Positions 1-64,000 of a stretch of DNA of 64,000 nucleotides are shown piece by piece. A program made the translations under genes and the position numbers. The notes under the pieces were generated by a model. The model saw only the letters and a list, made by a program, of their open reading frames with translations, did not search any database and had not been told where the DNA came from. This stretch comes from Nitrospirota bacterium (GTDB taxonomy: Bacteria; Nitrospirota; Thermodesulfovibrionia; Thermodesulfovibrionales; SM23-35), in NCBI GenBank assembly GCA_040753955.1, contig JBFMDQ010000003.1:17312-81311 (forward strand), read 5' to 3'. The number at the start of each line of letters is the position of its first letter. Position 1 is the first letter of the stretch.

Positions 1-57
1 TTTCCTGTTATATACTTATTAAGGTAATATCACTATATCTGGCGTAGGGAGGAAGAG

Positions 58-2343
58 ATGGAGGTTGTGGACCCCGTTTGTGGCATGACAATTAAAAAAG
101 AGGATGCTGTGGGGACGTCTACATATAAAGGTGTTACCTACTATTTCTGCTCAGAGGTATGTAAAGAGAATTTTGATAAAGACCCAGAGGCCTTCATCAG
201 TGAGAAAATTGTTATCCCCTCACCAAAGATACTTCCAAAGATGGCAGAAATGGCAAAGGATCCTATATGTGGAATGGTTATCCCGAAGGAGCGGTCCATA
301 AAGAGGGAGGTCGGAGGAAGGGCATATTATTTCTGTAGTGAAACCTGCGTAAGGACTTTTGAGGCTCCTGAGGCTGAGTTGAAGGCCATGAAGAGAAGGG
401 TGACCATCGCCCTCACAGGAGTTCTTGCCCTTGCAATTTTCAGGGCCGCGGTCTTTTTGGGACTTGCTGCAGGAGCAACAATTCTTACATGGGTTCCTGT
501 ACCATGGCTTCCATGGTTCACATGGGGTGTATGGCTTTTTATCATCACAACGCCGATTATGATTTTTGGAGGAAAAGGATTTTTTGTTGGTGCTTATCAT
601 GCTATCAAAAAACGCGTAGCCAATATGGATCTTCTCATTGCCCTCGGCACATCCACTGCCTATACTTACAGTGCCTTTGTCGTCTTCTTTCCCGGCATAT
701 TGCCAGTTGAGGAAAAGAATGTTTATTTTGAGGTCTCAGCTATCATAATTGCTTTTGTCCTCCTTGGGAAATATATGGAAGAAATAATCAAGAAGCGTAG
801 TTCTGCTGCAATTCGAAAGCTCCTTGACCTAAAACCACAAACAGCGAAGGTAATAAGAGATGGTGCTGAAGTAGAGATACCTGCTGAATCGGTTATGGTG
901 GATGAGATCGTGATTGTTAGACCGGGTGAGAAGATACCAACAGATGGCATAGTGATAGAAGGTCATTCATCAGTTGATGAAAAGATGATAACAGGAGAAA
1001 GTATTCCTGTAGAGAAAAAACTCGGTGATGAAGTAATTGGAGGTACAATAAACAAGGTTGGCTCTTTCCGATTCAGGGCAACAAAGGTAGGTGCTGATAC
1101 AACATTGAGCCAGATAATAAAGATGGTAGAAGAGGCCCAGGCATCGTCTTCAAATATTCAAAGGCTTGCTGATAAAGTAGCCTCTTATTTTGTACCTGCT
1201 GTTATTGGCGTTGCTTTTTTAACGGTTGTTGTTTGGATTCTTATCGGGAATTTCACGATGGCACTCCTTTCTTTTGTCGCAGTCCTTATTATCGCCTGTC
1301 CTTGTGCCCTCGGGATTGCAACCCCTGCTGCTTTGATGGTTGGGGTAGGCAAGGGTGCCGAACTGGGGATTCTGATAAGAGGGGCAGAATATCTTGAAAA
1401 GGCAGAAAAACTTAACGCCGTTGTTTTCGATAAGACAGGCACACTCACAAAGGGAGAACCTGAGGTTACAGAGATAGTGGCCTTTGTTGGAAGTGAAAAG
1501 GATGTCATCCTTCCTGCCTCTATTGCAGAGAAAGGTTCAGAGCACCCCCTTGCAGAGGCCATAATCAAAAAAGCAAATATGATGGCTCTCACTATACCAG
1601 ACGCTGAAGCTTTTGAAGCCATACCCGGCCACGGGGTCAGGGTAAACTTTAATGAAGAGGAGATATTGATAGGAAATAGGAGACTGATGAAAGACAGGGG
1701 TATCTCTATAGAAGACAGAGAAGCAGAATTATCAGACCTTGAGGAAAAGGGCAATACCGTGATAATTGTGGCAGTAGACAACAAACTGAAAGGTCTGATC
1801 GCCGTTGCTGATACCCTGAAGGGATATGTAGAAGATGTAGTGAAAGGGCTTAAGGCCGAAGGAATTCAAGTTGTCTTGCTAACCGGTGACAATGAAAGAA
1901 CAGCAAGAGCTATAGGTGCAAAGGTAGGGATAGACAGGATCATAGCCAATGTTCTTCCAGGTGATAAGGCAAAAGTTATAAAAGACCTTCAAGCAGAGGG
2001 AAAGGTTGTAGCAATGGTTGGAGATGGCATTAACGATGCTCCTGCCCTTGCTCAGGCAGACATTGGAATAGCCATAGGAAGTGGCTCGGATGTTGCTAAG
2101 GAGACAGGGGGAATTATATTGGTCAGTGAAGACCTGAGAAACGTCATTAAAGGGATAAGGCTTAGCAGGGCAACGATGCGGAAGATAAAGCAAAACCTTT
2201 TCTGGGCGTTCTTTTATAATACTGCTGCTATTCCTATCGCTGTCTTTGGTCTTTTAAACCCTATTATTGCAGCTGCGGCTATGTCTATAAGCTCATTGTC
2301 TGTTGTAAGTAACTCAGCTTTACTAAAGACAGTAAAGATATGA
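58..2343 (+). CDS. copA: Heavy-metal (Cu/Ag-type) translocating P1B-type ATPase with two N-terminal TRASH/YHS-like domains
   Basis: The 761-aa ORF has two N-terminal CGM...YYFCSE.C modules. It also has the membrane CPC motif ([11 protein letters not shown]), DKTGTLT, SEHPLA and GDGINDAP. The SD GGGAGGAAG lies upstream. Confidence 0.9.
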
Positions 2344-2385
2344 TGTCTTTTTTAAGTCCAATCCTAAAACCATTTTTCTTCGACC

Positions 2386-2414
2386 TTGACATAAAACTAT
2401 ATGTTAACTAAATT
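2386..2414 (+). promoter_or_regulatory. Candidate sigma-70 promoter (TTGACA-17 nt-TAAATT) ending 7 nt before the tpiA ATG
   Basis: TTGACA lies at 2386-2391 and TAAATT at 2409-2414. No Shine-Dalgarno sequence sits between it and the ATG at 2421. Confidence 0.3.
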
Positions 2415-2420
2415 ATCAAA

Positions 2421-3170
2421 ATGCGAAGGCCCTTTATAGCAGCAAATTGGAAGATGAACAAGACTGTATCTGAGACACGAGAGTTTATATCCAGTTTTAT
2501 TCCTGAAGTAAAAGATGTAACGGATGTTGATATTGTTATTGCACCGCCTTTTACCTCTCTGGTGGTAGCTGCAGAAGAACTTAAGAATTCTAATGTTATA
2601 CTTGCTGCACAGGATGTATTCTATGAGGAGAAGGGCGCATATACAGGCGAGGTTTCTCCTCTTATGCTTGCAGATATTGGTTGCAGGTATACAATTATCG
2701 GCCATTCTGAAAGAAGACAGTATTTCGACGAGACAGATGAAATCGTAAACAGAAAGATAAAGGCCGCAAAAAGGGGAGGGGTTGGCGCAATCCTCTGTAT
2801 TGGTGAATCCCTTGAAGAGAGGGAGGCAGGAAAGACCTTTGGTGTCCTTGAGAGAGAAATTGATAAGGGGCTATTCGAAACTGATACCGCAGACATAGTC
2901 ATAGCATACGAGCCTATCTGGGCAATAGGTACGGGGAAGACAGCAACACCCGAACAGGCCCAAGAGACCCATGCCTATATAAGAGAAAGGCTCGGGGTTA
3001 AATATGGTAATAAAGGTGATGAGGTTCGTATAATATATGGAGGTAGTGTAACTCCTGAGAATATAGATTCCCTGATGGCTTGCAAGGATGTAGACGGTGC
3101 GCTCGTCGGTGGTGCAAGTTTAAAGGTAGATAGCTTTGTAAGAATAGTAAAATTTAAGGCTCTTTCGTAA
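2421..3170 (+). CDS. tpiA: Triosephosphate isomerase
   Basis: The 249-aa ORF carries the TIM signatures FIAANWKMN, IGHSERR, AYEPIWAIGTG and GGASL. Confidence 0.95.
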   Translation: MRRPFIAANWKMNKTVSETREFISSFIPEVKDVTDVDIVIAPPFTSLVVAAEELKNSNVILAAQDVFYEEKGAYTGEVSPLMLADIGCRYTIIGHSERRQYFDETDEIVNRKIKAAKRGGVGAILCIGESLEEREAGKTFGVLEREIDKGLFETDTADIVIAYEPIWAIGTGKTATPEQAQETHAYIRERLGVKYGNKGDEVRIIYGGSVTPENIDSLMACKDVDGALVGGASLKVDSFVRIVKFKALS

Positions 3171-3200
3171 AAAAGTTGAGATACTAAATCATAACTTAAG

Positions 3201-3346
3201 AAATCCAAAGCACGAAATACGAAACAATCTCAAAATGCAAATGATCAAAACTCAAGATACTTACTTTTGATGGCAGAGTGTTTGGGGCATTTGTATTTCG
3301 GTCATTTAGATTTGTTTCGAATTTCGGGTTTAGATATTCGAATTTT
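3201..3346. repeat. Imperfect inverted repeat built from A/T-rich 7-nt-periodic words (CGAAATA/CGAAACA type) in the tpiA-secG spacer
   Basis: The left arm (about 3212-3238) matches the reverse complement of about 3305-3333 (cgaaat[a/t]cgaaacaa.tct.aaatg). The centre is about 40-60 nt. Confidence 0.6.
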
Positions 3347-3428
3347 ATTATCCTGCTTGGTTTTCAACTAAAATACGAAAGAGAGAAATTTAAAAGAGAT
3401 TAAGGTATCATAAAAACATGGAGGAACA

Positions 3429-3806
3429 ATGACGACACTTCTAGTAATAGTTCACGTGCTTGTCTGTTTTTTTCTCATAGTTATGGTCCTTCTCCAGGGT
3501 GGTAAGGGCGCTCAGCTCGGTGCTGCCTTTGGAGGTTCAAGCCAGACACTTTTTGGAAGTCGGGGTGCTGCAACATTTCTAAACAAGATGACAACAGTTG
3601 CTGCAATTGTTTTTATGATTACATCCCTTACATTAGCGGTTGTTACTGCGAAAGAAGGCTCCGTTGTTAAGAAGACACCCGTAACTCAAGAGCAGAAGAA
3701 GGCCGTCCCTCAGACTCCTGGTCCTATTCAAGGCGGGGGAGGGGTGCAACCAGACCAGTCACCTACGCAGCAGCAAGCACCGCAAACACCTGTACCAGCA
3801 AAGTAA
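3429..3806 (+). CDS. secG: Preprotein translocase subunit SecG with a P/Q-rich C-terminal tail
   Basis: The 125-aa ORF has two TM segments and the LLQGGKGA..GAAFGG...LFG motif. It sits in the conserved position after tpiA, and GGAGGAA lies upstream. Confidence 0.85.
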   Translation: MTTLLVIVHVLVCFFLIVMVLLQGGKGAQLGAAFGGSSQTLFGSRGAATFLNKMTTVAAIVFMITSLTLAVVTAKEGSVVKKTPVTQEQKKAVPQTPGPIQGGGGVQPDQSPTQQQAPQTPVPAK

Positions 3807-3841
3807 ATATGGCTTTTACCGAAATTTAGACAGGCGATAAT

Positions 3842-4510
3842 ATGCCTATTGAAACAGTTCTTCTTGTCGTTGAATCAATATTGCTTCTTGCTACCATTAT
3901 ACTCCTTCTTTATAGTTTGAAAGAAGGCAGGGGGAGGAAAGCCCTCCTACTGGAAGTAGGAAGGGCTATAAAGATCCTCACACGACAGGAGTACTTTCTT
4001 GTAGTCACTGATTCCATGATGGATGCAAAGGTTGAAGTTATAGGGTCTATCACAGGCAGAGTTCCATTAAGTGACGATAAGAAAAGGACCAGAGATGTTA
4101 TAAATAATATTGAGAGATTAACAAGGAATGAGGTACGGGTTAAATACCTCCTGCCAAAATTCCCTGATAGACTGCATATAGGCTACTTGTATACGAAGGC
4201 CGGCGCTGAGATCCGCTACAGCGACTGCCCTATTGTACATGATATCCGCTATATGGTTGTAGATGATAGATTGGTTGTGATTGGTATTCCCGAGATTACA
4301 GGTGAACAGGAAGCGACCAGAAAAGGTTATAGAATACCATCTGAGGGGCTCGCAACTATGCTCAAAGAGTATTTCAATAGGTGTTGGGAAAAAAGCATTA
4401 GTTATGAGGAATATGTTAAAGAGGTAATGAAACAGACAGGCGCTACGCCAAAGCTACTTGCACGAGAATTTCAAATAGATGAGAAAGAAATGGAAAGGCT
4501 TGCTGGATAA
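3842..4510 (+). CDS. Hypothetical N-terminally membrane-anchored protein
   Basis: The 222-aa ORF has one N-terminal TM helix. I recognise no family; VHDIRYMVVDDRLVVIG gives only a weak PLD/TrmB-like resemblance. Confidence 0.5.
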   Translation: MPIETVLLVVESILLLATIILLLYSLKEGRGRKALLLEVGRAIKILTRQEYFLVVTDSMMDAKVEVIGSITGRVPLSDDKKRTRDVINNIERLTRNEVRVKYLLPKFPDRLHIGYLYTKAGAEIRYSDCPIVHDIRYMVVDDRLVVIGIPEITGEQEATRKGYRIPSEGLATMLKEYFNRCWEKSISYEEYVKEVMKQTGATPKLLAREFQIDEKEMERLAG

Positions 4511-4512
4511 TC

Positions 4513-6105
4513 ATGTCTGCTCGCTACATATTGATTTTTACCCTGATAATAGTTCTGATTTCTTGTTCTTGTACACGTGAGCCAGAGGTTAAGAATCCAA
4601 ATACAATCACCATAGGTTTTCTTGCTGATGCAAAAAGACTACTTCCTTTACTTGCTTCAGACAGCGCATCAGGTGATATAAGTGGCCTAATATATAACGG
4701 CCTCACAAAATATGATAAAAATATAAAAATAACAGGTGACCTTGCCGAGTCATGGGAGATCTCTCCTGATGGTCTTAAGATAACCTTCAATCTAAGAAAG
4801 GGTGTCAAATGGCACGACGGTGTAGAATTTACTGCTGACGATGTCATGTTTACATATAAGACCGTTATAGACCCAAAAGTTCCAACACCATACAGTAGCA
4901 ACTATGGACCTGTTGAAAAAGCCGAGGTTCTGGATAAATACACTATAAAGGTTACATACAAAGAACCATATGCTCCTGCACTCGAGTCGTGGGGGATGGG
5001 CATAATACCTAAACATATACTTGAAGGAAAAGATATAACTGCTGAAAAATACAATAGAAATCCAATAGGGACAGGCCCATATAGACTTAAGGAATGGGTT
5101 ACAGGTCAGAAGATAGTCCTTGAAGCATTTAATGATTATTTTGAAGGAAGGCCAAAGATTGATAAATATGTTGCGAGGGTTATTCCTGATGCTGCAACAA
5201 TGTTTCTCGAGCTTAAATTTGGAGGTATAGATTTTATGGGTCTTACACCCCCGCAGTATAAACTACAGGCAAATACTAAATTCTTTAACAAATACTTTCA
5301 GAAATTCAGGTATCCTTCTTTTGGATATACATATTTAGGATATAACCAACTTGATCCGAAATTTTCGGACAGAAGGGTTAGGCAGGCTTTAACATATGCT
5401 ATTAACAAAAAGGATATTATAGATGGTGTTCTGCTCGGCTATGGAATACCTTGCACAGGACCATTTCCTCCAGAATCATGGGCATACAACTCAGAGATAA
5501 AAGACCTTGAATATGATCCTGAGAAGGCACGGATGCTTTTTGCTCAGACAGGATGGAAGGCGGGGAAGGGTGGTTTCCTTGAAAAGGATGGTAAGCCTTT
5601 CAGTTTCACAGTCCTTGTGAACCAGGGTAATGAGGCGAGGCTCAAGACAGCTCAGATAATAAAGGAGAACCTTAAGAGGGTCGGGATTGATATGAATATA
5701 AGGGTGCTTGAATGGCAGGCGATGTTACATGAATTTATAGACAAGAAACGCTTTGAGGCAGTCATTATGGGATGGGCTTTATCAAGAGACCCTGATGCCT
5801 ATGACATCTGGCATTCTTCAAAGACCAGGGAAGGGGAATTTAATTTTATTTCATACAAAAATGAGGAGGTTGACAGGCTTCTCCTTCTGGGAAGAAGGAC
5901 ATTTGATATTGAAAAAAGAAGAAAAATTTACCACAGGATACATGAAATCCTCGCGGATGGTCAACCCTACACCTTCCTTTATGTCCCGGATGCCCTTCCC
6001 GTACTTCACAAGAGATTCAAGGGTGTAGAGAAGGCACCGCTGGGCATATGGTATGACTTTATACACTGGTATGTGCCAAAAGAAAAGAATGAGTGGTATA
6101 GGTAG
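4513..6105 (+). CDS. ABC transporter substrate-binding lipoprotein, family 5 (peptide/nickel type)
   Basis: The 530-aa ORF has a signal peptide with a Cys lipobox region (LISCSC). Its length and motifs are typical of the OppA/DppA/NikA family. No permease gene is adjacent. Confidence 0.8.
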   Translation: MSARYILIFTLIIVLISCSCTREPEVKNPNTITIGFLADAKRLLPLLASDSASGDISGLIYNGLTKYDKNIKITGDLAESWEISPDGLKITFNLRKGVKWHDGVEFTADDVMFTYKTVIDPKVPTPYSSNYGPVEKAEVLDKYTIKVTYKEPYAPALESWGMGIIPKHILEGKDITAEKYNRNPIGTGPYRLKEWVTGQKIVLEAFNDYFEGRPKIDKYVARVIPDAATMFLELKFGGIDFMGLTPPQYKLQANTKFFNKYFQKFRYPSFGYTYLGYNQLDPKFSDRRVRQALTYAINKKDIIDGVLLGYGIPCTGPFPPESWAYNSEIKDLEYDPEKARMLFAQTGWKAGKGGFLEKDGKPFSFTVLVNQGNEARLKTAQIIKENLKRVGIDMNIRVLEWQAMLHEFIDKKRFEAVIMGWALSRDPDAYDIWHSSKTREGEFNFISYKNEEVDRLLLLGRRTFDIEKRRKIYHRIHEILADGQPYTFLYVPDALPVLHKRFKGVEKAPLGIWYDFIHWYVPKEKNEWYR

Positions 6106-6120
6106 TATGGGAGGGCTACC

Positions 6121-8105
<1,985 letters not shown>

Positions 8106-8372
8106 TTATATGCGGATTTTATATTCTTTTATTTTTGTCCTCAGAGTATTTCTATTTATACCGAGGGTCTTCGCAGTCTTGAGCTGGTTACCTTCAGTCT
8201 CCTTAAGGACTATTGTAATGAGTGATCTTTCGACCTCTGAAAGAACAGCCTTATAAAGATTGGATTTTTCAAGTTTTGTCAGCTCTTTTAGGTAGCGCTT
8301 CAATTTCTCTTCAAGAAACTCATTTATCGAGCATGAGTTTGCCGCTTCGATGAGAAGTTCTCTCTTATCCAT
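8106..8372 (-). CDS. fis: Fis-family helix-turn-helix DNA-binding protein
   Basis: I start it at MDKRELL, preceded by AAAGGAGG. The C-terminal HTH reads GNQLKTAKTLGINRNTLRTKIKEY. The longer tracked ORF runs through a tRNA gene. Confidence 0.8.
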   Translation of the reverse strand: MDKRELLIEAANSCSINEFLEEKLKRYLKELTKLEKSNLYKAVLSEVERSLITIVLKETEGNQLKTAKTLGINRNTLRTKIKEYKIRI

Positions 8373-8619
8373 TAACCGGCCTCCTTTAGTAGGTCTTCCC
8401 TTTCTTGTGCAACTTCTGCTCATGACATCATCATAAATAAAAATATAACCCGTTAATCTGATAAATTTGCAAGCATTAAAAGAAGAATTATTGGGAATAT
8501 GAACATCCCAAATTGCAAGATAATTATCCCATAGAATTATCAGGAATTCAACAAGATAGTGGAGAGTAGTTACTTTTTGGCGGAGGGGCAGGGATTCGTC
8601 CCGCACCAAAAGCTTTTTT

Positions 8620-8707
8620 TGGCGGAAGGAGCAGGATTCGAACCTGCGAGGCCTTTCGACCTGGACGCTTTCGAGGCGTCTGGATTCAACCACTCTCCCA
8701 TCCTTCC
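8620..8707 (-). tRNA. tRNA-Ser (anticodon CGA), CCA encoded
   Basis: The 88-nt cloverleaf was folded by hand. It has acceptor GGAAGGA/TCCTTCC, anticodon arm GACGC-CTCGAAA-GCGTC, a long variable arm and T arm GCAGG-TTCGAAT-CCTGC. Confidence 0.9.
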
Positions 8708-8749
8708 AGTTTTGGTGCGGGATTCGAGACCGCCTCATTCTTTAAAACC

Positions 8750-9178
8750 TTATCTTCTCTCTTTAAAAAACCTTTTCAGTATTAAGGCACACTCTTCTTC
8801 AAGAACACCTGATACAACCTCTACCTGATGGTTAAGCCTTTTATCTGAAAGGAGGCTGTAAAGACTATCAACGGCACCGCCCTTTTCATCCTTACATCCA
8901 TAGACAAGCCTGCCGAGTCTTGCATTCACCACTGCACCTGCACACATTATGCACGGCTCTTTTGTTACATAAAGTGTTGCACCTGTCAGGCGCCAGCTGT
9001 CATTTTCATTTGAGCCATATCTGAGTACGAGGACCTCAGCATGCCCTGTCGGGTCTTTTAAAGTCTCCCTCTGGTTATGTGCCTTTGCAATAACCTTGTC
9101 ATCTTTTACAAGGACTGTGCCTACAGGGACTTCCCCTTCAATAAAGGCGAGGCTGGCCTCTTCGAGTGCAAGGGTCAT
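8750..9178 (-). CDS. tadA: tRNA adenosine(34) deaminase
   Basis: The CDA motifs HAEVLVL and PCIMCAGA are present. The start is set at MTLALEEA; the tracked ORF extends 80 codons further upstream (to 9418), and that extension is uncertain. Confidence 0.85.
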   Translation of the reverse strand: MTLALEEASLAFIEGEVPVGTVLVKDDKVIAKAHNQRETLKDPTGHAEVLVLRYGSNENDSWRLTGATLYVTKEPCIMCAGAVVNARLGRLVYGCKDEKGGAVDSLYSLLSDKRLNHQVEVVSGVLEEECALILKRFFKERR

Positions 9179-9410
9179 AAAATAGATATCTTTTTCTTTT
9201 TTTACTTTTTTCAAAACTTTAACTTTAACATTATTTAAAATCCACGCAACTTGAAGGCCTCGGCGTGAGCTCAGCCGAACGGTTGCGGCTACGTCCTTTG
9301 CGTAATTTAAGTTTAAATAGTCTTCCATGGTGCTGTCAATGAAGCTCATTGTCCTGTTAAAGAAATGGCACCTAAAAACTATCAAAGATGAATTATAATT
9401 AATTTTCAGG

Positions 9411-10202
9411 GTGATCAATTATGAACCTAACAGACGAATCCAAGGCGATCCTGTGACTAAAATCTATGTCATAGGAATAGGCTACAAGCCCTTTGATAAA
9501 AGACAGAGGGAGATTATCTATAACTCCGAGTTCATCCTTTCCTCCAGCAGGCTTTTTGAGGTCTTTAAAGGATATGAAGAGTTTGAGAAGGTGAAGGAAA
9601 GGGTGCTCATAATTGATAATGTGGATGAGACCATCAACTTCATAAAATCCAAAATTCGTACACAAGGGGGACTGTGTCCCCCTTGTGAAATCCCCCTTGA
9701 AGAAAAGGGGCTCACGAGGGAAACTATGTTTCCCCCGTGTGGTATAACTGTCCTTGCCTCTGGAGACCCTTTGTTCTTTGGTATTGGTAGAAGGGTCATC
9801 AGTGAATTCAGGAAAGATATGATGGAGATAATCCCTGATCTTTCAAGCATTCAGGTGGCATTTTCGAGGATAAAGGAGCCCTGGGATGATGCCTTTCTCA
9901 TGAGTCTTCACAAAGGCCCGGACCCTAAAAAGAGAAGGAAGTTAAAGTATGAAATTAAGGATATCCCTGCTTTGCTTAAAAGGCACAAAAAAATTGCAAT
10001 CCTTACGGATAAAGAAAATAACCCTACAGGGATTGCAAAAATTCTTACCTCATCACCCATCACCCGTAATTTATCGCTCATAATGTTTGTCTGTGAAAGA
10101 CTTGGTTATCCTGATGAAAAAATCATTGAGGGGACACCTGAAGATATTGCAGGTAAATCCTTTTCAATCCCTAACGTAGTTATTGTTCTGATGAAAACGT
10201 AG
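9411..10202 (+). CDS. cbiE: Precorrin-6Y C5,15-methyltransferase subunit CbiE-like tetrapyrrole methylase carrying an internal ~29-codon insertion
   Basis: The ORF has IYVIGIG, VLASGDPLFFGIG and IPDLSSIQVAFSR blocks. An alternative GTG start lies at 9453. The insertion spans 9657-9743. Confidence 0.65.
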   Translation: MINYEPNRRIQGDPVTKIYVIGIGYKPFDKRQREIIYNSEFILSSSRLFEVFKGYEEFEKVKERVLIIDNVDETINFIKSKIRTQGGLCPPCEIPLEEKGLTRETMFPPCGITVLASGDPLFFGIGRRVISEFRKDMMEIIPDLSSIQVAFSRIKEPWDDAFLMSLHKGPDPKKRRKLKYEIKDIPALLKRHKKIAILTDKENNPTGIAKILTSSPITRNLSLIMFVCERLGYPDEKIIEGTPEDIAGKSFSIPNVVIVLMKT

Positions 10203-10267
10203 GGTTCCCTTTTTATCCAAGTGAAAACTGGAATTCCTTCATAAATATAAATACAATAAAATCGAAG

Positions 10268-11053
10268 ATGACCAAGGATGACTTAATCTTCTTCAAAAAC
10301 TGGTTCTCTGATTACTGCAAATCCTTCTATTCATCAAATAGGGAAGACCAGAGGAATATCCGTCTCAAGGAAGTTCATACCTTTAATGTTTGCGAGAACA
10401 TCATTGAGATAGGCAGGGAATTATCCCTCAGCGATAGTGAGATGATGCTCGCCGAGACAGTAGCCCTTTTCCACGATATAGGGAGATTTCCACAGTATGT
10501 AAAATACAAAACATTTGTGGATAGCATATCCGTCAATCATAGTCTTCTCGGAGCTCAGACACTCCTCGAGGAAAAGACCCTCCAGAATCTCCCAGAAGAT
10601 GAGCAGGAATTGATTATCCAGGCAGTGAGGTTTCATAACGCCTTTTCGATACCAAAAATAGAAAAAGAGGATATTGTTTTCTTCATCAAATTGATAAAGG
10701 ATGCGGATAAACTGGACATATGGCGGGTATTTATAGAATATTATGAGAGTCCTGAAGAGAATAGGGCTTCTGCAGTCGGTCTTGGATTGCCAGATACAAC
10801 GGATTATTCAGAAGAGGTCCTCTTGAATATTTTTAAAAAGAAGATGGCTTCTCTTTCTAAAGTAAAGACATTGAATGATTTCAAAATCATGCAGCTCTCA
10901 TGGGTGTATGACCTCAATTTCAGGACCTCTTTTAGGTTGCTAATGGAAAGGAATTATATAGAAAGGATTGTCTCAAAGTTGCCAAAGACAGAGGAGATTC
11001 ACAGGGCCTCAGCGTACTTAAAGGAATTCGTTTACAGTAAATTAAAGATTTGA
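10268..11053 (+). CDS. HD-domain metal-dependent phosphohydrolase
   Basis: The 261-aa ORF has H...HDIGR (ALFHDIGRF) and the downstream DADKLD motif. Confidence 0.75.
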   Translation: MTKDDLIFFKNWFSDYCKSFYSSNREDQRNIRLKEVHTFNVCENIIEIGRELSLSDSEMMLAETVALFHDIGRFPQYVKYKTFVDSISVNHSLLGAQTLLEEKTLQNLPEDEQELIIQAVRFHNAFSIPKIEKEDIVFFIKLIKDADKLDIWRVFIEYYESPEENRASAVGLGLPDTTDYSEEVLLNIFKKKMASLSKVKTLNDFKIMQLSWVYDLNFRTSFRLLMERNYIERIVSKLPKTEEIHRASAYLKEFVYSKLKI

Positions 11054-11169
11054 ATAGAAAATGCTCGTTCTAAGAGCATTTTTCAGTCGGGTAATTCAAA
11101 AATAAACTTTAAGCAAAAAGTTTTGATCTTACATTTGAATATAAAAAGCAGATATTTTCAGGAGGAAAC

Positions 11170-11604
11170 ATGAAATATCAGGTAGGGAAAACAGGACGAG
11201 TCGTTGCGGCAAGATTTGAAGATAGAGAGGACCTTCTCAAAGGCATCAATGATATAGTAAAAAAGGAGAAAATAAAAAATGCAGTATTCTTTCTCCTCGG
11301 AGGCATGAGACAGGGGAAGATTGTTGTTGGCCCTGAAAAGGATAAAATACCTCCTACTCCTGTATGGAGGGAATTAAGAGAGGGTCACGAGGTTTTGGGT
11401 CTCGGCACAATATTCTGGGAGGGAGAGGAACCAAAGGTTCACTTCCATGGTGCCTTTGGAAAGCAAGACAAGGCCAGCGTTGGATGCCTCAGAGAGGTGT
11501 CAGAGACATTTCTCATTCTTGAGGCAGTTATTATAGAGATAGAAGGGATCAATGTAGAAAGGGAGTTTGACCCAGCATCAGGGCTCTCTCTGTTGAAGCT
11601 ATAA
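11170..11604 (+). CDS. PPC/DUF296 domain protein
   Basis: The 144-aa ORF has the pattern typical of DUF296 (..GGMRQG...HFHGAFG...). GGAGGAAAC lies upstream. Confidence 0.6.
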   Translation: MKYQVGKTGRVVAARFEDREDLLKGINDIVKKEKIKNAVFFLLGGMRQGKIVVGPEKDKIPPTPVWRELREGHEVLGLGTIFWEGEEPKVHFHGAFGKQDKASVGCLREVSETFLILEAVIIEIEGINVEREFDPASGLSLLKL

Positions 11605-11812
11605 ATGAAAAAGGTTCTCCTCATTAATCCCAATGCCAACAAGGTCATTGAAGATGCAATAAAGAGTGGTTTTAAAGGGGCCTTCTGGGACATTTTGGCT
11701 ATGTATCAGAAAGATAAGTCAGATAAATAACGCCTTAAATCAAGAAAATGTGCTGTATATGGTTGCAGGAGGCATAGCTGTTAATCTCGAGCTCATCGAG
11801 ATGAAAGAGAGG

Positions 11813-12271
11813 TTAAAAATAATCTTCCCAGTGAAATGCTAATGGCTTTTTCTGAGCATTCAAAAGCTTTGCGTTAATAACCTCTCCGACAAAGAGTGTA
11901 TGGTCTCCTGCAGTAAAAGTATCTACTAATCTGCATTCAAAAAATGCAAAGGCCCCATCGATGACAGGTGAACCTTTGGGAGCATCGAAATAGGTGATTC
12001 CTTTGAACTTATCTACTTTTCTGCCACTCTTGAAACCGAAATGTCTGGCGTGGTCCTTCTGGTCTTCAGTTAGAGTATTTATCGCAAAGTAGCCAGATTC
12101 TTTGATCAGACCATGTGTATACCTCGCCGGGGCAATGGAGGCCATTAACATGAGCGGATGAAGGGAAACCTGTGATACCCAGGCTGCCGTCATGCCATTG
12201 ATTTTTTCTTTCGTCCTTACGGTAATAACATAAACCCCGTGAGAGATTCCTTTTGATACTATGTCCTGCAT
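11813..12271 (-). CDS. Flavin reductase-like FMN-binding protein
   Basis: The 152-aa ORF has the flavin-reductase split-barrel pattern (GVYVITV...GMTAAWVSQVS..P). AAGGAGGAAACC lies upstream. Confidence 0.75.
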   Translation of the reverse strand: MQDIVSKGISHGVYVITVRTKEKINGMTAAWVSQVSLHPLMLMASIAPARYTHGLIKESGYFAINTLTEDQKDHARHFGFKSGRKVDKFKGITYFDAPKGSPVIDGAFAFFECRLVDTFTAGDHTLFVGEVINAKLLNAQKKPLAFHWEDYF

Positions 12272-12648
12272 GGTTTCCTCCTTGTTATCTCTCAGAAGTT
12301 CAATCTTTGCATTAATCTTCTACAATGTAATCCTTAAGTTTTTCCTTAAGTGAATCTGGTTCGAAGATTTTTTTGACCATAAACTGCTCCTCAATGCAAA
12401 TTTATAAATCATTATATAATTATAAAGCAAATTCAGTAATATTTTAACCCAAATTATGCAAGCCTATGTTTTTATCTAAAATTACATCCACCTCAGGTAG
12501 CGCCCCAAAGCCACAGGTGTAAACCCCACCACCAATGTATTGGTGAGGGGGTTACAGACTAAAGGTGCCAGGATATTGTAAAATGTTTTATGCCGATTCG
12601 CCGAGGCAAGAATACACTAAAACAATATGGTAAAAAGATAGTTTTAAG

Positions 12649-13728
12649 ATGCTAAGGACAGGTACTGCAACATTGCCCCTTCATTACGGTAAGGCTCCTA
12701 AATGGCTCTTTTCGAGGATGACCACCCTCTCAAGGGAGATCATTATTGCAGTTGTTACAGAGTTTGGTGTAACAGAACTCCTGAAAAGACTCTCTGACCC
12801 TTACTGGTTTCAGGCCCTTGGCTGCTTGCTTGGTTTTGATTGGCATAGCAGCGGTCTAACAACAACTGTAACAGGTGCATTAAAAGAAGGTATTAAGGGT
12901 ATGGAGAATGAGCTTGGAATCTTTATGGCTGGGGGTAAAGGCTTGACATCAAGGAGGGCACCTGAGCATATTCTCAGTTACGCTGATAAATATTCCATCA
13001 ATCCTTCACCCCTGATTTATGCAAGCAGAATGTCTGCAAAGGTTGACAATACAGCCCTTCAGGATGGCTACCAGCTTTATCACCATGCCTTCATTTTCAC
13101 ATATAAAGGTAATTGGGCTGTAATTCAGCAAGGGATGAATCTGGTGAATAAGACAGCGAGACGCTATCACTGGCTGGGAGAAGATGTTAAGGATTTTGTT
13201 ATAGAGCCACATAAGGCAATCTGCTGTGATACGAGGCAGAGGACCTTGAATATGGTTGCCCTGGAGAGCGAAGATGCAAGAAAGATTTCTGTAGCCTTAT
13301 CAAAGGAAGGCCCGGACAGGGTTATAAAGGAAGTGAAGGCAATTTGTGAATTACCCTTACCTGAAAGACATAATGTGACAGTAACTGACATAGACACAAA
13401 AAGACTCTACAGGATTTTCACAAAGACTTATGAGAGGCAGCCTGAGGATTTTGAGAGGCTTCTTGGAATTGAAGGAGTCGGGCCAAAGACAATAAGGGCG
13501 TTGAGCCTTGTATCAGAGTTGATTTATGGTAAGCCTCCGAGCTATCGTGACCCTGCAAGGTTTAGCTTTGCCCATGGGGGAAAAGATGGAACACCCTTTC
13601 CCGTTGACAGAAACACATATGATAAGACTATAGAGATCATGAAGAATGCAATACAGTCAGCGAGGATAGACAATACTGACAAGATAGAGACAATAAAGAG
13701 GCTTAATAAATATTTTGCTGCCCTTTGA
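12649..13728 (+). CDS. DUF763 domain protein with a helix-hairpin-helix motif
   Basis: The 359-aa ORF has an N-terminus LPLHYGKAPKWLF typical of DUF763. An HhH-like GIEGVGPKTIRAL lies near the C-terminus. Confidence 0.65.
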   Translation: MLRTGTATLPLHYGKAPKWLFSRMTTLSREIIIAVVTEFGVTELLKRLSDPYWFQALGCLLGFDWHSSGLTTTVTGALKEGIKGMENELGIFMAGGKGLTSRRAPEHILSYADKYSINPSPLIYASRMSAKVDNTALQDGYQLYHHAFIFTYKGNWAVIQQGMNLVNKTARRYHWLGEDVKDFVIEPHKAICCDTRQRTLNMVALESEDARKISVALSKEGPDRVIKEVKAICELPLPERHNVTVTDIDTKRLYRIFTKTYERQPEDFERLLGIEGVGPKTIRALSLVSELIYGKPPSYRDPARFSFAHGGKDGTPFPVDRNTYDKTIEIMKNAIQSARIDNTDKIETIKRLNKYFAAL

Positions 13729-13730
13729 GG

Positions 13731-14603
13731 CTAATCCTTCCATCTGTACTGTTCCTCCACATGGCTGTGAAGCCTGAAAGGTGTGATACATTCTTTGATG
13801 GATACACCGACAACATTAATCTTATTTATATCTGCCTCACCCAGTCCTCTTTCTGCACAATAGTAGAGGTATCCTACTTTCAAGAGGTCAATTCCCATGA
13901 TCTCGCAGGCCACCCTATCTGCCGCCAGGGGGTCAGTACTGGATATTGCAATACCGACATGAATGGGATCACCAAAGGTCGGCCCATTCCCTTCCATACC
14001 AACAAGGCCGTCAATAACAGAGAGGTCTGGCCAGATATGTTGTGCAAGTTCTGCTATATTCAGATTTGTCTGCCTTAATCCTTGATGAACCTTTCCTTTA
14101 TCAAAAAGGAAGACACTTCCCATCGCCATATTCTTTATTGAGAGTGTAACGACTACCGCATCATGGGTCTTGAGCTTTGCTGCAGAAATGAGGTAATTGT
14201 CTTCTTCAAGGAAGAGACTTGAGACCCTTACATTGATAGGCCTTCCCTTTGAATCTCTTATAGAGATGAGTTTATAAGGTCCTCGATTGAGGTCCGTCAA
14301 TTCAACATTGTATTCATCGAGGAGACTATAGTAGCCGAAATTTTTAAAGGCATCCTGTGTATCACCGCAGGCTGCCTCAGCGATGATAACTTTCTCTTTA
14401 TGAAAGCCCCTCAAGAAATCCAGTATGCCCCGTATCTGATCTATATGGCTCGCAGCAAGCTGAATAGATGTAGACACGAAGTTTGGCTTGATTATTATCT
14501 GCCTTTTACCGATGCCTTTTTTGACATCATCAGTAAGAAGCTCAAGGGATTTCTTGATATTATTCCTTCTGCTTTCGCCTTTCACGATAGAAACCTTCAC
14601 CAT
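13731..14603 (-). CDS. DUF362 domain protein
   Basis: The 290-aa ORF has the IIIKPNFV...and ...DGLVGMEGNGP pattern characteristic of DUF362. Confidence 0.65.
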   Translation of the reverse strand: MVKVSIVKGESRRNNIKKSLELLTDDVKKGIGKRQIIIKPNFVSTSIQLAASHIDQIRGILDFLRGFHKEKVIIAEAACGDTQDAFKNFGYYSLLDEYNVELTDLNRGPYKLISIRDSKGRPINVRVSSLFLEEDNYLISAAKLKTHDAVVVTLSIKNMAMGSVFLFDKGKVHQGLRQTNLNIAELAQHIWPDLSVIDGLVGMEGNGPTFGDPIHVGIAISSTDPLAADRVACEIMGIDLLKVGYLYYCAERGLGEADINKINVVGVSIKECITPFRLHSHVEEQYRWKD

Positions 14604-14636
14604 AATTGACTAATGTTAGCTTATCACCGAACCGCC

Positions 14637-15320
14637 TTAATTTATTTTATAAACCTCTTTTGGTGTAACAATAATCAGTATCCTCCTGTCCTTCTCCCCC
14701 ATAAGATATGAAAAATCCTCAAAGACCTGAACTTCATGCACAAGAGCAACCCTTGGAGTCTTTTCATCTATAAGACCTGCCTCGGAAAGGATTATATCTT
14801 CCCTGTCGCCATAACCAGTGCCCTTACCAATCCTGTTTCCCTTTTTATCAACAGCCACAGCACCAGTAAGATAGAGGTCTACTCTGGGAAGATAGGGTTT
14901 TATTTTTATAGCTCTGCCAAACCTTGGAAATCCTCGGATGCCTGATGCCTCAAACGCCTTTTCTGGAGAAATATCTTTGAGGAGATAGAAACCTGTTAAC
15001 TTTGGTGCTGCCACGAGGAGGATTTTGCCTTCTTTCAGAGTCTCGCATCTTGCAGGATGTAAAGAAGAATCGGGTGCTGAAAATATAACCCTCGCCTCTT
15101 TCCATTCTGTAAGGGTTTTCAGTTTATCTGTTGCAGTCTGGGAGCCAATAAAGTTGGGTATCCTTCTATAGCAGGGTCGCGGAAAGGTAACAAGGTTATT
15201 ATTTTCCATATAGACCCAGACAGCCTGCCTGATTTCTTGTTTACTTTTAAAGACTGTGTTCTTCAGATTGGCCAATTTTACCTCGTTATAAAATCTTACA
15301 ATAAATTTATCTAAAGACAA
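14637..15320 (-). CDS. 5-formyltetrahydrofolate cyclo-ligase family protein
   Basis: The 227-aa ORF has a C-terminal GAVAVDKKGNRIGKGTGYGDRE motif of the MTHFS family. Confidence 0.7.
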   Translation of the reverse strand: MSLDKFIVRFYNEVKLANLKNTVFKSKQEIRQAVWVYMENNNLVTFPRPCYRRIPNFIGSQTATDKLKTLTEWKEARVIFSAPDSSLHPARCETLKEGKILLVAAPKLTGFYLLKDISPEKAFEASGIRGFPRFGRAIKIKPYLPRVDLYLTGAVAVDKKGNRIGKGTGYGDREDIILSEAGLIDEKTPRVALVHEVQVFEDFSYLMGEKDRRILIIVTPKEVYKIN

Positions 15321-15380
15321 ACCTAAAAATTTTTCGTTTTCCTGAAGTTAGGGCATGGAGTAAAATGAGAGATAGATGAA

Positions 15381-16163
15381 ATGGAAGAAGAATATCCAGG
15401 ATATGTAAAACCTGGCTTCAAACCTTTTGACCCCATTGCCCTTGCATCATGGACAAAGGATATTGTCTGTAAGGACTCGATGAGAAGATATACAGACTTC
15501 TACTGCACAGGAGTCTATGGAGGCATATCCACGGGCTACACCGTCGGTTGCTGCCTGAGGTGTATCTTTTGCTGGGTTGATTTTTCGAGGGATTTCCCTG
15601 AAAAGTTCGGAAGTTTCTATTCTCCTGAAAATGCCTTTGAACAACTCCTAAAGAACGCAAAAAAAGAAAAGGTAAAGAGGATGAGGATATCGGGTGGAGA
15701 GCCAACCCTCTGTCGTGATCATCTCCTTAGCCTTCTCGACTTGATTGAAGGAAAAGGTTATCTCTTCATCCTCGAGACAAATGGCATACTTTTCGGTGCT
15801 GATGAAGGATATGTCGAGAGACTGACTAAATACACAGGTATCCATGTAAGGGTATCACTTAAGGCAGGCACACCACAGGGATTCCAGAGGAGGACAGGTG
15901 CAAAAGGTGATTTTTACGAGCTACCTTACAACGCCATCAGATATCTTGTGAAGGAAAAGATATCCTTCCATGTGGCAGCCATGAGCGACCCGAGACTAAT
16001 GCCTCCTGAAGAAAGGGTAGCCATGTTGAAGAAGCTCAGTGAAATTGGCTATAAAGACTCCCTGGAGGAAGAAACATGCGACCCTTATCCTCATACAATC
16101 TACAGACTAAAAGAAGCGGGGCTGGAGATATTTAACAAGGAGAGTAGAACCTGGAAGGCCTGA
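15381..16163 (+). CDS. Radical SAM protein (small, archaeal-like)
   Basis: The 260-aa ORF has a CxxxCxxC cluster (CCLRCIFC) and the GGEPTL glycine-rich SAM motif. Confidence 0.8.
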   Translation: MEEEYPGYVKPGFKPFDPIALASWTKDIVCKDSMRRYTDFYCTGVYGGISTGYTVGCCLRCIFCWVDFSRDFPEKFGSFYSPENAFEQLLKNAKKEKVKRMRISGGEPTLCRDHLLSLLDLIEGKGYLFILETNGILFGADEGYVERLTKYTGIHVRVSLKAGTPQGFQRRTGAKGDFYELPYNAIRYLVKEKISFHVAAMSDPRLMPPEERVAMLKKLSEIGYKDSLEEETCDPYPHTIYRLKEAGLEIFNKESRTWKA

Positions 16164-16522
16164 AACGATAGTATTTCCTGTGGTCATTTTTGCATACAAT
16201 ATTTCTGGCAAGTACTGTTATTCCAAGAGGGTTAAACGTATGAAATTATATCATTCTGAAGAGCTACAAAGGACGGAGTCTTCACTACCGGGTTTATCTA
16301 ATAACATAGTAAATCAAAAAATCTAATAACATCGTAAACTAATTTTAACATCGCCTGAACCTCTTCCAAAGACTCTTTGGAGGAGAGAAAGGCGATGAAG
16401 ATTTTTGATGAGGCAATTCGTAACGTTGACCTCTTGTCATGTAATTACTATAATATTTTTAAAACCTGTTTCACATCAGTTTATTTGTCTCATAAAATTA
16501 GTCTATAGGTGGGTGAACTGAC

Positions 16523-17494
16523 ATGGGACTTCAACTAAAGATGTGGTTATTGGTAGTAACGATGTTCGCCATCCTCTATGGAGTGATTACTGGAGTTGGA
16601 AGTTATCTGGGAGTAGGAGGTGCCGGTAGCTATATAATTCTGGCTGTGATGCTGACAGGCATTCAGTATTTAATAGGCCCTTCTCTGGTATCAATGATGA
16701 TGGCAGTAAAATATGTTTCAGAACAGGAGGAACCTGAACTTCACAGAGTGGTAGAGGAATTATCCCGGAAGGTAGGAATCCCAAAACCGAAGATAGGAAT
16801 TTCCCAGCTTTCAATTCCCAATGCCTTTGCCTTTGGAAGGAGTCAAGGTGACGGAAGGGTTTGCATCACACAAGGAATCAGGAGATTACTCAATAAAGAT
16901 GAACTAAAGGCAGTAATCGGTCATGAGATCGCCCATATCAAACACCGGGACATGATGGTTATCACCTTGCTTTCAGTTATACCTTTGATTTGCTACTGGA
17001 TTGCCTGGAGCCTTATGTGGGGAGGAATTGGCAGAAGAAGAGAAGGCGGAGGTTATGCTGCTTTAATTGGTGTGGGAGCAATGCTGGCTTACCTCACCAC
17101 CAATCTTCTTGTTTTAGCCGGTTCCCGCATCAGGGAATATTATGCTGATGAGAAAAGTGTGAGATTGGGAAACCCACCTCATTCTCTGGCATCAGCTCTC
17201 TACAAACTGGTTTATGGCTCAGCAAAAGCAAGAGAAACTGCCCGGGGAGAGGAAGAACTGCATCGGGTAGAAGGTTTAAAGGCCTTCTTCTTGAATGATG
17301 TCGGCAGGGCCTATAATGAGATAGCTGATTTAAAAGCAATTGATAGAGATTACTCAGGCACAATTGATCAGGGTGAGCTTATGGCTCTGAGGTCAATGAA
17401 GGTAAAATTGGGAGCAGGGGAAAAGATAGCAGAACTTCTCACTACACATCCGAATATATTAAAGAGGATTGGACGTTTAGCCACTCTAATTTAA
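16523..17494 (+). CDS. htpX: M48 zinc metalloprotease HtpX homologue with an EF-hand-like loop in the C-terminal region
   Basis: The 323-aa ORF has four TM segments, HEIAHIKHRD, a third ligand in EYYADE and a C-terminal THPNILKRI. DRDYSGTIDQGE lies at 17342-17377. Confidence 0.85.
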   Translation: MGLQLKMWLLVVTMFAILYGVITGVGSYLGVGGAGSYIILAVMLTGIQYLIGPSLVSMMMAVKYVSEQEEPELHRVVEELSRKVGIPKPKIGISQLSIPNAFAFGRSQGDGRVCITQGIRRLLNKDELKAVIGHEIAHIKHRDMMVITLLSVIPLICYWIAWSLMWGGIGRRREGGGYAALIGVGAMLAYLTTNLLVLAGSRIREYYADEKSVRLGNPPHSLASALYKLVYGSAKARETARGEEELHRVEGLKAFFLNDVGRAYNEIADLKAIDRDYSGTIDQGELMALRSMKVKLGAGEKIAELLTTHPNILKRIGRLATLI

Positions 17495-17500
17495 ATTTCC

Positions 17501-17941
17501 TTGAAATCTGATAAGCCTCGTGAGGTATATGATGGAGTCGGAAGGGCCATGATGCTCGTTCCTGCTGGCCCTTTTTTATTTGGGCCTGACAATCTAACGG
17601 AAGTAATCGAATATAATTTCTACATTGACAAATATCCAGTGACGAATTTGGATTTTCTGCAGTTTCTTGAAGATATAAATATCACATCTAAAATGCCCCC
17701 TGGATTTCATGATTATCTAAACTATTTGAGAATGATCAGTGAGAAGAAGCCAGACCACCCTGTAGTGAATATCAACCGGTATGTAGCATCTCAATATTGT
17801 GAATGGGCAGGTAAGAGGTTACCGACAAGTAAGGAGTGGGAGAAGGCTGCGAGGGGTATTGATGGTCGTCTTTATCCCTGGGGAGATACATTCCAAATAG
17901 ACAAATGCAACTGCTTAGAATCTGGATATAATGAAGGATAA
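17501..17941 (+). CDS. Formylglycine-generating-enzyme (SUMF1/EgtB) family protein, C-terminally truncated (possible pseudogene)
   Basis: The 146-aa ORF has a TTG start. It carries FIDKYPVTN and YCEWAGKRLPTSKEWEKAARG..YPWG blocks, but the C-terminal third of the domain is missing. It overlaps the next gene. Confidence 0.5.
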   Translation: MKSDKPREVYDGVGRAMMLVPAGPFLFGPDNLTEVIEYNFYIDKYPVTNLDFLQFLEDINITSKMPPGFHDYLNYLRMISEKKPDHPVVNINRYVASQYCEWAGKRLPTSKEWEKAARGIDGRLYPWGDTFQIDKCNCLESGYNEG

Positions 17942-19412
17942 AGCCTTTGCTATGGGTGTAATAGGAGCTCTACTACTTCTGTTATTAGGTCTCTTTTTCC
18001 TTCCTTACTGTGCGGTTAGTCCTATAACCAAGGAGCGGGAGTTTGTACTGGTAAGTGAAGGGGAAGAGATAGAGATCGGCAGAAAGGTGGATCCAAAAGT
18101 CATAGAGGAATATGGCCTTTATGAAGATAGAATGCTTCAGGAATACATTAATAAGGTAGGTCAAAGGCTTGCACAGGTTTCTCATCGTTCTGATTTGATC
18201 TATCGGTTTAAGATACTGGATTCCCCCGTAGTTAATGCCTTTGCCCTGCCAGGAGGATATATCTACATCACCAGGGGGATGCTTGCGTGGCTAAACAGTG
18301 AGGCGGAGCTTGCCTCTGTGCTTGCTCATGAGATAGGACACGTCACTGCCCGCCATGCAGTGCATCAGTTGACCAAGGCAAGAAGTTACCAGATACTCTC
18401 CACCTTAGGTGCAATCTTTATTGAAGAATACCGGGTGGCTCAGAGAAGGTATGGGGATCTTTTCGACCTCCTTTTTGTAGGAATCTTACAGGGATACGGA
18501 AGGAAGAATGAGTTTCAGGCCGATTCACTCGCAATAGAATATGCCTTTAAAGCTGGCTATGACCCTGAGGCATCGGTCTCTTTTATGAAGACATTAGAGA
18601 GGATGAAGGATGAACCCAAGAGGGAAAGGAGCTTTTTTGAGGGTCTCTTTGCAAGCCATCCACCCATAGAAGAGAGGATTGATAAAAACAGGGAAATGTC
18701 AAAGGCTTACCTTGTGGAGGGGAGGGAGGTTATTAGACTTTCTAAGGAATATAAAAGCAAAATTGAAGACCTCCTCTACGGAGATGACCCAAGGTACGGG
18801 ACGGTTATTGGAAACGTCTTCAGGCATCGGGATTTAGCTATTGAGGTTACCTTTCCAGAGAAATGGAAAATAACTAATGAAAAGGGTCGGCTCCTTGTGA
18901 AAAACCCTAAGGCAGAGCAGCTCATGGAGCTAACCAGCCATGACATGGCTAAAAGGATTACAGCTGAGGTATATGCCAGGAATTTCTTCAGGAAGAGGGC
19001 ACTCAGGCCTATCTCAGGCACCTCAGTCCGCATTAATGGCCTCGATGCCTTTGTCGCATTAGCAGATGGCCGGGTGGAGCCATTCGGGCCTGTCAGATTA
19101 AAGATAGTTTTTATCCTTAAAGGAGACAAAGTCCTTCACCTGGTTGGGCTTGCCCCGCCTCACGAATTTAAAGGATTAGAGGAGGTCTTCTCTCAGAGCA
19201 TCTTAAGCTTCAAAGTCCTTTCTGTAGAGGAGGCAGAAGCAATCAGAGGTTTGCGTATAAGGATCTATAAAGTTCAGAGAGGAGACACAATCACCTCTAT
19301 TGCTGAGAGGGAATTGGGTGAACCTGAGAAGGCCTCTGAGATTGCTAAACTGAACGGTATAGAAATCGAAGCCACATTAAAAGAGGGGGATTTGATAAAG
19401 CTTATTAAGTAA
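17931..19412 (+). CDS. Periplasmic M48 family metalloprotease (BepA/YfgC-like) with a C-terminal LysM domain
   Basis: The 493-aa ORF has an N-terminal signal anchor and HEIGHVTARH. The C-terminal YKVQRGDTITSIAE...AKLNGI....LKEGDLIKL is LysM-like. Confidence 0.8.
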   Translation: MKDKAFAMGVIGALLLLLLGLFFLPYCAVSPITKEREFVLVSEGEEIEIGRKVDPKVIEEYGLYEDRMLQEYINKVGQRLAQVSHRSDLIYRFKILDSPVVNAFALPGGYIYITRGMLAWLNSEAELASVLAHEIGHVTARHAVHQLTKARSYQILSTLGAIFIEEYRVAQRRYGDLFDLLFVGILQGYGRKNEFQADSLAIEYAFKAGYDPEASVSFMKTLERMKDEPKRERSFFEGLFASHPPIEERIDKNREMSKAYLVEGREVIRLSKEYKSKIEDLLYGDDPRYGTVIGNVFRHRDLAIEVTFPEKWKITNEKGRLLVKNPKAEQLMELTSHDMAKRITAEVYARNFFRKRALRPISGTSVRINGLDAFVALADGRVEPFGPVRLKIVFILKGDKVLHLVGLAPPHEFKGLEEVFSQSILSFKVLSVEEAEAIRGLRIRIYKVQRGDTITSIAERELGEPEKASEIAKLNGIEIEATLKEGDLIKLIK

Positions 19413-19465
19413 TTAAGTAGATTGCTCTACCTTCTACTGCCGTAATGTAGAGAAGAGACTGAAAA

Positions 19466-19783
19466 ATGGCCTGTGAGATAATAGATATTAAATACCTCTC
19501 AGATTTAGAGTCATGCCAGCTTTGTGAACACCGCTGTGGTATAAACAGGCTTAAGGGCGAATTAGGTGTATGCCGCATAGGTTTACCAAAGGGGGCATCA
19601 GCCACGCTTCATCCAGCTCCTCCTAAAAGCTACACAATCTTCATGGCTGGCTGCGACTTCAAATGCCTAAATTGCCGGAACTATTTCTATTTCTTTGCCC
19701 TCTTCCAGAGTAACGATGAGCATCGATTTGGGAAAAGAACCGGGATTGAGGTAGTAAACATCTTTTTTCTTTTCCTTTCTTAG
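19466..19783 (+). pseudogene. Remnant of a PflX-like (PFL-activase-related) radical SAM gene
   Basis: Only about 70 N-terminal codons resemble the family (CQLCEHRCGINR..GELGVC, degenerate HPAPP and GCDFKCLNCRN). The frame then runs antisense into the convergent phosphoesterase gene. Confidence 0.55.
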
Positions 19784-20125
19784 TCGATGGGTATGGCCAT
19801 AAAGATATATATCAATCTTTTCTCCTTTGAATTTATTTTCTAATTTTTTATCAGTAAGAAACAAACCGTGCCCGTGAAAAATCCCAATCCTTTTTCCCTC
19901 TACTTCAACAATTTCTTTCTCCTTTAAAGTCTTTCTGATTTCAGAGGGATCCATATTCCCTGCCACGCCGCAAAAATTTCCCAGTGCCTTTAATTGATGA
20001 ACGACTTTGATATCGGTATAATCACCACAATGGATTATTAAATCTAAATTCAGACTTTTGAGCTTTTCTAATACCTCAAGAGATAAACTCGAAGCATGAG
20101 TATCTGAAATCATTCCTATTCTCAT
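19667..20125 (-). CDS. YfcE-type metallophosphoesterase
   Basis: The start is set at MRIGMISDTH. The motifs DTH, GD(Y), GNMD, HGH and GHTH are all present. Confidence 0.85.
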   Translation of the reverse strand: MRIGMISDTHASSLSLEVLEKLKSLNLDLIIHCGDYTDIKVVHQLKALGNFCGVAGNMDPSEIRKTLKEKEIVEVEGKRIGIFHGHGLFLTDKKLENKFKGEKIDIYLYGHTHRLRKEKKKDVYYLNPGSFPKSMLIVTLEEGKEIEIVPAI

Positions 20126-20169
20126 AACTCTTTCAGTATAACGTCGATATTTATCCTTAAAGGGATAAT

Positions 20170-20418
20170 CTATTCCACTTCGATTTCTTCTCCTTCTTCT
20201 AACTTCCTTGGCCATTCAATTTCTAATATGCCACCTTTTAACAGCCTTACCTTAAGGTCTTCTTTATTAGGTTCTGGATCGAGCCGTAATCTGATGATAT
20301 TGGAATTTTTTGTCTGTGAGTAACTCACTTTGAAAGGCCTCAGAAAAGGTCCGATCCCCATTCTAAAAGGTCCGAATCTAAAATCTAAAAACTCATCTTG
20401 GTATTCCTCAAATGGCAT
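20170..20418 (-). CDS. Small hypothetical protein with weak Hsp20/alpha-crystallin C-terminal resemblance
   Basis: The start is set at MPFEEY, preceded by GGAGG. The C-terminal LKVRLLKGGILEIEWPRK resembles the small-HSP beta9 region. Confidence 0.35.
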   Translation of the reverse strand: MPFEEYQDEFLDFRFGPFRMGIGPFLRPFKVSYSQTKNSNIIRLRLDPEPNKEDLKVRLLKGGILEIEWPRKLEEGEEIEVE

Positions 20419-20619
20419 AGAAAACCTCCTCTCTTTCAAATTTATTGCTTAGTGCTTTCAATAATTGCCCTGAGTAAAGAAACAGACATTGCTACCTGTC
20501 AAGATTTAGAGGTATTATACTTAGAACCACTATATAGAGTAAACTTAGATTGACTCTTAATTTAATAACCTTTTGGAATTTTAGATTATTAATAGCTTAT
20601 CTGAGAGAGGTGAGACGTT

Positions 20620-21186
20620 ATGTTAAAAGATTTGATTCAAAGAAATAGAAGCTGTCGCCGTTTTTATCAGGAATTTAAAATAGATATCCAAATCTTAAGA
20701 GAGCTAATTGATCTGGCCAGGCTTTCTCCCTCGTCAGGGAACCTACAACCATTAAAATATATCCCTTCTTGCGATCCTGAAAAGAACAATCTAATATTCC
20801 CTTGTCTCAGTTGGGCTGGTTATCTAAAAGACTGGCGTCCACCTGAGGGAGAAAGACCATCTGCTTATATCATTATCCTTGGTGATAAAGAGATTGCCTC
20901 TTTCTTTGGATATGATGCTGGAATCGCTACCCAGAGTATTCTTCTGGGTGCCAGAGAGAAAGATTTGGGAGGTTGTGTAATTGGCTCAATACAAAGAGAG
21001 AAACTTAGAACTGCTCTTAATATTCCAGAAAGATATGAAATACTTTTGGTTTTGGCTCTTGGGAAGCCAAAAGAGAAAGTGTTGATCGAAAGAGTTGGTC
21101 CAGAAGGAGATATTAAGTATTGGAGGGATAGTGAGGGTGTTCACCATGTTCCAAAGCGATCATTAGATGAGTTGATTGTTGACTAA
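20620..21186 (+). CDS. Nitroreductase family protein
   Basis: The 188-aa ORF has RRSCRRF at the N-terminus, PS.GN.QP, and a conserved C-terminal part. Confidence 0.8.
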   Translation: MLKDLIQRNRSCRRFYQEFKIDIQILRELIDLARLSPSSGNLQPLKYIPSCDPEKNNLIFPCLSWAGYLKDWRPPEGERPSAYIIILGDKEIASFFGYDAGIATQSILLGAREKDLGGCVIGSIQREKLRTALNIPERYEILLVLALGKPKEKVLIERVGPEGDIKYWRDSEGVHHVPKRSLDELIVD

Positions 21187-21335
21187 AGATTTTGCTCTAT
21201 TGTTGTTAGAACCACGTCGACGACCTGCACAAATCGGTGGTAAGGTCTACTAAGGTTTAACAGAGTCAAGAAAGGAAGCTCAGGGTATGGGGGGTATTCA
21301 CTCCAATATTTTTTCTAAACTACAGTAAAATAAAA

Positions 21336-22037
21336 ATGATTTATGGCTATAGAGTGATAAGAGAAGAGGAGGTATGTCTTTACCCCGCGGGTCTGATTCA
21401 GATATCCATATACAGAGGTTTTGGGGAAGGGATAGACCACATGCTGAAAGCAGCCTCTGCTTGCCGTTCCTTAAATCTAAGATATGTGATACACCCGGTT
21501 GGGTATTTTCTTTCTGAGACAAGGCATAACCATAGGGCTGAGACATTAGAGACAGTGCGCAAAATTGCCAAAAATGTAGATCTTGCTCTTATTGTCCATG
21601 ATGAAACTACACCATGGGGCACACGGCTTGAAGGTGTTTATGAGGAGGCGTACAGGGAGGCCCTCCTCGAACTTTCAGAAATGTGTCCTGTATCGATCGA
21701 GAATGCGAACAATACGCATGACATAGAATGGTTCTGGAGGCGATTTGCAAACTCTGTAACTCTCGACATAGGGCATGTTGAGGCTGCAGGTATAGACTCT
21801 GAGGAATTTGTAATGGAACTCGAGGAAGATATTATTGATAAGCTGAGCTTCGTCCATATCCATAGATATAACGGCCCTCATGACGGTCTTATGGATCACT
21901 GGAGCCTTTTAGAAGGCTGTAAAGAATTGAAGGCCCTCAGGCGTCTTCTCGATAAAAAGCAAGATATAGGTGTGATTCTCGAGATTAATGATATGGAGAA
22001 CCTCGGAGAAAGCCTGAAACTCCTCGATAGATTATAA
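21336..22037 (+). CDS. Xylose-isomerase-like TIM-barrel (sugar phosphate isomerase/epimerase family) protein
   Basis: The 233-aa ORF has alternating beta/alpha patterning with HP, HDE, ENA, DIGH and H..D metal-site-like residues. Confidence 0.5.
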   Translation: MIYGYRVIREEEVCLYPAGLIQISIYRGFGEGIDHMLKAASACRSLNLRYVIHPVGYFLSETRHNHRAETLETVRKIAKNVDLALIVHDETTPWGTRLEGVYEEAYREALLELSEMCPVSIENANNTHDIEWFWRRFANSVTLDIGHVEAAGIDSEEFVMELEEDIIDKLSFVHIHRYNGPHDGLMDHWSLLEGCKELKALRRLLDKKQDIGVILEINDMENLGESLKLLDRL

Positions 22038-22047
22038 TGAGCCCATA

Positions 22048-22599
22048 GTGAGGTGGAATATATTGAGGAAAATTATTAATACATTTATGGTTGCACTTAT
22101 AGTCATTTCATTCTTTGCATCCCATGATTCTTTTGCAGCTACAAAGTACTTAAAAACAGAAGGGGCAAGAGCTGACGAAATAAAAGGTACTTTCACACTT
22201 ATATTGTATGGGGGAAGACATATTAATGACTTAGAAACCATTGCCTTTCTTGATAAAGAAGGAGACCAGTATGAATTTGAGCCTTACGCACCTGAGTTTG
22301 ACTACAAGATAAAAAGAGAGAGCCCTGCTGAAGATGCCTTGAATGAAGCGAAAAAATTTGTCAGTTTTCACAATGCTTTCTGGCATTCTCAATTAAGCAG
22401 GATTATTGATGACAAAGGGAATACTATTGGATATGAATTGAGGCCTCTGTATTATCCTTTTGTTTATGGTAGGGATGATGTCCTTGAAGTATATTACAGG
22501 ATTAAGGACGATAAGGTGATTGTTGAAATAAGGCTTATACCAGAAATTTTTAACACGCTCTTTTTTGGAGACCTACCAGATTCTCCGGGAGGGTTTTGA
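22048..22599 (+). CDS. Hypothetical secreted protein
   Basis: The 183-aa ORF has an N-terminal signal peptide ending SFAATK. I recognise no family. Confidence 0.5.
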   Translation: MRWNILRKIINTFMVALIVISFFASHDSFAATKYLKTEGARADEIKGTFTLILYGGRHINDLETIAFLDKEGDQYEFEPYAPEFDYKIKRESPAEDALNEAKKFVSFHNAFWHSQLSRIIDDKGNTIGYELRPLYYPFVYGRDDVLEVYYRIKDDKVIVEIRLIPEIFNTLFFGDLPDSPGGF

Positions 22600-22688
22600 T
22601 AAGCATATTTTTCCATACGGCCTTTAGGGATCCGCAATATTTTGTTAGTCTTCTTGTTGTAACAATACGCATAAAATTATTACTTCAA

Positions 22689-23615
22689 TTAAAACGGCAT
22701 GAAGAACTTGTATTCCCTGATAAATTTCCTGAATGTCCTGGCGGCTACGGTTGAAGGCTCTTCATGAAGACTAATAAGATAGAACTTTCTCCTGAGCCTT
22801 TTAGTTGGCATATGCAAGAGCTTAATTGATCCATCCTTTAATGCACTGAAAACTGACCATTTTGAGACAAAGGATATTCCCATTCCCGACTGCACCATGC
22901 GAACAATCAACTCTGGATTGCCGAGCGTCATCGATACCTTTATGTTACCCGGCTCTATCCCTAAGTTATGTAGGAAATCATCTACCAATTCCCTTGTGCC
23001 TGAACCAGTTTCTGGCATTATGAATGGTTGGGAAATAAGATCCTGAGGTGTCAGAGGTTTTTTCTTTGTCAGGAGATTGTCATCAGATGCAATAATGACC
23101 ATCTCATCCTCAGCAATTTCCTCAAGATGAATCGTTGTCTTCTGGGGATTTCCCTCTACAATTCCTATATCAATCATTCCTTCACAGAGGTAGTCAATGG
23201 TAGATTCAGTATTTGAGACAGAGACTTCTATCTGGACCTCAGGATAATTTTTAGAAAAACTATAAAAGACTTGGGGGAGCAGGTATGTTGCTGCCGTTGG
23301 GCTTGCGCCTATAGAGAGTGGACCTCTTGCCTTGTGAACGAGGCTGTAAACATCATTTTCCATTTTTTTGTAGAGTTCGAGTATCTGTTTTGCATAGTCA
23401 TAAAAAAGCCTTCCGGCAGGTGTTGGTGTAACTGTCTTAGACTCCCTTTCCAATAGTTTAACGCCAAGTTCGTCTTCAAGATTTTTTATGAGGTGGCTCA
23501 TTGCAGACTGGGTCAAAAACTTTGCCTCTGCTGCTTTTGAAAAGCTTTTCATCTCAACAACGAGACAGAATGCCTTTAACCTGTGGTCTTCCATAACATT
23601 ATTGTAAGTAGTCAA
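22689..23615 (-). CDS. LysR-family transcriptional regulator, divergent from the porin/tungstate-uptake genes
   Basis: The 308-aa ORF has an N-terminal wHTH (FSKAAEAKFLTQSAMSHLIKNLE) and a LysR substrate-binding domain. Confidence 0.85.
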   Translation of the reverse strand: MTTYNNVMEDHRLKAFCLVVEMKSFSKAAEAKFLTQSAMSHLIKNLEDELGVKLLERESKTVTPTPAGRLFYDYAKQILELYKKMENDVYSLVHKARGPLSIGASPTAATYLLPQVFYSFSKNYPEVQIEVSVSNTESTIDYLCEGMIDIGIVEGNPQKTTIHLEEIAEDEMVIIASDDNLLTKKKPLTPQDLISQPFIMPETGSGTRELVDDFLHNLGIEPGNIKVSMTLGNPELIVRMVQSGMGISFVSKWSVFSALKDGSIKLLHMPTKRLRRKFYLISLHEEPSTVAARTFRKFIREYKFFMPF

Positions 23616-23723
23616 AGCAAGAGTGTCAAACAGCTAACTTATGAAATTAATTCATTCTTTTGATGAAAATTAAGAATTTGCCTTTCACTGTTAGCAAAAG
23701 TAATTTAATAATTGAAGGTACTG

Positions 23724-23822
23724 AGCAGGATTCTTATCGTAAGTTGCTTTATCTAATTTAGCTTGTCTTAGGCATAGGCTACAATCGGCTTGAGGTCAAA
23801 TACGTCAAATAAGAATCCTGCT
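23724..23822. promoter_or_regulatory. Perfect 14-bp inverted repeat pair (AGCAGGATTCTTAT / ATAAGAATCCTGCT) spaced 71 nt in the LysR-porin divergent region
   Basis: The arms lie at 23724-23737 and 23809-23822 and are exact reverse complements. Confidence 0.5.
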
Positions 23823-23911
23823 TTGGTTTTCTTCGCAATTAGGATAACCAATGATACTTTATGGATTTCAACATTCCACTTACACTCTAAATAAAAAAGG
23901 GAGATATTCAA

Positions 23912-25423
23912 ATGAAGAGATTATGTGTTTTTCTGCCTCTTTTCGTTTTTTCACTTTCAGTATGGATTTTGCCTGTTATGGCAGCAGACCCATCTATAGA
24001 GATAGAGCAACTTAAAAAAGATATGCAGCGACTTTTAGACGAGCAGACGATCCTAAAAAAGAGGATAGAGGAGTTAGAAAAAACTCAGACCCAGACCGAG
24101 ACAAAAACTATCGAAACAGAAAAAAAGGTTGTAGAAGCAGAGAAGAAAGGGATACTAGCCGGATATGATAAAGGTTTTTATATAAAGTCCCCTGATGAGA
24201 ATTTTCTCCTAAAGACCAATCTATTCCTCCAGTTTCGTTATACATATCTCCATTTTGACAGAACAGTTAATGTTAATGATGAGGACTGGAGCAACTTCTT
24301 CATAAGACGGGCGAGGGTCTTTTTTACAGGCAATGCACCTAATAAAGACTGGACATATTTCTTCCACATTCAGTTAGAGCCTACAAGCGCAGTTAACCTG
24401 CATGATGCATACGTGACATGGAAAAAATATCCTTATGCCCAGGTTCAGTTTGGCCGTTCCAAACTCCCTTATGGACTTCACTTCTGGCAATCTGCAAGCC
24501 TTCTTAACGGGATTGAAAGAAGTATCTTCTCAGGGGAAACAGATGTAGACGGCAGATCAGATACGAGGAAATGGCCTGGTGGGAATGCCAATTTCCCTGT
24601 CAGTGATGAAGATTCTGTTACAAAGTTTCCTATAGGTGGTTTTAATCTTTTCAGGTCTCAAGGGGTTCAGCTACAAGGTGATATTGATTTATTCGATCAG
24701 AATGGATTTTTACAATACTGGGCTGGAGTATATAACGGGAGAAATACGAAAGGAGGCATAAACATTGACAGCACATCTCTTTGGGTAGGCAGGATCTCTA
24801 TAAATCCATTCGGCAAATATAACCTGCTCCAGCAAGGCGACATAGATTACAGCAAAACCCCTAAGGTCTGTTTTCTTGTCTCAGGCTTCCATAATACAGA
24901 TCGATTAAGTAAGATTCGCAGTTCAACAGATGGAAAGGAACAATCAGTAAATCTCTATGACATTAAAGGTTCAGGTTACGATCTGGCTGCTTTATTCAGG
25001 TATAGGGGTTTTTCTGCGGATGCTGAATATGGCTATGACAGGTTTGAGCAGGATAGGGAAGGTGGAAATACCTGGGATCGTTTCGCCTATAGACTTGATG
25101 CTGGTTATTTCTTAATACCTAGGAAGTTTGAAATAGTAGCGAGGTATGCTTATGTTGAACGGCTTAAAGATAACAATATAGAAAGATCCCTTGCTTCAGG
25201 TCTGGGTCTTGTAAGTGTCAATGGTGGAACAAACAATGCTATTGAGGATAATCTCAGGGAATACACAGTTGGTTTAAACTATTATTTTTATGGACACAAC
25301 CTGAAGTTCTTTTTAGATTATAGTTATCTAACAAGGGAGTTTATCGAGGTTCCTGGTGCTTCAGTTTCTGCCGAAGACCAGCATGACAATAGGTATAGAG
25401 CGATGATACAGTTTTACTTCTAA
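23912..25423 (+). CDS. Outer-membrane porin (phosphate-selective porin O/P-like) with an N-terminal coiled coil
   Basis: The 503-aa ORF has a signal peptide (...LPVMAAD), a coiled-coil segment, alternating beta-strand patterning and a C-terminal aromatic residue (QFYF). Confidence 0.7.
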   Translation: MKRLCVFLPLFVFSLSVWILPVMAADPSIEIEQLKKDMQRLLDEQTILKKRIEELEKTQTQTETKTIETEKKVVEAEKKGILAGYDKGFYIKSPDENFLLKTNLFLQFRYTYLHFDRTVNVNDEDWSNFFIRRARVFFTGNAPNKDWTYFFHIQLEPTSAVNLHDAYVTWKKYPYAQVQFGRSKLPYGLHFWQSASLLNGIERSIFSGETDVDGRSDTRKWPGGNANFPVSDEDSVTKFPIGGFNLFRSQGVQLQGDIDLFDQNGFLQYWAGVYNGRNTKGGINIDSTSLWVGRISINPFGKYNLLQQGDIDYSKTPKVCFLVSGFHNTDRLSKIRSSTDGKEQSVNLYDIKGSGYDLAALFRYRGFSADAEYGYDRFEQDREGGNTWDRFAYRLDAGYFLIPRKFEIVARYAYVERLKDNNIERSLASGLGLVSVNGGTNNAIEDNLREYTVGLNYYFYGHNLKFFLDYSYLTREFIEVPGASVSAEDQHDNRYRAMIQFYF

Positions 25424-25607
25424 GTTAGGTGATTATTTTTACTGATAAGGTTCTTTTTTGTAATTTTTACGTTGTTGATCTGTTTCTATGCTAATATTAG
25501 AAATCAAAACTTGGGTTAAGGTTTAATTGATAAGTGAAATATCCTTTGTAGGAAGCTAAGGGCATTGTCCTATCAAGTAAACTGCGTATAGAATTTAAGG
25601 AGGTTAT

Positions 25608-26390
25608 ATGCCAAAAGAGAAAACAAAACTTGTGATTGCGTCGACCACAAGTACTCAACAGTCCGGACTTTTTGACATCCTCATACCGGCATATGAAAAA
25701 TCTTCGAAATACAATATAAAAGTGGAAATTATTGCTGTAGGGACGGGAAAAGCCATTAGGGTTGCGAAAAAAGGTGAGGCTGATTTACTCTTTGTTCATG
25801 ACCCTTTCAGAGAGGAAAAATTTGTTACTGAAGGATATGGTGTTAACAGAAGAGCTGTGATGCATAATGATTTTGTCATAATTGGCCCTGGGAATGACCC
25901 TGCAGGGATAAAAAAATTTAAAAATGCTGTAGAAGTCTTCGAAGAAATTGCAGAGAAGGGATCTCCCTTTGTATCGCGAGGAGATGACTCAGGCACAAAT
26001 ATCAAGGAATTAGATATCTGGGATAATGCTGGTATTAATCCAAAAGGTAAGGGCTGGTATTTTGAGACAGGTGCCAAAATGGGAGATACCTTACTCACTG
26101 CAAGTCAAAAAAGGGCCTACACAATGACTGATATAGGGACATTTCTAAATTACGAATCAAAAATCAATTTAAAGATACTCTTTAAAGGTGATCCTATATT
26201 GAGGAACAATTACAGTGTCATCGCAGTCAATCCCGAGAAATTTCCTGAAACCAAATATAGAGAAGCAATGGATTTTATCGCCTTCGTTACATCACCTGAG
26301 GGTCAACGTTTAATTGCGAATTATAAAAAACACGGTATTAATCTTTTCTATCCAGATGCTATCCCATCAGTGATGACCAAGGGAAAATAG
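25608..26390 (+). CDS. TupA-like tungstate/molybdate-binding protein lacking a signal peptide
   Basis: The 260-aa ORF has the ASTTSTQQSGL anion-binding motif and SRGDDSGT. AAGGAGG lies just upstream, and an in-frame stop 4 codons upstream excludes an N-terminal extension. Confidence 0.75.
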   Translation: MPKEKTKLVIASTTSTQQSGLFDILIPAYEKSSKYNIKVEIIAVGTGKAIRVAKKGEADLLFVHDPFREEKFVTEGYGVNRRAVMHNDFVIIGPGNDPAGIKKFKNAVEVFEEIAEKGSPFVSRGDDSGTNIKELDIWDNAGINPKGKGWYFETGAKMGDTLLTASQKRAYTMTDIGTFLNYESKINLKILFKGDPILRNNYSVIAVNPEKFPETKYREAMDFIAFVTSPEGQRLIANYKKHGINLFYPDAIPSVMTKGK

Positions 26391-26414
26391 ATAATCCGGT
26401 CTGTGGAGGCCAAG

Positions 26415-27278
26415 ATGAGATTACAAAATTGTTTTCTATTTTTATTACTGATTATTGTCTTAAATGAAGGAACTTCAGTTTCTTATGCACAGGAAAAATG
26501 TGCAGAAGTATATGGAAGTGGTCCTAACAAATTTTCTCTTGCTACAGGGAGTCCCGGAGAACTTGGTCTCTTAAAAGTCTTGGGAGAAGCTTTCGGAAAA
26601 GAGATGAATACAACTCTCTGCTGGATAAAGGCCGGTTCAGGAGAGGCTTTAAGGCTTTTGAAAGAAAAGGCTGTCGACATGATCATGGTACATGATCCTT
26701 CTGCAGAGAGGAAGGCAGTGGCAGAAGGGTGGGCTACGAAAAGGATACTTATTGGTTCAAACGAATTTTATATCGTTGGTCCTCCTGATGACCCTGCAAA
26801 GATTACAGAAGCAAGTGATGCTCGGGATGCTTATACTCGTATAGCAAAAGCAAAGGCCAAATTCTTTTCCAGAGGTGATAACTCAGGGACTCACAAGAAG
26901 GAGATGGAAATTTGGAAGAAGACCGGCATTTTGCCTTCTGGGGACTGGTATGTTGTCACAAAAGATTTTATGACAGCAACCCTAAAAAGAGCTAATGATG
27001 AAAAAGGATACTTCATGACTGACAGCAGTACGTGGGTGGCAGAGAAAAAGAATATGCCTAATCTGAAAATACTTTTTAGAGGGAACAAATTTCTTGTCAA
27101 TACATATCATGCTCTTTGCCAACCTGAAGGGGCAACACCAAGGGGAACGACTGCGACAAAGTTTATAGATTTTGTATCCTCTGAGAAAGGACAAAAACTT
27201 ATTAGAGAGTATGGAAAAGATCTTTATGGCGATGGACTTTATAATGATGCAGCTTATGCACGCAAGTATGAGGAATAA
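26415..27278 (+). CDS. Divergent TupA-family periplasmic binding protein
   Basis: It has a signal peptide. The paralogous fold shows SRGDNSGTHKKE, but the first anion motif is changed to ATGSPGELG. GGAGG lies 5 nt upstream of the ATG at 26415. Confidence 0.7.
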   Translation: MRLQNCFLFLLLIIVLNEGTSVSYAQEKCAEVYGSGPNKFSLATGSPGELGLLKVLGEAFGKEMNTTLCWIKAGSGEALRLLKEKAVDMIMVHDPSAERKAVAEGWATKRILIGSNEFYIVGPPDDPAKITEASDARDAYTRIAKAKAKFFSRGDNSGTHKKEMEIWKKTGILPSGDWYVVTKDFMTATLKRANDEKGYFMTDSSTWVAEKKNMPNLKILFRGNKFLVNTYHALCQPEGATPRGTTATKFIDFVSSEKGQKLIREYGKDLYGDGLYNDAAYARKYEE

Positions 27279-27306
27279 TATATCACCGAAAAAGGAGGAG
27301 GAAAAA

Positions 27307-28128
27307 ATGAGATTACTGAAAGTCATTTTAACGTTAGCTTTTGTTTTAGTGGTTGGCATAAATATAGGTGTTTCAGCAGATAAGGAAATAATCCTGGCGT
27401 CCACTACAAGCACAGAGAACTCAGGGTTATTTGATTATATCCTGCCTATTTTTGAAAAGAAGACTGGGATAAAGGTAAAAGTCGTTGCCCGTGGTACAGG
27501 AGCAGCTATTGAGATGGGAAAGAGAGGAGATGCTGACGTTGTCTTTGTTCATGCTAAGGAACAGGAATTGAAGGCTGTTGAGGAAGGGTACTTTGTTAAT
27601 CACCATGATGTTATGTATAACGATTTTGTTATTATTGGGCCTATTGATGACCCAGCAAACATAAAAGGGATAAAATCAGCATCTGAGGCATTTCGAAAAA
27701 TAGCAGAGAGTGGACGTCCATTTGTTTCACGTGGAGACAATTCAGGCACGCACACAAAGGAACTTGCTGTATGGAAAAAGACAGGGATAGACCCGAAAGG
27801 GCAAAAATGGTATCTTGAATCCGGTCAGGGAATGGAAAAGACACAGAGGATTGCAAATGAAAAAAGGGCATATACCCTTACAGACCGGGGAACGTGGCTT
27901 GCGACAAGGGAGAAGGACAAACTTGAAATGGTGATTGTTCTCGAAGGAGATCCTGCCCTCTTTAATCAGTATGGAGTCATGGCTGTAAACCCTCAGAAAC
28001 AAAAACATGTAAAATACAAAGAGGCTATGGAGTTCATCAACTGGCTAATATCAAAAGAAGGTCAAAAGGCCATAGCATCATTTAAGGACAGCTATGGTAA
28101 TCAGCTTTTTTTCCCAAATGCAAAATAG
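27307..28128 (+). CDS. tupA: Periplasmic tungstate-binding protein TupA
   Basis: The start is set at MRLLKVIL after AAAGGAGGAGG. It has a signal peptide plus ASTTSTENSGL and SRGDNSGTH motifs. Confidence 0.8.
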   Translation: MRLLKVILTLAFVLVVGINIGVSADKEIILASTTSTENSGLFDYILPIFEKKTGIKVKVVARGTGAAIEMGKRGDADVVFVHAKEQELKAVEEGYFVNHHDVMYNDFVIIGPIDDPANIKGIKSASEAFRKIAESGRPFVSRGDNSGTHTKELAVWKKTGIDPKGQKWYLESGQGMEKTQRIANEKRAYTLTDRGTWLATREKDKLEMVIVLEGDPALFNQYGVMAVNPQKQKHVKYKEAMEFINWLISKEGQKAIASFKDSYGNQLFFPNAK

Positions 28129-28134
28129 ATAAAA

Positions 28135-28848
28135 ATGGATTCTATCATAGAGGGTTTTAGAAAGGCATTTTACCTTATATTAAATTTCGATCCAGAGTTT
28201 TTAAGTATTATCGTTCTATCCTTTAAGGTTTCTGGTACAGCCCTTATAATAGCAACAGTTTTAGGTTTGCCGATTGGTGCCCTGACAGGATTGAAGAGAT
28301 TTCCGGGAAGGGGATTAATCATCAGTCTCCTGAATACTTTTATGGGTCTTCCACCTGTCGTTGTTGGACTCTTTCTATATCTTCTACTATCAAGGAGAGG
28401 ACCCCTCGGCTTCATGGCCTTGCTCTATACACCTTCAGCAATGATTATTGCCCAGAGCATTCTTGCTTTTCCTATCGTGGCTGCCCTTTCCCACTCAGCT
28501 ATTAAAAAAATTGAGCCTCTCATTAAACAGGCTTCACTTACCCTTGGTGCAACGCCTTTCCAGGTGATGATTACTATTATAAAAGAAGCAAGGTATGGGA
28601 TTATGTCAGGGGTAATTGCTGCCCTTGGGAGGGTGATGGCTGAGGTAGGGGCAATACTTATTGTAGGTGGCAATATTGCTGGTTATACACGTGTTATGAC
28701 CACGACCATTGCCCTTGAGACGGATAAGGGGAATTTTGAACTTGCCCTCGCACTTGGTATTATACTTTTAATGTTGTCATTTATTATAAACATGTTCTTA
28801 TATTTGATTCAGAAAAAAGGCGTAGTAGAGACTGCTATATGGACCTAA
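28135..28848 (+). CDS. tupB: Tungstate ABC transporter permease
   Basis: The 237-aa ORF has 5-6 TM segments and an EAA-like loop (KQASLTLGATPFQ). Confidence 0.8.
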   Translation: MDSIIEGFRKAFYLILNFDPEFLSIIVLSFKVSGTALIIATVLGLPIGALTGLKRFPGRGLIISLLNTFMGLPPVVVGLFLYLLLSRRGPLGFMALLYTPSAMIIAQSILAFPIVAALSHSAIKKIEPLIKQASLTLGATPFQVMITIIKEARYGIMSGVIAALGRVMAEVGAILIVGGNIAGYTRVMTTTIALETDKGNFELALALGIILLMLSFIINMFLYLIQKKGVVETAIWT

Positions 28849-29495
28849 AATTGATTACTTCAAATATTTATAAGAGTTACGACGGAAAGCCTGTCCTAAA
28901 AGACTGTTCCTTTTCATTTGATAGAAGTGGAACCTACGTTCTGACGGGTCCTAATGGTAGTGGCAAGTCAACATTCTTCAGGATATGTGGCCTTCTTGAA
29001 GATCCTGATGAAGGGGAAGTTAATTATTTTTCAGGGGTACATATTTTAAAGAGAGACATTGAACTAAGACGCAGGATAACCCTTTTATTGCCGAAAGTTG
29101 GGATTTTTAACACTACGGTATTTAAGAATACGGCTTATGGGCTGAGGATAAGGGGAATGAAAGGGCCTAAAATAAAGGAAAAAGTTGATAAGGCATTGGA
29201 GTTTGTTGGACTGACTCATAAAAAGAATCAGAATGCCCTGACCCTTTCAAGCGGAGAGACACAAAGGCTTGGTATTGCGAGGGCGATGGTTATTGAGCCT
29301 GAAATATTTTTCCTCGATGAACCAACAGCATCTGTTGATCAAGAAAATACAGAAATAATAGAAGATATTATTTTAAAAATGAAAAAAGAGGAAAGGTCAA
29401 TTGTTGTCATTGCAACCCATGACATGGCCCAGGCAAAAAGACTCGCAGACTGGTTACTCTTAATGAAGGACGGAAAAATTATTTCCTCCTGGTGA
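28839..29495 (+). CDS. tupC: Tungstate ABC transporter ATP-binding protein
   Basis: The 218-aa ORF has Walker A GPNGSGKST, signature LSSGETQR and Walker B FFLDEP. Confidence 0.85.
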   Translation: MDLKLITSNIYKSYDGKPVLKDCSFSFDRSGTYVLTGPNGSGKSTFFRICGLLEDPDEGEVNYFSGVHILKRDIELRRRITLLLPKVGIFNTTVFKNTAYGLRIRGMKGPKIKEKVDKALEFVGLTHKKNQNALTLSSGETQRLGIARAMVIEPEIFFLDEPTASVDQENTEIIEDIILKMKKEERSIVVIATHDMAQAKRLADWLLLMKDGKIISSW

Positions 29496-29803
29496 TTGCA
29501 CCGGACTGTCTCTGTGCTAATATTTTAGACCCTTGTTCAATACGGGCTTGTGACCCTTGCTTTTCATGCTCTGTGCATTAGGCACATCATAGGTTTACCC
29601 TGTTGCTGCATAAATTTATTTGATTACTAAAGCTCAATATAGGAATATCAGGCATTTATGTCAATTTTATGTCTTATCGCAGGACTTAACTTTTAGTGAC
29701 ATCTATGAATACATGTCTGATTGACTTCAAACGTTGTATTTTAGCCATAACATGAGTTTCAGTCATATGTATTATTGCAACAACAGGGTTTAGATATATC
29801 CTG

Positions 29804-30403
29804 ATGGATGAGATCATATTTATCTCTCTTGGCCTTTTGGTAGTCCTCGCTGCCCTGAAGATTGCCTTTGCCCTCCTTACTGGTCTATCATCATTTAAGA
29901 CGGGAGGGGCCATGTTTACTACTACCCATCGCTCAAAGATAAAAAAGATCTTAGAGGCCATACCTATGTGTCCCGGGCAGGTAGTCTATGATCTGGGATG
30001 CGGGGACGGAAGATTCTTGATAGCTGCAGCGAAAAGATATAAAGTAAAGGCCATTGGCTTCGAGATAAACCCCTGGGCCTATCTACTATCCAAGTTCAGA
30101 GTGGGACTCTGTCAAGCAAATGTCTCCATCCACTTTCAGGACTTCTGGAAGACAGACCTCAGCGAGGCAGATATAGTCTTCTGCTACCTTTTCCCTGATG
30201 TGATGGAAAGATTGAGAGAAAAGCTTTCCAAGGAACTCAAGGCTGGGGTTAAGGTCATAAGCTGTAACTTCGAAATACCAGGATGGAAACCTGAAAAGAT
30301 AATCACCGCCTCCCATCCCACACACACAGATCCCATTTTCATATATACCAATTTGCTATGGTGCGCCCAGGAGGATTCGAACCCCCGACTTTCGGATTCG
30401 TAG
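29804..30403 (+). CDS. Membrane-anchored class I SAM-dependent methyltransferase
   Basis: The 199-aa ORF has an N-terminal TM helix and SAM motif I VYDLGCGDGRF. Its last 15 codons are antisense to tRNA-Arg. Confidence 0.7.
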   Translation: MDEIIFISLGLLVVLAALKIAFALLTGLSSFKTGGAMFTTTHRSKIKKILEAIPMCPGQVVYDLGCGDGRFLIAAAKRYKVKAIGFEINPWAYLLSKFRVGLCQANVSIHFQDFWKTDLSEADIVFCYLFPDVMERLREKLSKELKAGVKVISCNFEIPGWKPEKIITASHPTHTDPIFIYTNLLWCAQEDSNPRLSDS

Positions 30404-30435
30404 TCCGACGCTCTATCCAGCTGAGCTATGGGCGC
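30359..30435 (-). tRNA. tRNA-Arg (anticodon ACG), CCA encoded
   Basis: The 77-nt cloverleaf was folded by hand. It has acceptor GCGCCCA/TGGGCGC, anticodon loop CTACGAA and T arm GGGGG-TTCGAAT-CCTCC. Confidence 0.9.
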
Positions 30436-30443
30436 GCAGTTCT

Positions 30444-31034
30444 TTACCCTTTTTTTGCAACCCCTTGCTTCAGTCTGATGCTGTATTTAGGATGGTTAAG
30501 TGGATGTACCGATGGTAACTTGGAGAATAACCATCCCCATTTTTTCCCGGATGTAGGAAATATTTGTTTATCGTCCTCAAAAACCCTTATATTGACTGCC
30601 GGATTATTAGGCTCGTTGGAGGCCGAGGTCAGAACAAATCCATCCATCCTAAAGTCAGGTAGGAATTCTCCAACATGGATGTTAAGATTGGAATTCGGGA
30701 TTTTGAAATCGCTATTTAGATTTACTGTGTATTCCAGGGTTTTCTTTGTAATCTTATCTTCAACGATAATCTTTACCGCAGCCCATTTGCCCTTAACAAA
30801 ATCAGGCACTAATATCTGTGATTCTCTCATTGGCATCATCATGCCAGGTCCTGGAACTGGCTGCTGCCCCTCTGGCGATATCGGCCCCTGCATTATAGGC
30901 CCTTGTGGTATCTGTCCAGGTGCCATTGGAACTTGAGTTTTTGGGACAGGTGGCTGAGTTTCCTTCTTCTTACATGCACTTACTGAACCAGCTAAAACAA
31001 AACACAATGCCACTGTCAACACCCTTTTTTTCAT
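30444..31034 (-). CDS. Lipoprotein with a P/Q/G-rich linker, function unknown
   Basis: The 196-aa ORF has a signal peptide with lipobox LAGSVSAC and a proline-rich low-complexity segment followed by a globular domain. Confidence 0.6.
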   Translation of the reverse strand: MKKRVLTVALCFVLAGSVSACKKKETQPPVPKTQVPMAPGQIPQGPIMQGPISPEGQQPVPGPGMMMPMRESQILVPDFVKGKWAAVKIIVEDKITKKTLEYTVNLNSDFKIPNSNLNIHVGEFLPDFRMDGFVLTSASNEPNNPAVNIRVFEDDKQIFPTSGKKWGWLFSKLPSVHPLNHPKYSIRLKQGVAKKG

Positions 31035-31073
31035 CCAATCCTCCCTAATTTTTAGTTATGAGTTAAAAGTTGC

Positions 31074-31166
31074 TGGCGGAGAGGCAGGGATTCGAACCCT
31101 GGGTGAGGTTTTACCCCCACAACCGCTTAGCAGGCGGCTGCCTTAGACCAACTCGGCCACCTCTCC
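31074..31166 (-). tRNA. tRNA-Ser (anticodon GCU), CCA encoded
   Basis: The 93-nt hand fold has acceptor GGAGAGG/CCTCTCC, anticodon loop CTGCTAA, a long variable arm and T arm CAGGG-TTCGAAT-CCCTG. Confidence 0.9.
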
Positions 31167-31260
31167 TTAAACTATATTATATCTAAATCAAGTGATTTTT
31201 TCGTCTATATCATGGCAAGTCAGTCCGCCTCTGGCGGATGCCGCTACCTGAATTCAAGTC

Positions 31261-31384
31261 AAAATTATCAATGAGTAATTATCAATTAACAATGAGCAAT
31301 TACCAAGTTAAATTTTCAATGATAATTTTGCATTGATAATTGCTAATTTTTATTTGATTATTATTTGGTCATTGGGTATTTTAG
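31261..31384. repeat. Heptamer-periodic AT-rich inverted-repeat element (AATNNNN words)
   Basis: Six in-phase heptads run AATTATC AATGAGT AATTATC AATTAAC AATGAGC AATTACC (31263-31304). They face an inverted arm ending at about 31384. The element shares an identical 17-mer and 20-mer with the hypB-hypF spacer. Confidence 0.7.
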
Positions 31385-31418
31385 CTTAATTTGCACATTG
31401 CAATATTTTATCGAGAGT

Positions 31419-32267
31419 TCAACCTATATCCCGATGGATGATGTTAAGGTCTATCGGATGTTTTTTAAGGTGGCTTTGTAGTTTTTCTACAATAGCAGGA
31501 GAACGATGAATGCCACCTGTACAACCGATACCAATTGTAAGATAGGACTTGCCTTCTCTGATATACAGTGGAATAAGGAAGTCCACAAACTCTTTTACCT
31601 TGGTCATAAATGCCCTTGCCTCTGGCTTTTTAAATATATAATCAGAGACCCTTTTATCCATCCCTTTCAGTGGTTTTAATTCGGGAACAAAATTTGGATT
31701 GGGCAGAAATCTCACATCGAAGAGCAGGTCAATGTTTTGGGGTGTGCCGAATTTAAAGCCAAACGAGATAAGGACAAGGGTCATCGCCTTTTTGCCTCTC
31801 TGTATCTCGTATATAGACGTCACAAATTGTCTCAACTGATGTGGTGTAAATGGGGATGTATCAACGACCCTGTCGGAGGTCCCCCTCAGGAGAGAAAGTC
31901 TTTCTTTTTCGATCTGAATGGCCTCCTCAATATCCCCTCCAAGTGGATGGGGTCTGCGGGTCTCCTTAAATCGCCTCAGAAGTACATCCTTTTCTGCCTC
32001 GAGAAAGAGGATTTCCGTCCGATATTTATTTCTGAGGTTTTCCAGGACATCGCTGACTTCAGATAAAAATCCTTTTTCTCTAATGTCAATACCAATTCCT
32101 ATTTTTTTAATCTCCCTGTCACTGGATATAATTGAAGCGAAGGAGTCGATAAGTGTAATAGGAAGGTTGTCCACGCAAAAAAAACCAGAATCTTCAAGGG
32201 CTCTCAGTGCAACGGTCTTGCCCGAGCCGGAGAGCCCGGTGATTATGACAATAATCGGCTTTACCAA
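31419..32267 (-). CDS. rapZ: RNase adapter protein RapZ (P-loop NTPase)
   Basis: The 282-aa ORF has Walker A GLSGSGKT, FCVDNLP and a C-terminal GCTGGIHRS motif. Confidence 0.9.
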   Translation of the reverse strand: MVKPIIVIITGLSGSGKTVALRALEDSGFFCVDNLPITLIDSFASIISSDREIKKIGIGIDIREKGFLSEVSDVLENLRNKYRTEILFLEAEKDVLLRRFKETRRPHPLGGDIEEAIQIEKERLSLLRGTSDRVVDTSPFTPHQLRQFVTSIYEIQRGKKAMTLVLISFGFKFGTPQNIDLLFDVRFLPNPNFVPELKPLKGMDKRVSDYIFKKPEARAFMTKVKEFVDFLIPLYIREGKSYLTIGIGCTGGIHRSPAIVEKLQSHLKKHPIDLNIIHRDIG

Positions 32268-32271
32268 TATC

Positions 32272-32805
32272 TTACTTCTTACTTCTCAGCGGTTCTATAA
32301 GGCCGAAATTGCTATCTTTCCTTCGGTATATAACATTTATGTCTCCGCTACCTACATTTGTAAAGACAAAGAAGTCTTTGTCAAGAAGTTCCATCTGCAT
32401 GGCGGCCTCATCTGGGCTCATAGGCTTCAGTTCAAACCTTTTATTTTTTATAATCCTGCCAGTCTCTGCTGTGGCTGCAGCCTCAAGCTGTGTCCTGCTT
32501 GCCTTTCCTTCGTTCTTCCTATGAGAGACGAGTTTCTCTTTATATTTCTTTACCCGTCTATCGAGTTTTTCCACTACCTCATCGATTGAAGAGTATATCT
32601 CACCTGTAATCCCTTCTGCTTGGATGAGGACTCCATTGACCTTGAGAAGAACCTCTACCTTATGTCTGTACTTTTCTATGCTGAGCGTAACGATGGCCTC
32701 GGATATGTTTGGTAGATAACGGTTGAATTTTTTAATCTTCTTTTCAGCATATTTTTTTAGAGCTGGCGTGATTTCAAGGTGTCTTCCTGTCACAATGATA
32801 TTCAT
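32272..32805 (-). CDS. hpf: Ribosome hibernation-promoting factor, long form
   Basis: The 177-aa ORF begins MNIIVTGRHLEITPALK.Y and has a C-terminal dimerisation domain (KRF.LKPM...EA..QMELL...F..F). Confidence 0.9.
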   Translation of the reverse strand: MNIIVTGRHLEITPALKKYAEKKIKKFNRYLPNISEAIVTLSIEKYRHKVEVLLKVNGVLIQAEGITGEIYSSIDEVVEKLDRRVKKYKEKLVSHRKNEGKASRTQLEAAATAETGRIIKNKRFELKPMSPDEAAMQMELLDKDFFVFTNVGSGDINVIYRRKDSNFGLIEPLRSKK

Positions 32806-32820
32806 GACTCCCTCCTTTAA

Positions 32821-34260
32821 TCAGGTGAACTTCTTCCGCCGAGCCTGTGATGGGATTCCTATTTCCTCTCTGTATTTTGCCACGGTTCTCCTGGCGACTA
32901 TGATGCCGCTGCTCTTTAGCATCTCTACTATTCGCTGATCACTCAAGGGCTTTCTGGAATCTTCTTCCATCACAATCTTCTTTATCATACTCTTTACGGA
33001 TGTAGATGAAATATTTCCCGTGCTGCCATGGAGTGCACAATTAAAGAAGAATCTGAAGCTTAAAATACCATGTGGACATGACAGATATTTGTTTGATGTG
33101 ACCCTGCTTACTGTGCTTTCGTGCAAATTCAGTTTTGAAGCAACATCCTTGAGGGTTAAGGGTTTGATGTATTCTATGCCCCCATCAAAAAACTCCTTCT
33201 GGAAATTCAGGATACTCTCCGTTACCCTGTATATTGTCCTGTTCCTCTGCTCGAGACTTTTAAGAAGCCAGACTGCAGATCGCAGCCTTTCAACGAAAAA
33301 TTGCCTATCTTCTTTGGAGAAGGCATCTTTCTGTCGAATGAGTTTTTTGTAAAAACTACTAATCCTCAATCTCGGTAGCCCCTCATCGTTGAGAACTATC
33401 TGATATCCATCAGGTGTCTTGATCACGTATACATCGGGGATAACGTAGTTTATAGTGGCATGGGTAAAATTTCTGCCAGGTTTAGGTTCAAGCCCCTCGA
33501 TAATCTTTACAGCAGTTATGATCTCCTTCATGTGCAGGTTGTGCTGCTGTGCAATCCGCATATATTTTTTCTTTTCGAGTTCATCCATGTTGTTAATAAT
33601 TATCTTTTCAGCGAGAGTCCCCTGAAGGTCCAGTGCCTCGAGCTGTAAAAGCAGACACTCTGTGATGTTCCTCGCACCTACCCCTGGGGGATCAAAACTC
33701 TGTATCAATCTGAGCGCCTTTTCTGCTGTCTCCATGTCAGTCTTTGCCTCATCGGCGAGCTCCTCAATAGATTCCCTCAGATATCCATTCTCATCTATAT
33801 TGCCTATCACGATCTCTCCTACCTTTCTTATGTCTTCAGGCTCATTCGAGAGTCTCAGTTGCCATAAGAGATGGTCGTAGAGGTTTGGTCCTCTGGTAAG
33901 AAGCTGCTCATATGGAAGGGGGGTTACAGTGCCTGGATTGAAATAACCGAGGTCTCTTCCATTACTCCCCCTCTCTTCAAAGTATTCGTCTACTGTAAAG
34001 TTCATCAGCCTTTCAAGAGGAGCCTCCGCATCTTCGTTTATTTCTTCAACCTCGATAGAGTCCTTTTCCTCCTGTGTTAAATCTTCTGTGTTTATCTCAT
34101 CAATAGATTCTTCTAGAAAGGGATTTTCTATAAGTTCCTGCCTGAGTGTCTGGGAGAGTTCGAGCTGGGACAGTTGCAGCAGTTTTATTGCCTGCTGAAG
34201 CTGAGGCGTGAGTATCAGCTTCTGCGTTAATTCCAGCTCAATCCTGCTTTGAAGGGCCAT
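32821..34260 (-). CDS. rpoN: RNA polymerase sigma-54 factor
   Basis: The 479-aa ORF has a Gln/Leu-rich N-terminal region I, an HTH, and the RpoN box ARRTVAKYRE. Confidence 0.95.
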   Translation of the reverse strand: MALQSRIELELTQKLILTPQLQQAIKLLQLSQLELSQTLRQELIENPFLEESIDEINTEDLTQEEKDSIEVEEINEDAEAPLERLMNFTVDEYFEERGSNGRDLGYFNPGTVTPLPYEQLLTRGPNLYDHLLWQLRLSNEPEDIRKVGEIVIGNIDENGYLRESIEELADEAKTDMETAEKALRLIQSFDPPGVGARNITECLLLQLEALDLQGTLAEKIIINNMDELEKKKYMRIAQQHNLHMKEIITAVKIIEGLEPKPGRNFTHATINYVIPDVYVIKTPDGYQIVLNDEGLPRLRISSFYKKLIRQKDAFSKEDRQFFVERLRSAVWLLKSLEQRNRTIYRVTESILNFQKEFFDGGIEYIKPLTLKDVASKLNLHESTVSRVTSNKYLSCPHGILSFRFFFNCALHGSTGNISSTSVKSMIKKIVMEEDSRKPLSDQRIVEMLKSSGIIVARRTVAKYREEIGIPSQARRKKFT

Positions 34261-34982
34261 TAAAGTATAAACTCCTCTCCGAGAAATGCCTCTTTGACCC
34301 TCGGATCTGCAACAATTTTATCAGGTATGCCCTCTTCGAGTATCTTGCCGTTGCTTATGATATATGCCCTGTCTGTTATGGAAAGTGTATCTCTTACATT
34401 ATGGTCTGTTATCAGTATCCCAAGGCCTTTGCCTTTAAGATAATTGAGCATCTTTTTGAGTTCTACGATCGTAATGGGGTCTATGCCCGTGAAGGGTTCG
34501 TCAAAGAGTATGAACAAGGGTTTTATCGCAATGGCTCTTGCTATCTCGGTCTTCCTCCTCTCACCTCCGGAGAGCTTATAGCTATCCTTTTTTGCATGGT
34601 CTACAAGGTTAAACTCCTTTAACAAGCGGTCTACTTCAATATCGATCTCATCCTTGCGGAGCCCCCTTATCTCGAGTACTGCCCTGAGATTATCTTCAAC
34701 TGTGAGTCTCCTGAATATGGATGGTTCCTGGGGTAAGTAGCTTATCCCCATCATAGCCCTCCTGTACATCGGAAGTTTGGTTAGATCCTCATTGTCGAGA
34801 AAGACTTTTCCGTAGTCAGGCTTTGTAAGTCCTACAATCATGTAGAAGGTGGTTGTCTTACCTGCGCCATTGGGACCAAGGAGGCCTACGATCTCACCCG
34901 TAGAGAGATAAAGGTTAAAATCCTTGACGACATACCTTCTGCCATAATTTTTTGAAAGCCCTTTTGCCTCAAGGAGGTGCAT
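34260..34982 (-). CDS. lptB: LPS export ABC transporter ATP-binding protein
   Basis: The 240-aa ORF has GPNGAGKTT, LSGGERRK and ILFDEP. It sits in the conserved position upstream of rpoN. Confidence 0.9.
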   Translation of the reverse strand: MHLLEAKGLSKNYGRRYVVKDFNLYLSTGEIVGLLGPNGAGKTTTFYMIVGLTKPDYGKVFLDNEDLTKLPMYRRAMMGISYLPQEPSIFRRLTVEDNLRAVLEIRGLRKDEIDIEVDRLLKEFNLVDHAKKDSYKLSGGERRKTEIARAIAIKPLFILFDEPFTGIDPITIVELKKMLNYLKGKGLGILITDHNVRDTLSITDRAYIISNGKILEEGIPDKIVADPRVKEAFLGEEFIL

Positions 34983-34997
34983 AGTTAACTCCGCCCC

Positions 34998-35468
34998 TTA
35001 TTGCTGTTTCCTTGTTTTCAGAAAGACCTTACTGCCTTCAACAAGAAAGCGGTCTTCATTCAAAAGATATGTTATCTTTCTGCCTGTGACTACATTTTCA
35101 CCCTCTACAGCACGCGGTTCTCCTGTAAAGATAATCTTCTCTCCATCGGCACAATAGGTAGCTTCCTTCGAGGTAATAGTCCTCATCCCTTTAATTAATT
35201 TAATACCTCCCTCTGCCTCAATCTTTGTTATATTTCCAGTATCCGCATTATAGTAGACGAGCATCCTGTCTGCATGAAGTGTCATATCTGTTGTCCTTGC
35301 AACGACAGAATTTTCAAAGAGTGCGGTATGGGCCTTGTTATCCGCTGTCAGCATCTCAGAAGTTATGATTATCGGACCTTTTATCTGTTGGGTCTTTTCT
35401 TCAGAGAAGACATTTGTTGATAGTAAAAAGAGGATTAAAAGACTACTTATAAAAAGTTGCCTTGACAT
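34998..35468 (-). CDS. lptA: LPS transport periplasmic protein LptA (OstA-like)
   Basis: The 156-aa ORF has a signal peptide and an OstA-like beta-jellyroll pattern. Context is lptC-lptA-lptB. Confidence 0.75.
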   Translation of the reverse strand: MSRQLFISSLLILFLLSTNVFSEEKTQQIKGPIIITSEMLTADNKAHTALFENSVVARTTDMTLHADRMLVYYNADTGNITKIEAEGGIKLIKGMRTITSKEATYCADGEKIIFTGEPRAVEGENVVTGRKITYLLNEDRFLVEGSKVFLKTRKQQ

Positions 35469-35967
35469 CTTTAAGTATCCTCAGCTTCTGTTCGGAATCT
35501 ACCGTCATGCCTTTGCCCTCGACCTTGAATCTTTTGCCTTCAACCTTTATCGAGTCTTCTGTCTTAATTTTTCCAGGAGAGGCTTCGTAATCAATCGAGG
35601 TGGTTATTATTTTATAATCCTCTGCCTCAGCCCTTATCTCACCTTCTGCAGTAAAGTTTCGGGTAAAAAGATCATGTGTACCTTTATCAGCATAAAGTCT
35701 CATGCCGTTTTTCTGAAAGACGACGGTAACATCACTGAGCTCAACCATATTTTCACCTTTGGTAAAATTCGCTTTCCGGGCAGTTAGCGCCCAGATAGCA
35801 TTACCATCCTTTTCATGTAAGATCTTGAGACCGTCGATGAAAGAATTCCCCTTTATTTTTAAGTCTTCACTACTTTCTCTCTCACTTCTGAGCATTATGA
35901 AAAGTATACATGCAAAAAAGAGGGAAAGGCCAATCATGAAAAACCTTTTCATAGAAAATTCTATCAT
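35443..35967 (-). CDS. lptC: LPS export system protein LptC
   Basis: The 174-aa ORF has a single N-terminal TM anchor, and the call also rests on context. An alternative start lies at 35952 (MKRFF). Confidence 0.7.
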   Translation of the reverse strand: MIEFSMKRFFMIGLSLFFACILFIMLRSERESSEDLKIKGNSFIDGLKILHEKDGNAIWALTARKANFTKGENMVELSDVTVVFQKNGMRLYADKGTHDLFTRNFTAEGEIRAEAEDYKIITTSIDYEASPGKIKTEDSIKVEGKRFKVEGKGMTVDSEQKLRILKDVKATFYK

Positions 35968-35984
35968 ACAGAGAAAGCTGTGTA

Positions 35985-36016
35985 AACCCCGTTAGAAGAA
36001 ATATTTCTAACGGGTT
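35985..36016. repeat. Hairpin AACCCCGTTAGAA-7 nt-TTCTAACGGGTT, member of a CCCCGTTAGAA repeat family
   Basis: This is a perfect 12-13-bp stem in a divergent promoter region. The same word recurs at 48965-48978 and, inverted, at 49055-49069. Confidence 0.6.
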
Positions 36017-36078
36017 ATTTTTACCCCATTGAAGGTGTTGCAGTGTCAGCAGATGGTATATATAATAAAGAGGTTTCT

Positions 36079-37128
36079 ATGATAACTAACAGATTTTACC
36101 TTTTTGCCTTGATAGCCCTCGTATTAATTCTGGGTTTTCTAAGTTACCGAATATTAAGGCCTTTTTTATCTCCCATAGCATGGGCAATCGTCCTTTCTAC
36201 AGTTTTTTATCCCCTTTTTGCCCTCGCTACTAAATATATAAAATGGAAATCGGTAGCATCCCTTATTACCCTCGGTATCATACTTTTAATAATTCTTGGC
36301 CCCTTTTCATATCTCACATATTTACTTATTAATGAACTTAAGGCCTTAGCAGATTATCTGGAAGTTGAAAGGATTAGGGCCTTTCAAGATCTGCTACAGC
36401 ATCCGAGTATCAAGCCGATATTCGATAAGTTACTATCTCTATTTAATATTACCGAAGCAGAACTCAATAAGGCCATTGCTGATAATATATCGCGATTTGG
36501 GAAAGAAGTGGTTGACAGAATTACAGAGGGAATGGCTAATATTGTAACTTTCTCATTAAACTTTGTTTTTATGGCCTTTTCAATCTTTTTCTTTCTGAGG
36601 GATGGACCTGAATTTCTGAGTAAAGCTCGTGATTACATGCCCTTTTCAGAAGAACAGAAGGATAGACTGGTAAAACGGATAAGGGATATTGTCATATCAA
36701 CGATTTATGGTGGCGTTGCTGTCTCGATCGCCCAGGGAACCATAGCCGGAATTGTCTTTTTCATACTCGGAATCTCAACACCTGTTGTCTGGGGATTGGC
36801 CACTTCCATTGCCTCCTTCATCCCGCTTGTTGGCGCATCTGCAGTATGGGTGCCTGCCGTTATATATCTGTTTATAAAGGGTGCGGTAGTAAAAGGAATA
36901 GCCCTTGCAATTGTGGGGATATTTGGGATAAGCTTGATAGACAATATTTTAAAGCCCATCATAATAGGTGGCAGGACAAAGATGCCCATTCTTGTCATCT
37001 TTTTCAGTATTCTCGGAGGAATAAAATTATTTGGATTGATAGGTCTTATAATGGGACCACTGGTACTGGCACTGTTTGTATCGGTTATCGAGATATTCAG
37101 GAGTGTAGAAGGAGGACAAAATGCTTAG
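36079..37128 (+). CDS. AI-2E family transporter (PerM-like permease)
   Basis: It is a polytopic membrane protein with the typical AI-2E C-terminal region. The start is set at MITNRF after AAGAGG; the tracked ORF begins at 36043. Confidence 0.8.
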   Translation: MITNRFYLFALIALVLILGFLSYRILRPFLSPIAWAIVLSTVFYPLFALATKYIKWKSVASLITLGIILLIILGPFSYLTYLLINELKALADYLEVERIRAFQDLLQHPSIKPIFDKLLSLFNITEAELNKAIADNISRFGKEVVDRITEGMANIVTFSLNFVFMAFSIFFFLRDGPEFLSKARDYMPFSEEQKDRLVKRIRDIVISTIYGGVAVSIAQGTIAGIVFFILGISTPVVWGLATSIASFIPLVGASAVWVPAVIYLFIKGAVVKGIALAIVGIFGISLIDNILKPIIIGGRTKMPILVIFFSILGGIKLFGLIGLIMGPLVLALFVSVIEIFRSVEGGQNA

Positions 37129-38242
37129 CAGGGCAGAACTGAAAGAGATCGCATCTATGGAGAGAAAGGATGGTTATTTTGTTAGTCTCTATCTCAATGT
37201 TGACCCTATGTTCAATAAAAAGGGAGACTATATGGTGCATCTCAAAAATATGATGAAGAACACTGTAGAGTCGCTGGATAAGACTATATATAAAAGAGTA
37301 AAGGTTGACCTTGAAAGAATTGATAATTATGTCCTTACAAATAAAAGGATGTTTAAAAAGGGACTTACCCTTTTGAGTTCCACTGAGAATTCCTTCTGGA
37401 AGGAATACCATCTCGGAATTCCAGTAAAGAATGAATTGATTATTGATAAGACTCCTTATACAAAACCTCTTATGGATATTCTGGATAATTACCAGAGGTA
37501 TGCAGTTTTGCTCGTGGATAAAGAGTCCGCAAGGATCTTTGTGATTCACCTTCGTGAGATTGTAGAATACGGTGAGGTCCACACCCCTGACGTTCCCGGA
37601 AAACATAAAAAAGGTGGATGGTTTGCCCTTTCTCAGAATCACTATGCGCGGCATATAGATTATCATATAGGCATGCACCTCAAAGAGGTGATAGAAAAAC
37701 TGGATTCCTTCCTTGGTGGCGAATATATTGGTAGGCTGATAATAGGTGGCTCTGATGAAGCTGTTTCTATGGTCAAAGGTATGCTGCGCAAGATAATTCT
37801 TGACAAGGTTATAGGAACAGTAAAGATAGAGATGTTTGCTAAAAGTTCTGAGGTTCTGGCCAAAGTAGAACCGATAGTTTTTAATTATGAGAAAAAGAAA
37901 GAGGAGGAAACAGTAGAAAAACTTGTCACAGGAGCTATGAAGAACAAAGATGCTGTATTGGGTTTAGAAAATGTTCTAAATGCCCTGCAGGAACAGAAGG
38001 TGATGAAATTAGTCTTAATAAAGGATTTCAGGACATCTGGATACTCCTGTTCATCTTGCGGATTTTTGACTATCCAAAAAGTCGAACCCTGTCCTTACTG
38101 TAAAGGTGAGATGGAGATAGTTGATTATATAGTTGATCTTGCAGGTGAAAAGGCAATACGGCAGGGCGCTCTCGTTGAAGCCATAATAGAGAACAAGAAG
38201 TTGGCAGATGTTGGAGGGATTGGGGCATTCCTGAGGTTTTAG
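37121..38242 (+). CDS. Bacterial eRF1/Pelota-like (aeRF1 superfamily) protein with a zinc-ribbon insert
   Basis: The 373-aa ORF has KKGGW...SQ in its central domain and a C-terminal eRF1 domain-3-like end ...GGIGAFLRF. A CxxC...CxxC ribbon (CSSCG...CPYC) is inserted. Its start overlaps the AI-2E stop by 8 nt. Confidence 0.6.
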   Translation: MLSRAELKEIASMERKDGYFVSLYLNVDPMFNKKGDYMVHLKNMMKNTVESLDKTIYKRVKVDLERIDNYVLTNKRMFKKGLTLLSSTENSFWKEYHLGIPVKNELIIDKTPYTKPLMDILDNYQRYAVLLVDKESARIFVIHLREIVEYGEVHTPDVPGKHKKGGWFALSQNHYARHIDYHIGMHLKEVIEKLDSFLGGEYIGRLIIGGSDEAVSMVKGMLRKIILDKVIGTVKIEMFAKSSEVLAKVEPIVFNYEKKKEEETVEKLVTGAMKNKDAVLGLENVLNALQEQKVMKLVLIKDFRTSGYSCSSCGFLTIQKVEPCPYCKGEMEIVDYIVDLAGEKAIRQGALVEAIIENKKLADVGGIGAFLRF

Positions 38243-38958
38243 TGGGTAGCCTCTTTTATTAACTCCTTCATTTCCCTAACAGCCCTCTCCATTCCCACAA
38301 GCACCGCCTTTGAAACGATACTGTGTCCTATGTAAAGCCCCCTTATGCCCTGTATAGAGGCTATTTTTGTAACATTAAAATAGTTAAGACCGTGCCCTGC
38401 ATTGACCACAAGACCAATATCAAGCGCGTGTCTAACTGCATTCGTAACCCGAATCAATTCTTCTTCCTGCCTTTTACCTTTTACATTTGCATAAATTCCT
38501 GTGTGTATTTCAACCATATCTGCTTCTATCTGTTTCGATAGAGTAATGTCTTCAAGATCGGGATTTATAAATAGACTCACGGGTATGCCGACACCCTTAA
38601 TCTTTTTTATTGCATCCTGAATGTTTTTTTTCTGCGATTTTACATCGAGTCCACCTTCTGTTGTGAGTTCCTGCCTTTTTTCTGGTACCAAGGTAACCAG
38701 ATCAGGTTCTGTCTGGGTAGCGATCCTTATCATCTCTTTTGTTGCTGCCATCTCGAGGTTTAATTCAACAAGTATAAACTCCTTTAACATCTTCAAATCC
38801 TTATCCTGAATGTGACGCCTGTCCTCCCTTAGATGAACTGTGATTCCATCTGCACCACCGAATATAGCTAAGGTTGCAGCCATAACAGGGTCAGGCTCAA
38901 TACCCCTTCTTGCCTGTCTTATAGTAGCCACATGGTCAACATTAACACCTAATATCAT
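38239..38958 (-). CDS. pdxJ: Pyridoxine 5'-phosphate synthase
   Basis: The start is set at MILGVNVDHVATIRQARR. The motifs HLREDRRHI and GHGL are present. The 22 upstream codons of the tracked ORF are repeat DNA. Confidence 0.9.
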   Translation of the reverse strand: MILGVNVDHVATIRQARRGIEPDPVMAATLAIFGGADGITVHLREDRRHIQDKDLKMLKEFILVELNLEMAATKEMIRIATQTEPDLVTLVPEKRQELTTEGGLDVKSQKKNIQDAIKKIKGVGIPVSLFINPDLEDITLSKQIEADMVEIHTGIYANVKGKRQEEELIRVTNAVRHALDIGLVVNAGHGLNYFNVTKIASIQGIRGLYIGHSIVSKAVLVGMERAVREMKELIKEATH

Positions 38959-38965
38959 AAAAGAA

Positions 38966-39190
38966 CTCCAATGATCAATAACCAAATACCAATAACCAAA
39001 TAAATTCCAATAATCAAAAACCAATAACCAAACAACATTAACCCTTAATTAGCAACTGAACCACTTGCACGGATTAACTGTGAAATGAGTTCTCTGTGGT
39101 TCTCTCTTCAAGGTCGAATTTTTGTTTGGTTATTGGAATTTTCTTCATTGGTTATTATTTGGATCTTGGAATTTGGTGTTTGGTTATTAT
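38966..39190. repeat. Long inverted repeat of ~70-nt heptamer-periodic arms (ATAACCA/AATACCA words) filling the hypE-pdxJ spacer
   Basis: The arm at 38966-39036 faces the inverted arm at 39121-39190, with an 84-nt centre. A third copy of the arm lies at 46935-47000. Confidence 0.75.
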
Positions 39191-39195
39191 CTGCA

Positions 39196-40194
39196 TCAGC
39201 ATATTCTCGGCAACTGGTCTCCTGAGAGCATCTCAACTATTCTGGTGCCACCTATAGATGTCTTCAGTAAGACCATTCCTGCTGGTGCCTCCTGCACATA
39301 TCCGATTAAACGGGTTTCCTTCCCAAGTGGATGTTTTCTCATGATACTAACAAGCGTTTCTGCTACGTCAGGGCTTATTATTGCAACAAGTATCCCTTCA
39401 TTGGCTACATAAAGTGGGTCAAGGCCGAGGAGTTCACATGCCCCCTTTACTCCTGACGGAACAGGTATAGACTCTTCTTCAATCACGATACAGTATCCTG
39501 AATCCCCTGCGATCTCTTTGAGGGATGTTGCAAGACCTCCCCTTGTAGGGTCTCTCATGGCATGTATCTCCTTAGTTGTATTCAGCATATCCCTGACGAG
39601 ACTATTCAGGGGTGCTGTATCACTTAATACGGGTGGGTCGAAAGTGAGGCCATTTCTTTCTCCAATAATTGAAATTCCATGATTTCCAATAGGGCCACTT
39701 AGAATAACCTTATCAGCAGGCATTACCCTCGAAGGCGATATATCAAGCCCCTCTTCGATTATTCCGATCCCGGATGTATTGATGAATATTCCATCTCCCT
39801 TGCCTTTGTTAACTACCTTTGTGTCTCCGGCAACTATCTTTACCCCTGCCTTTTCTGCGGCCTCTGACATAGAAGATAGAATCCTCTTTAAATCTTCGAG
39901 GGGGAAGCCCTCTTCAAGAATAAAACCTGCCGTAAGGCAAAGGGGTCTTGCCCCAACCATCGAAAGGTCGTTCACAGTGCCATAAACAGCGAGTCCTCCA
40001 ATATCCCCCCCGGGAAAGAATATAGGAGAGACAACATAAGAGTCTGTTGTTAAGGCAATCCTTCCATGATTTATCCCCTCAAGGACAGCAGAATCATTGA
40101 GTGATTTAAGCTCAAATTCAGGGGCAAAATGCCCCCTGATTAGCTGGTGCATCATTCTTCCACCACTGCCATGGCCAAGGAGAATTCTATCCAC
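39196..40194 (-). CDS. hypE: Hydrogenase maturation carbamoyl dehydratase HypE
   Basis: It has the AIR-synthase-like fold motifs HGSGG and a C-terminal PRIC. A GTG start at 40194 overlaps the hypD stop; the tracked ORF extends to 40257. Confidence 0.9.
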   Translation of the reverse strand: MDRILLGHGSGGRMMHQLIRGHFAPEFELKSLNDSAVLEGINHGRIALTTDSYVVSPIFFPGGDIGGLAVYGTVNDLSMVGARPLCLTAGFILEEGFPLEDLKRILSSMSEAAEKAGVKIVAGDTKVVNKGKGDGIFINTSGIGIIEEGLDISPSRVMPADKVILSGPIGNHGISIIGERNGLTFDPPVLSDTAPLNSLVRDMLNTTKEIHAMRDPTRGGLATSLKEIAGDSGYCIVIEEESIPVPSGVKGACELLGLDPLYVANEGILVAIISPDVAETLVSIMRKHPLGKETRLIGYVQEAPAGMVLLKTSIGGTRIVEMLSGDQLPRIC

Positions 40195-41254
40195 GATATA
40201 CCCCTGAATACTTATAATATGCTGCGCAGCTTCCTTCAGTGCTAACCATACATGCACCTACAGGCCTTTCGGGAGTGCAGGTCCTTCCAAAGAGGGGGCA
40301 ATCTGTCGGTATCTTGACTCCCCTTAGGACAGAGCCACAGATGCAGGATTTTGGTTCCTTAGAATCTGGAATATCAATATGGAATAACTTTTCGGCATCC
40401 CAGCGTCCGAACTTATCCCTCAATCTCAGTCCGCTCCGGGGAATCATCCCTATTCCCCTCCAGTTCGCATTGCATGGCTCAAAGTATTCATTCATGAGAG
40501 ACGTAGCCTTTTGATTGCCTTCCTCTCTTACAACCCTCTTATATTGAATCTCGACATCTGCCCTGCCAGATGAAATCTGTTCAAGGAGCATCATAATAGC
40601 CTGAAGTATGTCCTCTGCATCAAAACCTGTTATGACCGAGGGCACTCTATAATCAGATGCTATAAATTCATAGGGTCTACTCCCTATAATTGTACTCACA
40701 TGTCCGGGGAGAATAAAACCTTCTACCCTGACATCATCAGAATCAAGGAGGGCCTTCATGGCTGGAGGAATTGTCTTATGCGCGGAGTATATATAAAAAT
40801 TATCAACCCCTATCCTTTCTGCCTCAAAGAGGGTTCCAGCAACAGAGGGCGATGTTGTTTCAAAACCTGTTGCAAAGAATACAATATTCCTCTCTTTATT
40901 TTCTGATGCAAGTTTTAATGCATCCATTGAGGAATAGACAACCCTTATATCAGCACCCTCTGCCTGTGCATGATAAAGAGATTGCTTACTTCCAGGCACC
41001 CTCATCATATCTCCGAAGGTAGCGAGGATAAAGTCATTCATCTTCGAAATAGCAATAGCAGTATCCACATCTTTTATCGGGGTAACACACACAGGGCAGC
41101 CTGGGCCACTCAGGAAGATAATGCCTTCAGGGAGAATCTCCCTTATGCCATGTCTGAATATTGCTACAGTATGCGTCCCGCATACCTCCATGAGCCTTAC
41201 CGGTCTGCCGATTGAATCCATTAAATCCCTTATCCTTTTAATTATGTTTTTCAT
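40187..41254 (-). CDS. hypD: Hydrogenase maturation Fe-S protein HypD
   Basis: The 355-aa ORF has the motifs CGTHT, GPGCPVCV and FETT, plus a C-terminal Cys cluster. Confidence 0.95.
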   Translation of the reverse strand: MKNIIKRIRDLMDSIGRPVRLMEVCGTHTVAIFRHGIREILPEGIIFLSGPGCPVCVTPIKDVDTAIAISKMNDFILATFGDMMRVPGSKQSLYHAQAEGADIRVVYSSMDALKLASENKERNIVFFATGFETTSPSVAGTLFEAERIGVDNFYIYSAHKTIPPAMKALLDSDDVRVEGFILPGHVSTIIGSRPYEFIASDYRVPSVITGFDAEDILQAIMMLLEQISSGRADVEIQYKRVVREEGNQKATSLMNEYFEPCNANWRGIGMIPRSGLRLRDKFGRWDAEKLFHIDIPDSKEPKSCICGSVLRGVKIPTDCPLFGRTCTPERPVGACMVSTEGSCAAYYKYSGVYRG

Positions 41255-41279
41255 AACTTTTAACTTTTAATTTTTGACT

Positions 41280-43778
41280 TCATCTTCCTGCCTTTATCCT
41301 TTCCCTGATTATATATGCCTGGCCGAGGGATATCCCGGCATCATTACATGCAACCTTTTCGTTGACATAGACTTCCATTCCTATGGATTTAAGCCTTGCG
41401 ATGGTCCTTTCGAGGAGATAAATGTTCTGAAATACCCCCCCGCTCAGAACAACTTCTTTTATCATATAAAGGGAAGAGAGCTTCTGCGCAATTCTAAAAA
41501 TAGCAGTGGCTACGGTGTTATGGAAAAGAGATGCAATAACACCTTCATCCTCTCCTTTTATTGAATCCTCTATAATCCTCAGAAAAGTCTGGGAGAAATC
41601 AATCTCTATGGCCTCTCTGAATTTTATATCTACAGGATAGTCATCAACTACATCAGGTCTCGTTATGGCTTCAAGTGCAATAGCTGCCTCTCCTTCAAAG
41701 GTATTTTTGTCACATATCCCGAGTATGGCTGAGACCACATCGAAGAGTCTCCCGGCTCCTGATGAAAGGGGCGAAAATTGTTTTTTATCGATAATCCTCG
41801 ATATGTTTTCCGTCGTCTCATGACCATACTTATCAAGAAAGCCTATGGACTCAAGATAATCCATCGCCTTATCTTGAGCCATGTTCCAAATATAGCTCAC
41901 AGCTGTCCTCCACGGTTCCTTAATTGCCACTTCACCCCCTGGAAGGGGAATATATCTGAAATGACCTACCCTTTCGAACCCCTCTATATTGGCAATTAAA
42001 ATTTCTCCACCCCAGAGATTTCCATCAGTGCCATAACCGGTTCCATCAAAGGAGAAACCTATAACCCTCCTCTTTATCCCCTTTTCAGCCATCACAGAAG
42101 CAATATGGGCATAGTGGTGCTGTATACCTATCTTTTCAATATCTTCCTGCCGCAATGCCCATTGTGTTGATAGATACCCGGGATGGAGGTCATAGGCAAG
42201 GGCCACAGGCTCTACCCTGTAAACATCTTTAAGGTTTTCTAAGCTCTCCTCAAAAAACCTCAATGTCTCGTAGTTTTCCATATCACCTATATGCTGACTC
42301 GGTATCGCAAAACCTCCCTTTGTGAGGGTGAAGGTGTTCTTAATATCAGCTCCACATCCGAGAACCTCAGGGCCCTCCTCGTGAAAGGGAATGGGGTCAG
42401 GGACATATCCGCGAGAACGTCTTATAAAAAAAGTCGGGAGTCGGGAGTCGGGAGTCAAGGATCCTAATTTTTGATTTTTAATTTTTAATTCTTGACTGAT
42501 GACTCTTACTACTGAATCATCAACCCGCATAAAAATATCTCTATTATGAATAAGAAAGGCATCAGCAATGTCTGAAAGCGTAGAGAAAGCCTCATTATTG
42601 TCTATGACGATAGGCTCTTCCGAGAGGTTGCCACTCGTCATGATAAGGGCATCGAAGTTAGTCGTTAGTCGATAGTCGATAGTCGATAGTCCTGAAGCTG
42701 TAGCCGCAGGCTTCAGCCTGCGAAATTTTTCATTTAAGGGATAAAAAAATAATAGATAATGCAACGGGGTATACGGAAGCATGAAGCCGAGGCAGGGGTT
42801 ATTCGGTGCAATTGCATCGGGAAGAGAGTTTTGCCTCTTTTTAAGTAGCACAATCGGTCTTTTGTTAGAAATTAAAAGCTCCTCCTCTTCTTTAGATACG
42901 TCGCAGAATTTTTTAATCGTTCCAACATCAGGCGCCATCAGGGCAAAGGGTTTGTTACTCTTTCTCTTCCTTAATCTCAACGTCTTTACTGCCTCATCGT
43001 TAGTTGCATCGCAGCCTAAATGAAACCCTCCAAGCCCCTTAATAGCAACAACTTTTCCTTCTTTCATGAGTTTTATTGTCGCCTCTATAGGATTTCCTTT
43101 TTCATAGACTTTTAGCTCTTCACCTAATAATCCCCTCATTCCCTCTTTATCCCTCTTAGTCCCCCCTTGGTAAGGGGGGAAATAGGGGGGTGAGGGGGGA
43201 TTACTTTCATTCTTTACTATTAATTCAACATGTGGACCGCATGCTGCACATGCATTCGGCTGGGCATGGAACCTCCTGTCTTCTGGATTATGGTATTCTT
43301 CCTCGCATTTAGGGCACATCTGAAAAACAGACATGGTAGTGCTCGGTCTATCATAAGGAACAGATTTTGTTATTGTATATCTTGGACCGCAGTTCGTGCA
43401 GTTTATGAATGGATAGAGGTAACGTCTGTCATTCTTATCCAGCAGCTCCCTCAAGCAGTCTTCGCATAACGAGACATCTGGAGAAATGAGGGTGAAACTC
43501 CCTTCGTCCTTACTCCTGACTATCTGAAAATCCTGATAACCATGATAGGGCATGGGAATTATATCAATTTCCATTATCTGTGAAAGAGGCGGGGCCTCTC
43601 TGGTAAGCCTCTCGATAAAGGTGGAGCTATTGTTACCTTCTATCTCGATAGTAACACCCCTGGATGAGTTCATCACGAGGCCCTTGAGATTCAAAGTTTT
43701 GGCAAGGCTATAAACAAAGGGCCTGAAGCCAACTCCCTGGACAATTCCCCTGACTAATATCTTCACCCTGGGTTTCAT
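41280..43778 (-). CDS. hypF: Carbamoyltransferase HypF carrying three in-frame repeat-derived insertions
   Basis: The 832-aa ORF has an acylphosphatase domain, two CxxC-x18-CxxC zinc fingers, a YrdC-like domain (AIKGLGGFHL) and a Kae1-like domain. Extra segments lie at 43116-43211, 42651-42743 and 42426-42500. Confidence 0.9.
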   Translation of the reverse strand: MKPRVKILVRGIVQGVGFRPFVYSLAKTLNLKGLVMNSSRGVTIEIEGNNSSTFIERLTREAPPLSQIMEIDIIPMPYHGYQDFQIVRSKDEGSFTLISPDVSLCEDCLRELLDKNDRRYLYPFINCTNCGPRYTITKSVPYDRPSTTMSVFQMCPKCEEEYHNPEDRRFHAQPNACAACGPHVELIVKNESNPPSPPYFPPYQGGTKRDKEGMRGLLGEELKVYEKGNPIEATIKLMKEGKVVAIKGLGGFHLGCDATNDEAVKTLRLRKRKSNKPFALMAPDVGTIKKFCDVSKEEEELLISNKRPIVLLKKRQNSLPDAIAPNNPCLGFMLPYTPLHYLLFFYPLNEKFRRLKPAATASGLSTIDYRLTTNFDALIMTSGNLSEEPIVIDNNEAFSTLSDIADAFLIHNRDIFMRVDDSVVRVISQELKIKNQKLGSLTPDSRLPTFFIRRSRGYVPDPIPFHEEGPEVLGCGADIKNTFTLTKGGFAIPSQHIGDMENYETLRFFEESLENLKDVYRVEPVALAYDLHPGYLSTQWALRQEDIEKIGIQHHYAHIASVMAEKGIKRRVIGFSFDGTGYGTDGNLWGGEILIANIEGFERVGHFRYIPLPGGEVAIKEPWRTAVSYIWNMAQDKAMDYLESIGFLDKYGHETTENISRIIDKKQFSPLSSGAGRLFDVVSAILGICDKNTFEGEAAIALEAITRPDVVDDYPVDIKFREAIEIDFSQTFLRIIEDSIKGEDEGVIASLFHNTVATAIFRIAQKLSSLYMIKEVVLSGGVFQNIYLLERTIARLKSIGMEVYVNEKVACNDAGISLGQAYIIRERIKAGR

Positions 43779-43828
43779 TAACCATTAATCAGTTTTGCGA
43801 GATCCCATGCTCAAAGGTTTAATTGCAA

Positions 43829-44045
43829 GTTAAAATTATCAATTAACAATTATTAATTTTACTGTTTTTCACAATACGGTTAAGGTTACGATGCCGGTAT
43901 CGTTATTCGGTTACGTCTTTCGGCCTCGAACTCAATAGTATAGAAAAACGAATGACATTGGCCGTTGGACGGCACGGGCTTCTTAACCTTAAACCTCTTT
44001 ACCCTATAATACGGTTAATTTTACATTGATAATTGCTAATTTTCA
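43829..44045. repeat. AATTATC-type hairpin element interrupted by a 124-bp GC-richer insert flanked by an 11-bp direct repeat
   Basis: The 17-mer AATTATCAATTAACAAT (43834-43850) and 20-mer CATTGATAATTGCTAATTTT (44024-44043) are identical to 31277-31293 and 31331-31350. The direct repeat AATACGGTTAA lies at 43873-43883 and 44008-44018. Confidence 0.7.
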
Positions 44046-44687
44046 CCTTATGAGTGACTGTAACCATTCTGCCCATTCGCCTATACCTTCTCCTGTCTTG
44101 CATGAAACCTCAAATATCTTCAAAGTTGGGTTAAGGGATAACGAATTCTTCCTTATCTTTCCTGTATCTGCATTTGTATAAGGCAGGAGGTCAATCTTAT
44201 TCAAGATCAATGCTGAAGATTCCTGGAACATCAACGGATATTTGAGGGGCTTATCGTCCCCTTCTGTTACACTAAGGACCATAACCTTCATGTCCTCACC
44301 AACCTTGAACTCAGCAGGACAGACGAGATTTCCAACATTCTCTATGATAAGGAGATCAAGGTCTTTAAGGGATAAACCAACAATTGCCTCGTTAATCATA
44401 TTAGCATCGAGGTGGCATGCACCACCTGTATTTATCTGAATGACGGGGATGCCGAGGCCTCCTATCCTTTGTGCATCCTCTGTACCAGCAATATCACCCT
44501 CTATAACGCCTACTCTCAGTTTACCCTGATACTCTTTAATCGTCCTCTCTATTAAGGAGGTCTTGCCTGCTCCGGGGGCGCTCATGAGGTTGATAACATA
44601 AACACCTGCCTCATTAAAAAACTTCTTGTTTTCGGCAGCAATTCTCTCATTCGCCTCCATGATTCGTGTTACAACCTTAATCTTCAT
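44043..44687 (-). CDS. hypB: Hydrogenase nickel-incorporation GTPase HypB
   Basis: The 214-aa ORF has the P-loop SAPGAGKTS, ENVGNLVCPA and NKIDL. Confidence 0.95.
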   Translation of the reverse strand: MKIKVVTRIMEANERIAAENKKFFNEAGVYVINLMSAPGAGKTSLIERTIKEYQGKLRVGVIEGDIAGTEDAQRIGGLGIPVIQINTGGACHLDANMINEAIVGLSLKDLDLLIIENVGNLVCPAEFKVGEDMKVMVLSVTEGDDKPLKYPLMFQESSALILNKIDLLPYTNADTGKIRKNSLSLNPTLKIFEVSCKTGEGIGEWAEWLQSLIR

Positions 44688-44708
44688 CCCGTTAAACCTC
44701 CTCTCATA

Positions 44709-45053
44709 TCAGAATACTTCCATCTCATAAATATCTAATTCCCGTCCTGTCTCTACTCGGAATGAGGTATCTCCACACCTCGGACAAAATAAAATATATG
44801 CCTCTTCCACACTGAAATTATTGCTGCAACTGTTACAGAAACCGCTGATGGGTATTTCCTCTATAGTCAGGCATGCCTTCTCTGCAATAGTGCCAATCTT
44901 AACTGCATCGAAGGCAAAAAGGAGTGCATCAGGCATAACACCGGAAGACTTACCTATCTTCACCCTTATCGACTCTATACCTTTATACCCTTCCCTCTTA
45001 CAGTATCCTGTTGCAATCTCGAGCAGGCTGAGGGCAATCGATACCTCATGCAT
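44709..45053 (-). CDS. hypA: Hydrogenase nickel-insertion protein HypA
   Basis: The 114-aa ORF has an N-terminal MHE nickel site and the zinc motifs CxxC...CxxC (CNSC...CPRC). Confidence 0.95.
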   Translation of the reverse strand: MHEVSIALSLLEIATGYCKREGYKGIESIRVKIGKSSGVMPDALLFAFDAVKIGTIAEKACLTIEEIPISGFCNSCSNNFSVEEAYILFCPRCGDTSFRVETGRELDIYEMEVF

Positions 45054-45365
45054 TTATTCCTTAGACAGCCTCTCTTTCTCTTTCTCGTAAGCCTCCTTGC
45101 CTGCCTCAACAGCCTTTGCTATAACGGATTTTTTCTCCTCGAAAAGCTCCTTGCCTTTTTCCACAGTAGATGTGACCTTTCCCTTTACATCCTCGGCATA
45201 ATCCTTTGCCTTGCCCTTCACATCCTCAGCAAGTTCTTTTACCCTCTGTCTTGTCTCGCGGCCTGACTGTGGTGCCAAAAGCAATGCAAGGGCTGCACCT
45301 ACAATACCTCCGAGCAGGAAGGAAAGAAACATACTGCCTGCACTATACCCGCCTTCCTCTCTCAT
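45054..45365 (-). CDS. YtxH domain protein
   Basis: The 103-aa ORF has a TM helix followed by APQSGRETR and a K/E-rich helical tail. Its stop abuts the hypA start. Confidence 0.75.
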   Translation of the reverse strand: MREEGGYSAGSMFLSFLLGGIVGAALALLLAPQSGRETRQRVKELAEDVKGKAKDYAEDVKGKVTSTVEKGKELFEEKKSVIAKAVEAGKEAYEKEKERLSKE

Positions 45366-45389
45366 TGTCTACCTCCTTTCTTAAAGAGA

Positions 45390-45797
45390 TTATTTTAAAA
45401 GATTATTCAATAAAACTCCAAGGGCTGTCCTTATTCCAACCCTAAGGCCTGAAGCCTTTATTAGGGCAGAGGATGTCACATCCTCTAACAGGCTACTAAC
45501 ATGCCTTATATTCTCACCCACATCTTTTACGGCGCCAGAGAATGTCTTGACATTAACCGCAACTTCTTCAATGTCGTCCGATACATTCCTGAGACTCTTC
45601 AGTGTCTGCTGTAGTTCTTCCAGTGTTGTTTTAGTAGATTCCAGTGATGTTTTAGCTGATTCCCCTGTTGTCTTCAAAAACTCCCTCAGAGATCGGGCCG
45701 TCTTCCTCAATTCTATGAGCAGCGGAATGAGAAAACCGGCCGTCACAAGAACGGCAACTACTATTAATCCTATCCATACCTGATTCATGGTAGTCAT
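45390..45797 (-). CDS. DUF948-like membrane-anchored coiled-coil protein
   Basis: The 135-aa ORF has an N-terminal TM helix and long helical repeats, an arrangement typical of the DUF948/YtxH pair. Confidence 0.6.
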   Translation of the reverse strand: MTTMNQVWIGLIVVAVLVTAGFLIPLLIELRKTARSLREFLKTTGESAKTSLESTKTTLEELQQTLKSLRNVSDDIEEVAVNVKTFSGAVKDVGENIRHVSSLLEDVTSSALIKASGLRVGIRTALGVLLNNLLK

Positions 45798-45852
45798 TAT
45801 ATCAAAAAAAGTAAGCAGTGGGAAGTAAAAAAATTATGGTATCCTATTATTC

Positions 45853-46944
45853 ATGGGTGACGAACTTTATATAAAGCGTGCCCTTAGGCTTGCAGCAAAG
45901 GCACGCTGTATGACAAGCCCGAACCCCATGGTTGGGGCTATAATTGTCAAGAATGGGAGAACAATTTCTGAGGATTTTCATAGAAGGCCTGGGACTCCCC
46001 ATGCTGAGGCTCTCGCTATAGAAAAGGCCGGAGAAAATGCCAGGGGTTCCACCCTTTATATAAATCTCGAGCCATGCTGCCATACAGAGAAAAGAACCCC
46101 TCCCTGCACAGAGGCTATCATTAGTGCGGGTATAAAAGAAGTGGTTATTGCTATGACAGACCCAAATCCAAAGGTCTCGGGCAGAGGAATCTCAGAGCTT
46201 CAGAAGGCTGGTATAAAAGTCAGATCAGGTATTCTCGAGAACAAAGCAGAGAGACTTAATGAGGCATATATAAAGTACATGACTACAGGAAAACCCTTTG
46301 TGATACTAAAGATTGCCATGACCCTCGATGGGAAGATTGCTACCCCTGAAGGGCAGTCTAAATGGATAACATCCGAAAAGGCAAGAAAGATGGTTCACCG
46401 TCTGAGAGGCAGCGTTGACGCAATCATAACAGCTATAGGAACAGTTAAAGCAGATGACCCTGAGCTTACGGTAAGGATAAAAGATGGTAAGAATCCCCGA
46501 AGGATCGTTATTGACCCTGACCTTGAAATATCTTTGAATGCAAAGGTTCTTAAGGTACCACCCCCGACAATTATAATAGCGAAAAAGTCAGCAGTCGAAG
46601 AAAAGAAAAAAACATTGTTCAATAAGGGTGTTCAAATCATCGAGTATAAGGGAGAAAAACTAAATCTCCACTGGCTCATGAGAAGGCTTGGGGGAAGAGA
46701 AATCACATCGGTTCTGATAGAGGCAGGCTCCTCGATGAATGCCCATGCCCTCGAAGAAGGAATTGTCGACAAGGTGATATTTTTCATTGCACCGAAGATC
46801 ATCGGAGGGAGAGAGTCATTCCCTGCTGTAGGTGGGAAGTCCTTCAGGAGGCTTGAAGAGGCATACCGTTTAAAGGATGTGAAGGTAAGAAGGGTAGGGG
46901 AAGATATCTTGATTGAAGGATATATAGATAAGAATAACCAATAA
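45853..46944 (+). CDS. ribD: Bifunctional riboflavin biosynthesis protein RibD (deaminase/reductase)
   Basis: The 363-aa ORF has the CDA motifs HAE and PCxH..(x)..PC, plus a C-terminal RibD reductase domain. The last codons and the stop lie in repeat DNA. Confidence 0.95.
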   Translation: MGDELYIKRALRLAAKARCMTSPNPMVGAIIVKNGRTISEDFHRRPGTPHAEALAIEKAGENARGSTLYINLEPCCHTEKRTPPCTEAIISAGIKEVVIAMTDPNPKVSGRGISELQKAGIKVRSGILENKAERLNEAYIKYMTTGKPFVILKIAMTLDGKIATPEGQSKWITSEKARKMVHRLRGSVDAIITAIGTVKADDPELTVRIKDGKNPRRIVIDPDLEISLNAKVLKVPPPTIIIAKKSAVEEKKKTLFNKGVQIIEYKGEKLNLHWLMRRLGGREITSVLIEAGSSMNAHALEEGIVDKVIFFIAPKIIGGRESFPAVGGKSFRRLEEAYRLKDVKVRRVGEDILIEGYIDKNNQ

Positions 46945-47030
46945 CCAAGCACCAAATTCCAAATAAATTACAATGACCAAATTCCAATAACCAAACAAAA
47001 AATCTCTGTAGCCGCAGGCTTCAATCTGCG
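46935..47030. repeat. Composite repeat: one ATAACCA-type arm followed by the 24-nt motif TGTAGCCGCAGGCTTCAATCTGCG
   Basis: The arm resembles 38966-39036. The 24-mer at 47007-47030 matches 42699-42722 inside hypF at 22 of 24 positions. Confidence 0.7.
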
Positions 47031-47163
47031 TTAAAGGAAATAGCCAAAGCCATTAAAAGGGCCATAAAAGAGAGATTCGGCATCTCACTATCCTGGAGAC
47101 CATCAGGGGTTAAAAGTGTAAATGTAAAATGAGGTACAGGTTGGTATTTCCACTGAGAGTTTC

Positions 47164-47634
47164 ATGACAATTTCTGTTGATGTTCAGACAAAGGTTTATG
47201 GTTCAGAAAAAGAAGCACAGATTCTGAAGAACATTTTAATTTCTAAATTAAAGAGGGAAAATTGGAAGGTGGTTGAAAGAGGAGGTCTTAATCTTTTAAT
47301 AGTCATTACCCATTTAAAACGGGTGGGGGGATTAAAAAGGTTTGTGATGGGATTTTTAGTAGGGCGTGCCTCTGTCAAGGCAGAAGTAACCCTTAAGGAT
47401 ATAAACGATAATTTGATAACTCAATTTTCTGTGAGCGGGGAATCTGCACCCTTTGAAATAATTCCTTTGATCACCATACCTTTCACTACCACAAGGCAAG
47501 CACTTAAAAAAGCGGCAAAACAGATATTAAATTCTCTAAGAGATGAAACACAGGGCAAAGGGCTCAAAGATTTGGCATTACAAAGTTTAAAAAACATTAA
47601 GAGTGAAACACAACATTATACTTTTAGAAAATAA
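47164..47634 (+). CDS. Hypothetical protein
   Basis: This is a 156-aa ORF with no family recognised. An upstream in-phase fragment without a start codon suggests a disrupted N-terminus. Confidence 0.4.
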   Translation: MTISVDVQTKVYGSEKEAQILKNILISKLKRENWKVVERGGLNLLIVITHLKRVGGLKRFVMGFLVGRASVKAEVTLKDINDNLITQFSVSGESAPFEIIPLITIPFTTTRQALKKAAKQILNSLRDETQGKGLKDLALQSLKNIKSETQHYTFRK

Positions 47635-48889
47635 CTGGTAGTTGACGCCTTGCAGTGGACATAAAGCCAAAGAGTTCCCCAGGATCAAGGTCACATCCAA
47701 TAACGGGAAGTTTTGGTGGTTCTTCTGGATTCATGAAATACTCTTTCCAGTTACCTATTATTTCCTTACCCATAGCCAATCCCATTTGATAAAGCACTGA
47801 GCCAGGAAATGGCTTGGGAATTCCAAACCAATAGGAGTCTAAATTGAGCTCCCTGGCAAATTCTAAGGTTCTTTTACAGGAGTTGGCATCTTCGCCGGGA
47901 TAGCCAAATAAAAAGGCAGCGAAGGTTTCCATGCCATATTTTTTAATCTGTTCACATGCCTCCCGTAGCTGAGAAGTAGTAAAGGGTTTATTTGCTCTCT
48001 TGAGAATAGCATCATCCCCTGAGTCAGCGGTCCAGAATCTTACCATCCCACAGCCATGCCTGGCTATCAATTCAATCTTCTTATTATTTAGAAGATTAGG
48101 TATAGAAGTAATTTCCCATTTCATTTTCCCCTCGAGTTTTTCCCTTTTGAATGCCTGACAAAAATCTTCGAGCCATTGCCCATCTTGCGTTAACATACAG
48201 TCTACAAAATGAACATGGTCATAACCTATCTGTGAAAGATATTTGAGTTCCTGGATTACACTTTTAACTGTCCTTCTTCTTACACCTGAACCAAAAACTT
48301 TAAAGCACGAACAGCTTATGCATTTATATGGACAGCCCCTTACTACATTAATATGTATAGGGATATTCTCCTGGCTAACTCTACCTTTCATCTCACGGAT
48401 AGGGAAAGGAAGTGCGTTTAAATCCTGGTACCTTTGTGGAGGAGAAGATATAATCTGACCACCCTTTCTAAAGAATAAACCATTGACCGATTCCAAATCG
48501 AATCCCATTTCCAGTGCCTGTATAAAATTAAGGACCACCTCCTCCCCCTCACCAGCTACAGTCAAATCTAAATCAGGACATTCCTCAAGTGTTAGGCCTG
48601 GCAATGCAGAGGTGTGAACACCCCCGCAAATGGTAGTACAGGAAGGTCTCTCCTTCTTAATTATCCTGGCTAAACGATATATTTCAGGCATCAAAAATGT
48701 CATAGAGGTAAATCCAATAATCTCATATCCCCCTTCATTGATATATGCCAGAAGTCTGTCATCAGGCATACCCGCAGTATTCAATATGCCTGCCATATGC
48801 CCTGATGCCCTAAACCTTGCTGCTATATAACCTATTCCCAGAGGCGGCGAATTCAGACTTATTTGAGAAATTACTAATAATACTCTCAT
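47624..48889 (-). CDS. B12-binding-domain radical SAM protein
   Basis: The 421-aa ORF has an N-terminal cobalamin-binding-like domain and a CxxxCxxC cluster (GCPYKCISC). Confidence 0.8.
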   Translation of the reverse strand: MRVLLVISQISLNSPPLGIGYIAARFRASGHMAGILNTAGMPDDRLLAYINEGGYEIIGFTSMTFLMPEIYRLARIIKKERPSCTTICGGVHTSALPGLTLEECPDLDLTVAGEGEEVVLNFIQALEMGFDLESVNGLFFRKGGQIISSPPQRYQDLNALPFPIREMKGRVSQENIPIHINVVRGCPYKCISCSCFKVFGSGVRRRTVKSVIQELKYLSQIGYDHVHFVDCMLTQDGQWLEDFCQAFKREKLEGKMKWEITSIPNLLNNKKIELIARHGCGMVRFWTADSGDDAILKRANKPFTTSQLREACEQIKKYGMETFAAFLFGYPGEDANSCKRTLEFARELNLDSYWFGIPKPFPGSVLYQMGLAMGKEIIGNWKEYFMNPEEPPKLPVIGCDLDPGELFGFMSTARRQLPVIF

Positions 48890-49059
48890 AAAAAATTATA
48901 AATCATCAGCTGCAAAATATCTTTCATTGATATTTCTGTTAAATAAGAGATGTCTTGATCTTTTACCCCGTTAGAAGGCCCCGTCCGTGAGGGCAGAGAT
49001 GATATAAATGAATTTTAAAATCCTCTTAGAAAAGGGGGGTGTTTAAAACTCCGTCCTTT

Positions 49060-49704
49060 CTAACGGGGTTTACTTTTACATGCCGGGCAGAATTCGTAGC
49101 CTTTTCTGTCTGTATCCGCTAAGGTGTTTGAAAAAAACATTACACATCGAGGGTTGTTGCAATGACCTAATCCATAGGTATGACCTAATTCATGAACAGC
49201 TTCAGTTAAGGCTCTCTTATTAAAAAGCTCTTTGTCTTCTGGTAAGCTATAAAATCCTTGCCTTAGACGGGTTAGGGAAATTACAGCCACTTTTTCGCTA
49301 GCCTCTCCAAAGACAAAATTTAACCGAGGCACATATAAATCGTGATCAACTACTCCCAAAACCTTTTCGTATGCGTTGTATCCTTTTTGCTTTATAAGGG
49401 TATTTAATATGGCCGTGGATAAATACTGATTTCTTTTCTTATCAAAGGCGTAATCAGGCTCCGGCATTGCTTTGCCAATAAATACCTTCTTGTTAAATAT
49501 CTTTCCTAAATGATTCTTAAGTCTCTCGATAGCCTCTTTGTTTACTTCTCCAACAGGCACCAAAACAATGCCTGCGCCCTGATTCCTTTCCTTTGCAAAT
49601 GAATCAACGTTTAAAAAGATTCTCGGTAAGTGGAATAAACCCGAGCAAGAAGCGATTATAAAGCCTAATTTCATTATATCAATCACGCGCACTGAGTTTA
49701 ACAA
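49060..49704 (-). CDS. amzA: Archaemetzincin-family zinc metalloprotease with an N-terminal hydrophobic extension
   Basis: It has the full signature HELGHTYGLGHC-x4-C.M...C..C (HExxHxxGx3Cx4CxMx17CxxC). Its stop codon lies inside a repeat arm. Confidence 0.85.
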   Translation of the reverse strand: MLNSVRVIDIMKLGFIIASCSGLFHLPRIFLNVDSFAKERNQGAGIVLVPVGEVNKEAIERLKNHLGKIFNKKVFIGKAMPEPDYAFDKKRNQYLSTAILNTLIKQKGYNAYEKVLGVVDHDLYVPRLNFVFGEASEKVAVISLTRLRQGFYSLPEDKELFNKRALTEAVHELGHTYGLGHCNNPRCVMFFSNTLADTDRKGYEFCPACKSKPR

Positions 49705-49718
49705 TGTTCCGGGTGAAT

Positions 49719-49991
49719 CTATCTTAATGCATCTTTAAATGCCTTACCAGCTGTAAACTTAGGAACCTTTGCGGCAGGTATTTTTAGTTCTTCGCCTGTT
49801 CTGGGATTACGGCCTTTTCTTGATTTCCTTTTAACAACTAAGAAAGTCCCGAAACCTACAAGGGTAACCTTTTGCCCTTTCTTTAAGGCTCCCTTTATGG
49901 AGTTTAAAGTAGAATCTAATGCCTTTGCGGCATCTGCCTTACTTAATTTTGCTCCTGAGGCAATTTTGTCAATGAGTTCCACCTTTGTCAT
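49719..49991 (-). CDS. hup: HU-family nucleoid DNA-binding protein
   Basis: The start is set at MTKVELIDKIA after GGAGGGGGA. The RNPRTGE...IPA arm motif is present. Length is 90 aa. Confidence 0.9.
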   Translation of the reverse strand: MTKVELIDKIASGAKLSKADAAKALDSTLNSIKGALKKGQKVTLVGFGTFLVVKRKSRKGRNPRTGEELKIPAAKVPKFTAGKAFKDALR

Positions 49992-50079
49992 TTCCCCCTC
50001 CTTAATATTATCAAATTTAAAACCGGTTAACAGTATCAAGAAAAAATCCCTACTGTCAAGGTTACTTCAAAATCTATAT

Positions 50080-50673
50080 TTAACCCCTCGGTTTTGCGAG
50101 TATCTCGAGGACTCTCAGATCAAGGAATCTCTTTGAGGCAGTGGATCTAATTACCATCACGGTATCTGCGCCCTTTGCGGTACCGGCAACTGCAAGTACT
50201 TCCTCTCCTTCTGGAATCAATCCTGCATCAGAAGCCATCATCACAATCTCGCAGCATACCTTTGGACCTTCGCCAAACCTCCTGAGGGATTGAGCAATAA
50301 TGAGTGTCGGGTAGGAACCGCCAAACTTTGAGGCAAGGGATGTCTCGATAGAATGAGTTAACATAGAACCTGTGAATACCTTTGCACCCTTTGCTTCTAT
50401 CTTCTTTCTTATCTCCTCTGGCATCTCCTGTGTATTCGGCTCCTTAAAGCCAGCTGAATGAGTTACGACGACAAGATTAATATCAGAACCCTCCAATGCC
50501 TCTGAGAAAAGAAGACCCGTATCTCCGCTTGTTGAGGCAACAACTACATGCTTATACCTTCCCCCTTTGAGTGCATTTTTAACAACCTCAAGGCAGGCAG
50601 CCGTATTCTCACTGCCGGGCTTTTCGAAATAAATAACCCTTCTTTCTATAGTATTCTTAGGTAATGAAACCAT
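50080..50673 (-). CDS. Pyruvate-kinase C-terminal (alpha/beta) domain-like protein
   Basis: The 197-aa ORF has the VVASTSGDTG pattern typical of stand-alone PK_C-like proteins. Confidence 0.6.
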   Translation of the reverse strand: MVSLPKNTIERRVIYFEKPGSENTAACLEVVKNALKGGRYKHVVVASTSGDTGLLFSEALEGSDINLVVVTHSAGFKEPNTQEMPEEIRKKIEAKGAKVFTGSMLTHSIETSLASKFGGSYPTLIIAQSLRRFGEGPKVCCEIVMMASDAGLIPEGEEVLAVAGTAKGADTVMVIRSTASKRFLDLRVLEILAKPRG

Positions 50674-50715
50674 GCCCAGACCTCATTATGGCTAAAATTT
50701 ATTCCAATTATTTTC

Positions 50716-52194
50716 CTATCCCAGAAACCTTCTCATATGCGCTGTCTCTATTATAAGGCTTTGAAGATTCTCTGTCCTCTTTTCTTTTAAAGATTGAATG
50801 ACTTCGTCTGTTACTGCCTTATGTGGCATGTCTGATTCATAGAAGAATAATTCTTTTGACCTTGTAGCAGCATCTCTGACCTTTACCCTTATATCTTTTG
50901 GGACAATACTGAAGACATTTTCATTGAGGTAACGCAGGGCTTCTCTCATTGCATCCCCAAGATTCACAAAGACCTCCTTCAAAAAGGCCAGATCGTCAGA
51001 ATCGAGAATATTAAAAGCAAGGATCTCTGGCGGAAGCCCAATCGAGTAACAGGATGCACAAAAACTTATCACCCTCGGGAGGGTCACTTTTCCAACACTT
51101 CTTGCATAACCAAAAAGTCCTATATGGAGTTTCCTCATCCTTCTTCTAGGCACATATTCAGCAACAAAGTTTATGAGAGGTGCAAGGGACTCAACCTGTC
51201 TTGCATATTCAGCAGAAATCTTCTGGATAATATTTATGCATCTTTCTTCATCCACATCCCAGCCCCGGCGTCTCGGTATCTGCTTGAGCCTCTGGATAGA
51301 AGATATTACATCACTGGCAGGATTGTCGTACTTGTAAGCCGATTGTGCTGTAAATGTCTGGGCATCAGGAAATTCGAAGCAGAGTTTCTCAGCGGTTGCT
51401 GGTTTAAAATTACCCCTGAAAGGGGCTGAGCCAACGCCTATGATAGGGAATATCTCTTTTCCAATCTTCTCTGAGAGCCTCCTTAACCTCTGGAGCGCTA
51501 TTTTGTTTAATAGCATAGCACTTATCATCCCATAGTTCATTGCAGGATCGGAATAGGCAAGGAAAACCCTCTGACGGGGAATATCTTTATCTTTTAAATA
51601 TTCTCTTAAAATGTTATGGGACTCAAGCAGGTGCTCTTTATCCTCGAACAGGGGAATGACGTTAATCCTTTCCGGTCTAAATTTACCTATCCACTCCGCA
51701 ATGGTAATATCGCCCCGGTAAAATCTCTGGTTCTCTTTGCCTGCAACAAAATCCTTGTAGTAGTAGTAAATCCTATTCAGACATTTTGCCGATGTGGTCA
51801 TTGGAAGAATGACCTCAAATATCGGGGGTTTGGCAGATTTATAGAAGACTTTTGCAGTATCAAAGGAACGGGGTATGCTCTCAAGAGTCTCAAGAAGAAC
51901 CTTTGCTTCTTCCTTTTCTACTGTCGGGTTAGGGGTTCTTAGGGTAATGAATACATCTTTTCCAATGACATTCTCTGCAAAAAAATGCTCATACTTGGTA
52001 AGGAGCTTTCTTATGACAAAGACATCGACCTCTTTGCCTTCACAATCCCACATCTGCTCGTCACACCCGAGATGCGAAAAGGCATAGTAAGCCTCCAGTA
52101 TTTCGTCATCACCTGACATATCTGGATGTTCAGCAAAAAAGGGTATCCTGACATTGTCAGGATGCTGTGTTGACATAACTCTCGGAATCTTCAT
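50716..52194 (-). CDS. ppcA: Archaeal-type phosphoenolpyruvate carboxylase
   Basis: The 492-aa ORF has the N-terminal IPRVMSTQHPDN signature. Its length is typical of the PpcA type rather than the ~900-aa bacterial Ppc. Confidence 0.85.
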   Translation of the reverse strand: MKIPRVMSTQHPDNVRIPFFAEHPDMSGDDEILEAYYAFSHLGCDEQMWDCEGKEVDVFVIRKLLTKYEHFFAENVIGKDVFITLRTPNPTVEKEEAKVLLETLESIPRSFDTAKVFYKSAKPPIFEVILPMTTSAKCLNRIYYYYKDFVAGKENQRFYRGDITIAEWIGKFRPERINVIPLFEDKEHLLESHNILREYLKDKDIPRQRVFLAYSDPAMNYGMISAMLLNKIALQRLRRLSEKIGKEIFPIIGVGSAPFRGNFKPATAEKLCFEFPDAQTFTAQSAYKYDNPASDVISSIQRLKQIPRRRGWDVDEERCINIIQKISAEYARQVESLAPLINFVAEYVPRRRMRKLHIGLFGYARSVGKVTLPRVISFCASCYSIGLPPEILAFNILDSDDLAFLKEVFVNLGDAMREALRYLNENVFSIVPKDIRVKVRDAATRSKELFFYESDMPHKAVTDEVIQSLKEKRTENLQSLIIETAHMRRFLG

Positions 52195-52284
52195 TGATAA
52201 TTAAAAAATCCATAAACTTAATGTATGAAACCCCCGGTGTCTTCACATAAATAATTAAAAGCTACCACAGTATGGTATCAAACC

Positions 52285-52563
52285 TTAGAAAAGGATCAAT
52301 TTTCTTTCTCTGGCAAAATTCTTGATTACTATTGAGGCTTGATGGAGCCTCTGAAGCCTCATATTTCTCCTCCTGATTGCCTGAGAATCACTGTAAGGAA
52401 ACTTCCCGGCCCTGATCTCTGACTGGGCCTTCATTATCTCATGATAGAGTTCCTTGAGGGAATCATCATCGAGGGGCTTCAAGAATATGGGATTAACAAC
52501 CAGATACCCCTCTGATATATCATAGGTAATTGCCCTGAGACTCTTTCCCCTCGTAGAAGGCAC
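52285..52563 (-). CDS. Hypothetical protein translationally coupled to tatC
   Basis: This 92-aa ORF starts at the last base of the tatC stop region. I recognise no family. Confidence 0.4.
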   Translation of the reverse strand: MPSTRGKSLRAITYDISEGYLVVNPIFLKPLDDDSLKELYHEIMKAQSEIRAGKFPYSDSQAIRRRNMRLQRLHQASIVIKNFARERKLILF

Positions 52564-53336
52564 TAAGTAGCCTCTCTTCTTATAAAAATTCTCGAGATGA
52601 GTATGCCTACCTCATAAAGAACTATTATAGGTACAGCCATCAGGATCTGGTTGAATGCATCAGGTGTTGGGGTAAGAATAGCAGCCACAACAAAAGCTAA
52701 TATAATAGCGTATTTTCTGTTTTTCGCCAATGTCTTCGGAGTTACAATACCCATACGTGCGGAAAAGATTATAGCGATAGGTAGTTCAAAGATTGCCCCA
52801 AAGGCCAGTATAAACTTAAGACAAAAGTCAACATATTTGCCTATAGAAAGCATCGGAGTCATAGATTCTGTCTTATAGGTAAGGAGGAAACCCATTGCGA
52901 GGGGGAGCACCAAAAAAAAACAGTATGCGGCACCGATCAAAAAGAAGGTTGTTGCGATTATGACAAAGGGAATCACATATTTTTTCTCTTTATGTAACAG
53001 GCCGGGTGATACAAATTTCCAGAGCTGTAAAAAAATTACAGGCAGGGATATAATCAGACCTGTAATCATGGAAATCTTAAGGTGCATCCAGAAGGCCTCG
53101 GCAGGGGCAAGAAATACAAGAGGTGGAATCTTTACTTTTTTCTCTACCATCACGGCAAAAGGCGACGAGGTACTGAATGAAATATCATATTTCAATGGAA
53201 TGGTCAGAAATCTAAACAGTTCCTCGGAATAGATAAAGGCTGCAACAAATCCTATTAAAAGTGCGATAAGAGATATAATAATCCTTTTTCTCAAATCTGA
53301 AAGATGCTCTGTTAAGGGCATCTTAATGTCTCTCAT
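52563..53336 (-). CDS. tatC: Twin-arginine translocase subunit TatC
   Basis: The 257-aa ORF has six TM segments and an N-terminal HL.ELR.R motif. Confidence 0.9.
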   Translation of the reverse strand: MRDIKMPLTEHLSDLRKRIIISLIALLIGFVAAFIYSEELFRFLTIPLKYDISFSTSSPFAVMVEKKVKIPPLVFLAPAEAFWMHLKISMITGLIISLPVIFLQLWKFVSPGLLHKEKKYVIPFVIIATTFFLIGAAYCFFLVLPLAMGFLLTYKTESMTPMLSIGKYVDFCLKFILAFGAIFELPIAIIFSARMGIVTPKTLAKNRKYAIILAFVVAAILTPTPDAFNQILMAVPIIVLYEVGILISRIFIRREAT

Positions 53337-53681
53337 CTAAGCCTCTTCCCTTTCTTCTTCCTTTTCCTCTACCTTCTTATCTGCGTTCATCACCCTAAAC
53401 TCAGTCTCTACCTGCTCCTTTACATCCTGTAGTGACCTTTTAAATTCAGCGAGCTCTTTGCCAAGTGGCCCTTTCTCTCCACCCTCTACTGCCTCTTTAA
53501 TATTAGAGGTGGTCTCCTTAAACTCAGTCTCTACCTGCTCCTTTACATCCTGTAGTGACCTTTTTAGTTCAGCAAGGCCTTTGCCAAGTGCCCTGCCTAA
53601 TTCAGGAACCCTCTTTGGCCCGAAGACAAGGAGGACAACAATAAATATCACTATCAGCTCCTGCAAACCAATATCAAACAC
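53337..53681 (-). CDS. tatA: Twin-arginine translocase TatA/TatB-family protein with an internally duplicated tail
   Basis: It has an N-terminal TM helix plus the hinge FGPKRVPELGR. A 41-codon duplication carries KRSLQDVKEQVETEF twice. Confidence 0.85.
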   Translation of the reverse strand: MFDIGLQELIVIFIVVLLVFGPKRVPELGRALGKGLAELKRSLQDVKEQVETEFKETTSNIKEAVEGGEKGPLGKELAEFKRSLQDVKEQVETEFRVMNADKKVEEKEEEREEA

Positions 53682-53689
53682 TGCCTAAA

Positions 53690-54478
53690 CTATTCCTCCT
53701 CATATACCTTTTTAATAGCCTTCTTTTCAGATGGTAACAAAAATGTCACCGAGAATATTATCCTGTACTCAGGGCCTCTATTTTTAAGATCAAACCCCGC
53801 GCCTAAAGTCGTATATATCAGGTCTGTAGTCTTTATCCTGTAACCGACCCTTCCCTCTAAGGAGTCAAATTCCTTAGAGTCATGACTTTTCTTGGAGTAT
53901 AATTCAGCAAGGATCTTAACATTATGAGCTGCGGCGAAGTCCAGACCTGCTCCCAAAATTATCTCCTCATCGAGACTCCCCTTACCAGGCCTTTCGTAAA
54001 AAAAATTTGCATGCCCCTTAACTGGGCCCATCCTTTTGCTTACAATGAGGCCGCCCCCGAAACGCCCATCTGTGCTGAACTCATCCCGTCCCGATGGTAT
54101 AGAGGCATTCAGAATATATGCTATGGATAGCCCATACTTGCCCTCATCGAAAAACCTGTGCTTTAACCCGAGGGCAATATCCTCGAACCCATCCACCAAG
54201 TCAGCCCATTTATGTATATAAGGGATAGTCATGTTGAACTCAACAGCATCTGTAATGCCATATGCTGTCTTGAAAAAAAACCTGTAAAAATCTGGCTCTA
54301 TCAATATTTCGGCATCCGTAGAAAAAGCGACCTTACCTTTTGAGAGACTCTCGGCACTGAAGGTCGAAAAAACCCCATAGGGAGGAGTAGGCTGTAGACC
54401 GGTTATATCAAAACCATAGGAATCTTTATGCAGGGAAAGAATCATTAAAATAACAGGAAGCAGAAGGTACTTTCTCAT
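53690..54478 (-). CDS. Outer-membrane beta-barrel protein (MetA-pathway/transporter-like family)
   Basis: It has a signal peptide (MRKYLLLPVILMILSL) and alternating amphipathic strands. The start is set at M13 of the tracked ORF. Confidence 0.55.
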   Translation of the reverse strand: MRKYLLLPVILMILSLHKDSYGFDITGLQPTPPYGVFSTFSAESLSKGKVAFSTDAEILIEPDFYRFFFKTAYGITDAVEFNMTIPYIHKWADLVDGFEDIALGLKHRFFDEGKYGLSIAYILNASIPSGRDEFSTDGRFGGGLIVSKRMGPVKGHANFFYERPGKGSLDEEIILGAGLDFAAAHNVKILAELYSKKSHDSKEFDSLEGRVGYRIKTTDLIYTTLGAGFDLKNRGPEYRIIFSVTFLLPSEKKAIKKVYEEE

Positions 54479-54518
54479 TTTTTCAAAAATAACAGAAAAG
54501 CCCAGGACTGTCAATGAA

Positions 54519-54851
54519 CTAAATAGAGCTCTGTTTCAGAAGCTCCTGAGCCTGCGCCAGATTCAACCTGTCGCCGATTTTATCAAAGATCGTCTCAGCG
54601 CGTTTCAGAAAGAGGGGATCTCCTGTCCGTTTGCCCATTTCCAGATATGTCATACCCAGGTCACAACAGGCCCCCAGCTTTTCTGCTGCTAACAGGCTTC
54701 GTTGCCACCACTTTTTGGCAGCAGCAGGCCTGCCATTGGCCCACTCATAGGTGCCTCGCACACGAAAGGCATGCGGTAACCCACCGCGACAGATCTTGGC
54801 TTCTTTCAGGGCTGTCTGGCATGCCAGCTTTGTTTTTTTAGCATCTCGGTC
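54519..54851 (-). pseudogene. Out-of-frame C-terminal continuation of the cyclase-STAND-TPR gene
   Basis: The -1 frame is open from just downstream of a TGA at about 54851 through to 54519. It reads ...KLACQTALKEAKICRGGLPHAFRVRGTYEWANGRP...LGM.., a typical terminal TPR segment. The frames meet at an A7 run (54833-54839). Confidence 0.7.
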
Positions 54852-57800
54852 CTTTCAAGTCCTTCCGACCTCTCTGCTGAGGCGAGATAGACCTCGGCTA
54901 AAACATTGCGAAGTCTGGTGATAGGCGGACCCTTTAATCCCTGCTCTGCAGCGAGTTGTTCGCTCTTCTCCAGCGCGCCACGGGCTTGTTTCAGCCTTCC
55001 TTGATGTAAATAGCACAGTCCGATGTCACGGCTCGCATCTACCATCCCCTGGTAATCTGGAACGGTCATATGCAATTCAATTGCCTTCTGCAGGTGTGCT
55101 TCAGCCTCTTTCAATGCTCCGGTACACAACAGGTTGAGCCCTTGTCCCCACAATCTCCATCCCCAGATCTGGTGATCAGCCCCTTCCTGACCTACCTGAG
55201 CGATATTCTGGAATGTCTCAAAACTCTGAGTAAGGTTTCCTCTGAAATGGTATAATTCGGCACGTATTGAGTTTGCCGCTCCCCATCCACGCAAATTGCC
55301 TGCTGTCCAGAACGCCTCTGCTGCCTTCTGACAATCTTCAATAGCTGCCTCCCACTTACCCAGAATGTCTTCATGTATTGCCTGACCGAGATAGGAGAGA
55401 CCTACTGCTACAGGGTTCTTGATCTGCTCTGCCAGTGTCACTGCACGCCGATGGTATCTCTCAGCGAGCCAGAATATATGTATGTGGTCGAAAATCAACC
55501 CTACACCCATATATCCCTGAACAATACCCAGTGAAAAGCCACTCCGTTCCGAGAAGTTCAGTAACGTGAGTGCATCAAGTAAAAGTCGTTCCCGGTCAAT
55601 AAAATAGTTGATCCAGCCTGTCACCTCATAGATGCGTGACCGTTCTTCTACTATAGGGCCATTTCGGTCAAGTCTGTGACGAAGAGACAAGCCTGGCAGC
55701 AAAAGGTGGCCTAACTGCCTTAAAAGTTGTTTGGCGATAGCCATGCGAATACCCCAGCGTGAGGTGGGATATGGGCTTCCTATGTAGGTTAATGCTCGCT
55801 GCATGTACTCCGCGGCTTGATGGTGTTCTCCCCGTCTGAAAAAGGCCTCACCCATTTTGCGCTCGAGTATTGCCCGCTGAAATGGATCCCACTGGTCACC
55901 GAACGCGCGTGCATGGGCAGCTATTGCTTGCTGGTAATGAGAAAGGGCTTCAGCGTCTGCAGCTACCTTAACTGCACGGTCACCAATCTTAAACAGATAG
56001 TCCTGGGCCTTCTCCCAATCCTCTGCCTGTGCGAAGTGATAAGCCAGAAGACCGTAGAACTCTTCCAGGCGTCCTGCAAACAATGTCTCGAGGCATTCTC
56101 CCACCCGATGGTGCAGTTCCCGTCGTCGTTGCAAAAGAATGCTTTCATAGGTAACTTCCTGGGTCAGCGCATGCTTAAAGGTATACTCAAGTTCTGGAAA
56201 GAGGCTCTTTTCATGGATGAGTTCTAATTGTTGTAATTTCTCCAGGTGCTTATCTAATCCTTGTTCTTCTTTGCAGACGGCCCGCAGTACTCGATAGAAA
56301 AAGCTACGCCCGATGACCGAGGCAATCTTGAGCACCTCCTTAGTTTCTTCATCAAGGCGATCAATACGAGCTATGATTACCCCTCGGAGGGTATGAGGTA
56401 TGGTAATATGTTCAATCGATTTAGTGACTTGCCAGCGACCCGTCGACACATTCTGTATAACGGCTCCGACATCGATAAGTGAGCGGACCACCTCTTCTAC
56501 AAAGAAAGGATTTCCTTCGGCTTTTTGCAGGATTAACTTGGCTAATCGTGAAGTTGTATCTTTAATCTCTAACAGGTTATACAGAAGTCGGGTGCTATCG
56601 ACTGGTGAAAGGGAAGTAATGACAATCTCAGTGTAGCGGTCAGGATAGTCCCTTGCAGCTATCTCCCACAGGTGCGCTGCAGGGCTCTGAGGGTCTGGTC
56701 GGCTGATGCCACAGATCATAAGTGGGACTTCTCTGACAAGAGGGAAGGGGTGCTCCAATAGCTCCATTGAAGACTGGTCGACCCATTGCAGATCCTCAAA
56801 GACAAGAATCAACGGATACTTTAGGGAGAGTCGCTCGAAAAAGCGTCGTGTTGCTCGAAAGATATGTCTGCCCATTGCCTCCCCATCCAGGTACTTGACG
56901 CGTTCTTCTAATCCACCCCTCACTTCCAAACCCAATAAACTTGCGAGATAGGGGAGAATCTCTGCCACCTGGTCGGGAAACAAGGCTGTGACTTCCTTTT
57001 CAAGTTTTTCCCAGGCCTCTATTTCGTCATCTTCCTCAGTGATTCCTGCATAAGCCTTGAGGATCTGCTGGAAAGGCCAATAGCTGATTGTCTTGCTATA
57101 AGAAAGGGCCCTGCCTTCCAGCCAGAGCAGTTTCCATCCTTCCACTTGTTTTCTCACTTCTGCCACGAGTCGTGACTTGCCAAGGCCTGCATCTCCAACA
57201 ACTGACACGATGCTTCCCTGGCCTGCCAATAGACGTCCGATGTTCCCAATGAAAGTGGCAAATTCAATATTACGCCCTACCATTGGTGAGACTATACCCC
57301 GGACTGAACTTCCATACAAGGAATATGGCAGCTCCAGAACACCCAGTACCCTGTACGCTGGAACAGGCTTTGACTTTCCCTTTACCCGAATCGGCCCAAG
57401 TTCTTGAAAATCAAAGATACCCCTGGTCAAACGATAGGTAGTAGGTCCCACCAGGATCTGCCCGGGTTTTGCAAGATCTTTCAGCCTGGAGGCTACATTA
57501 ACGGTATCACCCATTACCGAGTAATCTTGCCGCTCGCTCGTGCCAAGGCCTCCCACAATGACCAGGCCTGTGTTGACGCCGAGGTGAAGGCTTAAACTCG
57601 TAGCATGCGCTGCATTAAAGGCCGCCATTGATTCTATCATCTCTAAGCCAGCTCGCAAGGCCCTTTCATGGTCATTCTCATGAGATAGGGGCACGCCAAA
57701 GACTGCCATAATCGCATCGCCAATGTACTTGTCGAGCATACCCCCATATTTTGTCACAACCGGTACTAACTGCTCGAAACAGGCATTTATTAAATCCCGT

Positions 57801-58012
57801 ATCTGTTCAGGGTCCATTTCCTCAGATAGTGAGGTGAATCTGGTAATGTCGGCAAATATCACGGTTACGAACTTTCGTTCCCCTTGAAAGTTCTTGATAA
57901 TTTCTCGGTCAAAAGGAGGCTGACCCTCTTGATAGGTGCTTAATTTAGACCCACACTCTAAGCAGAATTTTGCAAAAGACGTATTCTCATGTTGGCACTT
58001 AGGGCATTTCAT
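54806..58012 (-). CDS. Zinc-ribbon / class III adenylate-guanylate cyclase / P-loop STAND ATPase / TPR protein, interrupted near the 3' end
   Basis: The 1068-aa ORF has an N-terminal CPKC..CLEC ribbon, cyclase motifs (FADITRFT, KYIGDAIMAVFG, GDTVNVASR), Walker A GDAGLGKS and long TPR-like repeats. The reading frame continues after a -1 shift. Confidence 0.85.
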   Translation of the reverse strand: MKCPKCQHENTSFAKFCLECGSKLSTYQEGQPPFDREIIKNFQGERKFVTVIFADITRFTSLSEEMDPEQIRDLINACFEQLVPVVTKYGGMLDKYIGDAIMAVFGVPLSHENDHERALRAGLEMIESMAAFNAAHATSLSLHLGVNTGLVIVGGLGTSERQDYSVMGDTVNVASRLKDLAKPGQILVGPTTYRLTRGIFDFQELGPIRVKGKSKPVPAYRVLGVLELPYSLYGSSVRGIVSPMVGRNIEFATFIGNIGRLLAGQGSIVSVVGDAGLGKSRLVAEVRKQVEGWKLLWLEGRALSYSKTISYWPFQQILKAYAGITEEDDEIEAWEKLEKEVTALFPDQVAEILPYLASLLGLEVRGGLEERVKYLDGEAMGRHIFRATRRFFERLSLKYPLILVFEDLQWVDQSSMELLEHPFPLVREVPLMICGISRPDPQSPAAHLWEIAARDYPDRYTEIVITSLSPVDSTRLLYNLLEIKDTTSRLAKLILQKAEGNPFFVEEVVRSLIDVGAVIQNVSTGRWQVTKSIEHITIPHTLRGVIIARIDRLDEETKEVLKIASVIGRSFFYRVLRAVCKEEQGLDKHLEKLQQLELIHEKSLFPELEYTFKHALTQEVTYESILLQRRRELHHRVGECLETLFAGRLEEFYGLLAYHFAQAEDWEKAQDYLFKIGDRAVKVAADAEALSHYQQAIAAHARAFGDQWDPFQRAILERKMGEAFFRRGEHHQAAEYMQRALTYIGSPYPTSRWGIRMAIAKQLLRQLGHLLLPGLSLRHRLDRNGPIVEERSRIYEVTGWINYFIDRERLLLDALTLLNFSERSGFSLGIVQGYMGVGLIFDHIHIFWLAERYHRRAVTLAEQIKNPVAVGLSYLGQAIHEDILGKWEAAIEDCQKAAEAFWTAGNLRGWGAANSIRAELYHFRGNLTQSFETFQNIAQVGQEGADHQIWGWRLWGQGLNLLCTGALKEAEAHLQKAIELHMTVPDYQGMVDASRDIGLCYLHQGRLKQARGALEKSEQLAAEQGLKGPPITRLRNVLAEVYLASAERSEGLERTEMLKKQSWHARQP

Positions 58013-58221
58013 AATCTTCTACCTCACGTCTTCACTACATTCCATATTCCATAATACTATAAGCATCACTCAGAGAATTGAATGTGTCAAGAGAATTCTC
58101 TCCCTCTTGCCTCACATATAAATCTATACGAAATGATTACTGGTTGCCTCATGAAAATTATATACGAAATCTTCTTTATCTTCATGGATATCTTTCTCTT
58201 TAGCCAAGGCAATTCGGAGGG

Positions 58222-58251
58222 TTGACAAAGAGTTGTTACTAAAAATATAAT
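58222..58251 (+). promoter_or_regulatory. Near-consensus sigma-70 promoter upstream of trxA
   Basis: TTGACA lies at 58222-58227 and TATAAT at 58246-58251, with an 18-nt spacer. Confidence 0.55.
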
Positions 58252-58302
58252 TTAAATCAACTTATTTATCTCGCCTGATAGCGAGGTTTACAGGAGGTTT
58301 TC

Positions 58303-58644
58303 ATGGTAGAAGGTGTACGTGAGGTTACATCATCCACTTGGGATAGCGAGGTGATCAAGGCTCAAGGGCTCGTCATGGTCGATTTTTGGGCCGCATGGTG
58401 CGCCCCTTGTAGGATAGTATCACCTACAGTTGAAGAGTTAGCAAAAGAGTATATAGGGAAAGTGAAGTTTATGAAACTCAACACTGATGAAAATCCTGAT
58501 ATTGCCAGCAGATATAAAATTATGGGAATACCTACCCTTATGTTTTTCAAAGATGGTGGTACACTTGACTCTATAGTAGGTGCGGTCCCGAAACAGCAGC
58601 TAAAGGCAAAAATAGATTCCCTTCTCAACACCTCCGGAGTCTGA
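58303..58644 (+). CDS. trxA: Thioredoxin
   Basis: The 113-aa ORF has active site WCAPC (CAPC variant of CGPC) and the GIPTLMFFKDG motif. Confidence 0.9.
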   Translation: MVEGVREVTSSTWDSEVIKAQGLVMVDFWAAWCAPCRIVSPTVEELAKEYIGKVKFMKLNTDENPDIASRYKIMGIPTLMFFKDGGTLDSIVGAVPKQQLKAKIDSLLNTSGV

Positions 58645-58653
58645 CACAATCAT

Positions 58654-58690
58654 TAGCGGAGGTCCGGCAAGACCCGCTAGGCTTTATTAT
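58654..58690 (+). terminator. Rho-independent terminator candidate after trxA
   Basis: The hairpin TAGCGGAGGTC-cggcaa-GACCCGCTA is followed by a GGCTTTATTATT tract. Confidence 0.55.
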
Positions 58691-58719
58691 TATCAGGAGG
58701 ATTGAGCACTTTATGATAA

Positions 58720-60039
58720 ATGTTTGAAACACTCAGCAATAAATTAGAATCCATATTTAGAAGATTAAAAGGGAAAGGTCTTTTAAAAGAAGAGGATGTT
58801 GAACTTGCACTTAAAGAGATAAGACTTGCCCTTCTGGAGGCTGATGTCAACTTCAAGGTTGTAAAGGACTTCGTTCAGAAGATTAAAGAAAAGGCTATTG
58901 GCAAGGAGGTTTTTGAGAGCCTCACACCCGGACAACAGGTTATAAAGATAGTGAATGAAGAACTCTGTGAGCTGCTTGGAAAGACAAATAGCAGGATTCA
59001 ACTATCTCCCAATCCTCCAACTATAATAATGATGGTAGGTTTGCACGGCTCCGGGAAGACTACAACGGCTGCAAAATTAGCGAAGAACTTCAAGAAAGAA
59101 GGCAGGAGACCGATGCTTGTAGCAGCGGACCTTCAGAGACCTGCTGCAATAGACCAGCTTATTACACTCGGCTCGCAGATAAATGTGCCTGTATATTATT
59201 CGAAAGAGATCAAAGATCCCGTGACTCTGTGCGAGGGATCAGTAAAAGAAGCAAGGGTTGATGCAAGGGATATTGTTATTTTTGACACTGCGGGAAGACT
59301 GCACATTGATGACTCCCTAATGAGTGAGCTAAGAAGAATAAAAGAAAGTGTCTCGCCGAAAGAGGTTGTCCTTGTCGCAGATGCAATGACAGGGCAGGAT
59401 GCGGTAAATATCGCAAAAAACTTTGATGAGCAGATAGGTATTGATGGGATAATACTTACCAAGATGGATGGTGATGCAAGGGGTGGAGCCGCACTCTCGA
59501 TGAGGGCGACAATTGGGAAACCTATAAAATTTATCGGTATTGGAGAAAAAATCGACATGCTCGAGCCTTTTTATCCTGAAAGGATTGCCTCAAGGATACT
59601 CGGCATGGGCGATGTTTTAAGCTTGATAGAAAAGGCACAGAAATCTTTCGACCAGAAAGAGGCTGAGAAACTCCAGAAGGCGATAATGGATGAATCATTC
59701 ACATTTGATGACCTGAAAGAGCAGCTAAAAAAGCTACGCAGCATGGGGCCATTGGAAAATATACTCAGCATGATGCCGGGCTTTAGTAAGATTAAAAATC
59801 TGGACGTTGATGAGAAGGAACTCGTAAAGATAGAGGCGATAATAAATTCCATGACCAGAAAGGAAAGGAGAAATCACAATATAGTTGATGGAAGCAGACG
59901 CAGAAGAATTGCCATGGGAAGCGGTACAACCGTCGCAGATGTCAACAGGGTTATAAAACAGTATATAGAAATAAAGAAAATGCTCAGGATGTTTAAAGGC
60001 AAGAAGGGTCTCAAATTGCCTAAATTCCTTCCTTTTTGA
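58720..60039 (+). CDS. ffh: Signal recognition particle protein Ffh
   Basis: The 439-aa ORF has an NG domain (GLHGSGKTTT, DTAGR, TKMDGD) and a Met-rich M domain. Confidence 0.95.
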   Translation: MFETLSNKLESIFRRLKGKGLLKEEDVELALKEIRLALLEADVNFKVVKDFVQKIKEKAIGKEVFESLTPGQQVIKIVNEELCELLGKTNSRIQLSPNPPTIIMMVGLHGSGKTTTAAKLAKNFKKEGRRPMLVAADLQRPAAIDQLITLGSQINVPVYYSKEIKDPVTLCEGSVKEARVDARDIVIFDTAGRLHIDDSLMSELRRIKESVSPKEVVLVADAMTGQDAVNIAKNFDEQIGIDGIILTKMDGDARGGAALSMRATIGKPIKFIGIGEKIDMLEPFYPERIASRILGMGDVLSLIEKAQKSFDQKEAEKLQKAIMDESFTFDDLKEQLKKLRSMGPLENILSMMPGFSKIKNLDVDEKELVKIEAIINSMTRKERRNHNIVDGSRRRRIAMGSGTTVADVNRVIKQYIEIKKMLRMFKGKKGLKLPKFLPF

Positions 60040-60052
60040 GTTTTTATCACCC

Positions 60053-60082
60053 TTGACACATCAACTCGTTAATTGCTAAATT
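60053..60082 (+). promoter_or_regulatory. Sigma-70-type promoter of the hrcA operon
   Basis: TTGACA lies at 60053-60058 and TAAATT at 60077-60082. It sits immediately before the CIRCE element. Confidence 0.5.
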
Positions 60083-60083
60083 A

Positions 60084-60110
60084 TTAGCACTGAACCATCG
60101 AGAGTGCTAA
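60084..60110 (+). promoter_or_regulatory. CIRCE operator (HrcA binding site)
   Basis: TTAGCACTG-N9-GAGTGCTAA matches the consensus TTAGCACTC-N9-GAGTGCTAA at 17 of 18 positions. It lies 19 nt upstream of hrcA. Confidence 0.9.
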
Positions 60111-60128
60111 AATTAAACACATCAAGAT

Positions 60129-61157
60129 ATGCTCAATGAAAGAAGTAAAAAGGTTCTCTGTGCAGTTGTCCAGAACTATATAGACTTCCCTGGTTCTGTG
60201 GGATCGAGGACTGTGGCGAAAAGGTATTCTTTCGGACTTTCTCCTGCTACCATAAGAAACATAATGGCTGATCTTGAGGAGATGGGCTTTCTCACACAGC
60301 CTCATACATCAGCGGGCAGGATACCAACAGACAGAGGCTATAGATTCTATGTGGATTCACTTGTGGCCGAAGGCGATTATTATTCAAACATAGAGATTCT
60401 GCAGGGACTTTACAATAGACTTGAGGCCTTAAGGAATAACATAGATGTGTTGCTTAGTGAGACAACAAAAACCCTCTCTATGCTGTCCCATTACATCGGG
60501 GTTGCGATGTCCCCAATGCCTGACATATCAACCCTGAAAAGGATTGAACTTCTTAAATACAAAGCTGATAAAGTAGCTGCAATACTATTCACAGATGAAG
60601 GACTGATTAAAAACAGGGTCGTATCTCTTGATTCTGAAGTCTCCCAGAAGGACCTCAACAGGATTGCAGGGTACCTTAACTCTGAATTCTCTGGACATAC
60701 ATTTGATGAGATCCGGCTGAAGGTTATAAAAGAGATGTCAAAAGAGAAGACCAGATGCAATAGCCTTATCTTAAGAGCAATGAGGATATGCCAGGAGGCA
60801 CTTTTTTTTCTCCATAGCGACATCTTTGTATCAGGACTTTCAGAGGTACTCGAACTACCTGATTTCGCTGATCTCAAAAAAATAAGGGATTTGTCAAGAG
60901 CTATAGAGGACAAACATACTATAATCAAGCTGCTTGATAAGCTCTCGGAGTTTGACGGTGTTCAGATATTAATCGGCTCGGAAAATTTAATGGATGAGAT
61001 GGAAAAATTCAGCGTAGTGGTCTCAACATGTAAGGAAGGTGATCGGCCAATCGGTGTTGTCGGGATAATCGGGCCTACAAGGATGAACTATGCAAAGGCG
61101 ATTTACATAGTTGATAATACAGCAAAATTCATTACTAAAATGCTTGTAGAAAGGTAG
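60129..61157 (+). CDS. hrcA: Heat-inducible transcription repressor HrcA
   Basis: The 342-aa ORF has an N-terminal wHTH (SPATIRNIMADLEEMGFL.QPHTSAGRIPT). Operon context supports the call. Confidence 0.95.
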   Translation: MLNERSKKVLCAVVQNYIDFPGSVGSRTVAKRYSFGLSPATIRNIMADLEEMGFLTQPHTSAGRIPTDRGYRFYVDSLVAEGDYYSNIEILQGLYNRLEALRNNIDVLLSETTKTLSMLSHYIGVAMSPMPDISTLKRIELLKYKADKVAAILFTDEGLIKNRVVSLDSEVSQKDLNRIAGYLNSEFSGHTFDEIRLKVIKEMSKEKTRCNSLILRAMRICQEALFFLHSDIFVSGLSEVLELPDFADLKKIRDLSRAIEDKHTIIKLLDKLSEFDGVQILIGSENLMDEMEKFSVVVSTCKEGDRPIGVVGIIGPTRMNYAKAIYIVDNTAKFITKMLVER

Positions 61158-61179
61158 GGAAACATTGCAAGGGCGTGAG

Positions 61180-61758
61180 ATGAGCGAAAATCAACTAACC
61201 TCTAATAAAGAAGAAACTGAAGAGAAAGTTGTTGAAGAATTGCCTGTTGATGAAAAAGAACGACTAACTGCTGAACTTCAGGAGTTGAATGACAAATATC
61301 TAAGGCTTTATGCTGAATTTGAAAATTATAAGAAAAGGGTTAATAAGGATAGAGAAGAACTCGTAAAATATGGCAATGAAAGTCTCCTCTACGAGCTACT
61401 GCCTGTTATTGACAACCTTGAGATGGCGTTGAAACATGCTTCTAACAACGTTTCCGGAGGTCTTGTACAGGGAGTAGAGCTCACTTTGAAGGAGCTCCAG
61501 AGGACGATGGAAAAGTACGGTGTGACCCCTATAGAGGCGACGGGCAGACCTTTTGACCCTTTAGTACATCATGCTATGACACTTGTTGAGCGAGAAGATA
61601 TTGAAGAAAAGATAGTCGTTGAGGAATTCAGGAAAGGATACATGTTCAGAGATAAGGTCTTGCGACCATCTCTCGTCGCAGTATCGAAAAAACCAGTGAA
61701 CAGTGGCAGTGCCAGTGTCAGTAAAGAGACACTGACACTAAACACTGACACGAAATAA
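61180..61758 (+). CDS. grpE: Nucleotide exchange factor GrpE
   Basis: The motifs YLRLYAEFENYKKR and ...FDP..H.A are present. The start is set at the ATG at 61180; the tracked ORF starts at a TTG at 61165. Confidence 0.9.
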   Translation: MSENQLTSNKEETEEKVVEELPVDEKERLTAELQELNDKYLRLYAEFENYKKRVNKDREELVKYGNESLLYELLPVIDNLEMALKHASNNVSGGLVQGVELTLKELQRTMEKYGVTPIEATGRPFDPLVHHAMTLVEREDIEEKIVVEEFRKGYMFRDKVLRPSLVAVSKKPVNSGSASVSKETLTLNTDTK

Positions 61759-61783
61759 ATATTATTGAGGAGGACTGATAAAA

Positions 61784-63670
61784 ATGGGAAAGGCGATCGG
61801 AATTGACCTTGGAACTACGTTCTCTGTTGTGGCTGTCGTCCAAGCGGGTGAGCCAGTGGTAATTCCTAATCAGGAGGGAAGCAGGACAACACCATCTGTG
61901 GTGGCTTTCACCGAAAAGGGTGAAAGGCTTGCTGGTCAGATAGCAAAAAGGCAGGCGATAACAAACCCTGAAAACACTGTATTCTCTATAAAGAGGCTCA
62001 TGGGAAGGAAATACAATTCTCCCGAGGTAGAACATGCAAGAAAGAGACTACCCTATAAGATTGTTGAGGCACCAAATGGCGATGCCCATGTGGAAATAAG
62101 AGGTAAACGTTATTCTCCACCGGAGATCTCGGCGATGATCCTTCAAAAGCTCAAACAGGCTGCTGAGGACTATCTTGGAGAACCAGTAACAGATGCGGTT
62201 GTTACAGTACCTGCCTATTTTGATGACAGCCAGAGACAGGCAACAAAAGATGCTGGAAGAATTGCAGGCCTGAATGTGCTGAGAATTATAAATGAACCAA
62301 CAGCCGCCTCCCTTGCATATGGCATGGATAAAAAGAAGGAGGAAAGGATTGCAGTCTATGACCTGGGCGGTGGGACATTTGATATATCTATACTTGAAAT
62401 TGGGGAAGGGGTTATAGAGGTTAGATCCACAAATGGCAATACCTATTTGGGCGGTGATGACATGGACCTCAGGATTATGGACTGGATGGTTGAAGAGTTC
62501 AAGAAAGATCAGGGTATAGATCTTAAAAAGGACAAAATGGCACTGCAGAGGCTGAAGGAAGCTGCCGAAAGGGCAAAGATAGAGCTTTCAACAGCGATGG
62601 AGACTGAGATAAACCTCCCGTTCGTAACTGCTGATGCAACGGGGCCTAAACATCTGCTTATGAAGCTGTCGAGGGCAAAGTTTGAACAACTTGTTGGAGA
62701 CCTCATCGAACAGACGGTAAGTCCGTGCAAAATGGCTTTATCAGATGCTAACCTTTCTCCTTCAAGCGTTGATGAAGTCCTGCTTGTTGGTGGTCAGACA
62801 AGAACCCCAAAGGTACAACAAACAGTCCAGAGCTTTTTTGGGAAGGAACCTAATAAGACGGTAAACCCCGATGAGGTAGTTGCTGTAGGAGCTGCAATAC
62901 AGGCTGCAGTGCTAAAAGGAGAGGTTAAAGAGGTACTTTTGCTTGATGTTACCCCCTTATCCTTGGGTATAGAGACGCTTGGTGGAATCTTCACAAAAAT
63001 AATCGAGAGAAACACTACCATTCCGACAAAGAAAGGTCAGATATTCTCCACTGCAGCTGATAACCAGCCAGCGGTTTCAATCAAGGTATGTCAGGGTGAA
63101 AGGGAGATGGCTGCAGACAACAAGCTCCTCGGAAACTTTGAGCTTATAGGCATTCCACCTGCACCAAGAGGAGTTCCGCAGATAGAGGTGACTTTCGATA
63201 TTGATGCAAATGGCATACTCCATGTCTCTGCTAAGGATCTCGGCACAGGTAGGGAGCAATCGATAAGGATAACCGCATCAAGTGGTCTAGCTGAAGAAGA
63301 GATAAAAAAGATGATGCGTGATGCAGATGCACACGCGGAGGAAGATAAAAGGAAGAAACAGCTTGCAGAGGCAAGAAACGAGGCTGATACACTTATCTAT
63401 ACAGTCGAGAAGTCTCTAAAGGACTATGGCGATAAACTGACCGAATCAGAGAGGAGAGAGATTGAAGATGCCCTCGAAAAATGCAAAAAGGCAAGAGATA
63501 CAAGCAATGAGATATCTGAAATAAAATCTGCAACAGAAGACCTTACCAGGAAATCTCACAAACTGGCAGAACATATTTATAGGGCTGCTGGTGCGAAAGC
63601 GGGTGCGAAAGGTCCTGAAGAAGAGGTTGTTGAGGCTGAATTTGAGGACGTTGATAAGAAGGAGAAATGA
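61784..63670 (+). CDS. dnaK: Molecular chaperone DnaK (Hsp70)
   Basis: The 628-aa ORF carries the Hsp70 signatures [16 protein letters not shown] and VLLVGGQTR. Confidence 0.98.
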
Positions 63671-64000
63671 AGGACTATTATGAGATTCTTGGTGTGTTAA
63701 GAGAGGCATCTGAGGCTGATATTAAAAAGGCATTCAGACAGCTTGCCCTAAAGTACCACCCTGACAGAAATCCAGGAGACAAAGGGGCAGAAGAAAAATT
63801 CAAGGAGATAAACGAGGCTTATTCTTGCCTGAGCGACCCAGAAAAAAGGGCTAATTATGACAGATTTGGGATTGTAGAAGGAGTTGGAGCAGGTTTTGGC
63901 CCATTTGGGGCAGGCTTTGGTGATATATTTGAAGATATCTTTGGGGATTTCTTTGGGACATTCACAGGCCATCGCAGACCAAGACCGACAAAGGGCAATG
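63667..64000 (+). CDS. dnaJ: Molecular chaperone DnaJ, 5' part (runs off the window)
   Basis: The ATG overlaps the dnaK stop (ATGA). My translation is [10 protein letters not shown]...[10 protein letters not shown]...G/F-rich region. This ORF is not in the track because it is open-ended. Confidence 0.9.

Follow-up and report, generated by a model that had tools for sequence, protein, structure and literature searches.

A frame break at an A7 run in a cyclase-STAND-TPR gene looks like an ordinary mutation in a Nitrospirota lineage that appears to lack MutS and MutL

We examined a class III cyclase-STAND-TPR gene whose reading frame breaks at a homopolymer within a 64,000-nt stretch of the genome of a Nitrospirota bacterium (hereafter the window). 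The frameshift looks like an ordinary recent mutation, in a lineage apparently lacking DNA mismatch repair, and not like evolved programmed frameshifting, and a real, recent, strain-specific frameshift allele, most likely a simple inactivation, is in our judgement somewhat favoured as its explanation, where we infer both that the reads are correct and that function is lost. The features on which this reading rests, in window coordinates, are the following.

54806..58012, minus strand: truncated 0-frame open reading frame of 1068 aa, with its ATG at 58012 and an N-terminus (MKCPKCQHEN) the same as in homologues
54519..54854, minus strand: open part of the -1 frame, ungapped against 12 homologues
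54833..54839, minus strand: A7 run (T7 on the plus strand), reading A AAA AAA in the upstream frame of the broken allele
54839..54840, minus strand: site of the 1-nt deletion, with ...GCT G AAAAAAA C... in the orthologue and ...GCT AAAAAAA C... in the window
54806..54808, minus strand: premature TGA in the shifted frame; homologues are ~100 aa longer
54816..54827, minus strand: 12-nt palindrome CTGGCATGCCAG, within the K-L-A-C-Q codons and 5 nt past the A7 run
54486..54514, minus strand: promoter-like site TTGACA-17-TATTTT for the next gene, a consensus match only

On the minus strand the 0 frame ends GAG ATG CTA AAA AAA CAA AGC TGG CAT GCC AGA CAG CCC TGA, while a TGA at 54857-54855 blocks the -1 frame, which is then open from 54854 to a TAG at 54521-54519. 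Its translation begins KDRDAKKTKLACQTALKEAK (longer stretch KDRDAKKTKLACQTALKEAKICRGG) and ends ...LLKQSSI, and the natural end of the cyclase gene is probably marked by the promoter-like site directly past this TAG. The original prediction had described a gene split at A AAA AAA, and the stop at 54808-54806, the A7 run at 54833-54839 and the -1 frame open to 54519 are all as it described, as is a palindrome 5 nt after the run (54827-54816). Of its two product sizes, 1068 aa stands and ~1160 aa is replaced by a read-through product of 1164 aa. The two frames overlap by 46 nt with the A7 run inside the overlap, and since the 1.69-Mb genome contains 613 A/T runs of at least 7, such a run would fall within a 46-nt overlap by chance in only ~2% of cases, so the association between frame break and run is not due to chance. 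A break of this kind is what indel mutagenesis at homopolymers yields.

We searched for homologues with the 1164-aa read-through protein, scoring residues 860-1164. Fifteen homologues (37–96% identity, 1148–1213 aa) pass through the junction in a single frame, and the search matches were full-length, with 37–78% identity and 95–100% of the scored region covered. In 12 homologues the alignment is ungapped across the junction, where EGLERTEMLKKTKLACQTALKEAK is aligned with, for example, EGLERIEMLKKTRYACQKAIKEAK, and the ~100 residues that follow include many invariant columns; homologues therefore do not stop at the position of the 0-frame TGA. The comparison with homologues that had been proposed as a check thus gave an uninterrupted frame in all 15, extending ~100 aa beyond that stop. 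At 90% identity, the protein of the window falls into a cluster of three members, which are the 1068-aa form on a Logan contig, a 1018-aa NCBI call on the window's own contig (82,332 nt) and the nearest orthologue, P0019. The last is 1164 aa long with 96% amino acid and 97% (97.2%) nucleotide identity, comes from an NCBI metagenome-assembled genome (MAG) labelled ‘Thermodesulfovibrionales bacterium’ (JASEEX010000055.1), is independently encoded on a Logan contig of SRR23186780, and does not differ from the read-through protein over the junction. Relative to intact orthologues, the frame in the window is broken and 104 conserved residues (5.5 TPR helices) are gone.

Alignment with P0019 located the lesion to a single base. 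The orthologue reads GAG ATG CTG AAA AAA ACA AAG CTG GCA and the window GAG ATG CT- AAA AAA ACA AAG CTG GCA, such that the run is A7 in both and the missing base is the G of a Leu codon, CTG. This is the sole indel in the 3.5-kb gene. An equivalent route would be a synonymous change of CTG to CTA, which makes A8, followed by contraction from A8 to A7, so that by either path one base was probably lost at the 5' edge of the run. The intact state had been expected to be A8, which the G+A7 of the nearest orthologue contradicts. Among five homologue DNAs, the codon at the Leu position was CTG, CTG, CTC, ATC and CTG (CTG in 3/5), and the run after it was A7, A7, A6, A6 or interrupted. Across the 107 codons downstream, the window differs from P0019 by one synonymous and two non-synonymous substitutions with no further stops or indels, which indicates that the event is recent; if the gene is a pseudogene, it would be a very young one on this sequence comparison. 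These three downstream differences are too few events for a comparison of relaxed selection (dN/dS) upstream and downstream of the break. Exact-pattern scans across the junction gave no match in JGI metagenome contigs and only the intact orthologue contig in GTDB genome contigs, and a search for more assemblies of the strain via the neighboring 274-aa gene returned only the same Logan contig; a literature search on the run and assembly accessions was without result. Two alleles were seen, those of the window and P0019, both A7 and differing by the flanking G.

A base dropped beside a homopolymer during sequencing or assembly, from a gene that is in truth intact (G+A7 or A8), would give the same picture. 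Homopolymers are the classic place for indel errors, the MAG that represents this genome is fragmented into 80 contigs, its other frame breaks also lie at homopolymers, and the MAG and the Logan contig may share the same reads. Nevertheless, Logan contig SRR29635779_42856, the product of another assembler, matches the window at 100% identity across 4637 nt and carries the same deletion, and the base missing relative to the orthologue is a G with run length unchanged, which is not the usual run-length miscall. Within 44 kb of the window aligned to G001, a genome of the same genus, this is also the only isolated indel of a length other than a multiple of three inside a long conserved open reading frame; the others are clustered in intergenic or strongly divergent stretches. 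Moreover, only ~5 of ~730 runs of at least 7 coincide with frame breaks, far fewer than error-prone long reads give, and ten 100-N gaps in the MAG point to a scaffolded assembly. With two assemblers in agreement and no other isolated frameshift in a conserved gene over 44 kb, the error offered in the original prediction as one of three explanations is unlikely.

Another of the three was programmed -1 ribosomal frameshifting with two isoforms. We considered it together with transcriptional slippage at A AAA AAA, since either would yield the 1068-aa and 1164-aa isoforms in a fixed ratio. An X XXY YYZ heptamer does stand in the 0 frame (CT[A AAA AAA]C, 54833-54839) within the 46-nt overlap, followed 5 nt on by the palindrome and preceded 10 nt upstream by AGGA, and AAA-AAA sites can shift efficiently in E. 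coli: C-AAA-AAA gave 25–60% -1 frameshifting in the overexpression vector pDEST17, where 1-nt deletions were rescued (PMC1851650). The orthologue comparison largely refutes this explanation, in that the split is absent in the 97%-identical orthologue and in 14 other homologues, with no requirement for a frameshift in any of the 15, and in that the intact orthologue carries the same heptamer, palindrome and AGGA where no shift is needed. The phase of the heptamer is equally uninformative, because whenever the base directly 5' to an in-frame AAA AAA A is lost, the upstream frame automatically reads A AAA AAA; the ‘canonical’ slippery site is thus present in sequence and phase, as had been claimed, but as a mere by-product of the deletion. 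No stimulatory RNA structure beyond chance was found 5–9 nt downstream, where the only candidate was a 4-bp palindromic hairpin; the minimum free energy of the 106 nt from the site was −27.6 kcal/mol compared to −28.9 ± 3.4 kcal/mol in shuffled sequences (z = +0.38). Conservation of the palindrome does not extend to more distant homologues, whose DNA (L055-L058) lacks it, and A_AAA_AAA is far less shift-prone in E. coli than A_AAA_AAG (PMC5009743). Given the intact orthologue, the lack of excess structure and the unconserved palindrome, we regard an evolved two-isoform system as very improbable.

Comparison with characterized sites leads in the same direction. E. coli dnaX combines A AAA AAG with an upstream Shine-Dalgarno-like element and a downstream hairpin (PMC5009743, PMC6771820). 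Like dnaX, the site in the window has a slippery Lys-Lys heptamer in frame 0 and an AGGA 10 nt upstream, but its Z base is A instead of G, a base that makes the site far less shifty in E. coli (PMC5009743), no significant structure follows, the split is not conserved in orthologues, and a shift would yield the ancestral full-length protein and not an alternative isoform. ‘Compensatory’ frameshifting on indels is a recognized incidental class (PMC5009743), and the locus resembles such cases (C-AAA-AAA in pDEST17, PMC1851650; the G-run of herpesvirus TK, cited in PMC5009743) in being a single-base indel at a homopolymer where slippage on the same run can partly undo the indel, though the level of rescue here may be negligible. 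tRNA-Lys(CTT) was the only tRNA-Lys in the assembly. Given the A AAA AAA phase, a small share of ribosomes, or of RNA polymerase, may slip and restore the full-length protein, which would be incidental leakiness and not an evolved recoding signal. The C-terminal piece was also considered as a separately translated gene and rejected: its sole start is a GTG at 54761 that has no Shine-Dalgarno sequence and lies inside a TPR helix.

Pfam searches placed a zinc ribbon at residues 2-24, a class III adenylate/guanylate cyclase domain (Guanylate_cyc) at residues 48-215 (E = 6.8e-34), an AAA_16 STAND NTPase at residues 244-427 (E = 1.1e-20) and TPR matches C-terminal to AAA_16 (E = 4.3e-15), an order that defines the protein as class III cyclase-STAND-TPR. 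The nearest PDB match of the cyclase domain is the CyaB cyclase domain (3r5g). One homologue carries the JGI source label ‘class 3 adenylate cyclase/TPR repeat protein’, and a literature search on the AC-STAND family returned nothing useful. With Pfam alone, TPR matches in the last 104 aa are sub-threshold only. An AlphaFold2 model covering residues 801-1164 of the orthologue, for which 15 sequences were used, is an 18-helix alpha-solenoid (pLDDT 93.1, pTM 0.88) resembling the TPR superhelices of LGN/Pins, Rap proteins and MalT domain III (1hz4, TM 0.56) in Foldseek comparisons. This fold bears out the view that the terminal TPR segment lies in the -1 frame; the 104 codons past the A-run encode 5.5 conserved helices at the C-terminal end of the TPR solenoid.

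The junction residue, 1060 (model residue 260), lies inside the helix at 251-272, such that the mutant product ends mid-helix with eight wrong residues and five further helices missing. These final eight residues of the 1068-aa frame (QSWHARQP) are out-of-frame junk. The frameshift would accordingly leave a signaling protein cut to 1068 aa without the last 5.5 helices of its sensor solenoid. Domain order matches a MalT-type STAND protein with an N-terminal class III cyclase effector, in that cyclase, P-loop NOD (GDAGLGKSRL) and TPR sensor follow one another, while the protein here differs in its N-terminal zinc ribbon, in the lack of a LuxR-type HTH and in the truncation of the allele. By analogy with MalT-type STAND proteins, the lost C-terminal region would be a sensor or autoinhibitory arm, hence loss or change of regulation is expected and the truncated product is most likely inactive or misregulated.

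We also assessed mismatch repair genes in this and related genomes. The MutS_V domain was present in 38 of 41 related genomes and the MutL DNA_mis_repair domain in 22 of 25, and neither was found in this genome (97.8% complete) or in G001 (100% complete). The search for NucS as an alternative mismatch repair enzyme gave a partial match only, covering positions 15-55 of 124, in a frame of 128 aa that is not NucS. The genus thus appears, from these domain searches, to be without canonical mismatch repair (MutS/MutL), which predicts frequent real indels at homopolymers, with some tracts possibly acting as reversible switches. Scanning the whole genome for pairs of open reading frames that a ±1 change at a homopolymer would join yielded 148 candidates. 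Most of these were ordinary gene junctions, and inspection by eye and with Pfam left at least two additional frameshifts that are confirmed and two that are probable.

G000:C16:5750-5756 (G000 being this genome), A7/T7: split of a Polysacc_synt_2 (PseB/CapD-like) gene into halves covering profile positions 1-182 and 180-292; confirmed
C39:2814-2820, C7/G7: split of a ThDP enzyme between TPP_N+M and TPP_C; confirmed
C18:22618-22624, G7: split of a WD40-caspase protein; probable
C18:2479-2486, C8: split of a DUF4384 protein; probable

The regions of these four frameshifts had no DNA match in G001. Loss of MutS and MutL may have led to frequent homopolymer indels, with the cyclase gene one of several struck. 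The frameshift is ordinary in kind, and the apparent loss of MutS/MutL together with several homopolymer breaks is the more interesting by-product of the analysis.

Homopolymer contingency loci and pseudogenes in bacteria without MutS/MutL are exemplified by the poly-G/C tracts of Campylobacter jejuni and Helicobacter pylori. The cyclase gene shares with these loci a frame break at a coding-region homopolymer whose length sets the frame, mismatch repair genes that were not found, and several breaks across the genome in surface and signaling or defense-type genes, while its A-tract is short (7), both observed alleles are A7, and the organism is a free-living uncultured member of the Thermodesulfovibrionales instead of a host-adapted pathogen. 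A reversible phase-variable locus, in which CTA + A8 is the ON state, slipped-strand mispairing interconverts A8 and A7, and the assembly caught the OFF state, is a tentative possibility. An A8 run would restore the exact orthologue protein, since Leu is encoded by CTA as well as by CTG; the frame downstream remains pristine, searches of the genus found neither MutS nor MutL, and the breaks at G7/C7, C8 and A7 affect contingency-type classes (surface-polysaccharide, WD40-caspase and lipoprotein genes). Set against this, the sole intact relative carries G+A7, such that tract length is equal in the observed ON and OFF alleles, two events are needed instead of one, A-tracts of 7 or 8 are only modestly mutable, and decay in one direction accounts equally well for a single broken strain.

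A decaying or phase-variable gene, which the original prediction left as a single option, is the best supported of its three, given 15 intact homologues, agreement between two assemblers, the apparent absence of MutS/MutL and the other frameshifts, and simple inactivation is the form of it that we prefer. The region 54519-58012 should be annotated as one frameshifted gene (a pseudogene or an OFF allele) and not as a 1018- or 1068-aa protein plus an orphan open reading frame, and the locus should not be catalogued as a recoding site. It is unlikely that the run is a working switch between A8 and A7 and belongs to a series of homopolymer contingency loci within a subsurface Nitrospirota genus that is free-living, genome-reduced and without MutS/MutL; if true, stochastic phase variation of cyclase-STAND, WD40-caspase and surface-polysaccharide genes would occur outside the host-associated pathogens where it is known. 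Taken together, the apparent loss of MutS/MutL and the several frame breaks at homopolymers suggest that the Thermodesulfovibrionales include a natural mutator lineage, a matter relevant to genome reduction and to the reading of ‘pseudogenes’ at homopolymers in MAGs.

Beyond the cyclase gene (window 54519–58012, minus strand), which is frameshifted at an A7 run (54833–54839), frame breaks at homopolymers were found at four other loci of the genome carrying the window (G000), two confirmed by Pfam profile coordinates and two classed as probable:

G000:C16:5750–5756, Polysacc_synt_2 gene, PseB/CapD-like, split at A7/T7 (confirmed)
G000:C39:2814–2820, ThDP enzyme gene, split at C7/G7 (confirmed)
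G000:C18:22618–22624, WD40-Big_7-caspase protein, frame break at G7 (probable)
G000:C18:2479–2486, DUF4384 lipoprotein, frame break at C8 (probable)

None of these loci had a DNA match in the sister genome of the same genus (G001). Comparison with G001 also revealed an ORF with clustered indels:

window 8106–8741, minus strand, ORF with seven indels of lengths not divisible by three within ~240 nt (8374–8614)

Two of the seven lie at T-runs, and the gene looks decayed or highly divergent. Downstream of the cyclase gene, the intergenic homopolymer at window 54483–54488, immediately upstream of the next gene's start, is T6 compared to T5 in the intact 1164-aa orthologue (plus strand).

P0018, the 1018-aa protein that NCBI lists for the contig carrying the window, begins at an internal GTG corresponding to Val51 of the truncated 1068-aa ORF (region 57862–58012). 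This deposited start is probably wrong, because all cyclase homologues aligned here have their start at the zinc ribbon MKCPxCQ, 50 codons further upstream. Immediately upstream of the gene, a ~55-nt element (window 58097–58157) matches many G001 contig ends (C5, C11, C13, C22, C33, C65, C87, C117, C137 and others) and is a dispersed, assembly-breaking repeat in that genome; the only further G000 copy is partial, on C12. Short dispersed AACCAA/CCAAT-rich repeats also occur at window 46930–47000 and 38970–39035, with at least 12 partial copies over G000 contigs and many in G001.

ARAGORN predicted 45 tRNAs in G000, with tRNA-Lys represented across the whole assembly by CTT only, such that tRNA-Lys(UUU), required for AAA codons, was missing. 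Neither the MutS domain (PF00488) nor the MutL domain (PF01119) was found in G000 (97.8% complete) or G001 (100% complete), while they were present in 38 of 41 and 22 of 25 relatives from the same family and order, respectively. Genome sizes are 1.7–1.9 Mb in the genome-reduced lineage of G000 and G001 versus 2–3.7 Mb. The absence of both domains from the two genomes and their presence in most relatives suggest that mismatch repair was lost at the genus level, in a genome-reduced lineage.
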